Of a DNA stretch of 64,000 bases, positions 1 through 64,000 are shown piece by piece. The DNA comes from Vitrella brassicaformis CCMP3155. Lineage: Eukaryota; Protista; Chromerida. Positions within the stretch are counted from its first letter, which is position 1. Every line of letters starts with the position of its first letter. The translations under genes were made by a program, and so were the position numbers. The stretch lies in NCBI GenBank assembly GCA_001179505.1, contig CDMY01000226.1, positions 62,001 through 126,000 on the forward strand, given 5' to 3'. The notes under the pieces were generated by a model. The model worked only from the letters and a program-made list of their open reading frames with translations, made no database searches and had not been told where the DNA came from.

Positions 1-1538
1 AGTAGGCCCCCATGCACAGCACAGCCACACCCAACATCGCCTGGGGGGAGCGCCAACACACACACCACACCAACAGCCAAGAAGATACACTCACACGGGC
101 GGGCATCTGGTTGTCTGTCGGTGTGTGTCGGTGAGTGACATGCATGACTCACAATGTCCCAGTGGAAGACGAATAGCAGGCCGATGAGGGCGAACCACGA
201 GGCCTTGAAGGACACCAGCACCATCAGCCCCAGACACACGTAGCTCGTCGATCGCCTGCAACAGCAACACACACACACTCACCATTGCAATGTATTGCGT
301 GCAGCTAACTTCACCTTCCCTCCCTTCCCCCCGTCATGCATTGCACCTGAGCCATGCGACGCACCGGACGTCGTTGCCGGCCTTGACCAAGGACTGATAG
401 AAGCCCAGCAGGTAGGGAATCAGACAAAACACCTCCGGATACCAACTGACAGACAGACACACCACAACACAACACACCGCACCGCCACACAGAGAGAGAC
501 CAACCAATGACAGACAATGAAGGACACGCGCCGTCCTTTGTGTCATCCAATCCACCTCTCTCTGTGAGTTGTCTGTGTGTGTCTGTGTGCCTGGTGTCGT
601 TGAATGCGCCGAGGACGGACAGGCTGATGCCGATGAAGAGGTCGTTAAAGCGGTGGTTGATGAACTCGGGATCCACCTCGTCGAACAGACACAGAAACAC
701 CGCCCGACAGGACACCAGCCACGAATACTAACAGACAGAAAGACAGACAGACAGACAAGACTCATCCACACACACACAGCAGTGTAGTGAGTGTCCCTCC
801 CTCCCTCCCACGCACCCACGCACCTTGAAGGTGGCAGCCCCCCATAGCAGGAGGCACATGGCGATCTTCCACATCCACCTCCAGTGGCTGCCCGCCCACC
901 ACGTCCAGAAGCACCCCATCAGAGCCATCCGGAACTCCAAATTCTGCACCGTCCACTGCTTGCAGAGGTGCATGTCGAAGACCTTGAGCACGGCCCAGTG
1001 CAGCGGGTTGTGGACGGTGTCAATCTGCCCGTTGTACCTCGTGACGGCGTCGATGAACTGCACGCGTGTGGGGGTCATGAGCTCGGGCGACGAGAGGTAG
1101 CTGGCGATGACGCTCTCCGAGTCGGTCGTCTCGTTGCGCCCGTACTCGTCGCAGAACACTATGGCATTCTGCACCAGCACCGTCTCGACCTGCACAGACA
1201 GATCACACCAGACATACACACATAGATAGATCTCCTGTTAACTGAGTGTGTGCAGTGCATGTGATGTGCCTGCTTGTCAGCTGATGTGTCGATCGAATGA
1301 TCAGACAGACCTCCTGAGGCGTGACGTCGAGTATGTCGAGCTGCTGCTCCTTGTCGAAGCGCATCCACAGCTGCAGCACCTCCTCCCGCCCGTCGGCGAC
1401 AGTGAAGCCGCCCTTCCAGCCCATCTGGTAGTAGGCGGGACTGTCATCGTACCCATCGGCGCCGCTTGAGCCCTTGCGGCCGGGCGCTTCGTCGGCGTGG
1501 CCCCTCCGGCGCTTCTGCTTCCGTCGAAACTGCGGCAT
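1..1538 (-). CDS. Multi-exon hypothetical membrane protein, running off the left edge of the window
   Basis: ATG at 1538 (MPQFRRKQK). Exons at about 1538-1310, 1190-825, 728-591, 445-345, 255-195 and 40-1 splice into one frame. The C-terminal part has several hydrophobic segments (WMWKIAMCLLLWGAATFK, VFCLIPYLLGFY, YVCLGLMVLVSF, AMLGVAVLCMGAY). Family not recognised. Confidence 0.7.
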
Positions 1539-1863
1539 TCAATCTGATCTGATCTATCAAGATTCTCGAGCTGCAGTTGCTGGTAGTGTTTGCCTCCTGC
1601 TGCCCTGTTCTCTCGCCTGTTTGTGGTTTGTTGCGAGCTCGCATGGATCGGGTCAACACCTGGTCCCTTCCAGAGGTCACATATCTGATCCATTCATGTC
1701 GAGAGAGGCAATCGGGGTATCCTGGTGAGGTGATGCAGGAACGTGTCGAGAGCGGCTGAAGTGCGTTGTGGTGAGCCTAGATGGGCCAATTGATGGCGCT
1801 GCAGGATGGAGCGTAGCTGCTGCCTAACCGGAGGGGCTGAACAGACGGCCACCGGCAGCGCTC

Positions 1864-4800
1864 ATGGATAGCACAGGTGCGCACAGAGAGAGCAGCCGCT
1901 GCCTCCTGTCCATGCATGCCGTCTGATCTGCTGCCGATTCGATTCTTCCGTTTGATTCCCAGACAAACCTCCCTCCATCTCCCGTGTGGTGTGCCTGTCC
2001 GTAGTCATGTTTGCGGACGCCCATCGGCCATACGCCGTCGCCCGCGGCCAAGCCGGCGGGACCTTCGCCGACGCCCAGACATGCCTCTCTGCTCCCTTTG
2101 CCAACCGGCTGGGCGTGCGGTTCTACCCCCACGTCAGCGGCACCTTGGGCGACGGGAGGCGGGACAACCGGCCGGCGTACCTGCGGCAGAGTGCGGAGTT
2201 CTTTTTGCGGCAGGTGGAGGACAGTGTCGATAAGGCGATGGGGCCGGTGGCGAGGGACGTGTCCGGACTGATCGCGGGGATCGGCCAGGAGTGCGGTGTT
2301 GGGGGGCTGCCGGTGGTGCCTTTGCTGTGCGGCCCGAGCGAGATCGACCAGGCCAACCTTATGCGCCTCCTCGCCAGCGAGCTGGCCGCCAGGCTCCCCG
2401 ACTGCCACATCGTCGACATATCCGACACGGATGGCGGCCTCTCGGCCCTGCTCAAGCGGCTGCCCTGCGGCACGGACACCCACACCCATTCCACAGATGC
2501 ACACGACGCACACCAAGATGACCAGCACACCCCTGCTGCCCCTGCTGCCCCCCAGCGCGAGCGCCGCAAGTCGACCGCACGGGCGAGTTTCGTGTCCAAG
2601 GGTGCGGAGCTGGCGAGGGAGGAGCAAGCCGAGCGGCGACGCAAGAAGCGCACCCAGGTGGACAGTGAGGATGAGGAGGGGGAGGGGGAGGCCATCGCGG
2701 ACCTCATCGACGACAATGGCGAGTCGCGGCTGGCCAACTGGTACCGCGAGGAGGCCGACAAGAAGGGCCGGCGGTTCTCCATTGTCGTGGTGGCGCGCGA
2801 CGTGGCGGCCATATCGATGTCGCTGCTCAAGTCCATCGGCTCCGTGCGGCAGGAGCATGGCATCTCCCTGTTCGTCGTCTTTGGTGTTGGGGCGGGGTGT
2901 CTGGAATTGCACATCCCACCCATGTGCTGCGAGATGGAGGCCGCCGGCCTCCCCATCTGTGTCCACCCCTACCAGCTGCTCGACGTGGCCGAGCTCATCA
3001 GAACCAGCGTCCTCCCCGCCCTCGTGCTGGGCCCCTCCCTTCTCCCCTTCCCCCTCTCACCGCACCACGTGACCGAGATCCGACAGGACATCGAGATGGG
3101 CAGCATCACCCTGTGGCAGTTTTGTCGGCGGGTCTGCCACCTAATTGTGGAGTTCTATCAGTCCCCATCCTCGGCGGTCGTGCGGCCCGAGGGGGGCGAC
3201 GACACGACGGCCGATGACACAGCTGGCGAAGGGGAGGGGTGGGACACCTGGGGAGCCGGCCCGGAGGAGATGGCCAAGAAGAAAATAGCGGCATTCCCTG
3301 CACCCCCCCAGTCAGCGGCAGCAGCAGCAGCTGCTGCGGCGCCCGCCAGTGCGGCCTTGAGCACCGGTCCGTCGTTCCCGGGCGATGCGGGTAAGGCCTT
3401 CGATGCGACGCGGTCTGTGGTGGCCTTCTACGAGGGTGCGGCCAAGCGGCTGGCGAAGCAGCAGGTGGCGCATCTGCAGGGGCTGGCGGCTGCCGCCTTG
3501 AGTAGGATGAATCGGAATCACGTCAAGGGGCTGCCTGAGGGAAGGGAGGCCGCCCGGGGGTACTACACCAGGCTGCTCAAGGCCATCAAGGACAATGCCA
3601 TCAAGGACAATGCAGGTGTGTGGATCTTCTGCGGCAGACAGACAGACAGACAATGCATCTCATCGGCTGTGCGTGTGGTTTTCTGTACTCTCCGTTGCTG
3701 TCAGATGACGGTTCCGTAGCGAGACTGATGGCGTGGCTGAGGAGTGCCCGAGAACGTCACGTGCTCGGCCTCAAGCTGTACCACCTGGCGGCGGTCGCCT
3801 TCAGCAACCAGGGCGTCAGCACGTCAGACGGCGCCTCACACCTCGACCTCGACAGACAGGAGGTCACCGGCATAATGGCCGCCACCGCCCCACGACAGCC
3901 TGACGAGCCCCAGCAACCGACAGGTGCGCTGCACACACTCACGGATCCAGACAGACAGACAGGCAGACAGACGTGGCGGTGTTTGTATCTGTCTGTGTCT
4001 GTGTCTGCAGGCATGAGCCCCATCCTCCCCCACGCCCCCATCCGCAGCCCCATCGCGGACCTCTCGCATCATGTGGACACCAACATGACCCGCAGCTTCA
4101 TCACCGCCGGCACGCAGAAGGGCAGCAGAGTGCCAAGTTTCCTTGACCAGGCCCGCCGGCTGCTGCGCCGAGAGATGCCCGCCCTCACGCAGAGGCAGAG
4201 GGACGCCCGAGGGATGCAACAGCAAGGAGGAGTGGGAGGGGTGGCGGACAAGGACGAGGCCGTCGTGGTCGAGTCGATTCAGTGGCTGATCGAGCTGCTC
4301 GAAGCCCTGCGTGGCGCCTACGCATTAGGCAAGGGCGGGGCTTCGAGCAGTGGGGCCAGGCAGGGCGACAGCAAGGCGTCGCTGCCCGCCGGCCTGCGGC
4401 AGCACCAGCAGGCGGTGCGGGCGTACGTCGACAGCAAGAAGCTCAGCAACTTCGAGCAGCGGATCAAGGCCGCCCAGGCCAAGGTGGCCGCCAATCGGCC
4501 GTCGGGGCCAGACCGTGATGCCCAGCTGCGCGAGTACGTGGCCTTCTGGCTGCACGAGACGCTCCTGGCCCTGCTCTCGCCCTTGGTGTGGGCGCGCCCC
4601 CTGTGCGACCGATTTCCTCTCCACTCGGGCGCCAGCCATGGTCTCGACGCGCACCAGCCCGCCGTCAGCACCCAGATAGCCATGGCGCAGGTGGCCAAGG
4701 GGCGGCAAATGCGGCTGCCCGACCTGACCGTCATGTACCGCCTGTACGAGAAGAACCCGGGTCTCAACATGCAGCTGCAGGACTGGTTCGTCGCCTTTGC

Positions 4801-5095
4801 TGAGACCATCGTGCAGCACGAGACTCCGCTGAGCCTGAGCCTGGTCTCCCTGCAGGCGCGGTTCGCCGTGTGTGTGGTGTCGCTCTCCCGCATGGGCGTT
4901 GTGAGCATGCCGGCCCACCACCTGGCGAGGGCCGCTGGGTGTCGTGGTTTGGACGACGAGGAGGACGGTGAGGAGGATAAGGGTGGTGTGGCGACCAAGC
5001 TGCCCAAGATGCTATTCGGCAAGGTGTGGTACACTGATGAGATGGAGAAGCAGGACAAGAACGACAAGATGCAACAGAAGCGACGCGCCTCCATG
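1864..5095 (+). CDS. ORC3: Origin recognition complex subunit 3-like module (N-terminal part of a probable ORC3-ORC2 fusion)
   Basis: ATG 1864, intron 1877-1962, then ORFs 1986-3719 and 3620-5431 linked by short introns. LPVVPLLCGPSEIDQANLMRLLASEL and RLANWYREE...IVVVARDVAAISMSLL...LFVVFGVG match the ORC3 AAA-like region. LPDLTVMYRLYEKNPGLNMQLQDWFVAF...LQARFAVCVVSLSRMGVV matches the ORC3 winged helix. Matches are to recalled sequences, not a search. Confidence 0.85.
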
Positions 5096-5217
5096 GTGGG
5101 CGAGCCGAGCCAGTCCCAGCAGACAGACAGACAGACAGGCGGATGCCGGCCATTCATTACCCATCGTCAACCTCCCTCTCCCTCTCTCTGTGCGTGTGTG
5201 TGTGTGTCTGTTGCCAG

Positions 5218-8111
5218 CCGGCTTACCTCCCTGCGGCCGCTGCAGCGGGCCTCTTCGGTGGCGGCCCGCCACGGAGACGCAACCGGGCAAGTCAGATCAG
5301 GGCCAACCAGACCAGCAATGACAACAAAGACGACAACGGCGAGCCCAGGACTCCCGATCGCCCAGCGCCGCCGGACCGGGCTTCCCAGGACGGCCCCCAC
5401 AGCCCCAGCCCCCACAGAAACCGAAACCTGAGCATTGCCAGGCACCAGAATTCGCAGCTCAAGAGCCGGATGTCTTTCAGACTCGAGAGGCTCGAGTCCA
5501 ACCACCGATTCCGCTTTGACGATGATCGCATGGAGACGCCGCCCCATTCCCCGCCGCGGCCCAAGGGCCAAGCCAAGCCGAAAGGTCGGCCGAAAGCGAA
5601 AGCCAAGCCAAAGGGTCGGCCGAAAGCGAAAGGGAAGGCGAGAGGCAGGAGTGGGGCCAAGGAGGTGGCGGCACGGAGAGGGGGGAGTGGGCGGGGGGCT
5701 GGTGCATCGGGTGGTGGGCCTGGCGAGGATCGCCGCCGGGAGGAGCAAGATGAGCCCGCGGACGTTGACGTCTGCCCGAGCCCGCAACCCTCCCGCAAGG
5801 GCCCCAAGAGCCCTCCGCGTGACGATGCCGGACAGCAGCAGAAGGCCAAGGACCACTCGGCCAGATCCAGCGATGAGCCCTTGGGGGGCAACCGCGGCCG
5901 ACTCAAGCGACGCAAGACACAGAAACTTGTTGGCCCGTCTGTTCCCCTGGCGTCCCAGCCGGCGCCCGTCGCCATGCCGCCTGTGGGCCCACAGCCAGGC
6001 GAGGACGACGGTGACATGTTCGCCATCGAAGAGGAGGAGGAGCAGCGCCGCCCTCCAGCCGCTGCCCGCCGCAGCAGCAAGCCACCGTCGGGACACCGAT
6101 CCGACGACATGGTGCCCGCTCCGGCTCTCAATCGCGAGCGTCGCCGTAGCATCGCCCCTGGCCGCCAGGTACAGTCTCGTGCTGAAGACTTCGGCCCTCT
6201 GGACGGCCTTGACCTCTTTCAGATGGGAGAGGACGACGAGGCACCACCAAAGCCACCCAGGGCGTCCCCTGCAGCTGCTGCAGCTGCGGCACCAGCATAC
6301 CGTCGACAGAATGACCGGACAGCAGCAGCAGCAGCAGCAGGTGGTGGGATGGGGGAGGCCGCTGGTGCGTCTAGGATCGGTGCGTGGCCTGTCGACGGAG
6401 GTGGCGGTGGTTGTGGCGGTGGTGGTGAGGAGGAGGCTGTGTTTGAGGCTGTGTCGCTGGATTGTGTGGGTGCCAACATCTACAGCAAGGACAGGCTTAG
6501 CTGCAAGCAGTCGAGGGCGCTGGCGTCGGGCAACGTGGGGGCGCTGGACCGCATTGCTGCGGGGACGGGAAGGGGAGGTGCGGCAGATAGCGGGAGGGGG
6601 TTGGCGGACATGGTCATAGCTATGCAGGAGGGCGAAGGGGCAGCCGGTGGGAATGTCGGCAAGGGCGGCCGCGGGTATGGGCCGGGCATCAAGAACAGGG
6701 TGAGTCAGACAGTGGGTGCGGGGCGGGGTGGATAATGGACGGCTGGTCTGTCTGTCTGTCTGTCTGTTGTGTGTGTGTGTGTGTATGTGTTTCTGGATGC
6801 AGTGGGACCACTGGCGACATCTGCTGCTGTCGGGCTTCTCGCTGTGCTTCTACGGCTTCGGCTCCAAGAAGAAGCTACTCAGAGAGTTCGTCCAACAGGG
6901 TCTCGCGTGAGCGTCCATCCTTTACCATTTGCACATCTACCGACACACCTAACCTACACACACATGAGTCCCATCCCTGTCTGTCTGTCTTCATTCACTG
7001 TCACTCCATCCATCCATCCATCAGGCCGCGTGAGGGCAACTGCTTCGTCGAGGTCTGCGGCTACGACAGCCGTCTGCTGGTCTCCCCGGCCGCCACCTCC
7101 CCCGAGCCCCTGCGAGCACCGCTCGAGAGGATGCTGCGCGACTCGGCGCAGCGGACCTTCATCATCCCCCAGCCAGAGGAGGAGACGTCAGAGGGGCGGA
7201 GGGACGAGGTGAGGGAGGCCCATCGGGTGCTGCAGAGGCACCACACCAATCTGACACACTCTCACCACACATCCAATAATGCTGACGACATGGCGACGGT
7301 AGTAGAGGTACGTAGGTGGGTCAGGTCAGGAGGGGAGAGAGAGGAGGTCAAAGTGGCGAGCAGTGAGTGCTTTCTTTGGTGGGCTGTGTTTGATGGTGAC
7401 ACATGTGGCTGTGTGTGGTGGGGTGCGTGTGGCGATTGATTGGTATATTCAGGAGTTCCTGTGCTGTGTGCGGGGGTCTCGGCAGCCGACGGTGCTGCTG
7501 GTGCACGGCCTCGACAGCACGCCACTGACCGACCCACAGACGCGCCAATACCTCACCCAACTCGCCAAAGAGCCAAAAGTAGGTACCAACCGACGCCCGC
7601 GTCTCGACACTGACCGACCCTCACCCTGCTGCAACACATACATACATGTGTCTGTCTGCCTGTCTGTGTGTCTTGTCTGTGCAGCTGTTGTTTGTAGCAT
7701 CTGTCGACAGGGTGGACTTCCCCTTTCTGTTCGCGCCGTCTGACCTGCAGGCCTACAACTTCTACTACACACAAGCACACACCGGCCTACAATACCTGTG
7801 AGTGAGCAACATGACCAACACAACGAACGCATCCCATCCCATCCCATCCAATGAATGCAATGCAACCTATACCTCCTCGAGTGGTTGGTTCTATTTATTG
7901 ATTGATCAGGTGTGAGGTGGCGGGGTCTCTGGGCGATACCGAGCCCAGCTGGTGGAGGAAGATGCGGCCGGTGCAAAGGAAGAAGGCCAGGGCGGTCCGC
8001 CTCTCTGCCCCAGCCAAGGGCCAGGGTGGTGGGCGCCGGAGGGCTTCTCGCAACAGTGACAATGACCATGGCAACGACGGGCAGGGTGTAGATATGGACA
8101 TAGACGACTGA
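5218..8111 (+). CDS. ORC2: Origin recognition complex subunit 2-like module preceded by a long low-complexity linker
   Basis: Disordered exon 5218-6699. Exons from 6803, about 7025, 7452, 7684 and 7910 give WDHWRHLLLSGFSLCFYGFGSKKKLLREF, FVEVCGYDS, VLLVHGLDSTPLTDPQTRQYLTQLA and LLFVASVDRVDFPFLF..YNFYYTQAHT. These follow ORC2 motif order (human GFNIVLYGLGSKRDLL, LLIHNLDS, LIASIDHLNAPLMW). Stop at 8111. Confidence 0.85.
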
Positions 8112-8599
8112 CTGACTGACTGACTGACCTGCCTGCTTACGCGCTCATTCCTTCACCATTCATGTCATGTGCTGTGCTGGGGTGTGGTGCTGTGGTGCGG
8201 TGTGCATTCACTGCGTGTGCACACTGTGTGTGAAGATCGATCGACATGTCGGATGAGTAGACTTTGTTTGGGGTGTGGTGTGTTGTGTTGTTCGTATGTG
8301 ACTGACTTGGATGGGATGGGGTGTACGGAGGAAGGTCTGTTGGATAGACACATACTCATTGGAATGACCTGACTGACCACATACATTTGGTTGACAAACG
8401 AAAGGGACGGACGGCAATCTGACTGATTCCACACGCACGCACGCCTAACCCAAAAACCAACTCATTCATGTCTGTCTGTCTGTCTGTCTCTGTCTGTCTC
8501 TGTCTGTCTGCACTCATCTCTCTCTCGCCACACCAGACGACCAGATCCCATCACACCACAGTCAGTCCACCACAGCACGAACGAAACAGCACATGAGCA

Positions 8600-9815
8600 C
8601 TAGCGCTTCCGTCTGCTGTCGTCCGCCTCTCGAGCGTCGCCACTGTTTTCGTCCATCTGCATGGCCGCCATATCAACCTACACACACACACACACACACA
8701 CACAGAGTCAGACACACACTTTGAAAGCACAGCTCAGATGACAGACACTCAGCCTGCCTGCCTCGGTGCCCACAAACATACATGCTGTTTGAACACTGGC
8801 CAGTCGACCTCCCCCGAGCGATCCTTCCGCAGCCCCAGCCTTTCCAGCAGCCCCGGCCCCCTCCCGCCACCATCCCTCGCGCCACCCAGCCACGGAGGGC
8901 TCAGGTTCAGACCCGTCAGCAGCTGACCCGATGGCCGCTGGGAGCCGTCCCAGCTCCTCAGCTCATTGCCCATCGACGGCTGGTTAAGCTGGTGTGTCTG
9001 AAGCTGCCTTCTCCGCTCTGCGTGTCGTGTTGCCCACGACTGCAGCTGCCGCGAGACGTCCTCTTTGCGCAGGTAGAGCTTGTCGCCGGCGAGGCTGAAG
9101 AAGAGCGCCTCGAGGGCCTCGTCCCTGATGGGCTCCTTCCACGCCGCATCGTTGACGCGCTGGCGCAACTCAGGACTGTCCTGAACACACACACAAAGCA
9201 ACACACACACAAAGCACCCAACTCAACTTACTTTTACGTGACTCTCCACCCCATATATAGCTTCTCTGGCTGGCTGGCTGGCTGCACGCCCCACGCATTC
9301 ACCGGTTCCCTCGAGAAGCCCTTTTCGTAACTGTAGAGGAGGTAGAAGGGGAACTTGGCCTCCTCGGGCCACCTGAACGGCAGCTGCTGCACACACGCCT
9401 TAAACGACCTCTTGCTCAGTACGGGCTTTTCGTCAAACAGCGCCTCCCACCGTGGCGGTGTGCCGCCGCCCATGACGCTCCCCGCCCGCCGGGTCCGCAC
9501 TGCCGTGGACCAGTCCGCCGTCTGCTCGGCCAGCCGGCCATAAATCTTGATCAGATCTTGGACTTCGTAGCGGAACTTGGGGTCAGCCGAGTAGAAGGTG
9601 GGGTCAAAGGTGCTGCGGAAGGCGATGTTGGGCGGCCGGTGGCGGACGGCTGACGAGAGGACGGGCAGGAGGGCACAGAGGGAGAGGAAGGTTGGGAGCA
9701 GGGGAGGAGGAGGCGATGAATGAATGGCTGACGCACGGGACTCGCACTTGCTGGACTGCTCGGCAGTAGCTTCCTCTCTATCATGGCTCATCGGATCTCC
9801 TCTCGCCCTGGTCAT
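8600..9815 (-). CDS. Hypothetical protein with degenerate EF-hand-like motifs
   Basis: Exons at about 9815-9735, 9650-9303, 9180-8765 and 8676-8600 splice in frame and end DDSRRKR*. Contains DEALEALFFSLAGDKLYLRKEDV and KDRSGEVDWPVFKQHV. The start codon could be 9815 or 9791. Confidence 0.65.
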
Positions 9816-10033
9816 TTCCCGCGCAAGCTCACTTGCGAGCTGACGAGGCGAAGGAGAGAACGAAAGCGGCGAATTTCTCCTCGCTGTGATCTGTCGTGAG
9901 GCTCTGCGCTGAGTGCAGAGCGACCGCACCACTTTCGAAGCCCAGATTGACCCAGCAGAAGCACGCCCAGCTTCGACTGCCCGACGTCAGACGACTGACG
10001 GCGTGAGCCAGCATCCTGCAGCACGGACGCTAG

Positions 10034-10852
<819 letters not shown>

Positions 10853-11886
10853 GGGAGGGAGGGCAAGACGTGTAGGGAGGGAGGGAGGGAGATAGGAGAC
10901 GAGGGAGAGGGAGGGAGCGAGGGAGGGAGGAAGGGAGAGTGTATGTGTGTCGCCCTACCTATCCCATCCACCCCCATCCACCCGCGCCACCCCACCTGCC
11001 CACTTAGATGTTTGTCTGTCCGTCCATCAGTCAGTCCATCAGCGGTGCCGTGCCGTGCCGTGCCGTGCTCACTCACTGACCGCTCGCAGCGTGTGTGCGT
11101 GCGTGTGGTGCCGTGTCACGTCGCGTCAAGTCGTGGCTGGCTGCCAGCTGTGGATATGATACGACATATATAAGTATGTCTGGTTGGGTGGGGGGGGCCT
11201 TGTGGTGGGTGTGGCGACGGTTGCTAGCCGAATGAATGGTGGGTGGGATGAAGAGGGTGGGGTGGGGGGCATCTGGCTGGTGCGCTGCGCTGTGCTGTGT
11301 GTGACGCGATAGACGGACATCACGGCGGCTGCGTTTCTTGCACGGAAAGCCACGGGGATGGATGGGTATCGGTGTGGATGTGGATGTCCTCTAATGCTCT
11401 CTTCCTCTCTGTCTGTCTGTCCGTCTGTCTGTCTGCCTTTCCGTCCGTCTGCTCGGCTCTCTGTGTCTGTCTGTCTGTCTGTCTGTGGGTGTGTGTCAGT
11501 CTGGTGTGTTAATCTGGTTTTGACGCTGGTTGTACAGTCGTGAGTTATGATAATGGGAATGATTGTTGGTAAATCAATAGACGACCCGACTAGCAAACAA
11601 CACAATAATACAATCGCATGCCGGGTGTCTGGCTGCCTGCCTGCCCGCCTGCCTGATAGAGATCGACCAGTGGGGGGGTGGTAGGTAGGCAGTGAGTGAG
11701 TGAGTGTTTTTGTCCCCTTCCAATTTTGCCAAGGACAGCGCAGAGGCAGCATAGCGGCGCCACTGTAACGGTCGGGCAGGTGGTGGGCCGGCGCAGCTGG
11801 TGCCTTCTCTGCATGGAGGGGGCGGCACGCACCGAACCGAACCGAACCGCACTGCAACGTCGCCTCTGGCCTGGCGGATTGGCTGG

Positions 11887-11920
<34 letters not shown>

Positions 11921-13094
11921 GAGTGGCTGGCATGCGTCTTAGCTGTATCATTCTCCGACCCCCTCCCTTTTCTCTCTCTCTGTCGATTGAGTGTATGTGT
12001 GCCTCCCTCCTGTCTGCGTACCTCGTTTAAGATCCCTCCCGCGTCAGTCTGTCCGTCCGTCCGTCCCTTCGTGTGTGGTGGATGAGATGAGCTGCATGGA
12101 ATGGCTGGATGGATGGATGGATGCGCATATCTAACGAATGAATGAGTGAATGGTGTGCGTGAAGGTGAGTGGGGTGTGTCGTGTCGGCCGGTGGGGTGTG
12201 GGGTGGGGTGGGCGAGGACTCATGCATGGCGTGCGTGAAGGCCAGTGTGTTGTCTGCCGCGTAATTCATCTACCTACCTCTGTCGATCCTCGCTGGCCTT
12301 CCCCGACTGACTGACTGACCGACTGGCTGACTTTCTTCCTCTTCCCTCCTCTCTCTGGCTCTCTCTCTCTCGGGTAGCGTGGGGGTCGGCATGCTTGAGC
12401 GTCACACCATACAATCGATGGAGTGTAGATCGAATCCCTCGTCCATCCAGGTTCCCTCCCTCCCTCCTCCTCATTATTCCCTCCCTTATTTTGTCCTCTA
12501 AATGCGTTCATCCAGTGCGTGCGTATGTATGCCCTGCCGTGAGGCGCCAGGGCGGGCGGGGGGGCCGGCTGGGCAGGGGCGGCCCGGCTAGGCTACCCCC
12601 CTCCCCTCCCCACACAAGCTTACCTTACCTTGGCTTGTATGCTGTGGACGGATGGCTGTTACATGTATAATCTGATTTCACTCATCGTATCGTATGGCTG
12701 CCAGTATTAGTGTGATTGACACATGTCATGTGTGTGTCTCGTCCATCCACCACCCAGCCACCCAGCCACGGCCCTTTAAAGCACTCTGTCGGTATTTCCG
12801 GTCCACACAGCGAACGAACACACACTACAGGCAGGCAGGCAGACCCACGAGCATCGACACGCACACACACACATCCAGCCATCACCACACACACGACAAG
12901 TAAATAACACTGATCAATCCATCCATCCATTCATTCATTCGTCCATCGGTCAGTCAGTCGGGCGGGCGTCAAATAAACAAAAGCAAAAGGGAAGTGGGGT
13001 GGCGTACGCGCGTAAGTCACCGACTCACTCATTGCAGTATACAGAGCGGTTCCGCCCGTGCATGCAGGCGCGTCCGACTGCACCCCACCTCATC
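10853..13094. repeat. Microsatellite-rich interval between convergent genes
   Basis: (GGGA)n, (TCTG)n, (GATG)n, (GCCGT)n and (CA)n tracts; no coherent spliced ORF. Confidence 0.8.
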
Positions 13095-16000
13095 TCAGCC
13101 ACTCCCCTTGGCCGCCCCTCCCCCAGCAGCAGCCGACCCCCCTCTCGCTATGGTACTCTGCCAGTACTTGATGGCCTTGTTGAGCGCGTCGCTCACGGCC
13201 ACAAAGGACATGCTTTCCACGGCCGCATAGGCCACCTTGTCGACGCCGGTGGGCTCCCGGTAGCGCACCAAGAAGGCCCGCATGGTGCTGTTCCACTCTA
13301 TGGGGTACCTGCTGCTCGGGGGGACCACCGCACTCTGAGCCACCTCCAGCAGCTGCTCCGCCACACCCAGCGGCGGCGAACCTGAAACACAAAACCCAGA
13401 TCCATCCGTTCACAGAGAGAGAGAGAAAGAAAGAGGGGATCGTTCACTCACTCACCGTCCTTGTCCCTCTTGGCTCGTTTGCGCCGCCCGATGGCCAGCA
13501 TGGCGTCCTCCGACGGTGTCTCGTCGCTGTCCCTCTCCGCCCCTGTCTGCCTCGGCCGCTTCGGAGCCACCTGCCCCTGGTGGTTGTTGAAGAAGGCCTG
13601 GGCGCTGCTGCTGTGCCGCTCTGACTCGTTCTCATCCTTCTCATGGCCCTGATTATTGGAGGCGGCGGCGGCCATGGCCGCCATGAGGGGATTGGCCGCG
13701 AGCAGCCGGCAGTATACCTCGGTGAATGTGGCCACCTCCAGCAGAATCGACCGCAGCTGAAGGCGCAGCGACCCGTGCAGCGGTGCCGTCGACCCTGTGC
13801 GGGCGGAGGGGTCATTGGTCGACCAGAGGATGAGCTGGCGCACACTGCCGAGGAGCGTCTTGGCCTCGTCGAGCTGGGCGCGGCGGTGTGCGAGTGCGAT
13901 GTGGAGGGCCGCGTGGACGGCGGGGGGGTCCGGGGAGGGATGGGAGAGGGGGACGTAGCGACGAGAGGGGCGGGGGTGGATCGACACACTGACCAGGAAG
14001 CGGCCGTGGGGGGTGGTGGTGCCGTAGCCAGGCTCCCAGTAGATGAACGTCTCCTTGCCCATCCAAGCCTGCACACACACATACATTCGACAGACACAGA
14101 CACAGACCTTGACCTTGACCTTGACCTTGAAGGACCTTTCCTCGCTACGCTACATGTTTAAGCCGACATGAGACCCCCACCTGAGCAAAGGCGTCAAGGT
14201 CGTCGGCCATCTTGTCCACCCTTTCCTTCTCCCGCTCGTGCAGCACCCGCAGCATCCCCTTGGCCATCTCCTCGGCCGTCCCCCCGACCGCCGCACCCTC
14301 CACCTCCTCAAAGGGCAGCTCTACCACGTCATGATCATCTGGCGCACTCGGCCGACGCACAGCAGGGACTATCGCCGAACTGGTACCTGCCGCTTCTGCT
14401 GCTGCCGGTCCTGCTGCCGACGCACCGTTGGTGAGCTCAGGCGGCGCAGGGAGGGCCGGGAAGACCAGAGAGGGCGACGGCTCTGAAGCAAGCAACCATG
14501 GACACCGTTGCAAAGCACAGCACAAGTAGGCCGCCTGCTCTGTTTGCTATTCTGGGAATGATCACCTTCTGGCTCCTGCAGTGGCGGTGCCGCCTCCATC
14601 ATCGGCTCCTCCGGCAGCGATATCGCCTCCAGCAGGCTCGTCCCCGCCGCCTTGGCCGCCCTCACCTCAGCCAGCGCCTCCTCGGCCGACTGGCCCACAA
14701 ACAGCCGCCTCAGCCGATTGCGCGTGTCGTGAAGCCTGTCGAAGAGCCGGGTCAGGCGGGCGGGCGTGACGTTGTCGATGTCAGGTATGACAATGGGAAT
14801 CGTGTCTTTGAGGGGCTGCTTGCCGACGCAGTGGCCGGGGAAGTGGAAGAAGGCGATCTGCCGGCCGCGACCGACCCACTTCATGTTGGGATCGCGGCGC
14901 ACCATGAAGGTCTTCTTGCCGGGGCGGAGGCGGGTCAGGCCGTCGTGATCAGCTGCACACATAGAGAGAGAGAGAGAGAGAGCGAGGGAGGGAGGGAGGG
15001 AGCGGTTGGTGTTGTCTGTTGGTGTTCTGTGTGGCCAGTCGCCTGCCTGACCTTGGCGCTGCATGTACTCGGCCATGTGGTGCCTTATCTGCTCGGGCGA
15101 CAGACGATCACCTGGTGCAAACATCCATCCACCAGCCCATTCATTCACCCGACCCACGGGGCGTCTCTGTCTGTCTGTCTGTGTGCGTTTCGCGTCTCGT
15201 TGTTGTGTCAGTCACCTGTGTTGTCCGCTGTCTCCGCCCCAAGGCGCTGAAGCACCTCTGTGGCCTCGTCGATGACCTCCTGGGCCAACGCCGCGTCGTC
15301 CTTCAGCTTGGCACACGCACCATCGACCAGAGCCGACTCACCCTGACACAACATCCATCGCGGACATACACACACGTGTTGGTTGGAACCGACAGCCACT
15401 CTTGTTTCTCTCCTCCTCCCCCTCCCCCCTCACCGCAGGGAAAGGTGCCTCTTTGTTGACTTCGGGTTTGGCGGCCAGCTCGTTGGCCGACTTGATGGCG
15501 TCTTTGAGCGAAGCCACCACGTCAAGCGGACCGGTGCCCTTGGGTGCGATGTGGTGCACCGCAATTTTGCCCGCCACCTGCACCAGGAACTCATTCTTGA
15601 CCCAGCGGACGACCCGCCGGCCCCTAAACGTCGTGGCAGGGCCAGACTGGCGCCTCCGCCCTGGGCCTGTGCCCTTCCCCGCCGCTGTAGCTGATGGCGT
15701 GCCTGAGGGGGTGGTGCCTTCTGCTGGTGTGTGCGGGTCCTGGTGGACGATGTCGAGCAGACGCTCCACCAACTGGTCGGTGGGGTAGTCAGGGCTGTTC
15801 TCCGTCTCGGCACCCTCGGCAGCGGGATCGGGCACAACGGGGTACTCTGCCCACACAGACACACACAGACACACAGACACAGCGAGAGAGAAAGATGAGC
15901 GTGCAGCTCTATGTCGGCATCATGGTCGGTCGATGCGTCTGTTCTGTTTCGTGGCTGACCTCTAGGCCTGGCCTTCTCGAACTTTTGCCCCTCTGCCCGC

Positions 16001-17981
16001 CGCATCTTCCATAACCCCTTCTTGCCGCCGCCCTGTGCGGCCGAGGGCGTCGCCCCATCAGCTGCAGAAGCGGCCGCAGGGCTCATCGTCCCGTCCTCTA
16101 TCGCCAAACTGTCACCGCTGCCCCAGCGCACGTGGGCAGCATGACCCTCAAACACATCACCACCCGCCGCCCCCCCGGCGCCCTCGTCCTCCCTGGCCGC
16201 CTGCCGTCTGTTCCACGCTTGTAGGGCGGCCTGCAGAGCCCGCCCGATGCCGTCGATGGTGGGCACCAGGACCGGGAAGTGTCTGCGGGACCGTCTGTCG
16301 GCTGCGTGGCCCGTGACGCAGTAGAGGCGGCACTCGGCGTCCCAGTGGATGCCAATCGGAGAATCGGAGGGCGGGATGGGTGTCTCGAGGAGAGGGGGAC
16401 TGAGGGCTTTGCGGAGGGCCTCCTGGGCCGCCTTGGTCAGGTCCGTGTCGTCCTCGAAACACACGCGGGGGGACGGGGCATCGCCACCTGGCGACATGCG
16501 ACCGACCAGAATAGACAGAGAAAGGCCAACCAGGTGATCTGTCGTGTGACCGTTTGTTTGTTGTGGTGAGGCTGACCGACCTTCTCGCTTGAGAGTCTTG
16601 ATCCCGTCAAACTGTCTGAAGAACTTCTGGTCGTCGTCCTGCACCCGCGCCGCCTCCAGCATGGTCTCCATCCGGAGCTCCTCAAGCACCCCATCGACCT
16701 CCACGTCACCACCCATCGCTCGCTTCGCCTCGTCCGCCTCGTCCATCGCCTGCACGTCCTCATTCCGCGCCTCCACGGCCCTCCGGAACGTGCTGATGGC
16801 GGCCTCGACGGTCGGGGGGTCGACGGGGAACACCGTGGGCATGTCGCGAATGAGGGTGACGTATGCCTGGCTGGGGGCCGACCAGCCGAAACCCGGCACG
16901 ATGTGCTCGGTGTGGGGGGTGAGTCGGTCGCTGAGGAGGTCGTTGAAGGCGTTGAGCTCATCCGATGACATCCGCCGGCCTAGAGGCGGCACCACTCTCA
17001 TGCCTGCAAACCAACCACACCATACCGACCAAACCAACACACACACATGAACACAGACAGACAGACAGACAGACGGCCGGTGATTTGACATGCACTCGTT
17101 TGCTCACCCGACACGACAGGGAAGGTCTCCCCTTTCATGTATGTGTTGTCGCGGCACTCGAAGGCCTCCACGCAGCAGTGCCCTATGTCGCGGACAGTCA
17201 GCGTTCTTGCAGTGAACTGCTTCACGTGCGCGTTGGTTGGCGCGGCACTCGGCGTCGGCAGGCAGAAGACCTCAAAGCTGATGCTCTCCAGCACCATCGT
17301 CTTGGTCACGTAATGCAGGTGCCGCGCCACACGCACCTGACGACTCTGAGGCGAGGTCGCCCGTGAAGACAGCCCACGAGCGGCCAGGTTGCTCGCGCAG
17401 AGCATGTTGGCGACCCTGAGGGCGTCGTCGGTGGTGAGGCAACCGCCGCCACTGGGCCTCCCGGGGCTCTCGACGGTGCCCACGATCATTTCGCCACTGT
17501 CGCCCTGGCCAGGCCGCATCATCAGCCGCAGTATCTCGGTGCCGACTTTGGCATTGAGCGGCATGGCCTTCTTCTGCGCGTCCACGGCCTGCTGGTAGGC
17601 CACTGCCAGCGATGTCGTCGACGCGTCCTTGCGAGCGAAGGCGCGGAAGTATCTGGGAGGGTGGGTGTTGAGGACCTCCTGCTGGCTCTTGAGCACCACG
17701 CAGTAGCCTTGCACGCTGTGCGGGTGGCACCGCCGCAACCCATCGCTGCCGTTGGCATCCTCTGCCGCGCTGATTGCCGACGCAGCCCGGAGGGCCTTGC
17801 CCTTGGGCGTGTCAGAGTGGCCGCCGCGTTTCGGTTTCGGTCCTGGTCTGGGGGGCTGGGGCGGGGGTGCAGCAATGGGTGGCGGCACTGCCGTCGTCAG
17901 GTCAACGACCTCTATCTCATCGTCCATCTGGTCATTAGCCTGGCCCTCCGGCGGCTGCTGCTGCTGCTGCTGAGTGTCCAT
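13095..17981 (-). CDS. Large multi-exon protein with repeated AP2-like (ApiAP2-like) units; putative DNA-binding protein
   Basis: ATG 17981 (MDTQQQQQQPP). About 10 exons run down to the stop at 13095; the junction at 17108 was checked in frame. Recurrent units, e.g. PIGIHWDAECRLYCVTG...RRHFPVLVP...GRALQAALQAWNRR. The gene is well supported; the domain call is inference. Confidence 0.7.
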
Positions 17982-17988
17982 TATCTGC

Positions 17989-18642
17989 CTACTTTTTGCC
18001 GTTGGCGGGAGGGGCTTGGGGGGGTGGCTGGGGCTGCTCCGCGTCGCGCTTCTTCAACAGCCGCTCTCTGGCCTCCTGTGCGGCAGGGCTGGCGTAGGTA
18101 CAGTTCTCCACCTCTCGCTCAACCTCTTGCTGCAATCAATCAACCATGGCCATCAGAAAGGGGCAGGGCAGCACTGTGGGGTGGGAGTTGTCCTCTCCTT
18201 CCTGCCTGCCTCCCTCCCTCCCTGGAAGAATGGTGTGGGGTGTTTATGCGCGGACCGACCTGGAGGAACTCAGTGACGTTTTCGTTGCAGAGTACGTGGC
18301 AGTCGTCAAGCTTCTGGATGATGAAGTTGCGCTCACTGTTGAGCCGGGTGATGATCTCCATCGTCGGCTCGTCGCTGACGCATGGATGAATGGATGGACA
18401 ACACACACACACACACACACACACAGGGGCAGTCAACGAGGACCACCACCAGGAGTGAGTGCAGCGATGGCCTGTGTGTGCGCGCGTGTGCCTCCATCGC
18501 ATGCACCACGCGCACGGCCTGGCCTGCTCTCTGCTCGCGTGCTTGTGCATTCGTGAATCCATCCACTTGCATGACGGATGAGTGAGTGGTGCGCTCACCA
18601 TTCGACAAGAATGCCCTTCATCGACTTGACCTTCCCCGCCAT
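17989..18642 (-). CDS. TFB5: TFIIH subunit p8 / TTDA (Tfb5)
   Basis: Three exons give MAGKVKSMKGILVEC|DEPTMEIITRLNSERNFIIQKLDDCHVLCNENVTEFLQ|QEVEREVENCTYASP...NGKK*. This matches human GTF2H5 (KGVLIECDPAM...FIIQDIDDTHVFV). TAG at 17991-17989. Confidence 0.88.
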
Positions 18643-19068
18643 GACGCGCTGCTACCCAGGTGGCTGTCCGGCCTCCACACCGCATATACGCTGCACGAAA
18701 CGAGCTCAAACACACCGACGGGGCGCTTGCAAAAGATGCGCGCTTCATCTGCGGCTCGCACCTTCGAGCCAAGGCCAGAAGCGGCAGACGCGCGTGTGTT
18801 TGGGAGACGCCTGCAGGAGGAGGCGCGTGATCTGATCCGGGGTGCGGCAAACACGCAAATCACGCACACGTAGGATCAGACCCACATCGAGGCAGGGAGG
18901 CCAGGGCAGGGCAGGGCAGACGCGGCACAATTTTCTACAGCACAGCAAGCACCGCGCTACCCATGCCCAACGTGCGGGACGACACACCCTGTGTCCTTTT
19001 CGCTGTGCTGATCTGCTTTGTCAGGTGTGTCTACTCTACCACAGTAGGCAGGCTACAGCTGAGCTGAG
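18643..19068. promoter_or_regulatory. Probable bidirectional promoter between TFB5 and UBC4 copy 2
   Basis: 426 nt between divergent ATGs. Inferred from geometry only. Confidence 0.5.
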
Positions 19069-19932
<864 letters not shown>

Positions 19933-20785
19933 CCGCCCACCGATGGACCAACACCAAGGCACACCGAGGTCGGTAGCTAGATGCACCACCACCACCAAGA
20001 GACATGAAACGTCTTAGATCTCTCTCTCTCTTTCCCTCTCTCTCTGTCTCTCCCCTTCCCAGGTGCGTTGATGTGAGCATGACTGTCCGTCTGTCTGACT
20101 GTCCGTGCAGGCCGGTCGCGGACCAGACCGGTGTGTGGATGCATGTGAATGAGTGAGTGAGTGAGTGTACAGTACAGTCCAGCCAGGGTCCAATCCATTG
20201 GAAGGAGCCTCTGTTAGCTATCTGCCCAGCTAGCCAGCCAGCCTTCAAGCCAGGCCTCCATTTTTTTCTCCACGAGCTGTCGACCGACCGACCGACCACC
20301 TGCCCACCCCACCCCCACCGACCGTGAGAATGGATAACCAAGAAGAGCCTTTCTGTCAGTGCGCACAGCGAGGCAGGCAGGCAGGCAGGCTGTGTGTGTT
20401 GTTTGCATTGGATTGCATTGCCTCAGTGAGTTTGTGTGTGTGTGTGTGTGTGTGTGTGCCCGTGCCTTTGTGAGAGAGTGTGAGAGTGTGCGAGTGGCGA
20501 GTGTGTTGTGTCGTTTGTGTGACTAGCTACCGGACCTGTAATCGATACATACATACCTCATCCGCCGTCGTCTTTTTGCCATCGATCGATCACGCACCTT
20601 GTGTGCAGCTGTCTCACTCACCTCACCCTGCGTACCACGGACACAACAGATGCAGCAATTCCATGGCCGGATCGATCGGCTTTTGTACTCAGTCAGATCG
20701 ATACAAAGCAGGAAGGAGAGGACCGTTCTCTGAGCAAGCAAGCAAGCAAGCAGTGAAGCAAGCAGACGTCCACGCGTGGGACACA

Positions 20786-21790
20786 ATGAGGGCGTGCGTC
20801 TTCAAGTTGGCTGCTGCGGTTCTCGTGTCTCTCACCATCGCGCACGTGCACTCGGCCGAGCCCGCTGCAAAGTCCGGCGAGGAGACACAGACACAGACAC
20901 GCCAGCCATGCCAAACCACCATCATCAACAGCTACAACCCTGGAGGTACGCAAGCTGCTGGTGTGATGTGACTGACACAAGGAAGGCAACCCAACCACTG
21001 CTTGTGTGATTGTGACTGATCGATGATGCATCCAGGCAATACGAGTGTGACGGTGGCTGACAAGCAAGCCCAACTCCACAGTACGCCGAAGCTCACATGT
21101 AGCTAAGCACCCACCAGTCAATCAGACACACACAACCACAGCTGGTACAACCAATCAGACACATATATATGCTCTCTCCTCTCCTTCTTGATTATATGTG
21201 GCAGACCCGTCGGCCAAGCACCAGCACCAGCCCGTTGTCCGCTTCAGCGCGAAGTCCACGGTGTCCGCTGACAGCCACGGCCGCAAGCGGCACCGTCGTC
21301 CCTTCCGCCTCACATTAGCCCCTGAGCTGCGCGCGTGGCTTGACCAGAAATGTGAGATGGGTGAGTGAGTGAGTGAGTGTACAGTCATGAATCCTCGTCG
21401 AGTCGTCAGAGTTCGGCAATGCGAGGTTCGTCGTTGGGCGCCTCGTCAGCAGCTGCAGGGGCGGAAGTAAGCACACACAGAGGGGCAAACCATGGCGTTT
21501 GTGCATCGTATGCGTGTCTGTGTCTTTATGTGTTCAGCTGCAAGTCTCGTGCTCGGCACAGTGCCGACGCTTTTACCCAAAGAGACGGCGGCCCTCGGTA
21601 GCCGACACACACGTGCAGCAGACACACACACAGGTCGCGTGCAGTGCATGGAGAGGATGCGCATCATGATCTGTCGTGTGAATGTGTTCTTCAGATTCGT
21701 TGTGCAAAGACGCTGCGCACGACGACTATTACTTCTTCAACAAGTACTCGTTCCTGTCAGAAGTGCAAGTCGGTCCAGGGTTTAGGGTCT
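20786..21790 (+). CDS. Tentative multi-exon small secreted protein
   Basis: ATG 20786 opens MRACVFKLAAAVLVSLTIAHVHSAEP (signal-peptide-like). Non-repetitive blocks bounded by AG/GT lie at about 21205-21360, 21387-21467, 21519-21598 and 21695-21770 (one frame reads DSLCKDAAHDDYYFFNKYSFLSE). I could not join the phases unambiguously. Confidence 0.4.
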
Positions 21791-22170
21791 AGGGTTCATA
21801 GACCGACGATCCACTGATCTGTGAGACAGGACGGCTGTTGAGTCTTTGTCCGTTCCATGAGACAGGCCATGGCGGACAGGACGTCAGACAGGATGGACTG
21901 ACGCATACTACATGTCCTACGTGGACTCTCCACAAAAATCCACAGACCTTACGTTGCATTGACTTAATCCTTTATCCGGGACTGACCGCCCGGCAGATCC
22001 TCTCTTCACCATTCTCCCCGACTCTCTCCCACCTATTCTTACACCCTCAGCTTTTCTCCTGACGAGCTCAGCTTTTCTCCCTTCTGCGAGCTTAGCTGTT
22101 GTGGAGAATGGTCCCTCTCCCCCTTCTCTCCTCCTCCTCCAGATTTGTCTGTTGGCGCCCACAGAAAGCC

Positions 22171-23648
22171 ATGCTGAAGCAGGATTCATCGGGCGGCGTT
22201 TTCTCGTGGAGCCGCAGTCGAGTCATAGTCGTCACAGTTGGCATGCTCGCCATCACTGTGGCCGTGACGGCAACGCTCTGGTTCCTGGAACTGCTGCCAC
22301 CGAAGCGCAAGCGGCGGCCCAAAAGATCTGTTCCTCGCGCTGGAGTGTCGGATGACTTTGACGGAGCGGCGGCGGCAGTCCGCAAGTGGAGCCACACACT
22401 GTCGACGGAGAGCCAGTTGTCCCTCTACGGTGAGAAAAGGAAGCGCAGAGCACGCTACCGCAGACAGAAATTTGTCCGTGCGTGTCGTTCTTCCATTTTT
22501 CAGCTCTCTACAAGCAGGCCATTGAGGGTGACTGTTTGGAACCCTCACCGTCGCCCGTGGACGTGGTGGCCATCCAGAAGTGGCGCGCCCGGCAGGCTAC
22601 CCGCGGCCTTCCTCGTTCGGAGGCCTCTGAGCGATACGTCGAGAAGGTCCGATCTCTGGTGCCGCAATGGGAGGAGGGCGATGGGGGATCTGACAGCATC
22701 TGGTTAACGGACAGTGAACTGGCGCAGATGAGGGATGCGGCAAAGGGTGATGGGGCGCCCCCGAAGGCCATGCAGGGGGGTGTGAGCATGCCGGCACATG
22801 CAGAGGGCGACAGTGATGAAGATGGGCAGGAAGACGGATTCCAGAAGAGAGAGGGGTACCCACATTTCATGTGCACAAGAGCATCAGGGGTGGGGGAGGG
22901 GGCCAGTCAGCAACCTCGCATCTCGTCTTTCCCGTCTCTTTCAGTGGTCCGGGTGACAAGGTGTGTCGGTTGGCCGCCAAGGGCGACCTGGAGAGACTCA
23001 AAGCCGCGATCGACGGTATCTGTGACAGACACATGCAGCGGCAGACAGACAGAAGGGCACACTGACAAGATGGCATGCATGAAATGCGATGCAGGTGACC
23101 GTTCGCTCGTCAGTGGCCGTGACAGTCAAGGGATGACGGCACTGCACTTCGCCGCTGACAGGCGAGGGAGGGGAGTCATATCGATGAACGGGGGAGGAAG
23201 CCGACCATCTTGCTTCTTCGCTGGTTCGATTGCTTCAGAGGCCACGAGGCGATGGCCGCTTATCTGATCCAACAGGGTGAGCACACATCACAGCCACACA
23301 AGCACACCAGTCTACGTGTCTGTCGGCTTCACTGCAGGCAGTCCAATCGACGCCCAGGACGACAACGGGGAGACGCCTCTCCATATCGCCGTGCTCGCTG
23401 AGGTAATACGAACGCACGCCAGAGTCGGCGAAACGTGTAGCACACAGCTTGCCTCACTGCGTCTGTGCGTCTGTGAACCTGTGAAAATCTGTCAGCAAGC
23501 GGGCATCGTTCGCCTGCTGTTGTCTCGTGGCGCCAGCAGTACCATCAAGAACAACGACAACCAAGACCCGCTGATTCTGGCGGATGAATCGTCCGAGGCT
23601 GTGCGTGACGCTCTCACCTGGCAGATGGTTGCGTCTGTCCAAAAGTGA
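22171..23648 (+). CDS. ACBP: Acyl-CoA-binding protein with N-terminal transmembrane segment and C-terminal ankyrin repeats
   Basis: TM segment VIVVTVGMLAITVAVTATLWFL; ACB motif QLSLY|ALYKQAIEGDC...QKWRA...EASERYVEKV; ankyrin motifs GMTALHFAADRGH and GETPLHIAVLAE. Confidence 0.92.
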
Positions 23649-25741
23649 TGCGATATCGGTGACGTGTACGTGTACGTATGCTGTACGTACGTACGTGTGT
23701 GCGTGTACATACAATAAATACATCATGTATGTATGTACGTGTGTACGTCTGTATGGAATACCTGTATGTATACATACCGATGTGGACTCTTTGTTCGATC
23801 CGTTGGTCGTCAAAATTGTAACACTGTAATCGGATCGGATGCAACGCAGCTTGCTGTAAGTCGATCGGTACATGTATGTACGTACGACATCCATCCATCT
23901 ATCTGTGGATGTGATGTGACACCAACACACGCACGCACGGAGGCAGGTAGGCACCCGCTCACTCAATTGATTGCACGACACGAATCCACTCCATGCCCGC
24001 AAGCATGATAATAGCCAGACGAATCATAGCATCGCATCGCATGACACGCATGGCTGTACACATGCCGTATGAGGATGTCCGCGAGGGGTATGCTATGTAT
24101 GGCTGCCCTGGAGTGAGGAATCGAGCCAGTCAGTCAGTCAGTCAGTCGTTGAGTGAGTGAGTAGTGCCAGCACGACACGCCAGAACATTCACACACATGC
24201 ATATGGATCGACACACGTACACGTACAGACATAATACATACGGACAGGCATATGGACAACCGAGAAAACCGACCGACCGGGTCTGGTCTAGCTACGACAA
24301 AATGAACTGAACCCCAAAGACACGACAGGCTCCCCGCTGACGCTGCGATGTACGATAGACATACGATGTACACTGCCGACCGACAGGTATGGCTGGCTGG
24401 CTGGCTGTCGGCCTCTGCATACACACACATACATGGGATGTACGCGTGTGTGTATGGGTGAGGTCCGGATCCGGCCATCCATCCATCCATCCATCCATCG
24501 GCGATATGATGGCATGGCATGGTCACTGATGCTCGTGATCATATATGGAATTACAGGCATGTCACGTCCTACACGCACGCACACACGCACGCACGCCGGA
24601 TGAAAAAGAGGATATGTTTCTTGACCTGCTCTCTCGCTCTCTCTCTCGCTCGCTTCTCTGGTGATGATGACAAATGGAGACCCACTGACTAACAAATGGC
24701 CTCGCTCTTTCCTGTTCTTACATCCGTACGCATTATCTCAGCTCGCTATGCTGCCGTACTCTGTACTCCCTCCGTCTGTCTGTCTGTCTGTGAGGGTGTC
24801 GCTGCATGGCTTCGTTTCACCAGGGGTCATGACCAAGAGCACTCTTCGCGTGTGACGACGCATATATGATGCGATCAATGCAGTGACTGGCCGACTGCCC
24901 GTCACCACCCATCTGTCTGCCTCTCCTCTCCTCTCGTCTATTCTCTCTCGCCCGGCCGGCAACTGAATGCACCGCCCCGCCAATCCCCCCCTGTCGCCCG
25001 CCCATCTGTGTGGACAGCGAGACAGGCGGGATTGAAGGCGGAGAACAGGCACTCGGATGTGGGCGTACGTATGGACATGGACACACACACACACACGTGG
25101 TCAGTCAGGTGTACCACCCACCATACCATCTGCTCTGCGTGGCGTGGCTGGCTGACCGACTGACTAAGAAACAAAACGGCAGGCACCAGAAGGAACGATT
25201 CCCACAACTGGACTCAGACCCCCGCACCCAACACATACACTACACGACACATGCACACCACACACACGTTGATCAGATCAAGGAAGGACACACACATCGA
25301 TCCATAGGTAGAGAGACGAGAGGAGAGGAGAGGAGAGGCATAACATACACACACGCACTCACAGACAGGGCCGTTCGTTCACATTCAAACATTCAATCAT
25401 CAGCCATCCACCCACCCGCGAAGGAAGAGACAAGTTTGCCAGTTGTCTGTCTGTCTGTCTGCCGTCAGGCGCCAAGTGCTGCTGCACGTTCGTGCGCTAG
25501 GGCACGAACCAAAAATCAGCCACAACATGAATGGACAGATGATAGCTGAGGAGAGAGTGAGTGAGTGCTCCTCAGCCCGGCCAAGGCTCCCGATCATCAA
25601 GCATCACCGACAGGCAGAAGCGCATTACTTAAAAGATCAACACAGACGCATGTGATTTCGTTATCGCTGTTTGACTGGGATCGACCGATCGACCAGTGTA
25701 CACAACAATACGCCACACACACACACACACACACCGTAGAG

Positions 25742-25774
<33 letters not shown>

Positions 25775-25792
25775 GTGCCCAGGTAGGGCGGG

Positions 25793-26092
25793 NNNNNNNN
25801 NNNNNNNNNNNNNNNNNNNNNNNNNNNNNNNNNNNNNNNNNNNNNNNNNNNNNNNNNNNNNNNNNNNNNNNNNNNNNNNNNNNNNNNNNNNNNNNNNNNN
25901 NNNNNNNNNNNNNNNNNNNNNNNNNNNNNNNNNNNNNNNNNNNNNNNNNNNNNNNNNNNNNNNNNNNNNNNNNNNNNNNNNNNNNNNNNNNNNNNNNNNN
26001 NNNNNNNNNNNNNNNNNNNNNNNNNNNNNNNNNNNNNNNNNNNNNNNNNNNNNNNNNNNNNNNNNNNNNNNNNNNNNNNNNNNNNNNNNNNN
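25793..26092. other. Assembly gap (300 N)
   Basis: Run of N; both flanks carry GAGAGAGGTGCCCAGGTAGGGCGGG. Confidence 0.99.
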
Positions 26093-26808
26093 GAGAGAGG
26101 TGCCCAGGTAGGGCGGGTGGGTGGGCGAGTGGGGTTAGTGAGGAGACACACAGTGATCGCTTAGGAAAGCCGGAATGCCCGATTCGCGCCTCAAACGGTC
26201 ACAGCAGTGGATAGAGACCTATGGACTCCGCTGTCTCCGTCCGTCTCCTTGTATCGCCTACAAACAAAGCAGACAGATGGACAGACAGGCAGACTGGCGT
26301 GCCAGATCGGCACGCAGACACACACAGGGAGAGAGAAGCGCACAAGGCCCGGCATGAAATGCATCTTGTATGTATGCGGCAGGCCAGGCAGGCGCCGTAT
26401 GTACGAGGCGAGGAGCCAGACAAACCGATACAAGAGTGAGTGATAGATAGATATGATGTGTCGATTGGAGTGCCATCGCGAAAGCTCCCACTCACTTCGA
26501 GAGCCACGGAGAAAAAGAAAGAAATGCCAAACATCGATCGAACAAAACCCTCGTACGGATGTACGCATCGCATGCACGGCATCTCATCCCGGCACCACTC
26601 GTGGGTGCATCCATCCATCCATCCACCCAGTAAGTAAGTAAATAACTCACCCATGTGATGTGGGACGAGAAATAGGGTAAGTAGAGCATGGCTAGAGAGG
26701 TAGCTGTCACGCATTCATTTCCCCGTCGTGTCCATTGAACGATATTCGTCCTCCGGAACTTCCACGACGGCTCCCTCCCTCCCTCCCTCCCTGCCCAGCC
26801 ACCAGCAC

Positions 26809-28856
26809 TCATCCCGTGTAGGGCGGCCGCGGGGCACTCGACGACGACGCCCCTCCGCCCCCCGTCGCAAACGCCCATCCATACGGATATGTCGGGTACC
26901 CGGCCTGGCTGTGGACCTGGGGCCCTTGTTGCTGCTGATGCTGCTGATACGTCCCCTCAGCAGCCATTCGCCCCCCCTGGTGGCCACCAGCGGCTCCAGC
27001 ATAGTACTGCTGGTATGTCTGCTGCTGCTGCTGGTCCACAGATGGCGGCAGCATTGGGCTGGCAGGCCGCTCGTACGCGAGATGCTGTGGTGGCCGTGGG
27101 TATGCGCCAGGCGGCCGTGCAGTGACGGAGGCGAAGGGCGACGATGAGCTGGCGGGAGCCGCCTGGGCCATAGGGGTGGTGGGGTAGGGCATCTGTGCTG
27201 CTGCTGCTGCTGGATAGGCCGACGAGTATGCCTGTGGGTGGGAGAAGAACTGGTGCGGCCGGATCTGTGTGATGGGCGGAACAGGGCCCATGACAGTGCC
27301 GGACTCCATCGACGCGCGGGTGCCTGACAGACGGCCGCCACCACTCGGGGAACCTCCACCCCCCCCGTTCTGCCTCTGCACACACGCAGACACACACAGA
27401 GACACAACACGTGCGGTGTGGGAGGGCGGATGGTGTCTCTGCCTGCCTGTGGGTCCCTGTGCGCCGGGCCCCTGTGTAGTGTACCTCAGTGGCCAGGTGC
27501 ACGAAGCAGAGTCGGTCATGGATGATCTGCTCGCAGTCCAGCAGCGCCCGATGCGCCGCGTCGACGTCAGTGAAGGTGACGAACCCAAATCCACGTGACA
27601 TCCCGTAGCGGTCGTAGAGCACCACCGACTCGTGCACTTTCCCATACTGAATGTCATTAACCACACAGCATACCACCAGGGACAGACACACACCGGAATG
27701 GCTACTGGATACATACGCTGGTTTGGGCATTCTGGTGACCCACCGACACCGACCTGTGCGAAGGCCCTCTCGAGAACGGATGGCGTAACCGAGTGCGGCA
27801 GATTGCGTACGAACAGCTTCCGGCGCGCAACGTCGTCAGGTGCGTCGAGGCCATACATGTCGGCGGCGATGCCCACCAGCACCTGCCGGCGGTCGATAAC
27901 CATCGGAGTCGTCGCCGCTCTTCTCGCTGCCTCCATCGTCTGAAAAGTCACGAAACCATAGCCGCGGCTCCGACCCAAATGGTCACGAACCACAACTACA
28001 CACAGGAAGGATCCAACATGCGCACGGCATTGTGTGTGTGTGTGTGTGTGTCAATGACGTACCAGCCTCCTCAATCTCGCCGAAGCGGCTGAACTCCCTG
28101 ATCAGGACACTCTGGTCAGACGAGTAGGGGAGGTTCTTCACATACGTCCGACGGTGGGCACGAGACTAAACGACAAACACACAAAGCAGGTCTGTGATAA
28201 CATGATAATTGGAATCGCGTCTCTCGGTCGGTCGCTCCTCTCTGCCCCACTCACTCACCCGTCCGACGACTCTCATGACCTCCGTTCTGACGGCATTGCT
28301 GTTGGCGCTTGTTGGCAGCCTGCCGGCGCAAGCTTGCGCCAGCATCTCAATGAGCTGCAGCCGCGTCAAGGGAGCCAGCAGCCGCCGATAATCGTCAAGC
28401 GACGACACCGGAGCGCCCCCTCCCTCACCAGGGCCCCGCACGACGACCGCAGATCCCTCACCACTCGGTGGCCCAGAGCTCGCCGCGGCTGCAGCAACAG
28501 CAGCTGGAGGGGGTGCGGATGGCTCATACGGCTGTGGCGAGGATGTGGGAGGTTCAGACGCTCGTCGGTGGCTGGGCTGCGATACGTCTGGTGGCTGTGG
28601 CGGGCTGCTGTGAGGAGGGGCAGTGCGGTGCTGCGATAGCCCCCGAGGGACGGGTGGAGCCGATGGTTCTTGGGAAGCTAAGCTGGTGGAGGGATGGGAG
28701 GGAGATGGAGAGCCAGATGGAGACGACGCAGGATGAGGAGGGGCACGGCCTGCAGCACACACACATGACACAACACTGCCGCTGATCGATTGACTGAACT
28801 GATGCCACCATCTTGCTTGTGGGAATGAATGGGTATGGACCTGGCGGCTGAGCCAT
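26809..28856 (-). CDS. Two-RRM RNA-binding protein resembling plant UBP1-associated protein 2 (hnRNP-like)
   Basis: RRM1 RRTYVKNLPYSS...RSRGYGFVTF; RRM2 RKLFVRNLPHSV...MSRGFGFVTF. These are preceded by LDDYRRLLAPLTRLQLIEMLAQAC, similar to the helical segment before RRM1 in plant UBA2. Q/Y/P-rich tail. Confidence 0.88.
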
Positions 28857-29434
28857 TGAGTGTTTCTGCAGGGGCAGGTGATCACTGACATGCTGTCAGC
28901 ACGAGGCCGTGGCGCATTGAGCCGATGGATGAGACAGCCGGTGCTCGGAACACAGCACCAGGAAGGCACCCAGCCATCCTCACATCAGTAGTCCTTGCTG
29001 CTATGGCGTCACTCAGAGGAATCATGACCAAGAGGGTGGCGCAGCTGTGCGTGGCGTTTGTGGGTGTCAGGGCGCCTCAGCAGCCGGGGTCTGCGCTGGC
29101 AAGTCGAGTCGCGCCTGAGGTAGGACAAGCACCAAGGACGACAATCCAGAGACCAGCGCGCAGATCTCGCTTTATGTACTGTGCTGCGCTTACGCACGGA
29201 AGTGCCGGGCCCTGGGGAAGGGCGGTCCGCCGGAGGTCACTCGCGACTGCAAGCTTGGAAGAAGCCTGGAGGAGTGAACGGAAGAATCCCATGACGGCAC
29301 TGGGTAGACCACGCTTTATCCAAGATGACGGCACAAATCCATCTGCTGAGCTTTTTTTGTTTGTTCAGAGTTTGTGCGCGACTAGTCCTGTGTTTGCTGC
29401 ACGCGCTGTGCTGGGCTGAGTCCATCCGTCTATA

Positions 29435-31347
29435 ATGGCGGGCCGCACCATCCCGGCGCGCATGAAAGGTCTCACCGACCTGCTGCGGACATTCGGTTTG
29501 AAGCCTGGTTGCAGCGAGAGGGAGCTCAAGGCGGCGTACCTCAAGGCGGCCAAGAAATGCCATCCCGACACTACGGAGTCGCAGGGGCCCACGGACGACC
29601 ACATGAAGTTTGTGCAGGTGGGCATCTACGACATGGATGTCAAGCGTCCTGTCCTGTCATCTATCTGGTGTCTGTCTGCCGGTGCAGATGAAGGAAGAGT
29701 ACGAGAGAGCCATGTCGATAATGCAGGGCCGTGAGGCCGCCAGCACTTCAGCCTCACCGGAGAGCGGCCCGACCTCCGAGGCCCGCGATGACGCCTGGCG
29801 GCAGCGCCACGACTTCACCCGGTCGCCCTTCGGGCAGTACTACACACACGGAGGCGGGGCTGGCGAGGGCTGGCACTCCCAGTACAGACCGGGCGAGTCA
29901 GCCGACCGCAGCCAACGGCGCCAACAGCGCCAACAGGAAAGGTCATCCTTCCACAGCAGCTCCGCATACCACGAGCGGTACGGCCACCGATTCCACGACG
30001 AGTCCATACCGCCATTCCGCGCTATTGTCAAAATGGCCACCTTCTTCGGCGGGTCCGTGCTGGCGATCTCTCTCTATCGGTCGATGTCTCGGCGGCGCGA
30101 CATGAGTGCCTATGACCATCATGCGTACGGCTCAACGGCAAGTGAGGACAGCGGCGAGCCGTCTGAGGAGGAGGAGGCCGTGGAACGACTCGGGGAGAGA
30201 CTGCCTTCGGGGTCGTCGGCCAAGGAGGAGCAACACACGGACACAGAAGTGAGGCCACCGCACATCACAAAGAATATGTCCGTCGATATTGGGGATCGTA
30301 TCGTTATGCTTTTTGCATTGCTGGCTGTGTGTGTGGATGTGATACATGCAGGATGAGCAGCATGTCCACCACGTGTCCGCGGGGGCAGTCAACAACCCGC
30401 CACAGCCGCTGGGCACGACGCATGCCCAGTTCAAGTGGCAGGCCCCGTCCATCCACATGCCCCTCGGCAACGCCATGGGATGGATGCCCATCTCATCAAA
30501 CACACCTCCACCAAGACAGGTCAGCACCAATCAATATTCGATCGGGCCACGCGCGTGTGTACCATGCACATGTCCGCCTGCCTGTCTGTCTGCAGGACTC
30601 TGCTGGTGCACCTGAATCAGCCGATGGCAGCGCCGAGGCGGTCTATTCGGGTGATGAGTGGGCAGTCCCGTCGCTCGGCAACACACACGCCGCCAGCGAT
30701 GATTCTTTGGCGGCTGCTCCCCCTCCTCCTCCCCCCTCCCCCACCCCGGCGGAGGCCGCAGAAGTGCGCAAGAAGATGGCACAGTACTACAGAAACAGAG
30801 TACGTAACAGTGACGGACGGCGGTGCACCTGAATGAGTCCCTCCTTGCCGTCCATCTCTGTTCCCACGGTGGGGCTGTCTTGGGGTGTGTTGTGTTGGGG
30901 TGTTTAGGCCATCAAGGCCAAGATCAAGTCGCCCAAGACGAAGAGATACGACCCGCAGAAACACAAGCACACGGTGAGCGCGCATGCCGCCACAACCAAT
31001 TCACTCATCGCTGAGCCCACCAGTAGATACGCTGTTTGTTCCGTCAGAAGGCGCCATCCACTGCGTTTCACGATGAGGAGGGCCACACGGATGCCGCTGA
31101 GGCTACCGCTACCGACGAGCTGGAGGTGCGGGGTCACCACGAGGAGACCAGATGGATCGAGGGCAAGGGCGGACTCAGCGGCGGCGGCGTGCGGGAGGCC
31201 TATAAGGACGAGAGCTTCAAGACTGGCGGCGCCTTTCAGCAGTTCATCGATGCCTTCTCCGAATGGAAACGCGTCAACGAGAGGCTCCGGGAAAACACAA
31301 TGAGGCAGCAGCAAGGCCCCTCCAAGCCGCCTAGCGAGTTCGCGTGA
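29435..31347 (+). CDS. J-domain (DnaJ type III) protein with one probable transmembrane segment
   Basis: LLRTFGLKPGCSERELKAAYLKAAKKCHPD (HPD motif); hydrophobic IVKMATFFGGSVLAISLY; about six exons ending PSKPPSEFA*. Confidence 0.85.
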
Positions 31348-32046
31348 ATGAACATCGATGTCGAGAGAGTAGAGTGAGTGGCCTCTTTATGGCCTCGCAA
31401 GTCACTCACCCAGCTCGGATGTAGAGAGAGAGATGGGATGCGAGTGTGGATGGATGGATGGATGTACAGTAGAGAGGGGCGGGTGGGAGGGAGGGAGGGA
31501 GGGAGGGAGGGCAATTCGATCGATGGTTCAGTCGAAAATGGGACTGGTACGCTGTATCCCAGGCGCCTAGCATTTTGCGTGTGCCATTGGGTGTTTTGTG
31601 TGGACATTGCACAGCCAGCTCGTAGCGGCGGCAATCTACGTGTGGTCGATCGTCTTGCTCATGATGTCGACTGCACCGCCGCGGTCGTTTCAGGGCGTTC
31701 TGATACGGCGTGGTTGCGGTGCGATGCGCTTGATGAGCAAGGCGATTAATTGCACAGAGCACGTCAATGTTGGTTTTCGTCGTCTGTTGAGCGGAGTGTC
31801 ATTGCGTGATCTCTAATCTCTACAGCACAGTGAGTGCACATGTATCGCTCTAGCTGACCCAATCCATGTGTCGCGGGCCGCCTCCCTCGTCTCACTCACC
31901 GACATGCGGTGCGGCACCACAATCAAAGCTCTATCTATCTAAAGCCACAATAAAGGACAGACTGATGCAAACAGACATCGATCGACAAAACATCATCCAT
32001 ACACTCAGACCACATATCCACTTGGCGCCCCTCCCTGTCTCTCTGT

Positions 32047-35000
32047 CTACTTGTCCACTGTATCATCAGCGTCTTGCCTCTTGCCGCCTACAATCGGGGG
32101 CGGCGGTGAGGGCGGCTCCGACATATGGATATGCCAATCACTTCTCGATGTCGCCGGCTCCGAGGGCGTGTCAATATTACGCCGCCTCACATCTTGACCG
32201 CCAGTAGCAATGGGTATGTGATCGAGGGAAGCGGACAGGCTCGACAAAGAATTTTTGTAGGACTCCAGTGTCTCGAGCAGGTGCCTCTCGAGCCACCGCT
32301 TCTTCGGTGATGTCTCGGGGTACACACTGGTCGTCTGCACCAGAGAGGTACACTGCTCGTCGGCTTTATGCTTCAGGTCACTCAAGACTGCCTGTGATGA
32401 GACAAGGGCCTTCTGCAACTGCTGATTCTCACTCAGCAACTGCATGACACACACACACACACACACACGCCAGACACAGAGGTCGATGTAGGAACGCAGG
32501 ACAGACACGAGGAGGACGCCTACGCGGACCCATATATGCTTACATATTCGAATTCGCGTAATCACCTGGGAGGCCTCTTTTGAAGTATGGCGCATGTCAC
32601 GCTTCAGACTCTTGACCAATGATTTAAGCCTCACGATCTCCCGGCTGTCCTCCTCCTGTCTCTGCTGCCCCACGGCCTGGGCATCCCGGACCGCGGCGGC
32701 CTTGAGGTGCGTCAGCTGATCCTTGGCCACCTGCTCGCCCCGGCTGGCCTCATTCATTGCGCGCAGCAGTGACTCTTTCTCTGTGGCCAACTCCAGCCGC
32801 TCCTGCCGATTGATACATACATGAAAAGACATACATACAGTGCATGACATAACAAAGACACAGCGTCGGTTGTATGTGAGTGTCACTCGAGGCTGTGTGT
32901 GATGTGACCTGCTTAAGGTGGAGCAGCTCAGATTGCAGCCTGTTCTCCCTTTCCTGTCGCTCAAGGTCCTCCTGCGCTCTCCGCTTTCGCCAAGTGTGAT
33001 CCATCGCTTCCTTTTCTGACTGCAGCAGCGCCAGTTGTGTCTTTGCGTTCCTCTCCCAGCTGGCTCCCTCCCTTCGGATGGCGGCGACTTCCGCTTTGAA
33101 GGCACTCTCGGTCTGCGATCACGGATGGAATGGAAACATGGGTCAGACCGTCTCAGCTGAAGCATGTTTGCTTACTTGGCTGTGTTTGTCTTTGAGTGTC
33201 TGCAGTTGGCTCTGAAGGTGCTGCTCGCATGCATGCTTTTCTTGGACAAGGGCCATCATTTGCTGTTTGAGGGCCGCCTCCATCTCTTCCTTTTCCCGCC
33301 GCAGATGCTCACAGTCGTCAGCGAAGCGCCGCAGAGACTCTGCTTTGTTGCCGACCTCTCTACGAAGCCGTTCCAACTCCTTGGTGCTCTTGGCCTGTCC
33401 ACAAAGGCACATGGTGCGGGTCTTGCTCTTTGTTTGAGGCACCCCACGCACCTGCAAATCTGCGATGTCTTCCCTCAGGGTCTTCTCCTGTCTGGTGGCT
33501 GCCTCACGAACTGCTTGCAGATCGTTTTCGAGGTCGACCTTGAGTTGGGCATAGTGGGCTTGCACACGACTGAAAGAACATGCGGGATGGATGGATAGAA
33601 AATGGGCTGTTTCTGGTGTGCGTGCTGGGTGCGCTTACTTCACTTCGTCGGTGCCATTGCGCTTCATGGCCTTGAGCTCCCGTCTCTCAGCCTGCATCTC
33701 TTGTCGCATGGCCGCCATCGTCTTTTCCGCCTCCTGCCGACGATCTCTTTCCGAATCTAGCAAACCGTTGAGTTTCGCCTTGTCTGGAAAAGCATAGCAA
33801 AATAAAGACGCGTGTGTGCATGGCAGATTATCCATGCCGTACTGTGTAGGTAGGTACCTCCTTGCAGAGATGCAACGGTCTCTTGCAGATTTGCATTTTG
33901 ATCGCGCAGAGTCATCATTGTGGAGAGATCCTGCCCCCTCAGCCGTGCAGATATGCCGTCATCGGTGTCCACATGAAGCGTCTCGAAGAGCGGGCGGCTT
34001 CCAAACGTCGCTTGCCCCTGTCCCCCGGTCGCGCCCACGGCGAGCGACGGGGGAAAGCTCTCGATGGGTTGAGCCCTCGAGGAGTGGATAGAAGACTGGA
34101 TTGCTGATATCTGCTCGGCGAGGCCTCTGACTTCTTTCAGCATCGATTCGTCCCCCTTGCTTAGCACCTCTCGCGGCTCCTTCCCTTTCTGCGTTGATAT
34201 TTGGAGCAATTTCTCGAGGGCGGGCACGGGATCAGGCTCAGCAGGGCAGACACCGGCAGCAGCAGCTGCGCTGGGAGGATGGACGGCGACAAGGGTTGAT
34301 TTTGGAGGTGACATTGGCACCACACCCTTTGCAGACAAGGCTCCGGACGGCGGAGTTGAGGGCGTAAGGCTGATGTTGTCGTCTCTTAGCGGGGAGACGG
34401 CCAGCGCCTGCTCTCTTCCTCTTGCAGAAGCCGGCTGCCTATCTTTGTCTGGTTCAGTCCATAGCTCCTCCTTCTGTTGTCGTGCTGTGAGGGCAAGCTG
34501 CTGCTCGAGGGCTCGTACACGGCCTGAGAGCTCCTCTCGCTCTTTGGTTAAGCTCTCGAGCTGCCGCGTCAGGTCCTGGTTTTCCCGCCTCAAGTAGTCT
34601 GCCCTCGCATCAGCCGGTTCCTCACCCATCGACAGCTCTACTAAGCGTTTTTGTTGCAGCCACTCTGTCCCCTCTTTGGCCGGTTGGCGGGGGCGCTGGG
34701 TGAGTGTCACGGATGTCGAGTGCGTTGTCACCGGTGTGGCCTTGATCTGCTCTTTCAGCTGGCGCTTCTCCATGTGTGCCTGCTCGAGCTCTGCTTGCAG
34801 CCTTCGCACGTGTGCTGTGGCATCGTTGAGCTCGCGGGCGGCTCTCTCTGCGGACGAGTCGTGCATGGTCGCCTCATTATTGAGTCTCCGCACTTGGTCT
34901 TCAAGGGCTTCATTCTCGCGTTGCTGTTCCTTAGCCTCCTGCTCCAGCGCTTCATTCTTCCTCTCTAGCATCTCGGCGTCTTTTCGCAGCAGATCAAGTT

Positions 35001-37292
35001 TGCGGACGGCGTCATACAACGTCTCCAAGTCTTCTGGGTCCACACGCTCGTCCTGAACACAGAGGGTCTGCACATGAAGTGGGTGCGTCCGTGCAGCGTC
35101 TGCCCACCTTCTTCTCAGGGGCGGTGATCTCGGAAGACAGGCGTCGGATCTCGTCGTCCTTTTGCTGGGTCTCTGCCGTGAGCCTCGCATTGAGAGTCTC
35201 AAGCTGAGCCACCCTTTTGAGCATTTCAGCATGGGCCTCCTGCTGAGACCGCGATAACGCAGACAGGGCGGTGTCGGCCACCAGCCTTTTGGCCTCCAGC
35301 TGCGCCGTCAGTCTCTTTTCTTCCTCCCTGGCCGTGAAAAAGCCTTGATTGTCATCCGAAACGACACTTGCACGCTTAAGCTCTGTCCTAAGTCGTTCAC
35401 ATTCTTCGTATGTTTTTTGTTGCTCCATGCTCAGCCGCCTGTTTTCTGTCTTGAGTGAATCCATACCCTCGTCAAGACTGTCCACTGTCCTCTTCAGCTC
35501 TTCTGCGTTTGATACTCGTGATTTGATGAGCCGAATGAGGTCGTTCTTGAGAGTCAGCTCCCGGCGTAGATCCTCAATCTCTCGTCGCTCGAGATTGAGG
35601 TCCTCATTTTCTCGCGCTATCTGGCGCACAGTCGTGAAGAAGGATTGCAGCGACCGCTGAGACACCAGTTTGCCGCTGCCACGCCTTTCTGCCAGGTCCA
35701 GGTCTGATGTCAGCTGCCGTTCGAATTGCCGCACTGTCTCCCCAAAAGCGCCTGCCGCCTCTCCGCTTCGTACTCCATGCCCTTTCGTCAACCAGGCAAT
35801 CTCCCGCTCCTTCGCGTCCTTCTCGTGTCTCAGCGTCTGCACCTCAGCGCGGAGTGAATCCACCATGTTCCTTATCTCATTCTCGCCGTCGTCCCTCTGC
35901 TGCACGGTGGATGTGCCGTCTTCAGCAGCCGACTCACATGACTCGAAGGACGGCGCACGGGGGAGAGGGGCTGGCTGCGATGCTGCCGCCAGCCGCTTCT
36001 CCAGTGCCTCAACCTTTTCCTTGAGTCTTCGAGCCTCGTCGTGCCGAGTCACGCTCTCTTCCCAAAGCTTGGCGTTTGCTGCCTGCAGCTCTTTTTTGGT
36101 CTCGAGCAGTCCTTCGTTTTGCTTGACAAGCTGCTCCAATTCGTTTCTCAGCGCTTGGATCGGCTCACCGACGGGCTCGTGGTTGGTACTCACCGTTTGG
36201 GAAAGAGGCGTGTCCCTTCGGGGGACACTTGCTCGAGTGGGTGGCGGGCTGAAGCTGCTGGGAGATGGCGATCCCATGCCCTCCAGCAGCTGATTCTTCT
36301 CATCAAGCTCTGACCGCAGCTGGTGAATCTCGCGCTTCAGAGCAATCCGCTCTTTCTCTCCCTGCCGAAGCTCATGATTCTCGGCAACCAACCGTTCTAC
36401 GGTGTGGTTAAGAGCCGACAGAGTCTGCTCTCCGCCAACCGGACTCGCACCGCTTGTCCTGGCTGTGTCGTGCAGAGCCAATTCCAGCTGACGAAATCGG
36501 TGAGAAAGGTTGTCATAATCCTGCTTGAGCTCAGTATTGACCTCGACCCTGGTTTTCTGCGTCTCCAGCTCTTTCCTGAGCTGCTCGATGAGTCTGTCGC
36601 GGTCGGCGAGGGCGGCTGAGGCCTTTGAGTCATCTGCCATCCTTGGGTGTCGTGCAGCAGAGGATGGCGACTCCAGTACCGACTGGGCAGGCGACTCCAG
36701 CTGGCTTCTGCCTTCATCCTTGACCCTCAGAGTCTGCGCAAGAAGATGAGCTTCTCTTGTGTCTGCTTGCGGGGTGAGGCTTGGGGGAAGAGACGCCGGT
36801 TGTTGAGGACCGTCCAGGTGAAAGAGAGTCCCCAAGATGTATAGGCGGCAATCGGCCAGAACCGACACGACCTCGTTGAGAGCATCTCGAGTCCGCACAT
36901 CGGCATGGCCGATGGCAGACACGACTCTCCCAAGCGCGTCAACCGACCGATTGACAGCTTGTGAGATGCGCTGCGGGTCATCTGCGCAACAAACAATGGC
37001 AGAAAGCCGTGCAAAGGGAGCTCTTTTTGTGGCTTGGCTGACCGAGAGGGGAAGTAGAAGCAACCACAATGTCATGCTGCGAACACGGGAAACAGTTGGG
37101 CGGCCCTTTGCATGATGTGTGCCCTTTTCCATACCGGTTGCCCCTGTGGGCGGGAGGGGCTCCCGAAATGGCCCTCATGCTCAGCTCGTGGGGCAGCTGC
37201 AGCTGGAGCTCCCTTCTGCAATGCACCGATACAAACTGGCATGATGGCTGGAAACCATTCTTACCTACCGATGGTGATTTTGGATGTTTCAT
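32047..37292 (-). CDS. Large coiled-coil protein, function unknown
   Basis: Long heptad-rich ORFs (35012-37132, 33757-35232) plus small exons down to DADDTVDK* at 32047. The 5' exons (MKHPKSPS|KGAPAAAAP...) are tentative. Confidence 0.75.
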
Positions 37293-37488
37293 CTGCTTGC
37301 GCTTTGAGAGTGAGCTTGCTCAGCTTCAAGCTCGCAAGTGTTGCCTCTCTGGCAAGAGGGGGAGGAAGCACAAGTACCTCACCGCTGACTCGGCTGGCGC
37401 AGATCCACGCTTGTCTGAGGCAGCGCCGCGGAGATCCCTTTGATTGATTCATCCTGTGCAGGGACTTCGTTGGGTTGGTCTCACCAAG

Positions 37489-40400
37489 ATGCACGAAGAG
37501 TTCGAGGTGGGTAGCAGGTTCACAGCACAGAGAGGTCAGATCATTCAGATCAGTGCAGCAGTGACTCATCACTTGCCTCCTTCCTGCGTGTGTGCCTGTG
37601 GGTGTCCTGTTCGCTGCAGAAGCTGAAGCCGGTGCGGGCCGGCACGATGAACATGAATCTATCGGACGACAAGGCGTTCGGCATGTTCGGGCCGCCCAAG
37701 CGGATGTCATCCCTGTCGGTGCTGCTGCAGGACAACAGAGAGCTGCTGGCCGTAGGCGAGGAGGAAGGGTCGCCGCAAGCGGCACACGACCGCCGCAGGG
37801 CTGTTCGGGAGGAGTCGCCAGGGACGCCTCAGTACGACTCCGGGCGGGAGAGCCCTCAGCAGCGGTTGACGGGCCACCCGTCGCTGGTGGACCCATTCAT
37901 GATGCGGAACCAAAAGAGGATCCACATGCACTCGGCCGACCTGCAGGACACCTTCTCTCCCGTCCAGAAAGAGCGCCAGCGGTGGAAGCCCTCCCTTCCC
38001 ACCGCACTCAAGTCACTCCACGATGTGTCATTCACCGAGGAGGAGCTCACCGAACTGCCGCAGCAGGACACCGAGGCCCTCAAGGCGGACTTCCCAGTCA
38101 CCTTCGGCCAGCCATACGTGGAACTCACACACGGCCATGCAGGAGGTGGGTGAGCGAGTCAAGCGACACACACACCAGATTTTAATGGCATCGAACTAGC
38201 TACTTACTGTGTTGGTGTGCTGCGCCCGTGTGCCCGTTCGTCAGGTCACAAGGATCGTCGTCCGTTGCGTGTAGGCCTCGTGCTTTCCGGCGGCCCCGCC
38301 CCCGGCGGCCACAACGTCATCGCGGGTGTGTATGATTTCATCCACAAGTGGCACCCTGACTCACAGTTCTTCGGCTTCATGGGAGGCGTTGACGGCATCT
38401 TCGCCTCAAAGTACAAGGTAGGTCGGTCAGAGGCACACTTGTGCCGAGTACGCAAGTGTATGCATTCATTCATTCTGCGATGGTTCCTCTGTGTCGATTG
38501 GCAGCACGTGATGGCCGGTGAGATGGACCGCTTTCGCAACCAGGGAGGCTTTGACATGCTGTGGTCGGGGAGAGGGAAAGTGAGAAACGATGAGGACAAA
38601 GCCAGAGCCGTGGAGGTATACATAGGCACACAGCACCTGAGGACAGCATAGCATGTCCGATTCATATTGATCACTTTGGCTGGCTTTGTGTGAGTAGGTG
38701 TGCCGTCGGCTGGATCTGCACGGGCTGATCGTTGTGGGCGGCGACGGTTCCAACAGCAACGCGGCCCTCCTGGCTGAGCACTTTGGTTCGGCGCTGCCCC
38801 AGTGCGCCGTCATTGGTGTGCCAAAGACAATCGACGGTGACCTCAAGAATGCGGTATGTGCACATGGAGCTTACAGCGACCTGCAGTGACGGCTGGATGT
38901 GTGGTGTGGCTGCAGGTGGTTGAGACGTCATTCGGCTTCGATACGGCGGCAAAGGTCTACTCGGAGCTGATCGGCAACCTCTGCACCGACCTCAGCACAG
39001 CGCAGCACTATTACCATTTCGTCCGTGTGATGGGCCGTTCTGCGAGTCATTTGGTGCTCGAGTGCGCCATGCAGACGCGGCCGAACATGGTCTTCATCGG
39101 AGAGGAAGTCGAGGCCAAAAACATCGGCCTGTCGGTGAGCAGGTGCACGAAGATCGGCGGACACGTGTGCAGCTGACCGTTATGCGTTGTCATCTGTGTG
39201 TGCGTCTGCACTGCAGGAGATCGTCGACAGTGTGATCGATTTGATCGTCAGGAGGGCTGCCATGGTGAGCAAAGCGAAGGCCTGCCTCCATAGCTGGCTG
39301 CATCCATCCACTCGTACCTACCTGGTACGTGTCCATCCTCCTTTTGCTTGTCTGTCTTGTCTTCAGGGGAAGCACTACGGCATCGTGCTTGTGCCTGAGG
39401 GTCAGTCAGTCCAGTCTGGCAGGGCAGCACAGACAGCCATTCTCGCCTCCAACACAACACACACATGTACTGTACGCAACGCATGCTATGCTTCCTGCAT
39501 GCGTGTATGCAGGGTTGATCGAGTTCATTCCCGAGATGAAAGTGCTCATTGGTGACCTCAATCGAGTCCTCAAGGAGGGGGTACACACACACACCAACAC
39601 ACCAACACACACGATCACGATGATAAGCAGGTCATGTTCTGATGCTGTCTGCCTGTCGGTCCGTCCCCATTTCTGTTTGGGTGGCCACTCAGGATTTCGA
39701 CAGGAAGCGTCTATCTCCGCAGGCGGCCAAGGTGTGGGACTTCCTGCCTGAGAGCATCCAGGAGCAGCTCCTCCTGGACAGAGAGGCCTCTGGCTACATA
39801 CAAGTAAGGAAGGTCACACACGCGCACAGACAGACAGACAGACAGACAGCAAATGAGCCAGCCGACAGACATGACCTCTCACTGATTGTGTCTGTCTGTC
39901 TGTCTTGTGCCTTCCTTTTGTCGCATTGCATGGCAGGTTGCCAAGATCGCCACTGAGCGCCTGCTGATTCTGCTCGTCCAGCAGGAGCTGGAGCGCCGCA
40001 ACATCATGCCAGACTTCACTGTGATGCCCCACTACTTTGGCTACGAGGGCCGCTGTGCCATGCCGTCAAACTTCGATGCCAACTACTGCTACGCACTGGG
40101 ACAGACAGCAGGTGAGAAAACGCATTATGTGTAATGACACGATGAGCTCTATACGATGTGCCTCTCCTTCAGGCGCGCTGATCATGAACAACAAGAACGG
40201 CTATATGTCCGTGGTCCGGTACGCCGACCATCCCACACACACACACACACTCCCTCTGTGTGTGATGTGTGAGTGTAAGCGTGTGTCTTGACTCCCAGTG
40301 ATTTGTACAAGCATCCGCGGGAGTGGCGTCCGGCGGGCTGCCCGCTGACTCGAATGATGAAGGTCATCAGCGACGGCAAGAGCACTTTCCCGGGCGTCGA

Positions 40401-43400
40401 GCGGCGGCTGGTCGAGCTCGACAGCCCGCTCTTCAAAGTCCTCGACCAAGTCCGCGATGTCTGGGCCACTGAGGACGTCTACAGATCCCCGGGGCCCATC
40501 CAATTCGAGGGCCCTGTCGCCGACCTGGCCAACTACGCCGTAGCTGTGCCAACGAAGGTGCGACAGATAGACAGAAACAAAACACACGTACCCTTTAAGA
40601 AAGCATGCCACCTGTTGTCCATGTGACTGGCCGACCTACACTGCAGGAGGAGCTGACATACCCGTCGTGCGACAACCGTGCCTGCAAGAAGGCGGCCTTC
40701 CACAAGTCGCTGGATTGGCTGTCGTCGCTGCAGCGATGGCGGGTGACGATAAGGCCGACCATCCCCGCACTCTGCTCGGACATGAAGGCGCGTGCGCGGC
40801 AGACCGACCAGTACATCCCCAAGGACCCATACACACTCAAGCAGACACTCGTGCACTACCCACACCTCTCAAACAGGTCAATCAATGATACTGCCTGCAG
40901 CAGTGAACTCGCAGACAGCTAGCGCCATCAAGATTGTTTGTGTGCGCTCCCCTCCCTCTCGTCCCTTTCTTTGTTTCTCCCTTCAGGCATCAGTTTTACA
41001 TTCAGGAGATGCAGCACGACAAGTACACTCCCCCCATCTCCCCCGGTCTGCGGATCGGCGTGGTCTTCATGTCGAGACAGGCGCCGGGCGTCATGAACAT
41101 CCTCTGGGGTATCCACGAGCGCCTCAGGCTCGTGCAGGGCACATGCATCGGCTTCTACGGGCTCAACGGGCTGCTCGACTGCAAGTTCTGCGAACTGGAA
41201 GAGGACGATCTCGCCCCATACGTCAACATGGGAGGCATGGAGATCCTCGGCAGGTAGGTGAGATACACTGATTGATGCCTGGATACTCCCGTAGGCTCCG
41301 TGCGGCCCGGCCCGCTGATTATTGATTTCCCTCTGTGCGTCCGGCAGGTCGCTGAGTCACTCGTTGATGCACACAGAGTGCCAGGAGAAGGCGCGCAAGA
41401 CGTGCGCGGTAAGCGAGCAGGGTAGAGAGCGTGCGACATGCTGAGGGTCCGGGTATGCTTTGTCGTTGTGTTGGCTGCACTGCAGACCCTCTATCTTGAC
41501 GGCCTGGTGCTGGTGGGTTCAGCCTTTGCCATATCTGAGGCGGCCATGCTCACCGAGTACTTTTTGCTGAAGGGCTGCGGGACGTCTGTGATCGGCATCC
41601 CCGCCACTGGCTCCAACAATGTGAAGCACGAGCTGATCGAATGCTGCATCGGCTTCGACTCCACCAGCAAAGTGTATGCGTCTCTGGTGGGCAACATCCT
41701 CACCGACGCTGCGTCGATGCCCAAGTACTGGCACTTCGTCCGCATCATGGGCAGAGACCCCTCGACGGAGGTCAGGCATCACAGCTTTATGTCCATCCAT
41801 CCATCCATGTGCTTCTGTCTGTCTGCCTTTTCGTCAGGTGTTGGAGTGCGCCCTCCAGACTCATCCCAACGTGGTGATCATCGGAGAAGAGTATGGCGCA
41901 GCAGACAAGACACTCGTCCACATCGTCCAGGTACCTACCTGCCCCCCTCCCCCCCCACCCCCNNNNNNNNNNNNNNNNNNNNNNNNNNNNNNNNNNNNNN
42001 NNNNNNNNNNNNNNNNNNNNNNNNNNNNNNNNNNNNNNNNNNNNNNNNNNNNNNNNNNNNNNNNNNNNNNNNNNNNNNNNNNNNNNNNNNNNNNNNNNNN
42101 NNNNNNNNNNNNNNNNNNNNNNNNNNNNNNNNNNNNNNNNNNNNNNNNNNNNNNNNNNNNNNNNNNNNNNNNNNNNNNNNNNNNNNNNNNNNNNNNNNNN
42201 NNNNNNNNNNNNNNNNNNNNNNNNNNNNNNNNNNNNNNNNNNNNNNNNNNNNNNNNNNNNNNCCCCTCCCTCCCCCACCAAACTCACACATCACCTGCGC
42301 ATGACACATTTGCTTAGTGGCTGACAATGGCAACCCTTGTTTGTGTGTCAAACAGGACATAGCTGATGTGGTGGTGAAGCGTGCAGAGATGGGCAAAAAC
42401 TTCGGCACGGTGTTGATCCCCGAGGGTCTGCTGTCGCACCTGCCCAACATGCGCAACCTGGTGGCCGAGCTCAACCTGGTGCTCAAGGACATGTCGGACA
42501 GCGGCCAGCTGCGCCAGTTCCAGACCAAGATGGTCCACCTGGAGGAGCTCGACGCATCGGAGCTCAGCACCATCACCGACAAGATAGCCCCCTGGAGCCT
42601 CGCACTCTTCAAGTCCTTCCCCAAATTCATCCGACGCGAGTTCCTGCAGCTCGACATGGGCGAGGTCACAGACACAGAGGGAGGGAACGGCAGCCAGACA
42701 TGCACACAACACGGGCGCCATGTGAGTGTCTTTCTTGGCCAATCTGTGTCATCAGATGCGGTTCACCCACATCGAGACGGAGCAGTTGCTGCGGCAGATG
42801 GTGCAGCAGGAACTGGAGAAGAGACGGTCATACGGCAGGTCAGTCAGTGGCTGAACCTCAGCTTCCTCGCGGACACCAATGGATGGATGATGCCTGAGAC
42901 CGACATAGACCTGAGAGCTTCTCTGGTCGTGTGTGTCAGGTATAGTGGCAAGTTCCAGGCCGTGACTCACTTCTTTGGCTACCAGGGCCGCTCGTCGATG
43001 CCCTCAGAGTTCGACGCACAGCTCGGCTTCACACATGGGTGAGTGAGTCAGTGAGCGAGTGGGTGGCCCACCCAGATGAGGATCTTAGTGTCTGTGTCAT
43101 CTCATCTATCAGCCACCTGGCGGCCATGTGTGTTGAGAGCGGTCTGACGGGCTACCTGACGACTGTGAGAGGACTCTGCGGACCCGCGTCTACATGGAAG
43201 ATGGGAGCCGTACCCTTTCCGTGCCTCCTCAAGGTGAGCTAAGCTAGCGACATGAATGACACCACACAGACAGAGCACAGAGACAAGAGGACGGACGATA
43301 TCTATCGGAGATGGATTGTGGTGTGTGTCGTGTGCAGGTTCTGCCCCGGTCAGGCGATGAAGTGAATGTCGTCCTGGAGAATGTGCCCCTCGTCCCCTCA

Positions 43401-44161
43401 GCTGAGGTCGATCTTGAGGGCAAGGCATTCAGGTCAGTCAGTGTCACACACCATTTGGTTGGCGCAAAACCATGACAGCCTGCCTGCACTCGTGTGGCTC
43501 CCTCCCCTGTCTAACCAGATGGATGAAGAACAGCATCTCCGGGTGGGAGATGGAGGATCGGTTCTGCAACCCGGGGCCCATTCAGTTTAGCGGCAGAGCG
43601 GCCTCCTTCTACAACCGCATACTGCACGAAGAGCAGGCTGAGTACCTCGAGATGCTCAGACACGTAGAGGCTTACACACAAGTCCTACATGACACATGCC
43701 GGTAGGTACACAACACAACACACACACCCGCACACAGACAGACAGACAAGGGAGAGGGCCAAACAAATCATCATCATCATCTCGCCCTGCCTCCCTCTCT
43801 CCCTGCCTGCGTGTGTGTCAGCTTTGGTGTGGACGAGAATTTCCTCAAGACGGCGTACGTGACGCTCAACTCCCTGCTGACTCTGCGGTTCCATCCCGAC
43901 GACGTGCTGTCTTACGGCATCCCGGTCTCGCAGCACCTGTCGGACCACCACCGCCACGAGGCTCTGAGCAACCAACAGGTGCTCATGGGGGCCCTCCGGG
44001 CGGCCAAGTCAGACCGAGCTCACCTGGTGGGCGACAATGACCGAGAGGAGAGCCGCGAACTCTACGACGAGCGCAAGTTCCTCCCGGCCAACGGCAAGCG
44101 GCCGCACGGGGGACAGACAGCCATCGGGCTGTCGCCGGCAAACACTCGGGGCATTCGCTAG
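37489..44161 (+). CDS. PFK: Phosphofructokinase of the PPi-PFK ('long') family with fused catalytic and degenerate halves, Plasmodium PFK9-like architecture
   Basis: MHEEFE|KLKPV start. First half: [83 protein letters not shown]. Second half: [40 protein letters not shown]. More than 20 exons; stop at 44161. Confidence 0.95.
41963..42262. other. Assembly gap (300 N) inside a PFK intron
   Basis: Run of N flanked by C-rich tracts; exons either side join in frame (HIVQ|DIADVVVKR). Confidence 0.99.
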
Positions 44162-45584
44162 ACAGACAGACACACAGACAAAACAATGTCAGTCGCCGGC
44201 TTTTGTAGTTGGTAGGCACTTCCCAGAGCAGGGGGACCGGGAGACGGGCAGGGGGCCGCTCTGGCTGGGCGTGTGTGTGTGTGTGTGTTGTGTGGATGTG
44301 TTGTGGCAGCTTTATGACAGCCCGACCGTCCTTCGTGTGTACGTGTGCGTGTGCGTCAGGCCAGGCCTTTTTCATCTGGCAACTACTAACACACTTTGTA
44401 TGGCCTGCCTGCCTGTCTGCCTGTCTGCGCGCATCCCATCATGCGGGCGGGAATGCTCCCCTTTTTGCAGCCAGCCGCCGACACAATTAGTGCTGGGAGG
44501 AAGCATGGCCGGAAGGTCTTTCTGCAGTTTTGGGAACGTAGCTATCGATGAGTGTGTGATTGACTGAGAGGGCTATGAGAGACGTGTGGTGAAGTGTACT
44601 CTACCTGCTACCTGGATGGCGACGTCTGCTTGCCCGTGGGGAGCAGCCATCGATCGCCTTTTATCATATATGCTGGCTGCTCGTCACATCACGTGCTGTG
44701 TGCGCACGGGAGGGACCTTTCTTGTCGCATAGCGCGGTTTCAACCATGACAGACAGCACATACATCGTTCTCTCAGCCTTTAGATAGCGAGTCCATCCCT
44801 TCATCCATCCCATTTCTTATCGAACAAAGTCCAGTCAGTCCCAAGGGGTAATATCCAGCAGCAACATGCAGCCAGCTGTACACTCACCCACCACACACGG
44901 ACATGCACACCCAAGCAGGTAGGGTAGGCGGAGGCAGTGAGGCCGCTCCACGCAGCCATCGACTGCCTGGACGAGCCATGCCTATGAATTGTGTCGTGTC
45001 GTGTCGTGTCGTGCCGCGTCGTGTTGTTTGTCCGAACGAACAGCAAACCAAAAAGGGATTCCGGTGCGTCGACGCTGCCCCCCATCCCTCCCCTCCTGCC
45101 GCTGTGCTGTCCGCATCGATGGACAGACAGTACAACGGGGGGAAACAAGACAGACAGACAGACAGCAAAGCAGTGGAGAAGACCCAAGCAAAGACATACA
45201 CATTCAGATACATCGACTGCCGAGTCCGTGTACACCATCAACTCATCCCTCCCGCCCGGCCACATCCTCCCATCCCCAGCAGTCCATCCACCCACCCGTG
45301 TGTCAATCGGCCCTTACACAGACAGACATGTATGGCCCGGCCCCCTCTATAAACAAGTACACACAACAGACGGACGGACGGACGGACGGACAGACCGACC
45401 GGCCGACCGACCGACCGACCGACCGACCGATGTGTGACTCACGGTGGGCACCTCCCTCACCTGTACACCACTGAAAAAAGTTGCACGCACACACGACACG
45501 CACCTGTGTGTGTGATGGGGTGCGGCCTGTGTGCGTGCGTTGCGACAGCCCCCCCACCCCCCCTGCTGTGTGGTGTTGGTCTGT

Positions 45585-46520
45585 CTAGCCAGTCAGAACG
45601 ACGGTCTTGCTGGGGTCCTTGGTGCGGTGGGCCTTCAGACCAGCGGTGCTCGGCAGGCGTGTCTTCTCGAGCTGCTCCTCGGCCACAGCAGCCTCAGTGT
45701 TGTCTATCTGCTGCACAACAGGCTGTGGGGCAGCAGGCGCCTCCTCGATGGTGGGATCACGGTCCTCTTGCTCGCGAGGCTGCTGCTCCTGCTGTGGTTG
45801 CTGCTGGTGCAGGCGGGGGACTGTGATGGTGAGCAACCCGTTGGCGTCAGCCGATGCAAGCACGCCCTGACCTCCCGTGCAGCCGCAGTCTGCGTCACGA
45901 GGCAGCTGAACACACACACACACACTCTCCTCACCGTTTTATCAGCGCCCCTCTCTGCCTCCCTGCTAACCTGCTCGACGATCTCGAGGATGGAGAGGGA
46001 GCCGCCCATGGCGTCACCGTCGTTGCTGGCGTAGCGGATCCGCAGCATCTTGTCGTGCGACACGGCCACATCCACGTCCTTGTCGTCCACCACACCCGAG
46101 CTGCCCACAGGCAGCTGAATCTGGTATGTGTAGGCCTGGGGGGTCTCGTCGATCAGAGAGAGAGAAGGCACGGAGCCGCGGAAGGCGAAGGGCGAGTGAC
46201 GGAGGCCGATGTTCATGTCCAGGAGGGGTGTGATGGACAGCCGGGGCATCCGGAGGCGGTCCAGGCTGAGCAGAGAAGGCAGCTGCACCGTCAGCTCATC
46301 CACGTCGCTGAATATCGACCTGACGCACAACAGAACACAGCGAACAGGCAGTTCGGGTGTGTACGGTAGGTACGTGAGAACAAGTCCACTCTGTGTGTGG
46401 CCAGCACCTGAAGCTGTCCATGGGGGAGGAGAAGACTGACTTGAGCTGCGCGCTCCGGGCGGCATCGCGCGAGGCGAAGCACGCACCAGCGAGGGACAGC
46501 AGAACAAACGCACGCATCAT
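45585..46520 (-). CDS. Small heat-shock protein (HSP20/alpha-crystallin-like) with N-terminal signal peptide
   Basis: MMRAFVLLSLAGACFASRDAARS leader; alpha-crystallin-like IDETPQAYTYQIQLP...KDVDVAVSHDKMLRIR...LPRDAD...VLASADANGLLTITVP. Confidence 0.8.
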
Positions 46521-46643
46521 CTTCACTTTTGTGTGTCCGAGAATCGTGTCTTGCCTGTTGAGATTCGTGAAACGCACTTTTTCCAGCTCGCATCGGGAGC
46601 TCGAGCTGGAGGCGAAGAGGGTAGGTGTAGAGCTGTGTGTGTA
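46521..46643. promoter_or_regulatory. Probable bidirectional promoter between the small HSP and Tra2-like genes
   Basis: Only 123 nt separate two divergent ATGs; nearly free of microsatellites. Inferred from geometry only. Confidence 0.55.
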
Positions 46644-48411
46644 ATGAACGGTGAGTTGAAGGAGGGACTACCCGGCCCCGGTGAGTCGTCAGCCAACCTG
46701 AAGGAGGAGATGGACACGGCTCAGCAGGACAACAGGGACGAGCAGGACGGCCACCACCCCAACGAGTACGGCGACAGGTACGACGAGAAGGAGCGGGGCG
46801 GCGCTGACCGATACGACGAGCAGGAGAGGCGCGATGACGACCGAGACCACGACACAGACAGGGGCACTGCGCGACGCAGGGAGGAAGAGGACAACCAAGA
46901 CGGTTCGTTGGGAGGAACACACTGGGAGGAGAGGGAGGGAGAGGCCCGACGCACACGGATGGATGTCGTGCATTCTTGTCGTGTCTCTGTGTGCTGTCGT
47001 TCTGTTGGGTCGGTGCGGTACGGTGCAGGGAACGTGTTGTATGTGACGAACCTGCACACCCGTTGTGACCAGAGCCAGCTGATCAAGGAGTTCGACCGTG
47101 ACTTCAAGGACTCCATCACCGACACGAGGGTCGTCCTCAACCCCGTCACCAGGTAAGTCACCCCACGAGACGACAGACAGCCACGGACATGTATGTTCGT
47201 GTGCATGCCCTTGTTGTTGTGTGTTGTGTGTGTTGTGTTGTGTCAGGGAGTCTCGCGGTTTTGCGTTCATATCGTTCACGTCTCCCGCTGAGGCTGACCG
47301 AGCCATGCGCCACATGAACGGCGTCAAGATCATGGGTGCGTACGTACGGCAGACAGCCAGACAGACACGCGACTGACTGACTGACTGACGGGCCTCTGGG
47401 CGTGGCGTGTGAGTGGTGCACTCACTCACTGCGGTGTGTGTGTTCTCGTGTCTTGTGTTGTGGCCTGGCTGTGCTGTCTGTGTGCAGGCAAGGAGATCAA
47501 GGTTGAGATAGCCCGTCGTTCCCGCCCCTACGAGCGCACCCCAGGCACCTACAAGGGCCCTGCATGTAACTAACTGACCAACACCAGCACCCACCACCCA
47601 ACACCAGCAATCAATCACCCACAAGCCAGCATCGATCCATGGAAAGGAGCTGACCCATCTTGGCCCGCCGTGCCCTGTTGTCTGGCTGTGCAGCGGCGAG
47701 CATCAAGTACGACCGTTACGGACGGATCAAGCCCGAGTTCGCTGACTATGAGGCGCGCATCTCTGGCGGCGGGGGTGCCAGCGTGTTCCCCGCTCCACGG
47801 ATCATCCAGCCGCCCCTCGAGGCATACAGCTACAGCAGGGACAGGGGGTCAGCCACCCGCACGGACAGACAGACAGACAGAGGAGAGGCAGGGATACTTC
47901 GGGTGGCTGGGTGTTGGTGGTGTGTGCTGCAGGTACGACCGCGGCTATGACCGCGGCGGGCGGTACGACACCCGCCGCGACGACTACTGGGAGAGTGCAC
48001 GATACAGGGAGTACGACGACCGAGACAGAGAGTGAGCCACGTCACACCCGACACAGCACAACAACACAACACCACACATCCCGACGCACATGTGTCTGAG
48101 TTGTGTGCCTCCCTGGTTTGATCCATCTGTTAGTCGTGGTCGTTATCGCGAGGAGGATTACTATCGTGGGGGCTACGACCGGGACCGCGTGAGCTCTCGC
48201 TACTACGAGTACGACGACCGCAGATACTCAGGCGGAGCCGCCAGATACGATGAACGGTGCGCTTAACAAAGAAGGATGCCAGAGACGGGCTGTTCATGCT
48301 TCACCATGTGTGTGTGTGTGTGAATGTATGTGTGTGTGCAGTGACTATCGTCGTTATGACGACCGAATGATGCGGGGCCGCGAGCGGTCCCGCTCACCCA
48401 GACGCTACTAA
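46644..48411 (+). CDS. Transformer-2/SR45a-like single-RRM splicing factor with RD/RY-rich tail
   Basis: RRM NVLYVTNLHTRC...ESRGFAFISF..PAEADRAMRHMNG..IM|GKEIKVEIARRSRPYERTPGTYKG, where the post-RRM motif resembles Tra2/SR45a. Tail ends RERSRSPRRY* (TAA 48409-48411). Confidence 0.88.
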
Positions 48412-48574
48412 GCGCGGCCCAGCCCAGCCCCCGCGGCAGCTCGGCTTGCGGCCGAGCAGTGCAGCCATGAATCGAGTGAAGCCCCAGCTGCTTCCTCGTC
48501 CGTGTAGTGCGTGGTCTGTCTGCCTGCCTGCCTGCCACTTGCTGCGATCCATCCATCCATCCACCCCCACCCCC

Positions 48575-48874
48575 NNNNNNNNNNNNNNNNNNNNNNNNNN
48601 NNNNNNNNNNNNNNNNNNNNNNNNNNNNNNNNNNNNNNNNNNNNNNNNNNNNNNNNNNNNNNNNNNNNNNNNNNNNNNNNNNNNNNNNNNNNNNNNNNNN
48701 NNNNNNNNNNNNNNNNNNNNNNNNNNNNNNNNNNNNNNNNNNNNNNNNNNNNNNNNNNNNNNNNNNNNNNNNNNNNNNNNNNNNNNNNNNNNNNNNNNNN
48801 NNNNNNNNNNNNNNNNNNNNNNNNNNNNNNNNNNNNNNNNNNNNNNNNNNNNNNNNNNNNNNNNNNNNNNNNNN
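48575..48874. other. Assembly gap (300 N)
   Basis: Run of N. Confidence 0.99.
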
Positions 48875-49525
48875 CTGCCTGCCTGCCTGCTTGATGACTG
48901 CTGCCTGCCTGATTCGTGCGTTGCGCTGTGGCTGGCTGCGGGGCGGCCTGGGCCGGCGGGACTCGACTAGACAGACCCACCAGACCCAGCGATTTTGCTG
49001 CCTCGTCCGACCGGCTCTATTTTTTCGTCCTCCTCCCCCGAGCCTGCGACCCGCCGCTCTCTCTCGACAGCCAACGAACCGCCCAACTAGTCAGACAAGG
49101 GAGCGGCTCGACGGAGGGAGGTTCAGCCAGACAGCCGCCCGTGCACGAGGACTGGCTGCTGCGTACAGTGTGGGGTGGCTGCTGTGAGTGTGCGTGACGT
49201 AGTTTGGCTGCCTGCCGTGCGGTGCGTGCGTTTGAAGGATTAAGACATCTCTCTCGGCTGGACCGCCATTCATCCATCCATCCATCGGCTCCTGCTGCAG
49301 TGAACGGCCATCGCCGCATAGCCGCATCAGCAACAGCTCAGCTGCATCCATCCCAGCACAGCACAGCACGGCAGTCATCAGCCGCCATTCAACCAGCCAG
49401 CCTCACTTTGGTCGTTCAGCATTCATCCATCCATTCATTTATCGCTGCAGCTTCCCTTCCGTGGATGCCTCTCTCTGTCTGTCTCTGTCTCTGTCTCTGT
49501 CTGTCGTTCCTGCCCTGCCTTCCCG

Positions 49526-50584
49526 TCAGGGCATGGCGTGTACGAAGCCTGCTGTGTCCCGCGCGACCGCAGTCGAGTACAGGCTCGCAGTGCTGAGAAC
49601 GGCGCCCTGACCGACGGACACACAGCACAACACGTCACGGCACGAGACACATTCATGATGGATGGTGTCTTATATGTGTGTTATGCAGGTGTGTTGGTTC
49701 GTTGTGAGTGGGTGGATGATGAGTCGAGTCACCTCTTTGCCCAGACTGACGAGATAGTTGTGAAGCGTTAAGTAGTCTGTGTGCTCGGCCGGCAAGTTGA
49801 TGTGGTCGGTCGACAAGGCATAGACTCTTATTACGATGCTGTCGAGAGAACAGACAGAAAGGGGAGACAGACAGACAGACAGAGCAGAGAGTGTTCATTG
49901 TGTGTGTTAGACAGAGTGTGGTTCCTCTCGTCCACCAGTGAAAGGGTCGCGTAGATGAAGATGAGACGTGTGGACAGGGGCCTGTGTACGGTAGAGCCAC
50001 CTTCGCCCCTGTGTACGGTGTGCCACAATCAATCAAGATGCATTGTGTGGCACATTTATTTCATTCATGTGGACTGACTGCGATTGACTGACTGATTGAT
50101 CGTACCAATTGCATTGAGGTCTGTCGAGTCTGATATTGCTGTGACGGTCTTGGGGAGGTCGTAGACAAGCATCAGGGGCTCCTGCGCGTCTTGGTCATAC
50201 TGTGCCTCACACACAACACATACGTACATATCACACACGCATCATCATGTCTCTCTCTTTTTTTCTGCTCTTACGGCGATGAGAACGGACGACTTGGTGC
50301 CGCTCGGTGCATCCTCCCAATACAACTGCGGCATCTCGTTCTTGTCTCCACACTCCAAGCCGTAATGAGCACCAGGCAGTGCCAGAGACTTGTCGTCCGG
50401 CAGGACACAGGAGCTGCTGCCAAAGTCCCGGCGAGTCGAGTACACGGAGAAGGCCTGCACAGTCGACTGCGACAATGAGAGTGACAGTTCTGTTTGTTGT
50501 TTGGCCGACCGTGGCATGGTGGTGGTGCGAGACAGGGCAACAGACGAGCAACACGACGAGGCACTGCCAGCGAAGCAGCATCAT
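49526..50584 (-). CDS. Secreted PEBP-family protein of the bacterial YbhB/YbcL type (6 exons; not visible as a single ORF)
   Basis: Hand-spliced: MMLLRWQCLVVLLVCCPVSHHHHAT|STVQAFSVYS...GLECGDKNEMPQLYWEDAPSGTKSSVLIA|YDQDAQEPLMLVYDLPKTVTAISDSTDLNAI|GAKVALPYTGPCPHVSSSSTRPFHC|IVIRVYALSTDHINLPAEHTDYLTLHNYLVSLGKE|GAVLSTASLYST...HAMP*. Matches the YbhB/YbcL pattern (N.SP.L.W..AP.GTKSF.., Y.GPCPP, H.Y.F.V.AL). All junctions are GT-AG and in frame. Confidence 0.82.
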
Positions 50585-50873
50585 GGTGCTCGATGATTGA
50601 TTGATTGATTGATCGATCGATTGTATGCGATTGATTCAGCAAATTGCCTTGGCGCGACAGTCAGAATATATAATCAATCACGTCTAGACAGACAGACAGA
50701 CTGACAGACTGACTAGCCTACAAGGCGACCGGACCGATCGACCCACCAACAGACAGACCTACAATGAATGTCCCACGACTCGACGGCATACACACGTACC
50801 TACATTCAGTCATCAGTGCACTGACTGACTGACTGACTGACTACGGCAGAGCCATCGATCATTGATTGATTCC

Positions 50874-52446
50874 TCAGTCTATGGAATGCATCCATCCCAT
50901 CCATACCATCACTCCTCCCCCACACGGGACTTGTGCACCACCTCCGCACGTCCGCCGCCAGCGCGGAAGGCCCGGCCCAAAAGGCTGCCGCCACAGCCAA
51001 ATGGCATCCCACGCATTCAGCACATCCTTGACCACACCACAGACGAGTGCCACTGTGCGCGGGTAAAGCGCCGCGCCCATCATGCCGCGGACTGGGGGCT
51101 CCGTTGTGAAGACAAAGAAGCAGATGCTGCCGAATACCGTCAAGTAGACTGCAAAGTCGTCGATGGACTTGTCCCCAGACAGAATCACAATCGTATCCTT
51201 TAATTGAGCAGGCTTCTCTTCACCGATGTCAGCCGCCTTGCGATAGCCCCGCCAGGTGGGCCTGGCTGGGCGGCCACCTGAGCCGCCAGCTGCTGCCCGG
51301 CATCTATTGTTGTGAAGACTCTCTCATCCAGATGTCGAGCGATGACGCGTCCGTCGTACCGGTCATGGTAAGCTGAGTGGACTATAAGGTCGGTGAACGA
51401 TGAGAGGGCTCTGTTTCCACCTGCAGGCAGACAGGCAGGCAGGCAGACAGGCAGGCAGGACACAGACCAACACGTTGAAGACCAGGAAGACAACATCGCC
51501 TTCATGTGCTGACTCGCTTCTTACATGTGGTGGGCGGGTCGAATGCGGCAGAAGGCAACACACCGGGCGTCTGGTATGTCATAGGCTGTGAGCTCGACCC
51601 CAGGCAGTCTTGATTGTCAACACGGCCCACTCGGAGGGTGTAGACCAATCGACGGCTGAAGAGTGAGTACTGCCGCACCGCTCCCGGCCGCGCGTCAAAG
51701 ACGGCCCTGCTGCCCACCGCCTTCAAGTCGTCCGCTGTGACGACAATGGGCAGTGAGGGCATCATGCCGCAGTTCCTCACGAAGTGGATGAGCGGCACGA
51801 TGGGCTCCCAGCAGCCTCCCTCCTCGATGACGTACAGCAGCCGCATAAGGTACTCGATTTGGCTCATCCGCTTGTCGATCCCGATTGCCAGCCGCAGGCC
51901 ACCCCACACGAGGCGAGCAACCCACACGAAGACGTCCCCAAAGCACATCATCATCTCCCTCATCTTGACTACATCTCGCCGTGCCCACTCCGCCTTGAAC
52001 GCATTAAGATACGCCCCGATTAAGAACAGAGGAAACCACTCGGAGAATGTGGCTGATCCGCTGATACGAACGGCAAGAATCTTTTGTATCAGCCACTGCA
52101 GCGGGAACAGGAGAACAGCAAACAGGATGGCGGATGCGGTGGAGAAGCCAATAATCATCGCAGCGAGGCTGCCGAGATGGCCGATGGCGGTTGAAAGGCC
52201 TCTGCAGGCGGCCTTGAGAGAGGCCTGGGCCGTCTTGTGTCGCTTGCGATAAGACAGCACGGAGTTCAGGCCGTTTGTGCGGATGGCGGCGTCGAGGCGG
52301 CCCGTGAAGAAGTCCTCATTGACTAGATGACAGCCGACGCTCATGGACGTGGCGCGGAGGGCGCCGCAGCTGTCGGCTTTGAGACACCTCAGCAGGTGGA
52401 GGGAAACATCGTCAGGAAGGCCAAGCAGATAGCTCCGGTCGCCCAT
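50874..52446 (-). CDS. Hypothetical protein with N-terminal F-box-like motif and central hydrophobic segments
   Basis: ORF 51502-52446 begins MGDRSYLLGLPDDVSLHLLRCL. Further exons at about 51420-51230 and 51190-50874. Resembles, from recall, a lineage-expanded chromerid family. The 3' end is uncertain. Confidence 0.7.
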
Positions 52447-53395
52447 TGCTCAACAGGAAATACCGAATGGGCCCTTTACTCAGTGATTCGTCCGCGGTGT
52501 CGAATTCATCCGAAATTCATCCGGTTTCTCCTCACCGAAGAGGACGAAGAGTGGCCTGACTTTCCGGCTGTGTGTGAGCCTTCCTGCTCGCTAATCGATA
52601 AGCGAGATCTCCAAGTCTGTCAGTCGGTCGGTTCCCGCAGCCCCAGCTGCGAGCTCAGCCGAAAAGCTGGCGATCCACTTGCGAGTCTGGAAAACGTCCA
52701 CGAAGCTGTATGCATGAGTACAGAAGCCAGCTTCCTGCCCAGACTCATCAGCTCCTGAGCCAAAACCCGCAGCTTTTCCATTGCAAATGACTGAAGGGTG
52801 GCATGCCAAGAAGCTGGCTCCTTTGACCAGGCTGCCAGCCTCTTGGCTAAGTTGGCTTGAATCACAGCCTTCTCATTGCAAGACACACACAACTTTCAAT
52901 CTGCCGATGAATGGGCCGGGCCGATGGATCGGTGGATACACAGGTGTCCATCCATCCATCCATCCATCATGCCCAGGCAAGGCACCCGCTCCCTCACTCA
53001 AGCAAAACCAACGGGCCATCCAACCTCACTCACTGCACACTTGGGGCAACAACACAAAAAGTGCTGCGCTGCCCTGCCGGGGAGTCCACTCATCACATCC
53101 ACGTGCAGCACAGACTGGTGCAACGCTGAGCCACAACCATCTCGCTGCGATACATCTAACCCGCCGACATGTTGTTTGCGGGCCTCATCGGGTTGCTTGT
53201 TCGATCCGGTCACTGGTGAAGAGGTCGGTGACGTGCTGCAAGCACCTCACGCAATTGCTGACTGCTTCTCTGTCTTTGAGACATATTTCTATGCATCTGT
53301 TGATTGACCGGTGTGTAGATGAATCTGTGCAGTGCAGTGCAGTGCAGTGCGGCGTGCGCGAGTGTGGTGCGGGCTGCCCCATAGGCTGTGGATGC

Positions 53396-56089
53396 TTATA
53401 CATCTGTCTGTTCCCTGATATGAATCAATCGTTTGTCACGTGCGGTGGTCGGCAGCCACCAAGACAGCCCGCCCCTCTTCTTGAGCTCTATCTTCACACC
53501 CATCCCGCCGCACACACCACCAGCACGCCCACCCTCTCTCCCCGGCACTGCGCCCCTGTCATCGCCATCGTCATCGCCAGTCTGTGTCCCGTCATGTCTC
53601 GTCGGCTCTCTCCTGGCCTTCATGTACGCGTCCGCCTCAGCCTCAAATCTCGCCATGGATGTGTTGATGTCTCTGAGTTCCTTCCAGAGGGCCGCGTGGA
53701 GCCCGGGGGTCATCTGCTGCGGTGCCTGTGGATGTGGGTGCGGCTGTGTCTGGACGGCAGAGTCGGCCTGTGGTGGTGGCGGGGCTGGGCCTGTGTCTCT
53801 TCTGTAGACATGGACAGGCTGATGTGTTTGTGGAGGTATGTCGCTGGGGTGGGGGTTTGTGTCGCGGAGGATGGCCTGGGGGGACTGTTGCTGCTCGTAC
53901 CACACGCTGACAAATCAGCATATGGATGGACAGATTATAAGGAGCACCAGCTGGAGGTTTCTGTCTTTTTCCATGTGTCTCTCACCTTTGCGGCACCTCA
54001 GCAGCAGCAGCGGCTTGGTCAATGGTCTCGGTCTCTGCCGTGGACTGCTCCCGCCCATCCAGCAGCTGCACCCTTGTTCCGCCACGTCTCACTATCTCGC
54101 CAACCTGCACAAGTAACCAACCATACATCCCGGAGATAGCAATCAAGGATGAGGTTTGGTTTCTCACCTTCTGCGCCCTTGCCCGGCCCCTCCCTCCCTG
54201 CACGTTCTTGATGCTGGGTGCGGGGCTCCTGGTGCGGACCGATCCAGAGACAGAAGTGACGGGGGACGTGGGGCGACTGCGATTCATGTACAGCTGCTGC
54301 TGCCGCTCCCTCCTCGCCGCCTCACACGCATCCTTATGAACCTGACACACACGTCAACACAGACACACACAGACACACACACACACGGGCAGGCAGCAGG
54401 TAAGCACACACACATCCAGGCATGTCGAGACCCTTAGTCATCCCCGGACGGACCGACCTGCATACGGTAGAAGTTATCGATGTCCCGCTCGATGGATGCC
54501 CGTGAGACAGGCCGATATGCGACAGAGGGCGAGATAGAGACAGACCGGCAGGAAGGGGTGGAAGGGCGGCTGTTGCTGCTGGTGTGGGGAGGAGTGGGAT
54601 TCCGTTTGGTGTCCAGCCGAGTGTACACAAAGGGAGGCCGGGGGGGTGCCGGCTCCCCGACCTGCTGGTGCTTGACACGAGCCTTACGAGCTGGCACACT
54701 CCCCTGCTGCCTCTGGTCCGCGCCTTTCTCCCTCCTCGGGGGCGGCCTGATATCCCGCATAGACGAGAATGGCGTCAGGTTGTATCTTGGAGGCGGGAGA
54801 GGGGAACCAGCACCAAGACTTGAGTCCCTCTCCCCCTCCCGCTCCCTCTGGTGTGTCCATGAGTCGCAGGACCAGTCGGCTTCCCAGGGCGAGAGAGGCT
54901 CATCGGCAGCTGACTCATGACGAGACGCATCCCTGCACCAGTCTCGCAGGCGGCTCTCCGGCGGGGCGAACACACGTGGCTTGGACTCTGCTATCTGCTC
55001 CATGTGGCTGATGTTGTCAGCCCGTGGGAAGGCCACTTGAGGAGCCGATGCAGCGATAGGGTAGAACAGACGCCGGCCTTGCGCCGCTGAGGAGACACCG
55101 AACCATACTTGCCAGTCACTGTTGCTTCCCATGCCTTTCTTTCTAGTACCTGGCTCAACGGGGGCTTGTGAGGCCGCCGGGCCCTCTCTATTCCCTCCAT
55201 ACCACAGATGCCGTCTCCAGGGCACCCGAACCTCCATCTCGTCATCTCCCGTCTCCTCTGCCTCGATGCTCTCACTGACACTGCGCCTCTCTCCCTTGCA
55301 CCCAATCGGAGACCCACGGACGAGCACGCCCCCGTCAAAGAAGCGAGTCGGTGTGCTGCTGCGGGAGGGTCGCGGCGGCAGGCTGGTGGGCACCGGGACA
55401 CAATTGTCCGTGTCCTCTTCATCAGCCTCGATGGAGTGCACCCGAACCAGCCTTCCTCCTCTGCCTTTGTGGGTGGCCTTGACGGTGCGATTATTATCAT
55501 ATGGGGCGTGGGGCAGGGGAGGCGTGCGGCTGTGCACACGATAGAGGCGGTTCTCCACCTTCTGAATGTACGGCTGCCTCACTCTCCGCCCAACCGGCCC
55601 CACTTCAACCGCAGCTCGGCGGCCATTGCTGCCTTGCGGACCGGGTGCCGGCGGATGGTGCTGTCTGGCAATGGGGGGCCTGACAAAAACACCCTGAGGT
55701 GCCGCTGAGCCCTGCAGAGTAATTGTTCCACAGGGGAGCGGGTGGCGGGACAGCACCGGCGGCGGCGTGAGGCATCTCAGTGAAGCCGACGCGTTGAGAG
55801 AAGAAGGAGGCTGATGATGGGGATCCCATTTCCACAGCACTGTTGAAGTGGCAGGCGGACCAGCCACAGTGACAGTGCACCGCTCTCTGGGACAAGCCGC
55901 CTGCTGATTCTGAGTTCCGCTCATGTCACTGACGGAGCTGACACCGATTGTGTGCAGAGGTGGAGGGGGCCCACGCCATTGTGTGAGTGCTGGGTGATGA
56001 GGTGGAGGCGTAACCGCCCGAGGAGCTCCGTGGGGCAACATTGTCCAAGACGGAGACTGAGACTGGGGGCCTCCATGCAGGGATCCCAT
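53396..56089 (-). CDS. Hypothetical Pro/Ser/Arg-rich disordered protein
   Basis: 551-aa ORF 54434-56089 plus in-phase exons at about 54340-54168, 54112-53985 and 53905-53480 (short helical stretch LHAALWKELRDINTSMARFEAEADAY). The 3' end is unresolved. Confidence 0.6.
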
Positions 56090-56099
56090 GGGGGTCGGT

Positions 56100-59000
56100 C
56101 GCCTTTAAGTTGGGTTTGGACATGATATATCGTGTGTGTAGTGCATGATTGGTATCAACACCCCCTTGTGTCCCCTTTCACGCGTCTTCCTTGACGCCAT
56201 CCATCCTAATCCATCCAGACCACATGCGTGAGCAGTCGAAGTGTGTGCTTGAGTGTGTGTTGCCCCCCGCCAAGGCGGGGGTGAGCAAGAGGCGAGTGGT
56301 CCACGTGTTGTCATCACGTAGACCGCTTCTTGCACCACGACCGACATGGCAAGGCGCACACACCTTCTCGATGGCCATGATCTCTCTTCTCGATGTCCGT
56401 GTCCCCTCCCTCTATCTTCGAATCCTCTCTTTCAGTGGGCCCAGCTGCAAAACCCAACTTGAACGCAGACACCCAGCCAATGAACCAAACCGAACAATGC
56501 GCACCCACCAGACCACACCACACCACACCACACCGCAACCCTTCGATGGCTGGCTCACTTTGGGCTCTGTGACCCGTCCGTCCCTCCCTCCGTCCCCCTG
56601 TGCGTGTCCCCTCTCCGTTTGTCTCCCTATCTCGCGCAAATGATTTTCCGTGACTCCCTCCCTCTCTTCGCGCCTCTCTCGTCGGTGACAGCCATGGATG
56701 GATCGATCTTGCGGATGAATGCGCTCTCTGTGTCTCGCTCTCTCCCTCCCTCCCTCCCTCTGCTCACACGGACACGCACACGTACACACACACGTGAATC
56801 GCTGCAGCCAGCATGCAATGCACCAGGGAGTGTGCAAGCATGTACCAACCTACATGGACCTGCATGACATGGATGACATTGCACCTACATCCACACATGG
56901 CATGCAGCACGCATCGGTCGGCAGCCGGACTTCGGTCCCTTGGCTCGCGCCCTTGGCCCGCGGCGGCCGGCCGCTTTCTTGCTCATTCATCCATCCATCC
57001 ATCCATTCATCGGTCAGTCAGGCATACAAGAACAGAGAGAGAGACAGAGAGAGAGAGAGAGATGAGGGGGAGGAAAGATTCCACCTGAGTCAAAGAACCA
57101 ACACACTAGCGGGCAGGCGCGCACACACAACCAACCAACCACTCACTCACTCACAAACGAATCGACCTGGTTTACATAGACATGTACCACATGTACCACG
57201 GCATGCAGACACACACATGGACGGCATGGCACACCTGCGGGGACAGGGCACGCATGCACGAAAAAAGCACGAAGAGACAGAGACAGGCTGGAAGGGAGGG
57301 AGGGAAGGGTGGGAGGGAGGGAGGGATTCAGGGGGGCATGGGGGCTAGGCACACCTGGTGTGTGCGCTCGCCATGTGTGTGTGAAGGTCGGGAGGGGAGA
57401 GGAGAGGGGTGTTCGATAAGCGATACCTGACAAATCCTGCCTGTCCGTGTCGGCCTTTCTGCTTGCGGGGATCAATCAATCGAGAGAGAATGATGCCAAA
57501 AGGGGCACCGCAGGAATGACACGAAAGGACACAGACAGACAGACAGACAGACAGGTGGAACAAAGAGGCGATCACTTACACACACGTACAGAGAGGCAGG
57601 AGGGCGGGCAGGTAGGTAAAGAGTGGGCAAAGGGGGGNNNNNNNNNNNNNNNNNNNNNNNNNNNNNNNNNNNNNNNNNNNNNNNNNNNNNNNNNNNNNNN
57701 NNNNNNNNNNNNNNNNNNNNNNNNNNNNNNNNNNNNNNNNNNNNNNNNNNNNNNNNNNNNNNNNNNNNNNNNNNNNNNNNNNNNNNNNNNNNNNNNNNNN
57801 NNNNNNNNNNNNNNNNNNNNNNNNNNNNNNNNNNNNNNNNNNNNNNNNNNNNNNNNNNNNNNNNNNNNNNNNNNNNNNNNNNNNNNNNNNNNNNNNNNNN
57901 NNNNNNNNNNNNNNNNNNNNNNNNNNNNNNNNNNNNNGGGGGGTGGACACATACTTATATAGGTATGTATGTTGATCCTTCCAGCCTTTCTTTATTCATT
58001 CAACGCATCGGCAGGCAGGCAGGGAGGCTGCTTATCCACACCACACGTACACATACACGAAGACATTATATATATAGAGAACCTGACGAACGGCCTGCCT
58101 GTCTGTCTGTCTCGTGAAGGGCATTGAATACACTTTTACACTTTCTTGTCTCCTGCCTGCCTTTCCTTTGTCGGTTGCCCAGTCAGCTGAGCAGCTGTGT
58201 GGGGGGATGGGGCACGCACACGCACACCAACATGCAGCACACGAACCCGTTTGTACGCATCGCATCTCTCATGGGCCATCCTCTCCACGCCTCCGTGTGT
58301 ATGTATGTATGTGTGTGCACAAATAGGTAATTAACCAGCCGTGGATGGGATGGGATGGATGATAGCTCCCCTCCCGGGAGGGCAGCGCAGCATGCCATGC
58401 AGTCAGTATACAATCTCGTCCCGCAATCAATCATCGGCCGGCCGGAGAGGGAGAGGGAGAGGGGAAGTCAGTCAGAGGGCCGGCCACGAGTGAATCATCC
58501 AGCGATCAATCAATCAAATGGGCAGGCAGGCACAAGAAGGCACACACACGGACGGACGGACGAGTGGAGACGCAAGATGCCAGGTAGCGTAGCCCGTCCA
58601 GCCCAACCCCGCCCAGCCCCTCCCCCCAGCACTCATGCGACTGACTAATTGGCGGGCTCTCTCCTCCGCCTGAGCACCGGAGAGGCACCGCGGACAGGCA
58701 GGCAGGCAGGCAGGCAGACAGGTGGGAAGGAAAAGATGGACGACAGACGAGTAGACTAGACAAGAGCACAGACAAGACCATAGCCACAGAGGGGGTACGT
58801 GTGCAGACAGCCGCCGCCCTCGGTCCCCTCCCCTAATTGAGCTCCCCCCGCCCCCACAAGCGCCCACTTCGCCGGCAACTAAGCAAGCAAGCAACGAGAT
58901 GATGATTAGAGTCGGCCACAGTCAGTCAGTCCATCCATCCATCCGGGTATATAGTTGAATGGGCTGTGTTGGTTGGCGGGCCCTTGCCTCTATGTCGCGT

Positions 59001-61350
59001 CGTTCGTCAGTATGCCGATCGCCCGATCGCCTCTCTCACTGACTCACTCAGGCAATGCAATGACATGGTATGTACGTACGAAGGAAAGCATCCATGCATC
59101 CATCCATCCATCCATCGTGCCGCCGACTACTAGTGGGGCGGGCCATGGTCGGTCGATCGACTGGCGGATGCTAGCCTAGCTACAGTACGCTTGTTTACTT
59201 ACTTAGTCAGTTACACAAACCTTCCTTGGTCAGTACCTACGCCAAGACGCCAAAACGAGACGAGACGAGACAAGAGAGAAGACACACACGCAATACACCA
59301 GCCATCCCTGCAACCATCCATCCACGTAGCAAGGAACAACATCACGTCACATATCACCTCTCCCTCACTCACTCACTCCCGACCAGACAGACAGACAGAC
59401 AGACAGGCAGACACGCTGCTGCTCTCACCGATTCCCCTCACCACCACCACCCCCACACACACACACACCCCAGCAGCAGCAGGAGCAGGAGCAGGAGCAG
59501 CAGCAAGACCGGCATAAGCAGGCAGCGAAGGGACAGAGGCAGTATAGTAGGCGCGCGTGTGAGGCGACAGACAGACAAACAGACGGAAAGATGACAGCAC
59601 ACCTTCACTAGCGGGCAAGGCTGTGGCAGGAACGACACTCAGACAGACAGACAGACAGACGGCCACTAGGTAGTGAGTGAGATGATCAGTCGGACCAACC
59701 AACCAGGTGGACAGACAGACAAACAGACAGACAGGCGACAAAGAGACTGACAAGTGGCGTGATCGCTAAAAATGTTCCATGTGTTGTTCTTTCCAGTGTG
59801 GGACCCCTCAGCCACCAAGTACGTCCTAGAAAGAGGTAGGCCGACCCACCAACCATCCATCCAACGAGTGAATTCCCCCAAGGCACCCCACTCAGACAGA
59901 CCCTCAAACCTCCAGGCAGCACACAGGCAGACAAGACATACACACACACAGACGGGACAGACAAGGGTAGGGAGATAGCGAAATGGGAGGGTAGAGTCGG
60001 TGTAATCACTCCCTCATCCATCCATCCATCCATGAATCCGTTGGTAAGGTTTATAAAAGGAGGAGAAGTCCGGCCGCGCAGCGAGCTGCCTGCAAACAAT
60101 CGAGCAATCCATCACATCACATCACATCACATCACACACACACGCCCACGCCCACGCACATGCGGCCAACTTACATTACAAATGGGTAGCAAGAAATGAA
60201 ATGGTGGATGAGGAAGGCAAGGCAGACATGAGCGATATTAAAAGCCCGAGAACCCGCCCACACACCCCACCCATCAGCAGCATACGGCAGCCTCACGGAC
60301 AGACACACACAGAGACAGACAGACAGACAGACAGAGGGAGGGAGGGAGGGAGGGGTGTGGCTGAGTGTGGGATGTGTTGATGGATGGACAGTAAATGGCG
60401 GCAGCTGAGCAAGCTGGCGGGCCTTGCTGCATGGAAAAAGGGAGGGGCGGGGTTGGGACGTATGTGTGTGTGTGAGCGGAGGGGTGTGCAAAGCACTTAG
60501 TCAGTCAATCAGTTAGTCAGGTAGTCAGTCAGTGAGTGACCTAACACCAGTAGGACGGTTTGGAAGAAACCTTAGCTGAGAGCTGAAAAACATCACTGGA
60601 ACCAACCCAACCCAGACAGAGGCACACAACATGACTGACACGGAGGAGCGTACGTGACATCCGCTTACTTACTCAGGAGGGTATCTGTGTGCGTGTAGGT
60701 GGGGTTATCCAGCTGTCTGTCAGTAGGTAGTGTGTAGGGTAGTACGCAAATCGCTAGCTAGTGTATGGGATGGGATGCATGGCATGGATCTCTCTCACCT
60801 CACCTCACCCCACCCTCAGCCAGCCATCTCTACTCTACCTCTCTGTCTCTTCCTTCCCCTTTCTCTGCCTGCTACGTCTCGCGGGGATCTCTCTGATCTT
60901 TCCATCTACCTACCTCATGGATCGATCGGTCCTTACGCATCGGTCGGTCGGTCAGCTAGCTACTGCCTACCTGTGCAGACAGACAGACCACTGAAGTCAG
61001 CAGCATGGGAGCCTTTAGCTGCACCTACTTCCATCCATCGCATCCATCCATCCATCCATCGCATTCATCACATGCAGGCACTTGTACGCTATTCACATGA
61101 CATGGCATCACGCACACACGGCCACGGCCACGGTCACAACACACACGCACACAAGCTATACGAACCAATCAATCATCCTTCCTTCAGTCAGTCAGTCAGC
61201 CACCTTGACCGATCGATCTGCCTACACGTCACACGCACACACATCACTCACGAGATGAGACACGCATCGCATCCTCACACCAAAACGGACCCAACCAACC
61301 CCCGCCCCGCCCTCCCATCCGACGCACCCCCATCCATCCATCATATCCAT
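56100..61350. repeat. About 5 kb microsatellite-rich, apparently gene-free interval
   Basis: (CAGA)n, (CCAT)n, (GA)n, (CA)n and (CATCA)n tracts; the ORFs here translate to repeat-derived peptides. Confidence 0.7.
57638..57937. other. Assembly gap (300 N)
   Basis: Run of N flanked by G runs. Confidence 0.99.
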
Positions 61351-61358
61351 TTATTCCT

Positions 61359-63793
61359 TCAAGCATTCCTCCCGCCCTCCCTCTCCCTCTCCCTGTCGTC
61401 CTCCTTGACGGGCGGCGGGGGGATGACGCCCGCAGACGAGGAGCGTCCGAGCGTGGCGGCCATCCCTCCGACAGGCGTGTCCCTGCCGCCTCCTGCCGAC
61501 GACCAGGTGGACCCCAGCTGTGTGGAGGTAAGGGTGGAGGAGAGTGAGGGCCGCAGCGGCAGGAGGGGGCCGTGGCCGTGGCCGCCCGTTGAGTGTGCGG
61601 GGGTGCTGGTGTTGTTGGTGTGTGAGGAGGGGGGCGGGCCGCGCTCCTTGATGATCTTGAAGTACACGTGCAGGGCGTACTCGCGCACTATCATGTCGCC
61701 CTCCTCGCTGCGCACCTCGTTGCTGACACACACCACACCAACGACCACATAGACAGTGGATGGGGTGTGGTGCGTTGTGTTGTTTGTCTGGTGAAGGTCG
61801 CTCCCTGCCTCGCTCGCTCACTCACTCACCACTTGTTGCATTTGAATCGTCTGGGGTAGTTGATGTTGGCGCACTTGCCGCACTCCCAGTTGCCGTTCTC
61901 GCGCTTGACCAACACGGGACGCTCGCGACCCCTCGACGGCAGGGCCTGGGCAGCCAAAGGGTCGCCGTAGATCTTGAGGAACGAACTGTCCGTCGACACA
62001 CACACACACACACACACACAGGCATACATCCAGACAGACACCTGTGGCCGGTGGGTGGGTGGGATGGACAGCGAATGGTGGTGTGTGTCGCAAAGACCCA
62101 CCTGGCGTTTTTAAACTCGTCTGGGTGTGCGATGATGTATGGGTGAGGCATCACGGGCGGAATCGTGCCGTCACCCACACGTGGAACTGACACAACACAA
62201 CACAACACAACACAACACCCTGCAGAGTGCCAATCTCTGTTGTCTCTTCGTTCCTCCCTTACGGCCAAATAAGTCGCAGCACAGCGCCCGGATCTCCCCG
62301 ACGAGCGGGTCGTCCACACTCCCCTGGATGCTGCTGCCCATGTGGTCCCGCAGCCACTCCAACACATCAAACACCTGACGCCGGCCGCCCTCCTCCTCAC
62401 GCACCACAGACACTCCCGCACCAGCCATACCAGCCGACATGCTGGCGGCAGTCGCCAGCGCCGCAGCAGTGGCGGCAGCCACGTGCTGATGGGCGAGGGG
62501 GTGTGCGTAGGGCATCGTGTGCGTGTGTGGGTGGCTGTGGGTGTGGGTGTGGCTGTGGGCGTGTGCGTGTCCGGGGTGGGTGTAGAAGGGCATGTTGTAG
62601 GGGCTGATGGGGAATGGTGGCGGTGTGATGCTGGTGCTGGCGTGGACCGATGGGGACGGCGCTGGGGGCGGGGGCGGCGACGTGCGGCAGGGGGGAGGCA
62701 GTGGGGGGTAGGGCGGCGGCGAATAGATCGCAGCTGAAGCCAACCACACCACACCAGACCAGACCAGACAGAAGGAAGGACAGATGCAGATTAGATTGCA
62801 TGTCGGGTCGGTGGATGGGATGGATGGATGGATGGATGGAGGGTACGGTACCTACCACTGTTCATGTGTGGGGTGGGTGCCGGTCCAGCGGTTGAGGGCG
62901 ACAGCCTCGGCAAATCTCCATCACCTAATTCGATTCGCATCACACAACACATGGACAGACAGACAGACAGACAGACATGCTACCAAGGTCAGTCAAGAGC
63001 ATTCTGCACGTCTCGTGTTGTGTTGTGTGGACGGACCTTTTCGCGTCGGGCTGAGCTCCTGTGGCGACGAGTATGGGCCCGTGGGTCCGGCGCTGAGGGC
63101 CCCCATCGCTATCGTCGAGGGGTAGTGGTGCGCAGCATAATACTGCGACAGACGCCTACAGACACAGACAGACACCCGAGCCCACCCACCCATGCCACAG
63201 ATGGGATGGATGTGCGGACGGGAGGTCCGTGTGTGCGTGTGCGTACGTCGAGAACTCCTGTAGGTACTGCGGGTGGAAGTATCCGTAAGTCTGGGGCGAG
63301 GTGAAGGGGTTGTGGCTGTCCTGACCACCTGCCGCTGTTGCTGGGGCCTCGGACGTCGCGCCAACCTGGTAGCCTGGCAAGGGGAGCGACGAACCTACCA
63401 GACCATGACCAGGATACGTGGAATGCCCTGACACACACACACACACAGAGGGAATCAGCCACACACGATCTATCGTCCTCCTGCCACCGCACAGTGCCAC
63501 GCACCGCAAGCGACCTGTAGCGTAAGTGGGGTAGTAGCCGACGGTGGGATGGCCACCCGAGCGGCCAGCAGTCACAGTCAGAGGCAGTGGGGTGGCCGAG
63601 GGCGGCGGTGGTGGCGGAGGCGACCGACACAGAGGAACAGCTGACACACACAAGCAACACACACAAGCAGACAGAGAGACGGGAGACAGACAACGCGACA
63701 GTCACACACAAACAAGGTGGTGTACAATGCAAGGTGGCCCGTGTGTGTGATCTTTTGCCTACACGGCGCACTCTTGCTCGACGAAGGGTCCAT
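61359..63793 (-). CDS. Pro/His-rich protein with one RanBP2-type zinc finger
   Basis: ATG 63793 (MDPSSSK), about 9 exons. The finger NGNWECGKCANINYPRRFKCNK|CNEVR is split by an intron (W-x-C-x2-C-x3-N-x5-C-x2-C). Ends EREREGGRNA* at 61359. Confidence 0.82.
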
Positions 63794-64000
63794 CGCTGCA
63801 AGGCAGCTGGCGAAGCAGCGGGAACACGCGGTCTTGTCTCGCCCAGTAGAAGCAAGCAGCGCCAGTCAGGGAAAGCGCTCAAAGAGCTCGGCGCGCTGCC
63901 GTTGATGCCTTTCAAAGGGGTTTCTTGGCCGTCAGTCACGTCAGAAGCCAGGCAAGTGAAGTGAAGCAGACAGGAAGATCAGTCAAGCAAAGCGACGCAA

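Follow-up and report, generated by a model that had tools for sequence, protein, structure and literature searches.

A divergent ORC3 and the core of ORC2 are probably encoded as one polypeptide in the alga Vitrella brassicaformis

Background

ORC is the complex that marks DNA replication origins, and ORC2 and ORC3 are neighbouring subunits of it. In the ORC ring, ORC3 has ORC5 as one neighbour and its binding partner ORC2 as the other. Structures of Drosophila, human and yeast ORC show the winged helix of Orc3 packed against the RecA-like fold of Orc2. In human ORC the winged helix of ORC2 plugs the DNA channel, and the disordered tails of ORC subunits serve elsewhere in cell-cycle control and non-specific DNA contact. 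To our knowledge, ORC2 and ORC3 form a stable core pair and are separately encoded in every studied eukaryote. A preliminary description of the locus reported here knew of no ORC3-ORC2 fusion, and in the literature that could be searched we likewise came across no report of ORC3 and ORC2 occurring naturally as a single chain.

Vitrella brassicaformis is a free-living photosynthetic alga related to the apicomplexan parasites, and one of its predicted proteins combines features of both subunits. With ORC2 (Drosophila 7jgr_B, human 7cte_B, yeast 5v8f_B) it shares the RecA-like core motifs GF.L.FYGFGSKK and LLVH.LD...L, preceded as in ORC2 by a tail that is long, basic and disordered and contains CDK-type sites; unlike in free ORC2, the core is not a protein of its own and its tail is continuous with the ORC3-like half. 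With ORC3 (Drosophila 4xgc_C, human 8rwv_C) it appears to share the overall domain order, in which an alpha/beta domain at the N-terminus is followed by a long helical region and, at the C-terminus, by a winged helix with the motif LPDL..(V/M)Y.L...G..(I/M).L.DW..AF, whereas the Vitrella half lacks a stop codon at its end and continues into ORC2. This half is 976 aa long and has disordered inserts, the Drosophila Orc3 chains having 676-721 aa, and its divergence by far exceeds that of any ORC3 within reach of sequence searches.

Results

Gene structure and public model

The window analysed is a 64,000-nt stretch of contig CDMY01000226.1 of V. brassicaformis CCMP3155, with the gene at positions 1864-8111 on the plus strand. 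The model comprises 11 exons, all on the plus strand, and translates without a stop up to 8109-8111. The public model CEL94746.1 / A0A0G4EFH5 (1727 aa), whose CDS range corresponds to window positions 1864-8111, is already a single ORC3-ORC2 fusion protein, named after its ORC2 domain only. The two models are the same except for the intron-1 acceptor, the position of which is uncertain: exon 2 starts at 1963 in the model implied by the preliminary description and at 2005 in the public model, both in frame. The features, in window coordinates, are as follows.

1864..1876, plus strand: exon 1 (ATG GAT AGC ACA G), with the start codon of the public model (sequence; CEL94746.1 CDS range)
1963..3615, plus strand: exon 2, ORC3-like N-terminal half, an alpha/beta AAA+-like region with disordered inserts (X5 RNA contig 2300-3612)
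3705..3923, plus strand: exon 3, middle part of the ORC3-like half (X5 contig 5, piece 3702-3924)
3616-3704 and 3924-4010, plus strand: introns on either side of exon 3, spliced out (X5 contig 5; sequence)
4011..5095, plus strand: exon 4, ORC3-like helical region and C-terminal winged helix (RNA contigs X5, X6)
About 4682-4915, plus strand: best ORC_WH_C / Drosophila Orc3 match, in exon 4 (Pfam, phmmer)
5096..5217, plus strand: the fusing intron, 122 nt, GT..AG, with (CAGA)n and (TG)n tracts (spliced out in X5 contig 5 and X6 contig 9)
5218-6168 and 6223-6699, plus strand: linker exons (RNA contigs 5220-5665, 5713-6165, 6220-6698)
6169-6222, plus strand: 54-nt intron between the linker exons (RNA contigs X5, X6)
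5578..5649, plus strand: basic patch with two tandem KPKGRPKAK motifs (motif scan, charge windows)
5666..5712, plus strand: stretch between RNA contigs in X5 (contig ends, bin depths)
6694..7919, plus strand: ORC2 RecA-like domain, residues 1451-1664 (Pfam PF04084, phmmer, RNA junctions)
6803-6906, 7025-7307, 7453-7578, 7685-7797 and the start of 7910-8111, plus strand: exons carrying the ORC2 domain after the linker exon
7910..8111, plus strand: last exon, in which the RecA-like match ends and a low-complexity basic/acidic tail of 62 residues leads to the stop 8109-8111 (RNA contigs)

Transcript evidence across the junction

The ORC3-like frame ends in ...KRRASM at 5093-5095, followed by a GT at 5096-5097 and an AG at 5216-5217; the preliminary description had placed the intron here, and its coordinates, length and repeat tracts are all correct on the sequence. 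The splice that it predicted, 5095|5218, is the one used in RNA-derived contigs of two different studies (X5 and X6), and it joins the frames in phase. Contig 5 of X5 aligns to 2300-3612, 3702-3924, 4013-5095 and 5220-5665, and contig 9 of X6 to 4238-5095 and 5220-5552, the 2-nt offsets at 5218/5220 being aligner ambiguity. None of the listed RNA contigs retains the intron 5096-5217, and none uses the acceptor at 5244-5245 (junction 5246), which had been put forward as an alternative that would stop ORC3 at 5431. The spliced contigs extend to 5552 (X6) and 5665 (X5), beyond both that stop and the ATG at 5470, and transcripts of ORC3 alone ending before about 5450, which would have counted against a fusion, were not seen among them. 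Contigs have no power for transcript ends, transcript starts or rare isoforms. From 5095|5218 there is no in-frame stop until 8109, and an ORC3-only mRNA with that junction would therefore be stop-less.

Downstream, the linker frame had been described as open to the donor at 6700. It is indeed stop-free, but it is not one exon, since the RNA contigs (X5, X6) excise a GT..AG intron at 6169-6222 that is in frame and removes 18 codons. All ORC2 exon junctions are confirmed in RNA contigs (X1, X5, X6; including X1 contig 1 and X5 contig 6), and from 7910 to past 8200 the contigs are unspliced, confirming the stop at 8109-8111. The sole stretch of the gene without a listed X5 contig is the 47 nt at 5666-5712, which is rich in G runs (G6, G3, G6, G3, G3); the corresponding hole in X6 is 5553-5701. 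Read depth is alike to the left and right of the hole (104.8 vs 87 in X5, 12.2 vs 13.3 in X6). The listed contigs stop on either side of 5666-5712, and we infer that a single mRNA runs uninterrupted across it. The same X5 contig that spans the splice junction appears merged with the divergent upstream gene, so that contig continuity alone is weak evidence of one transcript.

The frame entered after removal of 5096-5217 is the only one that is stop-free across 5098-6699, the other two having 2 and 17 stops. At the GC content of this DNA (66-68%) open frames are cheap, as the non-coding frame with just 2 stops illustrates, and the weight of the argument rests on the RNA junction and on third-position GC bias, not on ORF length. 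The exons of ORC3 and ORC2 have a third-position GC of 0.83-0.86, and over 5218-5469 it is 0.77 in the fusion frame vs 0.65 in the frame that would extend ORC3.

The ORC2 half

On sequence grounds the C-terminal half can be firmly assigned to ORC2. Residues 1451-1664 match the Pfam family RecA-like_ORC2 (PF04084) with 101.6 bits against a cutoff of 25.1, over profile positions 40-206 of 251, the domain starting two codons before the end of the linker exon (6694-6699). In phmmer searches the Drosophila, human and yeast Orc2 chains were the sole PDB matches (E 1e-9 to 5e-5). In contrast to known ORC2, the profile is matched no further than position 206 of 251, Drosophila Orc2 aligns only up to residue 501 of 618, and the winged helix is undetectable: residues 1660-1727 gave no Pfam match to WHD_ORC2 (PF24882) at E up to 10, whereas a control ORC2 (P0002) scored 54.3 bits. 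Only 62 low-complexity residues follow the core, and there is no plausible exon downstream before the next gene, which lies on the minus strand.

The ORC3-like half

Residues 1 to about 976 are best regarded as a very divergent ORC3, a view supported by four weak lines of evidence that converge, each of them below a curated threshold. The only Pfam match in this half is to ORC_WH_C (PF18137), with 23.9 bits (E 5e-5) against a cutoff of 26.4, falling to 17.2 bits with the whole protein as query; ORC3_N (PF07034) gave no match in this half at E up to 10. Of the two modules that the preliminary description expected to hit their ORC profiles, ORC2 does so strongly, and the ORC3 side, though it has no ORC3_N match, does not miss entirely. 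The best PDB match by phmmer is the winged helix of Drosophila Orc3 (4xgc_C/7jgr_C; E 0.05), at the equivalent C-terminal position. In language-model features, the neighbours of residues 1-560 are all ORC3_N clusters (0.93-0.95, with more than 200 of 256 features in common), and ORC4 and ORC5 score only about 0.82. With the AlphaFold model (mean pLDDT 41), the best 12 Foldseek matches are ORC3 chains from human and fly ORC, the best at E 8.7e-4, with TM-scores of 0.10-0.16 on this low-confidence model. ORC3 is the nearest family by both language-model features and Foldseek. A sequence search among 1.84 billion representatives found no homologues of this half.

The linker

The two halves are joined by 476 residues (977-1452) that are disordered, rich in A, G, R and P, matched by no Pfam family, and stand in for the usual N-terminal tail of ORC2. 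The linker bears four [ST]Px[KR] CDK-consensus sites and a basic patch with a net charge of +15 over 40 residues and two AT-hook-like GRP motifs, from which a role of the patch in DNA binding may be predicted.

Discussion

A single chain or separate products

The explanation that best accounts for these observations, and that we consider quite likely, is that one nuclear gene and one mRNA give rise to a single chain of 1727 residues, made up of a divergent ORC3, a disordered linker and the ORC2 RecA-like core. The single polypeptide proposed in the preliminary description is borne out by the RNA junction, the public model and the strong ORC2 Pfam match. The fused mRNA might nevertheless exist while ORC3 and ORC2 are mainly made as two products, ORC3 through an isoform that retains the intron or uses the 5246 acceptor and stops at 5431, and ORC2 either from a separate transcript or by internal initiation, at ATG 5470 or another in-frame ATG further on. 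If the intron is kept, the ORC3 frame does reach a stop at 5429-5431, 38 nt upstream of the in-frame ATG 5470, a layout that resembles the remnant of two adjacent genes; moreover, the contigs of both runs are broken within 5553-5712, and contigs lose rare variants and are blind to transcript starts. We nevertheless consider two products improbable, as the form assembled in both runs is the one spliced 5095|5218, and the listed contigs contain neither the intron nor the 5246 junction. The break looks like a coverage artefact because its end points are not the same in the two data sets (5552/5702 vs 5665/5713) and fall on G runs; RNA depth is alike on its two sides, and the higher third-position GC in 5218-5469 belongs to the fusion frame and not to the ORC3 extension.

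There is a similarly small chance that a single translation product is cut within the linker into separate mature ORC3 and ORC2, with the fusion serving co-expression only. The linker, being disordered and having many basic and dibasic sites, would be accessible to proteases, but Pfam reveals no recognisable cleavage module or protease domain, and long disordered N-terminal tails are usual in ORC2 and stay uncut in the species studied. Slightly less probable still is that the first 976 residues belong to a different AAA+-like protein, known or novel, joined to ORC2 and that Vitrella truly has no ORC3. The absent ORC3_N match, the ORC_WH_C score under its cutoff, the lack of homologues in the sequence search, the poor structure model and the published call of ORC3 as absent would all fit such a protein; against it, four independent kinds of test (Pfam, PDB sequence search, language-model features at up to 0.95 and Foldseek with 12 ORC3 chains on top) rank ORC3 first with nothing else close, and the winged helix is matched where ORC3 has it, at the C-terminal end.

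Meaning of the architecture

If the single fused chain is what the cell makes, residues 1 to about 976 would form the ORC3 part, with an AAA+-like N-terminal domain, a helical region and a C-terminal winged helix, and the linker would in effect correspond to the N-terminal tail of free ORC2 proteins. The two halves would stay in one polypeptide and fold side by side as in the ORC ring, with the linker looping out of the folded pair, and the fusion would secure 1:1 stoichiometry and co-assembly of ORC2 and ORC3. The covalent link between an ORC3-like protein and ORC2 is consistent with the position of ORC3 in the ring and no proof of it. By analogy with ORC tails elsewhere, the CDK sites and basic patch of the linker may function in cell-cycle regulation and in contacting DNA non-specifically. 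Without a detectable winged helix on ORC2, auto-inhibition of the human type would be absent or otherwise supplied. More speculatively, and rather less likely than not in our estimation, Vitrella may have neither free ORC3 nor free ORC2 and may build its ORC from covalent ORC3-ORC2 chains, in two old and highly diverged paralogous versions that would give two ORC forms directed to different chromatin; the version described here would be the one whose linker is basic, AT-hook-like and rich in CDK sites and whose ORC2 part lacks the winged helix.

A published survey of ORC subunits lists two orc2 and no orc3 for Vitrella, and one ORC3 for each of the other myzozoans that retain ORC2 (PMC7058166, Suppl. 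Table 1). The absence of ORC3 in that survey is probably explained by an ORC3 concealed inside a protein named ORC2, which would correct a call of ORC3 as lost and ORC2 as duplicated in this alga. Because ORC3 is scored as missing from eukaryotes more often than any other subunit, other reported losses of ORC3 may be hidden likewise. The Vitrella chain offers a natural test case of how much freedom is needed between ORC2 and ORC3 in the ORC ring, and of whether a working ORC requires a recognisable winged helix on ORC2. Since Vitrella is a relative of the apicomplexans, its architecture may aid the reconstruction of their divergent replication machinery.

Structure of the gene and its public record

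The exon chain that we rebuilt from the sequence translates as one open reading frame down to the stop at 8109-8111, and every intron in it is GT..AG and 54-145 nt long. The fusion of ORC3-like and ORC2-like coding sequence is already present in the public gene model, where it is unremarked. The encoded protein has a sole database record (CEL94746.1 / UniProt A0A0G4EFH5, from contig CDMY01000226.1 of GCA_001179505.1, with window position 1864 at record position 63864), which UniProt names only 'Origin recognition complex subunit 2 RecA-like domain-containing protein'. The public model of 1727 aa and the rebuilt one differ solely in the acceptor of intron 1 (2005 in the public model, with 1963 as the rebuilt alternative).

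Features of the fusion gene and its upstream neighbour (exon chain rebuilt from sequence)
1864-1876, + strand, exon 1
1963 (or 2005)-3615, + strand, exon 2
3705-3923, + strand, exon 3
4011-5095, + strand, exon 4, final residues ...KRRASM
5218-6168, + strand, exon 5
6223-6699, + strand, exon 6
6803-6906, + strand, exon 7
7025-7307, + strand, exon 8
7453-7578, + strand, exon 9
7685-7797, + strand, exon 10
7910-8111, + strand, exon 11
3616-3704, 3924-4010, 5096-5217, 6700-6802, 6907-7024 and 7579-7684, + strand, introns with repeat tracts, by motif content
5578-5649, + strand, tandem pair of KPKGRPKAK motifs
within 1-1863 (ATG at 1538), - strand, upstream neighbour gene, 472 aa, no Pfam hit on record

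Most introns of the gene contain (CAGA)n or its complement (TCTG)n together with (TG)n, (CATC)n or (CCAT)n tracts, and its 3' UTR opens with (CTGA)n (within 8112-8600). Read depth is more than 100-fold higher at the intronic tandem-repeat tracts in all four runs, and these motifs are therefore repeated genome-wide. The read-junction table was dominated by (CAGA)n and like repeats and was left unused.

Spliced RNA across the fusing intron

The preliminary description placed the end of the ORC3-like frame (...KRRASM) at 5095, a GT donor at 5096 and an AG acceptor at 5216-5217, and these coordinates proved exact. The intron so bounded is 122 nt long, and its removal therefore shifts the frame; the frame entered after the 5095|5218 splice is the only one without a stop across 5098-6699. 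The same junction is used in RNA by contigs assembled from two sequencing runs, X5 and X6, which represent separate samples and studies; all of the RNA contig evidence comes from a single alignment of contigs to the window. These contigs are RNA-derived, because the introns are absent from them. X5 contig 5 (5340 nt) is placed at 2300-3612, 3702-3924, 4013-5095 and 5220-5665, and X6 contig 9 at 4238-5095 and 5220-5552. Both pass the stop at 5431 and the ATG at 5470, where a separate ORC3 would end and a separate ORC2 might begin if an acceptor at 5244-5245 were used; that acceptor (exon start 5246) is used by no listed RNA contig, and we reject it as the main form.

Further downstream, X5 contig 6 and X6 contig 10 cover 5713 (X6: 5702)-6165 and 6220-6698, a continuation of X5 contig 6 reaches the ORC2 exons, and contig 1 of another run, X1, has all ORC2 junctions (6906|7025, 7307|7453, 7578|7685 and 7797|7910) and extends about 300 nt beyond 8200. 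The X5 and X6 contigs also amend the gene structure first proposed: its fusing junction stands, but the linker, drawn as a single exon, is interrupted by a 54-nt intron at 6169-6222. This GT..AG intron is a multiple of three and stop-free, so that its retention would add just 18 residues and both forms are in frame. Gene structure and spliced RNA together give good support to the fusion.

The listed contigs leave a hole at 5666-5712 in X5 and at 5553-5701 in X6. An intron hidden there was considered and rejected: 5666-5712 has neither GT..AG nor CT..AC ends, and the break points of X5 and X6 differ. Contig depths flanking the hole are similar (104.8 vs 87; 12.2 vs 13.3), and we infer a coverage or assembly artefact. 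The sense strand of 5666-5712 contains G runs of G6, G3, G6, G3 and G3, and drop-out in reverse transcription or sequencing at this G-quadruplex-like sequence may be responsible. On its 5' side, X5 contig 5 extends 2272 nt beyond 2300; additional coding exons there were considered and rejected, since the length of this extension fits a merge with the divergent minus-strand neighbour. Because the contig likely merges two genes, its continuity alone is no proof of one transcript, and the one-transcript argument rests on the in-phase splice. Once 5095|5218 is spliced there is no in-frame stop before 8109, so an ORC3-only mRNA with this junction would have no stop codon.

The neighbour and the fusion gene are transcribed divergently, with 325 nt between their ATGs. 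X5 contig 5 appears to pass through both, which suggests either that their 5' ends overlap or that a bidirectional promoter between them is transcribed throughout.

Identity of the two halves and the linker

Judged by sequence, the identity of the ORC2 half is firm: residues 1451-1664 match PF04084 with 101.6 bits in a Pfam search, and the sole PDB sequence matches are Orc2 chains of fly, human and yeast. The match covers the profile only to position 206 of 251 and Drosophila Orc2 only to residue 501 of 618, and is followed by 62 low-complexity residues, basic then acidic, and the stop (exon 7910-8111). In an ordinary ORC2 the core is followed by a winged-helix domain, whereas the core of the Vitrella protein ends without one. 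The Pfam search found no ORC2 winged helix here, against 54 bits in a control ORC2 (P0002, 468 aa), and no downstream coding for it is possible because the next gene lies on the opposite strand. In functional terms, the lack of this domain is the more unusual trait. When the ORC2 part (in the long and the normal length class) and the ORC3 part were used in word-indexed protein searches, only the protein itself and the unrelated P0002 came back, a result that is uninformative on sharing of the fusion by Chromera, colpodellids, dinoflagellates or apicomplexans.

The ORC3 half is very divergent at the sequence level. Pfam gave no ORC3_N match in it, and its only match, to ORC_WH_C, scores 23.9 bits, below the cutoff of 26.4; phmmer with the ORC3 C-terminal exon against 1.84 billion representatives returned only the protein itself, and with the N-terminal exon against the PDB nothing relevant. 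Among PDB sequences, the ORC3 half aligns best with the C-terminal winged helix of Drosophila Orc3 (LPDLSVVYKL...DWLQAF...QARF, E 0.05). The language-model neighbours of residues 1-560 are all ORC3_N clusters (0.93-0.95, with ORC4/ORC5 clusters at about 0.82; 0.92 for the whole protein). In Foldseek the top 12 places go to human and fly ORC3 chains (best E 8.7e-4), a ranking taken only as a weak pointer, since the AlphaFold2 model, run without an alignment, has a pLDDT of 41 and its TM-scores are meaningless. These four independent kinds of test (Pfam, PDB sequence, language model and Foldseek) agree, and the N-terminal half is very probably ORC3.

The linker (residues 977-1452) is A/G/R/P-rich and almost without hydrophobic residues, and resembles the disordered N-terminal tail found in ordinary ORC2 proteins. 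The protein has four full CDK-consensus sites, all of them within the linker. A linker patch of charge +15 contains the two KPKGRPKAK motifs, which are AT-hook-like with a GRP core; at the DNA level they form a near-perfect direct repeat, and the pair may be a DNA-contact element.

Probable origin and significance of the fusion

Retention of the fusing intron would end the ORC3 frame at 5431, and the in-frame ATG at 5470 follows 38 nt later. The gene may have arisen when a new intron linked two closely spaced tandem genes, of which this stop and ATG would be the trace. Third-position GC across 5218-5469 is 0.77 in the fusion frame vs 0.65 in the ORC3-extension frame, which favours the fusion frame. 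In solved ORC structures Orc3 adjoins Orc2 in the ring, and the Orc3 winged helix sits on the Orc2 core; a chain running from ORC3 through a flexible tail to the ORC2 core therefore faces little steric difficulty. Such a chain would fix ORC3:ORC2 at 1:1.

Ocana-Pallares et al. 2020 (PMC7058166, Suppl. Table 1) list two orc2 and no orc3 for Vitrella, whereas in that table every other myzozoan retaining ORC2 has a single ORC2 and one or more ORC3. The fusion gene probably accounts for one of the two Vitrella ORC2 calls and for the apparent loss of ORC3. We found no description of a natural ORC3-ORC2 fusion in the open-access literature, and architecturally the Vitrella fusion is a novel version of ORC subunits that are already known.

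What the first reader, a model, noticed from the sequence alone, without database searches (positions are those of the whole stretch)
17975..18642. TFB5 stop codon sits 7 nt before the ATG of the AP2-like gene: candidate bicistronic mRNA
Seen on the minus strand: ...AAA AAG TAG gcagata ATG GAC ACT CAG..., with the TFB5 stop at 17991-17989 and the ATG at 17981. This leaves no room for a poly(A) site or promoter. Established: polycistronic nuclear loci with a short upstream ORF, translated by leaky scanning, occur in green algae. Inference: the roughly 97-aa TFB5 could act as a functional uORF controlling a large putative transcription factor. Also seen: the spacer contains CAG followed by ATA ATG in frame, so splicing from the phase-0 donor of TFB5 exon 2 would give a TFB5-AP2 fusion, although this acceptor has no pyrimidine tract.
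Basis: partly seen in the sequence, partly recalled or inferred. Interest (0 to 1): 0.8.

Follow-up and report, generated by a model that had tools for sequence, protein, structure and literature searches.

The report
TFB5 and orphan gene share transcript
In the alga Vitrella brassicaformis the tiny transcription and repair factor TFB5 ends 7 bases before the start of a 1337-residue orphan protein, and spliced RNA assemblies run through both, so the pair is most likely a two-protein messenger RNA, as already known for TFB5 in green algae and insects.

Summary
On the minus strand a three-exon TFB5 gene (99 aa, Pfam Tfb5) stops at 17991-17989. A 7-nt spacer follows, then an ATG at 17981 opens a 10-exon, 1337-aa ORF in the +1 frame.

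The window is Vitrella brassicaformis CCMP3155. The public annotation calls two separate genes and starts the second at its second ATG.

Spliced RNA contigs from two independent studies cover both ORFs without a break. One 5025-nt contig runs from 70 nt before the TFB5 ATG to about 630 nt past the ORF2 stop. No splice removes the stop codon.

Contigs cannot separate one dicistronic mRNA from two nested, overlapping mRNAs. I favour the dicistronic reading at about 0.6.

Five AUGs precede ORF2, two in strong context, with no AUG depletion. Reinitiation at the AUG 7 nt after the stop fits better.

"AP2-like" is only weakly supported: no Pfam hit and no homologue, but a beta-beta-beta-alpha model and language-model leads to AP2.

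TFB5 is already the 5' cistron of dicistronic mRNAs in green algae (REX1-S/REX1-B) and arthropods (p8/Dmp18). This would be a third lineage with a third partner.

The scan's first readers noted other bicistronic candidates elsewhere in this genome, all unchecked.

The parts
18713..18773 (.). Gap between the 5' end of the TFB5 contig (18712, minus strand) and the 5' exon of the divergent ubiquitin-conjugating E2 gene (from 18774, plus strand). Candidate compact bidirectional promoter.
   Evidence: X6 contig 8 ends at 18712. An X6 contig starts at 18774 directly after Illumina adapter letters. E2 junctions are 18869->19025 and 19090->19216 (GT..AG on the plus strand).
18643..18712 (-). TFB5 5' leader of at least 70 nt. 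It holds an out-of-frame ATG at 18685-18683 (weak context) that opens a 42-codon uORF overlapping the TFB5 start.
18599..18642 (-). TFB5 exon 1 (coding part), ATG at 18642-18640 with G at -3 and G at +4.
   Evidence: The 18599->18374 junction is present in X1, X6 and X7.
18260..18374 (-). TFB5 exon 2, the core of the Tfb5 domain, with a phase-0 donor.
   Evidence: Pfam PF06331, E 6.9e-10. Junctions.
17989..18129 (-). TFB5 exon 3 coding part, ending in TAG at 17991-17989. Residues 66-99 form a Pro/Gln-rich tail not covered by the matches to solved TFB5 chains.
   Evidence: solved TFB5 chains align only to residues 4-65.
17982..17988 (-). 7-nt inter-ORF spacer GCAGATA.
   Evidence: RNA fold of the surrounding 171 nt gives z = +0.96, so there is no special structure.
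17108..17981 (-). ORF2 exon 1. The ATG at 17981-17979 has A at -3 and G at +4. A (CAG)6 run follows. The publicly annotated start is the second in-frame ATG at 17927.
   Evidence: In one search the RNA contigs are continuous from 18129 to 17107.
13095..17003 (-). ORF2 exons 2-10: 17003-16581, 16487-15960, 15846-15434, 15342-15216, 15111-15052, 14952-14566, 14482-14181, 14068-13456 and 13381-13095 (stop TGA). The total product is 1337 aa.
   Evidence: Six junctions are carried by RNA contigs, five of them listed as joints. The sixth (intron 15959-15847) shows only as adjoining pieces of the same records. One more junction is seen as a loose end at 15052. The last three are predicted GT-AG introns. 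The model equals public protein CEL94749.1 (1319 aa) plus 18 N-terminal residues.
12465..13094 (-). Inferred 3' UTR of about 630 nt. AATAAG at 12490 and AATAAT at 12478 sit just before the inferred end.
   Evidence: The length of X6 contig 8 below 15212 (2279 nt) minus the modelled CDS (1649 nt) gives the UTR length. Motif scan. The end position is inferred, not seen.

Best explanation
TFB5 and the downstream 1337-aa ORF form one transcription unit in Vitrella brassicaformis. A promoter shared back to back with a ubiquitin-conjugating E2 gene starts an RNA about 70 nt before the TFB5 ATG. Two TFB5 introns and nine ORF2 introns are removed. The RNA is polyadenylated once, about 630 nt after the ORF2 stop, giving a dicistronic mRNA of about 5 kb. 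Ribosomes translate TFB5 from a strong AUG and terminate at UAG. A fraction of them, or their 40S subunits, stays on the mRNA and reinitiates at the strong-context AUG 7 nt downstream, so the large protein is made at a lower level coupled to TFB5. A minor route may run through the 42-codon uORF in the leader. Its ribosomes bypass all the TFB5 AUGs and would next meet the ORF2 AUG. Shown: the anatomy, the splicing, the expression of both ORFs and unbroken RNA contigs. Inferred: a single molecule, a single poly(A) site and the mode of translation.
For: Geometry: a 7-nt gap in the +1 frame with no earlier in-frame ATG. RNA: X6 contig 8 (5025 nt) and X7 contig 11 (2288 nt, a different study) are fully spliced on one strand and continuous from 18129 to 17107 across the stop and the ATG. 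X6 covers from 18712 to about 12465. X1 gives similar depths for TFB5 exon 2 (6.2) and ORF2 pieces (3.2-8.2). ORF2 stays open across the six introns that RNA contigs show removed and matches the public 1319-aa model. No AAUAAA-like hexamer lies between the TFB5 start and 13657, but two lie just before the inferred 3' end. The junction is unstructured. Precedent: TFB5 is ORF1 of the REX1 dicistron in four green algae, with a 14-nt spacer in Auxenochlorella (PMC7896298, PMC11892635). It is also ORF1 of the p8/Dmp18 dicistron in Drosophila and other arthropods. Polycistronic mRNAs are reported in the apicomplexan Cryptosporidium (PMC11761812). First readers noted other small-ORF and large-ORF pairs in this genome; these are unchecked.
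Against: De Bruijn contigs merge overlapping transcripts. With a 7-nt gap, a TFB5 mRNA and an ORF2 mRNA would necessarily overlap, so contig continuity does not separate the two models. No raw reads, cap data, poly(A) data, long reads, ribosome profiling or peptides were available. Reinitiation after a 99-codon ORF is usually inefficient, and no TURBS-like UGGGA motif lies in the 148 nt before the ORF2 ATG. No AUG depletion suggests selection for ORF2 access. Conservation could not be tested: ORF2 has no homologue and no Chromera TFB5 was retrieved. The Vitrella poly(A) signal is unknown, so the hexamer argument is weak.
Confidence: 0.6

Rival explanations
1. Two nested monocistronic mRNAs. 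TFB5 has its own poly(A) site inside the first part of ORF2, and ORF2 has its own promoter inside the TFB5 gene (intron 2 or exon 3). The assemblers merged the two because they overlap. Each protein is then translated conventionally.
For: The contigs are equally compatible with this model (and the tool's own warning). Promoters here can be very compact: the TFB5 and E2 5' ends lie about 61 nt apart. The AUG content of the TFB5 region shows no adaptation for ribosomes reaching ORF2. An extra X6 contig ends at 18150, 21 nt inside intron 2, so something other than the mature mRNA exists there. In Cryptosporidium, polycistronic and internal monocistronic forms coexist.
Against: It needs a poly(A) site inside ORF2 coding sequence that ORF2 transcripts must ignore, and a promoter inside a transcribed 650-bp gene, in a genome whose neighbours here are spaced by hundreds of nt to kilobases. 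No AAUAAA-like hexamer lies within 4.3 kb after the TFB5 stop. TFB5 and ORF2 depths are similar in X1. The extra contig at 18150 runs on into more than 255 unrelated letters, so it is not a simple transcript start.
Confidence: 0.27
2. One fused protein. Either TFB5 exon 2 is spliced to the CAG in the spacer, or ribosomes shift +1 at AAG-UAG-G. Both would join TFB5 to the ORF2 frame.
For: The frames allow it. The phase-0 donor at 18260 plus CAG|ATA ATG is in frame, and skipping the U of UAG enters the ORF2 frame. Frameshifting of the +1 kind at AAA-UAR is common in the ciliate Euplotes (my own knowledge, not checked here).
Against: All three RNA runs show only the 18260->18129 junction and none to 17985. 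The acceptor has no pyrimidine tract. No stimulatory structure follows the stop. ORF2 has its own strong-context ATG right there. In-frame readthrough of UAG ends after 17 codons.
Confidence: 0.03
3. The RNA carries both ORFs but only TFB5 is translated from it. ORF2 on this RNA is effectively a long 3' UTR, or TFB5 acts purely as a repressive uORF, and ORF2 protein is made rarely or only under particular conditions.
For: A strong TFB5 AUG and four other AUGs lie ahead of ORF2. ORF2 is an orphan without homologues.
Against: ORF2 stays open for 1337 codons across nine introns, with GC3 of 0.81 like TFB5. That is not expected of untranslated sequence.
Confidence: 0.1

Closest known systems
REX1 locus of green algae (REX1-S = TFB5 homologue, followed by REX1-B), a dicistronic nuclear mRNA
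   Same: TFB5 is the small 5' ORF and a larger ORF follows after a very short spacer (14 nt in Auxenochlorella, 7 nt here). Both sit on one spliced polyadenylated RNA, which is shown there and likely here (PMC7896298, PMC11892635).
   Different: The downstream partner is unrelated: no REX1-B domain on any ORF2 exon. The lineage is an alveolate. The green-algal leaky-scanning signature of a weak ORF1 Kozak context and few AUGs is absent.
Drosophila and arthropod p8/Tfb5-Dmp18 (CG31917) dicistronic transcript
   Same: TFB5 is listed as the conserved upstream ORF of a transcript whose main ORF is a nuclear chromatin protein (PMC2276209, PMC9514664, PMC7013941).
   Different: The partner there is a ZNHIT1/Swc6 homologue. 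ORF2 here shows no such domain. The Vitrella ORF2 is far larger, at 1337 aa.
Polycistronic mRNAs of Cryptosporidium parvum
   Same: It is the closest phylogenetic neighbour with reported nuclear polycistronic mRNAs, with ORFs often out of frame (PMC11761812).
   Different: There the phenomenon is ascribed to a 9-Mb compact genome, and monocistronic forms coexist. The Vitrella neighbourhood is not compact. That paper does not mention TFB5.
Termination-reinitiation systems (calicivirus or influenza B TURBS type; 80S-mediated reinitiation in yeast, PMC11952965)
   Same: The stop and the next start lie within a few nucleotides of each other after a full-length ORF.
   Different: No UGGGA motif lies upstream. 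Nothing is known of the Vitrella factors. This is a mechanistic analogy only.

Membership tests
TFB5 / p8 / TTD-A (Pfam PF06331) | Sequence match to the Tfb5 domain above the curated threshold | tested here: met
   Exon 2 alone scores 39.2 bits against a cut-off of 23.5, E 6.9e-10. The 99-aa protein matches solved yeast and human TFB5/p8 chains, E 1.5e-8 to 8e-4, over residues 4-65. The public record carries PF06331.
Dicistronic nuclear mRNA (green-algal type) | Both ORFs on one capped, polyadenylated molecule with one promoter and one poly(A) site | tested here: inconclusive
   Spliced contigs of two studies span both ORFs, but contigs merge overlapping RNAs. No raw reads or long reads were available.
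Dicistronic nuclear mRNA (green-algal type) | Short inter-ORF distance | tested here: met
   7 nt. The green-algal median is 212-260 nt and the REX1 spacer is 14 nt.
Dicistronic nuclear mRNA (green-algal type) | Weak Kozak-like context at ORF1 and depletion of AUGs upstream of ORF2 (leaky scanning) | tested here: not met
   The TFB5 AUG has G at -3 and G at +4. There are 5 AUGs in the 377-nt leader against 4.6 +/- 1.5 in shuffles. The 247-nt AUG-free stretch occurs in 11% of dinucleotide shuffles and 41% of synonymous resamplings. Caveat: the Vitrella start-codon consensus is unknown.
Dicistronic nuclear mRNA (green-algal type) | Both ORFs translated as separate proteins | not testable with these tools
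   No proteomics or ribosome profiling was available. Only the long open, spliced frame argues for ORF2 translation.
Dicistronic nuclear mRNA (green-algal type) | Arrangement conserved in related species | not tested
   ORF2 has no homologue. Word-based searches with TFB5 returned only the Vitrella protein, so Chromera synteny could not be examined.
REX1 locus (TFB5 + REX1-B) | Downstream ORF carries the REX1-B domain | tested here: not met
   Eight of the ten ORF2 exons gave no such Pfam hit at E up to 10. Two short exons (42 and 19 aa) were not scanned in frame.
Arthropod p8-Dmp18 dicistron | Downstream ORF is a ZNHIT1/Swc6-type zf-HIT protein | tested here: not met
   No zf-HIT or other Pfam hit on the eight ORF2 exons scanned.
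ApiAP2 / AP2 DNA-binding domain (PF00847) | Sequence match to the AP2 profile | tested here: not met
   No AP2 hit at E up to 10 on the eight exons scanned. A profile of seven putative units finds no AP2 chain in the PDB.
ApiAP2 / AP2 DNA-binding domain (PF00847) | Three-stranded sheet packed on a C-terminal helix, structurally closest to AP2 domains | tested here: inconclusive
TURBS-type termination-reinitiation | UGGGA-containing motif within about 100 nt upstream of the stop-start site | tested here: not met
   No TGGGA in the 148 nt before the ORF2 ATG.

The most novel reading that the evidence does not exclude
Vitrella, an alveolate, has a class of true dicistronic nuclear mRNAs in which a small conserved protein (TFB5 here; OST4 and others noted elsewhere in this genome by first readers) precedes a large ORF by a few nucleotides. 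The second ORF would be translated by termination-reinitiation rather than by the leaky scanning shown in green algae. TFB5 would then have been captured independently as a 5' cistron in three distant eukaryotic groups (chlorophytes, arthropods, chromerids), each time with a different nuclear partner. That would point to a selective reason to couple a low-level nuclear protein to TFB5 translation.
Probability: 0.3. Interest if true: 0.72.

Novelty: new member of a known kind. Interest (0 to 1): 0.55.

Why it matters
Nuclear dicistronic mRNAs that yield two separate proteins are well documented mainly in green algae and insects. A validated case in a chromerid, the free-living sister of apicomplexan parasites, would extend them to alveolates with a non-compact genome.

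It would also make TFB5 a recurrent 5' cistron in three kingdom-level lineages.

The locus departs from the leaky-scanning signature, so it could serve as a natural test case for reinitiation after a full-length ORF.

On the practical side, the public gene model starts ORF2 at the second ATG, probably 18 residues short. Gene predictors that forbid such pairs will miss or distort similar loci.

Tried and rejected
1. Chromera synteny. HMMER of ORF2 exon 1 against 1.84 billion representatives found only the Vitrella protein. Word-index searches with whole ORF2, with a TFB5 exon 2 reference and with the 99-aa TFB5 each returned only the query's own record. Synteny therefore stays untested.

2. Raw reads. 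All runs served were contigs, so transcript starts, ends, strand and relative levels could not be read.

3. AUG desert. All five upstream AUGs lie in the first 130 nt and none in the next 247 nt. This is not significant, so I do not claim selection. The uORF-bypass route remains speculation.

4. RNA structure, IRES or frameshift stimulator at the junction: z = +0.96, rejected.

5. In-frame stop-codon readthrough: it ends after 17 codons, rejected.

6. REX1-B or zf-HIT identity of ORF2: no Pfam hit, rejected.

7. AP2 by PDB sequence profile: nothing found. The first AlphaFold model (unit 8) was too poor to use.

8. The bacterial promoter and terminator scan is irrelevant to a eukaryote and found nothing.

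9. The loose letters of the odd X6 contig at 18150 are not elsewhere in the window. This stays unexplained.

10. Steps left out. The joined 1337-aa model, with the 18 extra N-terminal residues, has no reference, so it was not sent to any search tool. Exons were searched one by one by reference, and the public ids P0001 and P0002 were used for whole proteins. Joining was done only inside scripts, for frame and ATG counts.

Full report
**Observation**

Reading the minus strand confirms the finding to the base. TAG lies at 17991-17989, the spacer GCAGATA at 17988-17982, and ATG at 17981-17979.

The upstream gene has three exons: 18642-18599, 18374-18260 and 18129-17989. Its introns are GT-AG, 224 and 130 nt long. 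It encodes 99 aa.
- Exon 2 alone matches Pfam Tfb5 (E 6.9e-10).
- The protein aligns to solved yeast and human TFB5/p8 chains over residues 4-65.
- The last 34 residues are a Pro/Gln-rich tail that the solved TFB5 chains do not cover.

**Source and public annotation**

The window is Vitrella brassicaformis CCMP3155, scaffold CDMY01000226.1. The public annotation has the same 99-aa TFB5 (CEL94750.1). That exact protein is also recorded as an ORF of an MMETSP transcript.

The annotation calls the next gene separately (CEL94749.1, 1319 aa). HMMER of ORF2 exon 1 against 1.84 billion representatives finds only that protein. It aligns from my residue 19, so the annotators started at the second in-frame ATG (17927).
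- The first ATG has the better context, with A at -3 and G at +4.
- It is the first in-frame ATG after an upstream stop 24 codons away.

**The downstream gene**

Using the RNA junctions and GT-AG sites I get 10 exons, 1337 aa, and a stop at 13097-13095. This equals the public model plus 18 N-terminal residues.

It is an orphan. Whole-protein and exon searches found no homologue. The eight exons scanned gave no meaningful Pfam match: no AP2, REX1-B or zf-HIT, only three sub-threshold chance hits. The two shortest exons (42 and 19 aa) were not scanned in frame.

The AP2-like reading, also noted in s1-216016, gets weak but concordant support.
- Two units only 17% identical to each other both have AP2 clusters as nearest neighbours by language-model features, at 0.81-0.82, which is lead level.
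- An AlphaFold model of unit 4 (pLDDT 73) has three strands followed by a helix.
- Foldseek's top rows include P. falciparum AP2 domains and T. gondii mitoribosome chains, at E 0.1-0.5.

I call it AP2-like: plausible, not established. "Transcription factor" is not shown.

**RNA evidence**

One read-laying run on 15000-19300 covered four runs, all held as contigs. X1, X6 and X7 carry contigs with canonical introns removed, all on the minus strand, so they are RNA-derived. X8 is unspliced.
- X6 contig 8 (5025 nt) covers 18712-18599, 18374-18260, 18129-17107 and four further exons down to 15212. It then carries 2279 more nt. That fits the rest of the CDS (1649 nt) plus a 3' UTR of about 630 nt.
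- X7 contig 11 (2288 nt, another study, dated 2013) has the same structure from TFB5 exon 1 down to 15677.
- Both are continuous across the stop and the ATG.
- No junction removes the stop.
- In the low-depth X1, TFB5 exon 2 (6.2) and ORF2 pieces (3.2-8.2) have similar depths.

**Limits of that evidence**

With only 7 nt between the ORFs, a separate ORF2 mRNA must start inside TFB5 and a separate TFB5 mRNA must end inside ORF2. The two would therefore overlap and be assembled into one contig.

The contigs prove expression, splicing and the absence of a dominant fusion isoform. They do not prove a single molecule.

What tips me toward a dicistron, at about 0.6:
- The nested alternative needs a promoter inside a 650-bp transcribed gene and a poly(A) site inside ORF2 coding sequence.
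- This neighbourhood is not compact.
- No AAUAAA-like hexamer lies in the 4.3 kb after the TFB5 stop, while two sit just before the inferred 3' end. This is weak, because the signal in this organism is unknown.
- TFB5 and ORF2 depths are similar in X1.
- There is direct precedent for TFB5 in this role (last section).

**Translation**

The mature leader before ORF2 is 377 nt and holds five ATGs:
- position 28: a uORF of 42 codons in weak context, overlapping the TFB5 start;
- position 71: the TFB5 start, with G at -3 and G at +4;
- position 92: in frame with TFB5;
- position 112: out of frame;
- position 128: in frame with TFB5, with A at -3 and G at +4.

Shuffles expect 4.6 ATGs. The 247-nt ATG-free stretch before ORF2 is not significant: 11% of dinucleotide shuffles and 41% of synonymous resamplings show it.

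This lacks the signature that supports leaky scanning in green algae, namely a weak ORF1 context and few AUGs (PMC11892635).
- The junction is unstructured (z = +0.96).
- There is no UGGGA motif.
- Readthrough of UAG ends after 17 codons.

The most economical mechanism for a strong-context AUG 7 nt after a stop is post-termination reinitiation. This is inferred, not shown.

**Comparison with what is known**

The specific precedent is stronger.
- The Chlamydomonas REX1 transcript encodes REX1-S, the TFB5 homologue, followed by REX1-B. The arrangement is conserved in four green algae (PMC7896298). The spacer is 14 nt in Auxenochlorella (PMC11892635).
- In Drosophila, and by one review in all arthropods, p8/Tfb5 is the upstream ORF of a dicistronic transcript with Dmp18.

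Vitrella would be a third lineage, with a third, unrelated partner.

Text searches found no paper linking chromerid nuclear genes to dicistronic expression. The genome paper used Augustus and does not mention polycistronic or bicistronic genes.

First readers of this scan noted other pairs in the same genome: OST4-FAM32A (54 nt), a microprotein before CEP44 (35 nt), and a small gene before POLE2 (25 nt). All are unchecked. They hint at a class of such loci rather than a single case.

**Verdict**

- It is a new member of a known kind.
- Interest is moderate, and higher if long reads confirm it.

Noticed in passing
window 18713-19216: TFB5 (minus strand) and a ubiquitin-conjugating E2 gene (plus strand, ATG at 19069) are divergent, with RNA 5' ends only about 61 nt apart (18712 and 18774). 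The E2 RNA has a 5' UTR intron (18870-19024) and a second intron (19091-19215). The public 190-aa E2 model starts at an ATG at 18736, which lies before the first RNA-supported base of the E2 5' exon, so it may be over-extended.
   Followed up: partly
window 18024-18150: An extra X6 RNA contig shares at most 127 nt with TFB5 exon 3 plus the last 21 nt of intron 2. Beyond 18150 it continues into more than 255 letters that occur nowhere in the window. It is absent from X7. It could be a duplicated fragment elsewhere in the genome, a chimera or an unusual RNA.
   Followed up: partly
window 17927-17981: The public model CEL94749.1 starts at the second in-frame ATG (17927). The first ATG (17981) has the better context and is the one a scanning or reinitiating ribosome meets first. 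The 18 extra residues include a (CAG)6 glutamine run.
   Followed up: yes
window 10035-10852 and 18736-19932 (L001 11076-11893 and 1996-3192): Two genes with the UQ_con domain, both on the plus strand, flank the TFB5-ORF2 pair.
   Followed up: no
window 15677-15678: In X7 the assembly breaks inside ORF2. Mean depth changes about ten-fold: 14 for the 5' contig with TFB5 and 134 for the 3' contig. The cause could be 3' bias, an internal start or a neighbouring RNA.
   Followed up: no
window 16717-16744: X6 and X7 hold further contigs that share a short stretch of ORF2 exon 2 and then diverge on both sides. This suggests a short repeated segment elsewhere in the transcriptome.
   Followed up: no
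window 18405-18440 and several ORF2 introns: Introns carry short microsatellites: (GT)n in TFB5 intron 1, and (GTCT)n or (CT)n in ORF2 introns. Unspliced ORF translations therefore show runs such as SLSLSLS or CVCVCV.
   Followed up: no
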